Assembly: GCA_964035545.1 (NCBI GenBank)
Contig: CAXIUT010000043.1
Location: forward strand, 1-19,724
Direction: 5' to 3'
DNA from: Bugula neritina
Taxonomy: Eukaryota; Animalia; Bryozoa
Length of the DNA stretch: 19,724 bases
Position 1 is the stretch's first letter. Each line of letters opens with the position of its first letter. The position numbers and the translations under genes were made by a program. The notes under the pieces are model-generated. The model was not told the origin of the DNA. It did no database searches and worked only from the letters and a program-made list of their open reading frames with translations. Shown piece by piece: positions 1 to 19,724 of this stretch.

Positions 1-58
1 CCCAACCCCAACCCCAACCCCAACCCCAACCCCAACCCCAACCCCAACCCCAACCCCA
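1..58 (+). repeat. Left telomere, (CCCCAA)n
   Basis: About 9.5 perfect CCCCAA units at the window start, beginning CCCAA; Tetrahymena-type C4A2 repeat. Confidence 0.98.
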
Positions 59-326
59 TTATGTCATTCATATTCATTGTATCATTGATATTCTTTATAT
101 CACATTTAGTGTTTAAGATAGATTAGGATTGGTAATTATTGCAATTCATATCAGAATTATTGTTTTGTTTAATTGATAGATTAACTACACTTTAAAATAT
201 AGATTAGTCAATAAAAACATCTAACAAACTATTCTTTTGATCTTTTGCTGATATTTTAACGTCTTTTTGTTCAATAAGTATGATTAAGTAGAATGATATT
301 CGATGAAGACTTTTATGATTAATTGA

Positions 327-1118
327 TTAGATTTTATAAAAGAGCAATTTTTATAACAATCAAAAAAAGATTCCTAATTGATACCTTAAAATATCAAATC
401 AAAAAAACCCATTTACCCACAAATCTACTCAAAAAAATCTACAAATCCAAATAGCACTGTATGGGATGATACTCTCAACTTTTAATTTTAACTTTTGTTA
501 AGAAAGTGTCTATTGAACACAATTTATAGTCTTATAATCATCAAATAAAAAGTCCTATTCAATTGATCTTTTATCTATGGTCGATTTGTCTGTTTAGGGT
601 CTGATTATCTTTAATTATTATTTTTAAATCTGCATCTAAAATCACTTCTCTAGAACTCAAAAATCGATATCATCAACTCCTATCCCCATACTAAGCTATA
701 ATAGTCGAATAATAACCTTTTTGATCAGTTATAATTAGAGTTTTAGAATATTTTACCTTAGCATCTCATTTAAAAAGTTCCTCATTGTTCTTAAAATACC
801 TCTAAAAGTCGTCTTCTTTTAAAAAAACCTTCAACAACACCAACTATGCTTATGGAACTCTGTTTAAATCTCTTTTTGAAATTTTATAAAACTATCGATG
901 GAAAGAATGATTGATATTTCTTCAAGAAAATGTTTAAATATACTCAAAAAAGTTATCAAAAAGAAAGCAAAATATATGTAAATCTCCATTTAAAAGAATT
1001 AGAGGTTTATTATTAAAAAAAGACAAAGATCAAGAAGAAAAACATCTCCAATAAATAACGATTTTCAATCATAATTGAATAGTTGAAGATCATTATGAAG
1101 AAGAACAGTCTCAAATGA
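327..1118 (+). pseudogene. Possible degenerate subtelomeric coding relic
   Basis: One frame reads protein-like with TAR=Glu (LDFIKEQFLEQSKKDSEL...VWDDTLNFEFELLLRKC...) but is broken by TGA at 564 and 912, ends at TGA 1116, and has no clear start or recognisable domain. Confidence 0.2.
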
Positions 1119-1649
1119 TCTAAATATTAGTTAAAAAAAGGTGATTTTAATTTATTTTAATTGAAAGTAATCAACTAACATGAATAAATCGTTAGGTAGC
1201 TGATATTTATTAAGAAATATTATCACTTTAATTATTTTACTATCCATAAAGATCAAATTTATCATTATTTATCTTTAATTTATCAATATTTGAATTGAAT
1301 TTTAAAAATGTATTAAAATATCATCTTATTTATGTTTTTCTAAATTTCTCTTTGATCTCGACCTCTTGAACATTAATCTATTTAGGCTACCAAAATAATA
1401 CTTGCTTTTCTTTGTTATATGACTTTTTCTTTAATAACCTGCAAAAGATTATCAAGACAAAAATATAAAATTATTATAGAATTTTGTCAAAAAAATATCT
1501 AAAAGAGAAAAAAGGTTTTAATCATTATTTAAAAGGTCAAATAACTTATAGAGAGTGTTTATTATTGTTTTATTTAGCTATTTAAAGGTATCTATTGGGT
1601 ATCGCAATTCGTATAAATAAAAAATATATCCTATGATAATTATTAAATT

Positions 1650-2450
1650 ATGTTGAAAGCCATCCTATTACTTCTTGCCCTCGTGCTTCTCACCTCCCAG
1701 AGCAACCTAAGATACAGAAACTACCTTAATATTGATGAAGATGATGTCCTCACCCTAACTTCCTTCATGAGTCTAGAGCAAATCATCAGAAGATCATTTA
1801 CATTCAACCCTTAAAAATTGAAATAAAATATCATTGAACCTCTCTTCCTGCCTCATGAGGATAAATTTATCAGAGTTGCTGTAACTCCAGCCAGAAAAAG
1901 AGGTTTCTACAAAAGAGGTACTGGCAACCCAGGAAAACTTAAAATGAAGTGCAAAATGGGAAAGAAAATTCCATACTATCCTCAAGACTTTGAAGTTTAA
2001 TTCCCTGAAGAACTCGAAGATTTCTCAAATGCCTATATGGGAATCAGTTCTTAAGGCAATGTTATGGGAACTCATCGTGAAATAGTCGCAAGTATGGCAA
2101 GTTCTAACCTCCTTTAAGATTTATAACCTATATGTTGGTTGTCCATGCAAAGATTCCTTACTCATGCTTATGGATCAGAATTCAGAGGAATAAGAGGAAT
2201 GTCTTATGATACCTGCACTGATGATATCAGAACTATTAATCTGATTGCCAATGCACTTCCATGTGTAACCAATAAAGATTTAAGAGATAAACAAGTAGAA
2301 TAAAGAAATAAAAATGTTTGGGGAGATGAATACAAAACTCCAGAAAAATGGAAGGAATATTATTAGTAAAAAGCAGCTCGATAAAAACTAGAGAAAGAAA
2401 ATAAATAAAAAGAAGCAGCAAAATAAAAAGAAGCATAAAAAAAGCCTTGA
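1650..2450 (+). CDS. Secreted protein of unknown function (266 aa) with signal peptide and Lys/Glu-rich tail
   Basis: ATG 1650 to TGA 2448-2450, open under TAR=Glu with no intron needed. N-terminus MLKAILLLLALVLLTSQSNLRY is signal-peptide-like; C-terminus is EEKAAREKLEKENKEKEAAKEKEAEKKP. Confidence 0.88.
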
Positions 2451-2755
2451 AAATGATTTCACAGCTATTATTTTATCACTATCTCTTTAATAATATCTAA
2501 AAACCAAAATTTGATAAATTAATCATTTTATATATATATAAGTCGATCTTATTCATGATGAATTGGGCACTATGAAGACAAAAAGCCTTTTAAGAAGAAA
2601 GATGCAGAAATGTTTTATTTATTGCAAAAAATAGATCTCCAAATAAATCTGGTTGATAAATGATGATATGACTTCATTCTAGGAATACTGAGTGATAATG
2701 GTTAAGAATAGCTTTAATAATAAATGGAAATGAATGATATCTTCTATTTTATATC

Positions 2756-3987
2756 ATGATTGTGGCATAGATAATGATTGATTATAATTTGAATAATGAA
2801 AAGGGAGAAATAGAACGTAAGAGAGACTTTTGTAACACTGGGATAACTAAGCATGGATTCCATTCCTAACGATAGTAAACAACCCATTCATTATAAGGAA
2901 AACATAATTCTCGAGTAAGGTCGACCGAAGATCATGATCTTACCATACAGCTCCCCATCCATCACGCACTCAGGCATATCCTAACACAGTTCAAAACAAC
3001 TCTTAAAAAACAGTAAAGATAATATGAAATAGTTCGTATAAATGCATCGACATGTGCGAAAAACAAATTTTAGTAATCAGACTCACCCTAGGAGACAAAG
3101 CGAGAAAGCTTTTTCTTTGCCAATAGCCACCAAAATTCATCATCACAGTCAACACCCATGAATTTCTGAGTGTACGAGAAGCCAACATTAAAACTTTGAA
3201 ATCTCATTCCCCAGAAACATTCCAAAAAAGAGAAATCGACTTGCATGAATAAGTAAAAAAGATATATTAGATTTTAATTCAACTAGATCATCTCTTCAGA
3301 CCGCAATAATAACAACTCGGAGAACTAGATTGTGAGTACCAACAAGATTTCTATTCACTAGATGCCACTTCCTATTACATGTTCAGCAGAATGCTAGTAG
3401 ATAGTAACTACACTCTAGGTAAAAAGATGAAAACAGTTTGCTAAAAATTCTAATAACAAAAACATATCGAACATGCTAAAACAGATTAACTTAAATGGTT
3501 AAGTACTGCTTTATCATAGATGAGTAGAGATTTACTTCAAGGCTTTAACTGCTCAAGAAAGGAGTTGCTAGAAATATTGGCATATTGCAGGAAAAGTGTT
3601 TAGGAGTATTTTCATACAAGACATAACCAGTATATAGCCAATTAAGGATACAAAAAGAGAAAATAATCATAGACTTTTCTGACTTAGATCGGATAGCTTC
3701 AAAAATTGATTCCTGCAACTGTAAAAGAACTCAATAGACTTGAAGATTCAACAACTACTATGGACATCTACCGATCTATGTTTATGATAGGACTTATCTT
3801 TAAAACAGAGATCTAGGTAAAGACTTTGAGTTAGGAATCTCTTGGGAGATGTTTTTACTTGATAAAATATTGTTTTTCAGGAGTTATTCACGATAAAACA
3901 AGGATTTTGAAGTGTTCAGGATATCAAGAAGAAGATTTTTAATAATTCATCAGTAAATTCAATTTTGATCACGAAGTAACTTTCTGA
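2756..3987 (+). CDS. Hypothetical helical protein, weak resemblance to VPS9-domain proteins; start uncertain; intron 3013-3032
   Basis: Frame open 3034-3987 (TGA). Removing the 20-nt intron GTAAAGATAATATGAAATAG joins it to an upstream frame open back to ATG 2756/2774. The VPS9 resemblance (CRKSVEEYFH...IPATVKELNRLEDSTTTMDIY) is by eye only. Confidence 0.65.
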
Positions 3988-4119
3988 TATACATATATCT
4001 ATATCTACCTTTTTTATCAATACTAAACCTACCTTAATATCAATACTATCATCTTCAATCATCCATAAATATATCATTCACAAACTAATAAAATTATATC
4101 AACATAGCATCTTTCTTGA

Positions 4120-4185
4120 TTGGGGTTGGGGTTGGGGTTGGGGGTTGGGGTTGGGGTTGGGGTTGGGGTTGGGGTTGGGGTTGGG
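4120..4185 (+). repeat. Internal telomeric tract 1, about 11 TTGGGG units
   Basis: TTGGGG repeats with one G5 variant (4138-4144), ending TTGGG; followed directly by unique sequence with no CCCCAA tract. Confidence 0.97.
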
Positions 4186-4255
4186 TCCTAACTTAATCAA
4201 TTTTTCTTAAACTCATAATATATTTATCCTTTTGCCAGAAGGGAGTTCACACTTG

Positions 4256-7200
4256 ATGTCGATCCCCAACACCTATAACCCATCCGACTACGAATACCTT
4301 TTGCGTTCACTCACAGAAGGTAGCAACATAGCCAAAGCATAAGCTCTCAAAAGATTTCAAATTTTAGCCAGTTCAGATAAAAAACAATTTTCAATATACG
4401 CCAAAAGAATTGTATTAGCGTTACAATAACTCGTCAACCTTGATAAAGTACATCTACCTAACTCAGGAATAAATAAATTTACTTACCACCATGCTCACAT
4501 TATAGATAATAAACCTGAACCCAAAAGATATCGAGTACTACATTAAAACTAAACTCATCAAAAAGATAATAAATAATCTAGGAGATTCTAAATCACAACT
4601 AAGAAAAACTTCCCACTACTGCATACTTGCCTACCTTAAAACCTACTCAAATATATAATAAGTCATCACACAATATTGTGAACAAGGAATCAATAGTCCA
4701 GAACCACAACTCAGACAAAAATCTATCAACTCCTTCCAATCCATCATCATCACAGATCCTAACACCCTCAATTGGCATTCACAGTAACTTAAAAAATTAT
4801 TCTAACTACTCCTACAAAAACTCAAAGATCCCAGTCCTTTTGTGCAAAAAGCAGGATAACAATGCCTACTCACTATGTCAAGAATGCAGTAATGCCACAT
4901 TTTCTCGAAAAAACTATCTCCAGCCTACGCAGGTCTCTATCGCATCTTCTGCGATACCCAAAGAGAACTAGGAAACCTATAGTCATTTCACCTTTAATAA
5001 CAAAATCATCAACCAGGAATGATAGTATCATAACCAAGTAAATCATAAAAACCAATCGTAAATAATGCAGTTCATCTATAGAAGATAAATATAATGAGTA
5101 GACAATAAACTATCAATAAACAAGCATTAATTCAAAGAATAGAATAAATAAGAAGAAATTCACTTATATCACAATAACTAGCAGTAAATAAATAAATTTT
5201 ATCACAATAATAAAATAAACAAAAATAAAACAATCGACTACTTCCAGATAAACCTCAAAAACAAACAATCAAAATAGCTAGTTCTCCATAACAGTAATCA
5301 AAATAAAAATAATAATAAAAGTAATAAAAAAAAGCATATTTACAGCCTAATGTTATTCATCCTTTAATATTCGCAACAAAATCATAAAGAATATAAAATG
5401 TTCTAGGAAAACAACTTTTTGATGATCTTAAAAATGATAAAGAATGGAAAGTCAGACTATCAGCCATCGAATAACTATTCACCAAGTTTTAAATATACAA
5501 ATAAGCTATCGATACTAATGTTCTTATGCAAAACGTTCTAGCACCTATGATCAAACTTCTATCAGATCCTTACAACAAAATAGCTACAACTACTCTCAAA
5601 GTGTTTGAATAATTTATACAAATCCCCTCTCTCAACCTACAACTAGTCATCCCACCACTAGTATAAAAACTAGGATAAGGAAAACTCACTCTTAGACAAG
5701 GAATAAATCGTCTAATAAAATCATAATACCTCAAAAACCACAATCCTATCTGGATAGACTCCATTTTATAACTCTTAAAAAAACCTGTTTCTCAACTGCT
5801 AAAATAGTAACTATTAGACATCTTGATAAAATTCTACGAAGAAGATATGATAAAATAATATCCATTTTAAAAGATAGCAGAAACAGCCAGTCCACTCATG
5901 TAAGACCCTAAAACAAAAATAAAAATAAAAGCACTCGATTTACTAGTCAAAATATCCACCACCACCTAAAAACTAGATACAATGAAAACACTCCTCTCCT
6001 CAAAACTCAATCAAGTCTACTTCGAAATGTTCTTAGAAAAAGTAAATATAGAAATGAAAAAAAAAACAAATTTATAAATGAAAAAAAGAACAACACCAAG
6101 ACAAGCTTAGTCTTAGCCTCCACTTAAAGGATAAAATCGATCTATTTCTTTTCCATCTCTCCGTAAACATAAGAGTAACTTATATTTGATAAAGATTCAG
6201 CCAATAACAGCACCTCCAGTTCAATTAAAAAATATGCCAAATCAGTCGACCTCAAACCAACCGCTAAAAGTTCACAAAATATTTGTATATTATATATTAT
6301 TAAGCTCAAAAAGATGAAATATGCTTGGAAACTCCAACTAAAATAAGTCAATTTTAATCATTCTAATAAAGAGAACAAGGATACTTTACACCTCTTTAAC
6401 CCATCAGAAAAAAACCAGGAAAAAGTATCAATAAAAGAATACATAAACCAGTATAAGTAAAACTCAACATCGTCAACACGGTTTAAACAGATGGATTACG
6501 TCCCTTCAGTGATCCTTAAAAATAACTTAAATCACTACCTCAAGATATAAAATCTGAAGACTGGCAAATATCATTTGATGCTTTAACTAAATTAAGAAGA
6601 ATTCTTAAATTTCATCCATAGCTATTTGTTCCAGTCATAGGACGTCCTTTAACTCTTTAAACAGCTAAGCTAGTATAAAATTTACGATCATCTTTGAGCA
6701 AAAATGCGGTAATAACATTAGGGGAATGCGCACAAGTATTAGGTAGAAATCTTGATCCTTAGCTAGATGGTATATTTTCAAGATTAATGAGAAAGACGTT
6801 AGACACAAATTCATTTATATCTTAATAAGTAAAAAAGACATTAATATTGGTAAGTACCAATTGTCATTAGTCAAAGGTATTGTCAATATTAACCAATTAT
6901 CATACTTCTAAAGCAATTCCTGTCAAATTAAATATAACTTATATTCTTGAAGCTATGATTAATAAATAAAAAATAGTTGAGAAATAAATATAAAAAATAG
7001 GAAATATATTAATTAATTTTATGGGAGAAGGGGCTCTCTAAATCAGAGATAAATCTAAAAATTTATTACTTAAATTATTGTAATTAGATAAAACAGGAAA
7101 AATTAATAAAATGATACCATCATAAATCATGAATAAATTAAAAAAAAGATAATGGACCTAAATACTACATTCGAAAATATTAAAATAACATTCGATAGCA

Positions 7201-7962
7201 CCTTCTATCACTCCTTCAGTTACTCCTTCAGTTACCCATTCAATTACTCCTTCCATCAACTCTTAGAATAAAGATTAAACTCTATCAGTCAGAAAGAAAA
7301 AGATCACCACTTTTCCTAAATAATTTTAAGAACTAGAAGAACTACTGAGTAACTGTGCAACTACATAATGGAAAATAAGACAAAATGCTTTATCCAAAAT
7401 AGCTAATATAGTCAAATTACATCCCATTTAAGTCAGTCAATATCGACTCAATACAAGAATAGTTTAAGCATTTGCCAAACAATCAAATGACCCTAACTCG
7501 AAAGTAGCCACTAACGCTCTAACTCTTTTCATGCAAATCATTCCTCTAGTACCAAGAATGGTCTAATCTAACCTAAGCATAATCTCTAACTAGCTATTCA
7601 GCAGTTTTGCTTCTCAAAAGACCTAAGTCAAAGAGCTAGCTCTTATTCTTTTTGACCAAATCGCGTCAAAAGTATAAAATTGGATGCTTGTTCAACATCT
7701 TTGTACAGGAGTTCTTTACGGACCTGCCAAAGGGAAAAGTAATATTTTGATTAAAATGATTTCGATCCTTCCTCAAGCATATAAATAAAAAAAGAATTCT
7801 ATTTAGAAGCATCTATACCCTCTGATAAACAAATTAGCATAAGATCAAAAAGGTGATTTGCTAGTTCCTCTGAGATAACTAGTAATTTTAAGTATGAATT
7901 TAGGTGGAGAAGAAGCCTACTCAGCTTTAAAACAAGCAGCCAAAAGTATGGCTTCTTAATGA
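4256..7962 (+). CDS. TOGARAM1: TOG array regulator of axonemal microtubules (crescerin/FAM179/CHE-12 family), about 1215 aa; introns 4448-4466, 6175-6194, 6285-6304
   Basis: ATG 4256 to TGA 7960-7962; 3648 nt after splicing (divisible by 3). Four TOG/HEAT arrays: LGDSKSQLRK; EWKVRLSAIEEL; LRPFSDPE..SEDWQISFDAL..FHPEL..VENLRSSLSKNA..LDPELD..DTNSFISEEV; EWKIRQNAL..DPNSKVATNAL. The third closely follows the TOG3 pattern of crescerin. Confidence 0.9.
7201..7257 (+). repeat. 12-bp coding tandem repeat (TPSV/TPSI) in a TOG linker
   Basis: ACTCCTTCAGTT-like unit repeated about 4-5 times, encoding PSITPSVTPSVTHSITPSI. Confidence 0.8.
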
Positions 7963-8038
7963 TTTTTCTTAATATTGTATTTTAACTTAAAAAATAATAA
8001 AATTAGCGCTTATTTGATACTTATAAACTTTTAATAAA

Positions 8039-9648
8039 ATGTAGAACAATGACCCTTTATTCTCCTAGCCTAAAAGAAAGAATGACAATTTTAGGAAATA
8101 AATAAGAAAGCAACAATTGAAGGAATTATTCTAGTCTCAAAGATAACTATTTCTGCAAAATCAACATCGTCCATAAAGTCAATAAATAGTCAGTCGTCTT
8201 AAATAAAGCATATAAAATCAAAAACAATTTATACAAGAATGCAGTCTGTCTCTAACAGGCGATCCTAAACCAGAATGGCTACAAGTAATAACTAATCTTC
8301 ACTCATCTTGTACAGCTTTCAATGGGTAATTCAATCTCTGGTTCACACACAATATTATATCAAATTTATCAAGATGTTTGAAGTAGTCTGAAGGGTCTCC
8401 TCCTCAACTAGTACCTCCTATCTGCATTCTTTTCTCAGATTTAGTGTATCTTTCCTGGCAATGTCAGAACAATTTCGTCGAAAGGTTGATGTAGCTCTAA
8501 ATATGTTCCAACTTGGTGATCCAAGGCAGCAGCAAAAAATATTCAGTAAAATAAAAAATAGATATTATCAGACTATGTAGCAATATCTGTCAATATTCTG
8601 ATAAATATCGCAATCAAATGGTATCAGCTGGAGTTGGAGTCTGGATGATCTTGCTCGGCAAATAAATTCTAGAAGAACACTTTGATAACATCCATGTCAC
8701 TCAATATTATCTTGTTTCCTGCACTGGCATTATTAAAGTAATAGAAACTAAAAAAAGAAACCTCCATAACACCAACATCGTACCTCTTTCTTCATTTAGG
8801 TCGTACAACTGATACCATTAGTTGCACCCTACATTATTTCCCCATATACTTCTGTCCAAGTCCTCATAGAAGCACTCGATTGCATCATACAAGTCCTAGA
8901 CTACCATCAATACTCAATCTACTAGAACATTTTCAACTACAAAACTCTAGTAAAACAATTAATCGCTCTATTAACCTATGACAACCATCTGGTCAGATAT
9001 AAAAGCAATTTCGCAATGAGTACTCTCACGTATGTTGAAAATCCAAAAATGATCAGAAATATTTTAGACTCAGGACTTTTCGATCAAATCTGTAACGCCT
9101 ATACCTTCAGAACCAGTCACTAGAACAACGCATACACAAGAATTATGCTCACAACTCTCAATAATATTGCAACTACAACATCTAACCTCAGTATGATGGT
9201 TTTCTAACACAAAGTTTTTAAATTAATCCTAGAACAAACTGACAACCAATAAATGGTATTTTCTTATCTAATTTAGAAAAATAAAACTTAGGCCTTCTAC
9301 TGTCTCAGTACCATTGTCAGTCACATCAATTTCAATTCATTATGTATCCTCATCAAATAACATAACATCTTGCGCAGCTTAGTCCTTGGTTTCAACTAAA
9401 TAAAACATTCTGACGCCAATTGCACTAGATAAATATTGAGCACTATTTCTGTTCTAATTCAATCTTCATAAAAGCTATATCAACCAACCTATGAATCCAT
9501 CGTAGATCAACTATAAAAAACATACAACTTCACTCAAACTCTTTAAGATCTACTAATGACAAGCAAACATTCATTCCTTAACTAGGTCATCAATATAGTA
9601 CATCAACAACTCACCAGCAGAGTCTTCAATGAAGATTAATTTGTATGA
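8039..9648 (+). CDS. Divergent importin-alpha-like ARM-repeat protein; intron 8780-8799 and probable in-frame intron 9256-9276
   Basis: ATG 8039 to TGA 9646-9648. IBB-like N-terminus (RKNDNFRKEIRKQQLKELFESQR) and ARM-like repeats (LCSNICQYSDKYRNQMVSAGV; LVKQLIALLTYDNHLVR; KIKTEAFYCLSTI); about 525 aa. Confidence 0.75.
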
Positions 9649-9707
9649 TCTTATCTTTTGTTTTAATACATCTATAAAAATATAAAAATAACTCAACAGT
9701 ATAAAGA

Positions 9708-10796
9708 TCAAATAGTCAATGAAGAGAACAGTGATAGAGTCAATATCATTCTCTACTACAATCTTAACTGCTTGACTCCTGTTTCAGCCAACTTAATCGC
9801 ATAATTAAACCGAGATAAAGTCTACTCTAGACTCCACTTAGGTTTAGGATCTCGACCGATCTGAGGTCCCAAGTCATCAGTCCCACTAAAATATATCAAC
9901 ACTCGCTTCTATCCCAACTCCAACTGCTTAACATCATCCGCTTCAGGCAATTTATACTTTTCACTAGAATGATTGCACAGCATAACGACATCATAGCCTT
10001 TCACCATTTCTTTGAGATTGTTTGCTATCCTGACATCATATCCCCAATATAGACTTTTTTCAACTCTAGGAGTGTTTTTGGAGACAGCCTAAGCCTAGAA
10101 AACACTTAGTAATTAATTTTAGAAATCTTTTATCCTTAAAGTAACTCTAGTTAAGGGAAGAACCAAATGATCCATTCTTGCTTGTTGTTTGAGGCCAATA
10201 TCAACCCAGCTTCCAGCTCCATTTTTGGTTGGTCTTTCCAAAGCAACTCCATCTCTAAACTAGCATTTCTCATCAGATTTTAAATGATGTCTTGATTCTA
10301 CAGGATTCATTAGTCCAACATTGTTCAAATCTGGATGCATTTTAAACAAATATTTTCTCAAATACTGAGGAGTCTCAAGATATTGAAGGTTTCTAGCTAT
10401 GTATTAAGAAGGTATGAATTTTTAACTTTTCTGAGTATATCCCTGGTCTTTTAATACTACTATCTAATCCACTCTAAATATTGAAGTAATTCTTGCAATT
10501 TCACTTATAAAATAAGCCCGAAGCGCACTCGTCTGAGGAATCTATAAAATAGAATCAGGAAAACAAATAGCTAAATGCGATATCTTCCTTGATCCCTAGT
10601 TATTGACTTAACTAACTTATTATTTTTAACCAGCCTCAAGCAGCTATTCTTACAATATTTTAGGTTTATGTTTATGTTTTTGGTTCAAACATATGGGTTT
10701 TTAAGGTTTATATATTTTCTTTTATTTATGAAGATTTATCTACTAATCTCCTTCATCTTCTTGAATAATAGTAATTTTCCCTTTTTTAGTCAACAT
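9708..10796 (-). CDS. SPOUT1: SPOUT-domain RNA methyltransferase (SPOUT1/C9orf114/CENP-32 family), 362 aa, intronless
   Basis: Motifs AICFPDSIL, EIARITSIFRVDEIVV, ARNLQYLETPQYLRKYLF..HPDL..VGLMNP...HHL, FRDGV, WVDIGL, TRVTL, LYWGYDVR, QLRLEE. ATG 10796-10794 to TGA 9710-9708. Confidence 0.93.
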
Positions 10797-10856
10797 TGAT
10801 ATTATAACTATCAATTAATATATTAATCAATTCAATATTTACAAATTCAAATTAAC

Positions 10857-12350
10857 ATGAAGTTGGGGTTGGGGTTGGGGTTGGGGTTGGGGTTGGGGTT
10901 GGGGTTGGGGTTGGGGTTGGGGTTGGGGTTGGGGTTGGGGTTGGGGTTGGGTTAGTCTCTTCTTCTTACACCCAATAGTTCATCAGCACATAAACATCAT
11001 CATTAACCATCATCTTCAAAAAGATAATAATAGCATTAAAAAACCTAATCAGAGTTACTACAATAAGAAATACAGATAATGGAAAGATAACATAGAAAAA
11101 GAAGATAAACTTTCAGGAAAAGAATAAGTTAACATGCCGCCAAAATTTAATTAAAGTCGTCTTAAGAAAAATAAAAAAATAATCAATAAGAAAATATTGA
11201 TTAACAAAAATAACTGTTTTAAAATCAACCTGAAAAAATAGATAAAGATACAGTTATTTATTAAAAATCAATCATTTAAAAATCAATAGAAATACAAACA
11301 TAGAGTATCATATCAAGAAGAAGATAAAGTATAATATTAAAGAATCGTAGAAGAATATCAGATGAGCACAATAAAAATAAAAGAGTAACTTTAGATATCA
11401 ACGGTATTAGAGACTTCCTAGACCAATCCTAGAACTATCAAGGATCGCTATAAAAACAATATAACAGAAGAGAACATTAGGCAGTAAAATAAGGATTATA
11501 CAAAATGATAGAATAGACTAATTTAAGAGAGAGATAGATCAACTAAAAGACAAATAATATATCATCGTAAACTTATAAAATAAAACAATAAATATAAAAA
11601 CACTAAAATATAAATAAAAATTTAGATCATTTATATCATAAATAAAAACAATAAATATAATAACTAACTAAAACTATACAACAACTCAAAACTTAAATTA
11701 GATCATCTTAGTAAATAAAAAAATAAAGAACATCTTTTGTTTTTATGAAAAAAAACTATAAAATAGACATCATTTCCTATGACATCAAATAAAATAAAGA
11801 ACAATTCTATGTCATGAATAGTGTTTTAGATGATAATATTTATTTGAGAATAAAAAAATATGGATAAAAAAATATACTAAGCACTAAAATAAGCACCATT
11901 TGGGAAATAAAACCTCCTCCCAGAGCTTTATAAGTTGTTCTAAGAGTTCAAATCATCAATAAATACTTCAAATTCAATCTAGAATCATAAAATTAACCCG
12001 TCAACTGTCTCATACGTATTGGTATCTACTACTAACTACTATAAATTCTTTAAGAAGACATAAAAATCCTCAACGATATTTATGGTCTCAAAGAACTATC
12101 TCTTAACTCTACGAATGATGTCCTCAACTTTAAAATAGAACTAAGTTATTCCGCATCAGTAAAAGTAACAATCAATTTGCTTGAATTGGGATAGGAAGGC
12201 TCCTTTTATTTGGAAACTATTAATAATAATCCAGAAAATATTTCTTTTGGATTGAATCATATAACTGCAATTAGTGACAAAAATTAAAATTTGACTTAAT
12301 TTTTAGCGAATAAATTGTAAAAAGCAAAAAGATAGCTGAGAACACAATGA
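10857..12350 (+). CDS. Hypothetical protein with charged/coiled-coil N-terminal half and beta-rich C-terminal domain; 5' end spans the internal telomeric tract
   Basis: A single frame has no TGA from ATG 10857, through the tract, to TGA 12348-12350 (followed by a second TGA). The next in-frame ATG is at 11079. No family recognised. Confidence 0.75.
10862..10951 (+). repeat. Internal telomeric tract 2, exactly (GTTGGG)15
   Basis: 90 nt of perfect telomeric repeat flanked by ATGAA and TTAGTCT; no CCCCAA tract follows. Confidence 0.97.
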
Positions 12351-12424
12351 TGATTAGTTATAGTTTATTATGAATGATTTAGTTGATATATAATTAATAC
12401 TTATTTTGAAGCAATAAAGGCATC

Positions 12425-14158
12425 ATGTCTAACTCAGCCATAGGAATCAACATCAATCAGAGTCCAATTCAATAAGACAATAAAATTTATAGCAGTAACC
12501 AAACAAGTTAATATGGGAGTGATTTTAGAGATAAATATTAGGGATCAAAGCATTCAAGCTACAATCTTAGTTCGAAAACAGAAAATAAATCAATGATATA
12601 AAAAATAATTTAGTAATCAGAAGAACAAATAATTGGAGGGAAAAAGAAAAGACTCATGGATTAGAATAATTTTAATTCGATGATTAAGATATCTCTATAA
12701 GCAGCAGAATGTAAGGAACAGATAAGATATTCCTAACAAATTCAAAAATAAAATAAAATAAAATAATATTAAAAAGGATAAATATAAGTAATTATTTACA
12801 AAGATGAACAAAAAAGACCTCAAATCAACAAACAATCTAAACCATAATAAATATCATCAAGTTTATCTAACTCTCCTGAAAGCAACGATTCTCAATAATA
12901 CTAAAATCATCTAATATCAGCCATTTAGTGCTATATAAGCAAATCTCTATAGAATAAAAACAAATTCAAACAAAAAATAATGAGATAAACTTCTTTGTTT
13001 ATTTAACAAAAATAACAAAATTATAACTAATCTCAAAATAAATCATAAAGGTCATAAGATATAAGCCTATAACCTTCAGCATAGCCATCTTCAAATTACA
13101 GCATTTAAACCATCAGATAAAAATATATAAAATATAAAAAATTATACAAAAAAGAACACGAACTCAACAAGGAATTGATAAAAGATATATCAGATATCAA
13201 AAGCTAATTAAGATCATGATCTTCATTAAATATATCTATTAGTAATCAATATTCATTAAATATGTCTATTAGTAATCAATATTCACTAAATATATCTATT
13301 GGTAATCAATATTCACTAAATATGTCTTGTAATAATCAATATTCACTAAATATGTCTATTAATAACTATACTATTAAAATTTAAATCATGGACACTTTAA
13401 AAAGGAAAAGAGGGATCAGCCTTTCACATAGACCTCACTCCATTCAGCCATCAGCATAAACACCAACCTAAAATAAACAAAAGTCTCTCATTTTTAACTA
13501 CTCGAGATATCCACTGTCGAATATTAGTCGATCTGTCTCAATACCAAAACCAAACATTCAGTTTAATTATCTTAATAGCTTTCAAAGATAAATACCTAGA
13601 TCAGTTAGAATAAATTAAATAAATTTCATTGAGAAGTATAACTATGTTCCCAAAAGAATAAATAAAAAATGTTAATAAAATATTCAAGTTTGTGAGAATC
13701 TACCTCAAAGAAAAGATTTAAGAGTATAAAAGGAAACTAATTTTGATTTAAAAGTAGAAGTATAAAGCAAAATAATATTTGAACATCAAAAGATGGAAGC
13801 TAATATCAGTTAAAATAAAGATATAAAATAACCTTAAACAACTTAAATTATCATTTAGCAACAATAACCTCTCAAATAGATAAAATAAAATACGAAATAG
13901 CTACTCAGTGAAGACAACAAGATGTTTTAGTCAAAGATTTTAACAATAGATGAGAAAGAAAAGTTTAAAGTAAAAGAAAAGGAGATAAAAAAGAGATAGT
14001 TTTCACAATAGAATATTGAAAACATAATGATAATTCCTTAAATAAATACAAAAAAAATAAAGAAAAATAAAAGAAATGCTCAAAATGTACAAAAAATGGA
14101 AAAAAGACTTCTATAAATCATAAAAATATGCTAATTTAACCTTTAAAACCAATCTTGA
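12425..14158 (+). CDS. Low-complexity Glu/Lys/Ile/Asn-rich hypothetical protein with one internal in-frame TGA (13217-13219); may be a nonsense allele or two genes
   Basis: ATG 12425 is open to TGA 13217; the same frame then continues without a stop to TGA 14156-14158. Confidence 0.6.
13222..13370 (+). repeat. 30-bp tandem repeat, 5 copies
   Basis: Unit TTCAYTAAATATRTCTATTAGTAATCAATA; encodes (SLNMSISNQY)-like decapeptides in the host frame. Confidence 0.92.
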
Positions 14159-14199
14159 TCAACAATTTTATTAATAATTTTATATTATTCATCTATCAA

Positions 14200-16472
14200 T
14201 CACAACATAGTCACCTATAGCTCAGATATCTGACTCCTTACTTTCTAATGACTCAACTTAGACTCGAATAATTTATTATAGCTATCCTAAGCTCTCTCCA
14301 ATAGTCCAGCAAGTCCCTCTCCCTCAAGTATTCCTCCGATAAAATCAGCATTGTATCTCTTTTTTGCATGATATTTTCGTCCTGTATTTTATATTTTATT
14401 TCTCATTTTGCTAATAACACCAATATATTCTTTTTCCAACGAAATAATATCTAGACGGCTTTAGCTAGTAAAAGACAAATAGTCATATAAGAGTTAAATC
14501 ATTGAAAAGTTGACCATAAAGGAAGAATAATAAGGAATCAACACTAGTTTGATTAATTATGGGGTAAGTTCTTTGTACTGAAGAGCAGTTTAGATTAAGT
14601 TTTAAGATAAGCTTGGCATTGGTACAGATATAGATAGAAGTATTGCCTCTTAAAAAAGTTATAAAGCTGATAAAACATCTATCCCTTTCTTCCATAAATG
14701 TCCTCTATACCTCAAATCTCTTGAATCTTTCATCTATTTTTTTGATATCTACCTAATAGCCTTCAATATCAGTTCAAGAGAATCTTTACTACTATCTAAG
14801 TTGATAATCTTCTTTATCGAATTCTAAATATCGTCTTTGTATTTGTATGTTAATGTATTGATGCCTTGATTTTCTTTTTTTCTTTTAATGTTTTGAATTC
14901 CTTTGAGAGTTGATTCAAAAGAAGTTAAAAATTTGTTATTTTGGATTCTATTGTATGATTTTTATTTTATCTAGGTTATACTACCACCCTCTAATGTAAA
15001 ACTATTATCAATCATTGTCATAAACTACTTGAATTAAAGATTTTTACTTGCCAGTATTTTTACTTAAGATAACTCAGAAAGATACTTCTTGAAGAATTAA
15101 TTGTCAGTAAAAAGGTTATTAAATTTAAGATAAGCACTCAATAAATCCTACTTATTCATTTCTTTTAATGCATTCTGTAAAGTAACATCCTTGATCTAAT
15201 TGACTATCTTCATAACAACAGAAATGCTTCTGAATATCTTATTTACAGCATCTCTCAGGTCTTTTGATATTCCACTATCCTCACCTACCAATGTCTCACT
15301 AGCAATCACAAAAGAATCAAGTAATTTCTCATTCAACATAAATTATTGAGGATTAATTTAAACTTTTTTTTTGTATTTTTTCCTCAAAGCCATCAACTCT
15401 AATTCCATTTCACAATAATTGAACTATTTAAGTTAAGAATCGATGTTTCTTATTGAACCCAAAACAATATTCTTTTGCAATTATTTCATATTTTCTTTTA
15501 TCTATTTATGTTCAGATTAACTCATTGATTAGTTTAAACACTTTTTATGTTGAAACTCAATCATAACTATCAATAATTCGATTATTTTAGGTAGTTATTA
15601 GTATATTTGGCAGACTATTCTCAAAATAAATGAGTTGAAATCGTTAACATCTCCCTTCCCAATGATAATATCAATGTATTTTTGAGAAAGTAGTTTCTAT
15701 GGAGTCTAATTTATCTCAAAAAAATTATTTTCAGACACTATTTTATCCTTTAATTCGCCTCCACTTTCAAGCTAAGGTTCAGAATTACAAAAAAAGTATG
15801 TTCCCATCTCTGAAAAATGATTAACAATGGGACTAATGACAGTCTACCCATAAACTTCCTTAAGTCCCTCCATCTAACTATCAAACTTTTCCTTATCATA
15901 CTCCAAATCTTATATTTTAGTTAGAATCAAACTAACACACTTCTCTGCCTCCAAAAAGTCCTTATCCAGAAGCAAACAAGTACTATTAAGTGAAGAATAC
16001 AGCCCATCTCCTTCTAAACTTTCAAAAGGAATCACCAAACTGACATGAACACTTCGAATTCTTCTAATAGTCTGCCAAATAATATAAATATTCAACAAAC
16101 GATAAAGCGGTCGACTATCATTAAAACCTATATCAATATATTCGTACCTGGCATATCAATAACCAAACATCCATTCTAGTCAACTTAAGGGGGAATGTTG
16201 GGATAGACAGTTGTGGAGGTGTAGCTGTTGCCAATGTGAGCGTTAAGATATTAGACTTCGGCTCTCATTTCAGGGACTCCCATTTAGTTAGTTTAGAGGA
16301 TAAGTTTTTTACGTAGAAGATAGTACATGAGAGTTGTTTTGCCTGCTTTAGTCTAACCCATCAAAAGTAGCACCTTCTTAGGTATCTGTTAGATGTTCAA
16401 ATTAGAATCCACTTCTGTTACGCATGTCAGCAACTCATTCAGCTCAGATAAACTGCTACTTTATTACTTCAT
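14200..16472 (-). CDS. P-loop GTPase (MMR_HSR1/AIG1-like G domain) with long helical C-terminus, 750 aa; intron 16128-16147
   Basis: G1 VLLLMGETKAGKTTL, G2-like STT, G3 IDMPGFND (split by the 20-nt intron), G4-like LILTKIED. ATG 16472-16470 to TGA 14202-14200; 2253 nt spliced. Confidence 0.85.
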
Positions 16473-16633
16473 TTTTAAGTAATTTGATATATTTATATTA
16501 TCCCAGTTACAATAACATGAATAATTATATTTATCAAGGGCACAATAATATGCATATTTATCAAGGATTCAATAATCAAAACATAAATGATTATTTCTTT
16601 ATCTAAATCAATATCTAATTATCAATCAATCAA

Positions 16634-17688
16634 TCAAATTTATTTCAACCCACAAGCTTCTTGCATCTAAAACAACAGCTGCCCACCTCCATGCTCATTC
16701 GCATAATTAAATGCATTCATTATCTGATATTTACACTTGAATATTTCCTCCTCCATCCCCTTCACCTCCTTCTATAACACTATCTGCTTCTTCATTGAAC
16801 CTTGAATTCTATCTATCTCACCCCTCCCCTTATCGATCTTCTCCCGGATTATGTCCACCTCTCCATACTCCTCATTCTTTATCTTCCGACGCAAGTCCTA
16901 GTTCTCCTTTATCAACTTCTCCCGAGCCTTCAACTTCTATCGAATACGCCTGTTCTCCTCTTCAATCTCTTTGACCTTATTGCCATCACCAGCATCATCT
17001 CGATCACTTATATTCCTATCATACTCCTTCAACGTTTTTTTGCTCTCTACCATTAATCTATCTGATTTAGGTCCCTTCGGAGGAGCATCTCTTGTAGGTA
17101 CTTGCTCCTTAATACCTACATTATACCGATAATACTAGACTAATTCAACTTTTGCGCATCAACTATGGTTTCAACATTGACAGTTTGTCCTGAAAGGTTA
17201 CTAATTCGATCAAAATATACCTAATGGAATCAAAAGAAACTTCTTGCTCTATTTTAGCAGATAAATTAAAAATCAATCTAGAGTTATTATCAGGACATCT
17301 TTCCAATGGCAATTAGTATAGTTTATTTTTTTTATTTTTTTAGTTTAGATATGGAGCCACATCGAAATGTATTTATCCCACCTTTTTATTTCCATTCTGT
17401 GTGTACAAAATTATCTAAAACTTAGTCTATCTTAATAGATAACTACCAGCTTAGAACTGAATACCTTCCGACTCACATCATAGTTCATATTACAATATAT
17501 TTCAAGAGTCTAGTCAAATGTTGCTATGCAATTAGTCAATGAAACCTTACCAGACTGGGCTATCTTCTGACCTATTTAGAAAAACAACTACCCTTCTTCC
17601 AGAAAACATCGATTTATGATTGATTTTTGAATGCCAAACTAAAACGAGATAGTTGTGCTCGAAATATCACCTTGAAACACTTTTCCAT
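16634..17688 (-). CDS. NT-C2 (EEIG1/EHBP1-type C2) domain protein with C-terminal coiled coil, 324 aa; introns 17116-17135, 17201-17220, 17427-17446, 17572-17591
   Basis: After removing four 20-nt introns: VFWKKG..ATFDETLEIYCNM..FSSKLTKF..VGEIHFDVAPYLN..LPLERCPD, the NT-C2 pattern; 975 nt spliced. Confidence 0.85.
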
Positions 17689-17736
17689 CAGTTTGATTAT
17701 ATTATAACGTCTAAACTATTCAATCTACATATAATA

Positions 17737-19437
17737 TCAGTCATCCTCGTCTCTCATCAACATCTCCTTGTTCTTCAGTAGAACTCCTCGGATCTACTCT
17801 CCTCGTCCTTCCTTGCCCATCTTTGAAGAATCTTTCAATATTCCCATCGATTCCATCTGAATCAGTTTTTACTCAGCTTAGGTTTAGACAGTTATTCCCA
17901 TAGCTTTTGCTGATTTGATTTCTTTCTTTTACTTTTTGATGGGTTTATCTAGTTTGGCAACATAGTCGACACAAAACTTTCTCATTTAATCAAGAGATTT
18001 ATCTTTATTGAGAATAGCACCAAAGCTAATTAGTATTTTTCTACCCAAAGCCTAGTAGATATTAGGATCATAGAATTTATCACCAAACCTAAAGACCCCT
18101 TTCTAATCAGTTCTAACATCTTTAAATAGTCCAGTTTAAATCGTATAGCAATATGGAGAATTAGTCCATTTATGAGCAACAACCCGAATACACCCTTCTT
18201 TTGACAAATCTTAATTTTTATCTTTAGTATTCATTTGTTTTTTACTAAAATTACAACTTTTAAACTCCATATTCTAACAAATAGTTGAAAAATATTTAGC
18301 ATAAAGAACGCTTTCAACTTGCATACGGTTATTACCTACCTTAATATCATTATACCCATATTATTGCCAAATATAAAACAACTCTTCTTATTCCCATGAC
18401 CATGCAAATCAAAATACGCATAGAGCTCACGACGAGTCAGCTCAACTATCGCCTTTATGGCAAAACAAGACGGTTGTAGCAATAGGTCAGGTAAATGATA
18501 AAATCTATTTAAATTTTGACCCAGACTATCCATGCGATTGTTGCCAAGAAATACGCCATCAGGATTGAGCATGGGAACAACTAATACATAAAATTACTAT
18601 CTTAGTTTTATAGCTTCAGAATTGTCACTTAGTAACCACTAGAGTAGACCTTTTAAGGCATAACTTGCTCCTACCTATCCAGGATGCACTCGAGATGTTA
18701 CCATAATCAAAGGTTTATGAACCTATTTGAAGTGTTCTTAATTTTATCTATTAGGAAATAGATTGTCAATATATCTTTCACTTGGAAGGTTACGAACGTC
18801 TGAACCACTAATCGCCAATAAATGCAAAGGTCGACCTACTTCAACCCATAAATACCTTCTCTAGACAGCACCAACGTCTAACGATTGAAATAGATGTTAT
18901 TTTTCTTTCTCATTCTATACTCCAAACTTTAAATAAATTCTTAATTTTATCCAAAAGACCAAGGATAAGTCAAAGCAATGTACATTTTTTTATTAGCCTT
19001 CAAATCAACTATCATTTTCATATTGATATCTCCCTCAGGCATCATCTAAAATTCCACAGGCATTCCCAATCTGCCCCACTAACCTCCCTATTCCCTAACT
19101 ACAGGTCGATACAGATCAAAGACTTTTGACTACTTTAAAGGAGGGTTACGGCAGCAGTGAGAGTATTAACTTTTTGAAGTGACAACTTGACAGATTATAG
19201 ATTAAGATTGGATTAAATATAGAAATAGAACCATGTTTTTGAGCTAGGTTTGATATCTTTATCTTTGCCAAAAGATAATAACAGTTACTTTATAGATAAA
19301 TGCAATACGTTACGAGTTAAATCGATGTTAACTGTATTCAAATTACCAGAATCGAAGTTACCTGAAAATTATAAGATAGAATTCATAAATGGTAATTTAA
19401 ATGTGTTCTTCTTTGCTGTTATTGAATCTCCCTACAT
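17737..19437 (-). CDS. AGBL5: Cytosolic carboxypeptidase (M14 tubulin deglutamylase), CCP5/AGBL5-like, 546 aa; introns 18336-18355, 18836-18855, 19130-19149
   Basis: FSGNFDSGNL, WFYF, TYPWSF, SRVHPGE, PMLNPDGV, GQNLNR, DLHGH..KKSCFIFGN, CNFSKKQM..KD..SKEGCIRV, YTIE. 1641 nt spliced. Alternative start at 19386. Subfamily assignment is from motif recall. Confidence 0.9.
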
Positions 19438-19613
19438 CCGGTTGCTCTTTTTGAATTATTTATATATATTAAATGGAAATAAACAACATCATAATTCAAA
19501 ATATATCATCAAATAAAATATCTAAAATTGAATTTTAAACTATTATTCTAAATCAAATGATATTCTAATAGTTGAATCATATTAATATCAATAATATTTA
19601 ATATTAAAAATAA

Positions 19614-19724
19614 GGGGTTGGGGTTGGGGTTGGGGTTGGGGTTGGGGTTGGGGTTGGGGTTGGGGTTGGGGTTGGGGTTGGGGTTGGGGTTGGGGTTGGG
19701 GTTGGGGTTGGGGTTGGGGTTGGG
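19614..19724 (+). repeat. Right telomere, (GGGGTT)n
   Basis: 111 nt of perfect repeat to the window end, ending TTGGG. Confidence 0.98.

Follow-up and report, generated by a model that had tools for sequence, protein, structure and literature searches.

Contig C52 carries a perfect telomeric repeat array within the second codon of an apparent protein-coding gene, which raises the question of whether any DNA molecule is built in this way or whether the array marks something else. The window analysed here is this entire contig (19,724 nt, telomeric at both ends), taken from an assembly of 321 contigs totalling 216 Mb. The array at 10862-10951 is exactly (GTTGGG)15, preceded by ATG (10857-10859) and AA (10860-10861) and followed by TTAGTCT from 10952, as the first-pass annotation had described and as both the sequence and TRF (period 6, 15.0 copies, 100% matches, unit GTTGGG) confirm. 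In telomere units it reads G(TTGGGG)14TTGGG, and a chance origin of such an array is excluded. The same annotation proposed that telomeric DNA had been inserted between native neighbours at a break re-joined without loss, so that an expressed protein would start with MK(LG)15.

Most likely, the array in codon 2 is an assembly artefact and the MK(LG)15 start is not real, because the tract would be the terminus of a short chromosome form that took the place of 90 bases of a longer one. The account that we regard as probable combines a real site of telomere addition, lying 65 nt upstream of the start codon of the divergent SPOUT1-type gene, with a read tail that overlays an equal length of a longer isoform.

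A ciliate chromosome and the gene at the tract

Contig C52 is a whole macronuclear chromosome contig of a ciliate with G4T2 telomeres, in which TAA and TAG are sense codons. The reassignment is evident from the divergent gene to the left of the tract (Table 1), a full-length member of the SPOUT1 family: its match to PF02598 (Methyltrn_RNA_3) at 9729-10574(-) scores 202.8 bits (E 6.4e-58; curated cut-off 27 bits), spans profile positions 2-301 of 302 and reads through nine TAG and four TAA codons. Glu is the commonest partner of UAR codons in the paralogue alignments (12/72), a share too low to fix the identity of the encoded residue.

The ciliate is a passenger within the assembly of another organism, since the large contigs C1-C9 are nearly devoid of such repeats (one telomere-repeat match among the matches listed, on C6) and the large genome has a PF02598 gene of its own, exonic and without in-frame stops. 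The latter gene (G000:C3 14070521-14073558, + strand) comprises at least five exons; C52 and C3 thus belong to organisms with different genetic codes. Sequence of C52 is present in runs from three studies under three organism labels. The first 20 kb of each of C200 and C300 have 46-47% G+C and zero telomere tracts, so not every small contig of the assembly is of ciliate origin.

Table 1. Features of the window that bear on the internal telomeric tract
Feature	Position	Strand	Remarks
Left terminal telomere, (CCCAAC)9.7	1-58		Contig begins CCCAACCCC, as do all ciliate contigs inspected
First of the two internal G4T2 tracts (66 nt, with an additional G)	4120-4185	+	Same class as the tract at 10862-10951
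SPOUT1-type putative RNA methyltransferase gene	9729-10796	-	ATG 10796-10794; 13 in-frame TAA/TAG codons
Spacer between divergent ATGs, 60 nt	10797-10856		
ATGAA, probable start of gene R and last native bases before the putative telomere-addition site 10861|10862	10857-10861	+	
(GTTGGG)15, interpreted as a telomere tail from a shorter isoform, replacing ~90 nt of native sequence	10862-10951	+	
Remainder of gene R after the tract, 465 codons	10953-12350	+	TGA 12348-12350; paralogue R' on C122
Right terminal telomere, (GGGGTT)18.5	19614-19724		Contig terminates ...GGGGTTGGG

The frame of the interrupted gene, here called R, is free of TGA from 10800 to its terminal TGA (517 codons), in agreement with the earlier statement that ATG 10857 shares its frame with the open frame beyond the tract, and it contains 44 TAA and 10 TAG codons past the tract. 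The distance of 60 nt to the divergent SPOUT1 ATG was likewise given correctly. ATG 10857 is the sole in-frame ATG upstream of the tract, the frame being closed by TGA at 10797-10799, and judging from the sequence it is probably the true start of gene R, because homology with the paralogue reaches the right edge of the tract and the ATG of the paralogue precedes a tract of its own. The in-frame ATG alone is not compelling, as 3 of the 15 internal tracts sampled are likewise preceded by an ATG in frame with 300 or more open codons. A codon-usage coding profile around the tract did not locate the start of the gene, its signal being too weak against the AT-rich background of this genome. The N-terminal half of the protein is rich in lysine, arginine and glutamate, while its C-terminal half is conserved. 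A Pfam search with the stop-free pieces of gene R returned zero matches; among these and the pieces of the other genes, SPOUT1 alone was clear.

The paralogue R' on C122 is 34% identical to R over 355 aa (E 1e-47), and a second HSP runs from residue 1 beyond the tract of C52 to residue 16 beyond that of C122. The ATG of R' lies 8 nt ahead of a 129-nt tract (junction ATGAATCA|GGGG), with a divergent gene 48 nt to the left. Because perfect repeats occupy one site in paralogues that are only 34% identical, the tracts at R and R' cannot have been inherited as sequence and must be renewed by telomerase, and the common site suggests programmed telomere addition. Telomere-addition sites thus placed 5-8 nt past the ATG, with divergent neighbours at 48-60 nt, characterize both R (10857-12350) and R' (G000:C122 12040-13905); the chromosome-end site seems to have been kept since the ancient duplication that gave rise to the pair. 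The same layout recurs in one more gene, on C100 (ATG 9174, tract 9208).

In an all-against-all blastn of the fetched contigs, the paralogy of C52 and C122 was the only result. A two-gene block at 4256-7963 is duplicated at G000:C122 6616-10218 with 68% nucleotide identity, and the neighbours and tract positions around it differ between the two contigs. The block may have been left by a large-scale or whole-genome duplication in this ciliate.

Independent contigs across the site

Logan contigs of four runs were placed on positions 8900-12900 of the window. Those that bridge the tract come from runs X1 and X2 of another study, whose strains are 0.5-2% diverged from the assembly and are not its source sample. 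In X1 record 2 (2020 nt, depth 22.9), letters 1-1437 lie on 9400-10836, and letters 1562-2020 on 10961-11419. In X2 record 11 (753 nt), which differs from the window by 12 substitutions and a 3-nt deletion, letters 1-173 lie on 10664-10836 and letters 298-753 on 10961-11419. Each contig therefore places 124 letters across a repeat-masked stretch of 124 nt, their number being known and their identity masked.

Both contigs join the flanks colinearly, which bears out the view of the first-pass annotation that the two flanks are native neighbours; a different left neighbour for the sequence from 10952 onward, named there as evidence against that view, is not what these contigs have, as each keeps the same one. 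If the contig were a chimera of unrelated molecules (formed by library ligation, by template switching during amplification or by misassembly), the flanks should lie apart in independent data. Such an origin would accommodate the resemblance of the tract to a finished, end-polished telomere, the lack of C4A2 telomeres on the pieces that follow tracts, and the single-copy state of each flank in the assembly. It is nevertheless very unlikely, given that two runs with allelic differences from the assembly agree on the join, that the order of genes X1-X2 ... R (gene labels, distinct from the runs) is common to C52 and the paralogous C122, and that the pieces after tracts start where genes are delimited, which random breakage would not produce.

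The last point rests on the first internal tract of the window, which lies 132 nt past the TGA of a gene ending at 3987 and 70 nt before ATG 4256, the start of a complete gene. The N-terminus of this gene (MSIPNTYNPSDYEYLL) matches that of its paralogue on C122 (MSIHNSYNPSDYEYLL), which has a further gene, in place of a tract, as its upstream neighbour. After about 141 codons (4256-4681) the gene leaves its frame and resumes in another TGA-free frame up to 6317; the change points to a very small intron or to UGA used as a sense codon.

The spacing of the flanks speaks to the proposed insertion without loss, according to which the native gene would read ATG AAT TAG TCT (MNES..., join ATGAATTAGTCT) and the allele with the tract would give MK(LG)15 if expressed. 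The preserved frame, the position of the ATG 60 nt from that of SPOUT1 and the divisibility by 3 of most tract lengths are all compatible with it. Yet a tract-free join would leave 34 letters between 10836 and 10961, where both bridging contigs hold 124, no contig with a 90-nt skip was reported among the Logan contigs of the four runs, and the run search found no RNA run containing the tract region. Loss-free insertion is thus extremely improbable, and this part of the first-pass interpretation does not stand. Frame preservation was considered as a discriminator and discarded, as most tracts measure 6n+9 nt and insertion and replacement alike keep the frame.

Nor can the 124 letters contain the tract itself, because Logan holds each 31-mer once per contig set and a 90-nt hexamer array has only 6 distinct 31-mers. 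From length and from the way Logan is constructed, some 90 nt of ordinary sequence, as long as the tract, must link the flanks in the X-run strains, and a longer isoform running through the site would provide just this. A heritable interstitial tract would be expected in independent data, and the bridging contigs of these two runs lack it. The earlier notion of the tract as part of a continuous molecule is excluded for these contigs by the uniqueness of 31-mers, and the postulated Leu-Gly peptide loses its support, since a tract missing from continuous DNA could not be expressed.

Sequencing depth to the left and right of the site was ~121-187 vs 35-75 in X2 and 23-28 vs ~15 in X1; the lower values on the right fit a share of molecules ending there. 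A further X1 contig of 9315 nt ends at 9371 and, if colinear, would start at ~57, where the terminal telomere ends. In that case it might traverse the first tract just as the bridging contigs traverse the second, a weaker argument than that for the latter.

Other searches were less productive. The junction 60-mer (10922-10981), of which only 2 words were sampled in the run search, retrieved unrelated runs sharing a near-telomeric word. Six table-11 ORFs (114 aa at 4627-4968, MK(LG)15 and four of 32-43 aa near the site) had no encoding contigs on record, a protein homologue search with the 114-aa ORF gave no candidate, and metagenome scans with the exact right-flank 28-mer and a 59-aa piece of SPOUT1 returned nothing.

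Telomere-like marks, strand bias and the written tract

Both internal tracts of the window are G-strand, with the polarity of a right end, and they belong to a large class. Genome-wide, 470 tract ends of the type TTGGG followed by non-G occur, of which the file has 393 on its + strand and 77 on its - strand (5:1). Ends in the GGGG phase (GGGG followed by non-T) are rarer, roughly 30 genome-wide as estimated from about 12 true ends among the first 100 matches; most matches are five-G variants within tracts, and about 1/8 are true ends. Most fetched ciliate contigs contain one to three internal G4T2 tracts.

Junctions were surveyed on C10, C11, C14, C51, C52, C53, C100, C122 and C320. Internal tracts of 61-129 nt match the range of terminal ones (44-111 nt); an A precedes the repeats in 22 of 28 telomere junctions, internal and terminal alike, after which they mostly start with GGGG; and the distal end is almost always ...TTGGG in internal tracts and at contig ends. 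By these three features the internal tracts look like finished telomeres. The tract in gene R, with the junction AA|GTTGGGG, has the length and 3' phase of terminal tracts and hence the signature of a chromosome end. The near end of the telomeres varies in phase, unlike the far end, which is fixed. Apart from A|GGGG, the 28 junctions revealed no breakage motif, and the nine fetched contigs offered no suitable case of a tract within a long open frame or conserved domain.

A real interstitial tract, such that single molecules of the sequenced strain carry ATGAA-(GTTGGG)15-TTAGTCT, could represent a healed end re-joined in each macronuclear development, or a programmed site of breakage or seeding. 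The assembly itself displays it together with ~470 similar ones, C51 (66.9 kb), longer than one read, crosses tracts, the site is common to R and R', and the reading frame is open throughout. Nonetheless this explanation is unlikely: independent contigs have a stretch of equal length that cannot be repetitive; replacement of exactly 90 nt, and of 66 nt at the first tract if X1 record 1 is colinear, would require a double coincidence; the 5:1 bias of file strand has no biological cause; and the 3' phase is that of a processed chromosome terminus. A general form of the idea, in which the chromosome is broken in the developing macronucleus at conserved sites just past the start codons of certain genes, a full telomere is built by telomerase and the end is re-joined to its neighbour, strikes us as decidedly unlikely. 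Were it true, interstitial telomeres of the same polarity would constitute ready-made points of breakage or seeding, translated as (Leu-Gly)n in R and its paralogue.

Since the strand on which a contig is filed is arbitrary, the 5:1 bias reflects how contigs were written and not biology. We return to the reading of the tract as a telomere tail written over native sequence. The flanks are colinear and equally spaced in independent data, and the tract bears all marks of a true terminus. On this basis, 10861|10862 would be a genuine alternative telomere-addition site, at which some molecules end with a normal telomere of ~90 bp, while longer molecules pass through ordinary sequence into gene R. 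A read of the short form might have been used to its very end and a read of the long form then appended by coordinate, so that the 90-nt telomere tail would displace an equal native length, about 30 codons of gene R. Both the existence of short-form molecules ending precisely here and the exact assembler step are inferred.

String-graph assemblers may keep an unaligned read overhang in a contig. An assembler that tolerates short unaligned overhangs could retain tails at one read end relative to its walk, which would explain a dominant polarity in a file of arbitrary strands; a majority-vote consensus might be an alternative route, but would not explain the strand bias. As in overlap-layout artefacts, the replacement is of equal length, one polarity dominates and the tract ends where the read would end. 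The 77 tract ends of minority polarity weigh against the overwrite reading, and so do contigs longer than one read that cross tracts, such as C51, as they would need several chained reads. The correspondence with a miniasm-style artefact is also imperfect: in miniasm/hifiasm layout, retained tails would show as internal C4A2, opposite to the majority polarity here, and the minority tracts have the other polarity.

Several long ciliate contigs (C21, C41, C45, C46, C63 and C66) contain tracts of both polarities. The tails point outward from a core in C41, C45 and C46 and face each other in C21 and C63, and these contigs resemble maps of nested and neighbouring chromosome isoforms.

Putative chromosome isoforms and other features of the window

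The biology beneath the artefact would be that of alternative telomere-addition sites and minichromosome isoforms, by analogy a new case of an architecture already described in kind. In Blepharisma, alternative telomere-addition sites (ATASs) spread through contigs were found by mapping reads, and B. stoltei has minichromosomal isoforms (PMC9942806). The ciliate described here shares with B. stoltei telomere-bearing ends at many internal positions of macronuclear contigs (seen here in contigs), putative nested isoforms from a few kb upward and a gene-dense genome with short spacers. Its G4T2 repeats and sense UAR codons, on the other hand, place it nearer to oligohymenophoreans or peritrichs than to heterotrichs, its sites appear to lie sharply at gene boundaries and to be common to paralogues, and its telomere repeats are written into the contigs themselves. 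Minichromosomes of Paramecium bursaria reportedly present a picture similar to the Blepharisma isoforms.

In spirotrichs such as Oxytricha and Euplotes, alternative chromosome fragmentation yields nested isoforms with one common end, and a gene may be present only on the longer form. The range of chromosome sizes and the telomere type differ from those found here, where no breakage motif extends beyond A|GGGG. True interstitial telomeric sequences of animals and plants are heritable, as a rule degenerate, and found in all reads. The tract in gene R resembles them in placing telomere repeats between unique DNA in an assembly; in contrast to them, it is perfect, telomere-sized, in terminal phase and absent from independent k-mer contigs.

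It appears that this ciliate with G4T2 telomeres and sense UAR keeps its somatic genome as nested minichromosome isoforms, whose ends appear to sit ~55-65 nt upstream of the ATG of the last gene. At least one such end is common to paralogues of 34% identity, which suggests that the sites are programmed. The nested-isoform architecture could be mined from an accidental ciliate data set within the assembly. For annotation, the written tracts are a hazard, as they would yield false (LG)n, (GW)n or (VG)n peptides and entail the loss of 60-130 nt of real sequence at ~470 places; they are best treated as marks of alternative chromosome ends and not as sequence.

Some further features of the window were recorded. 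A 30-nt unit repeated 4.8 times (90% matches) at 13222-13365 encodes in-frame SLN(I/M)SI(S/G/N)NQY repeats within an open frame. A stop-free piece at 18339-18593(-) includes MLNPDG...NR and DLHGH and has a below-threshold match to zinc carboxypeptidase M14 (E 0.05). Nearly every 500-nt segment of the window has more C than G on the + strand, regardless of gene orientation, and the cumulative GC skew is -6.7.
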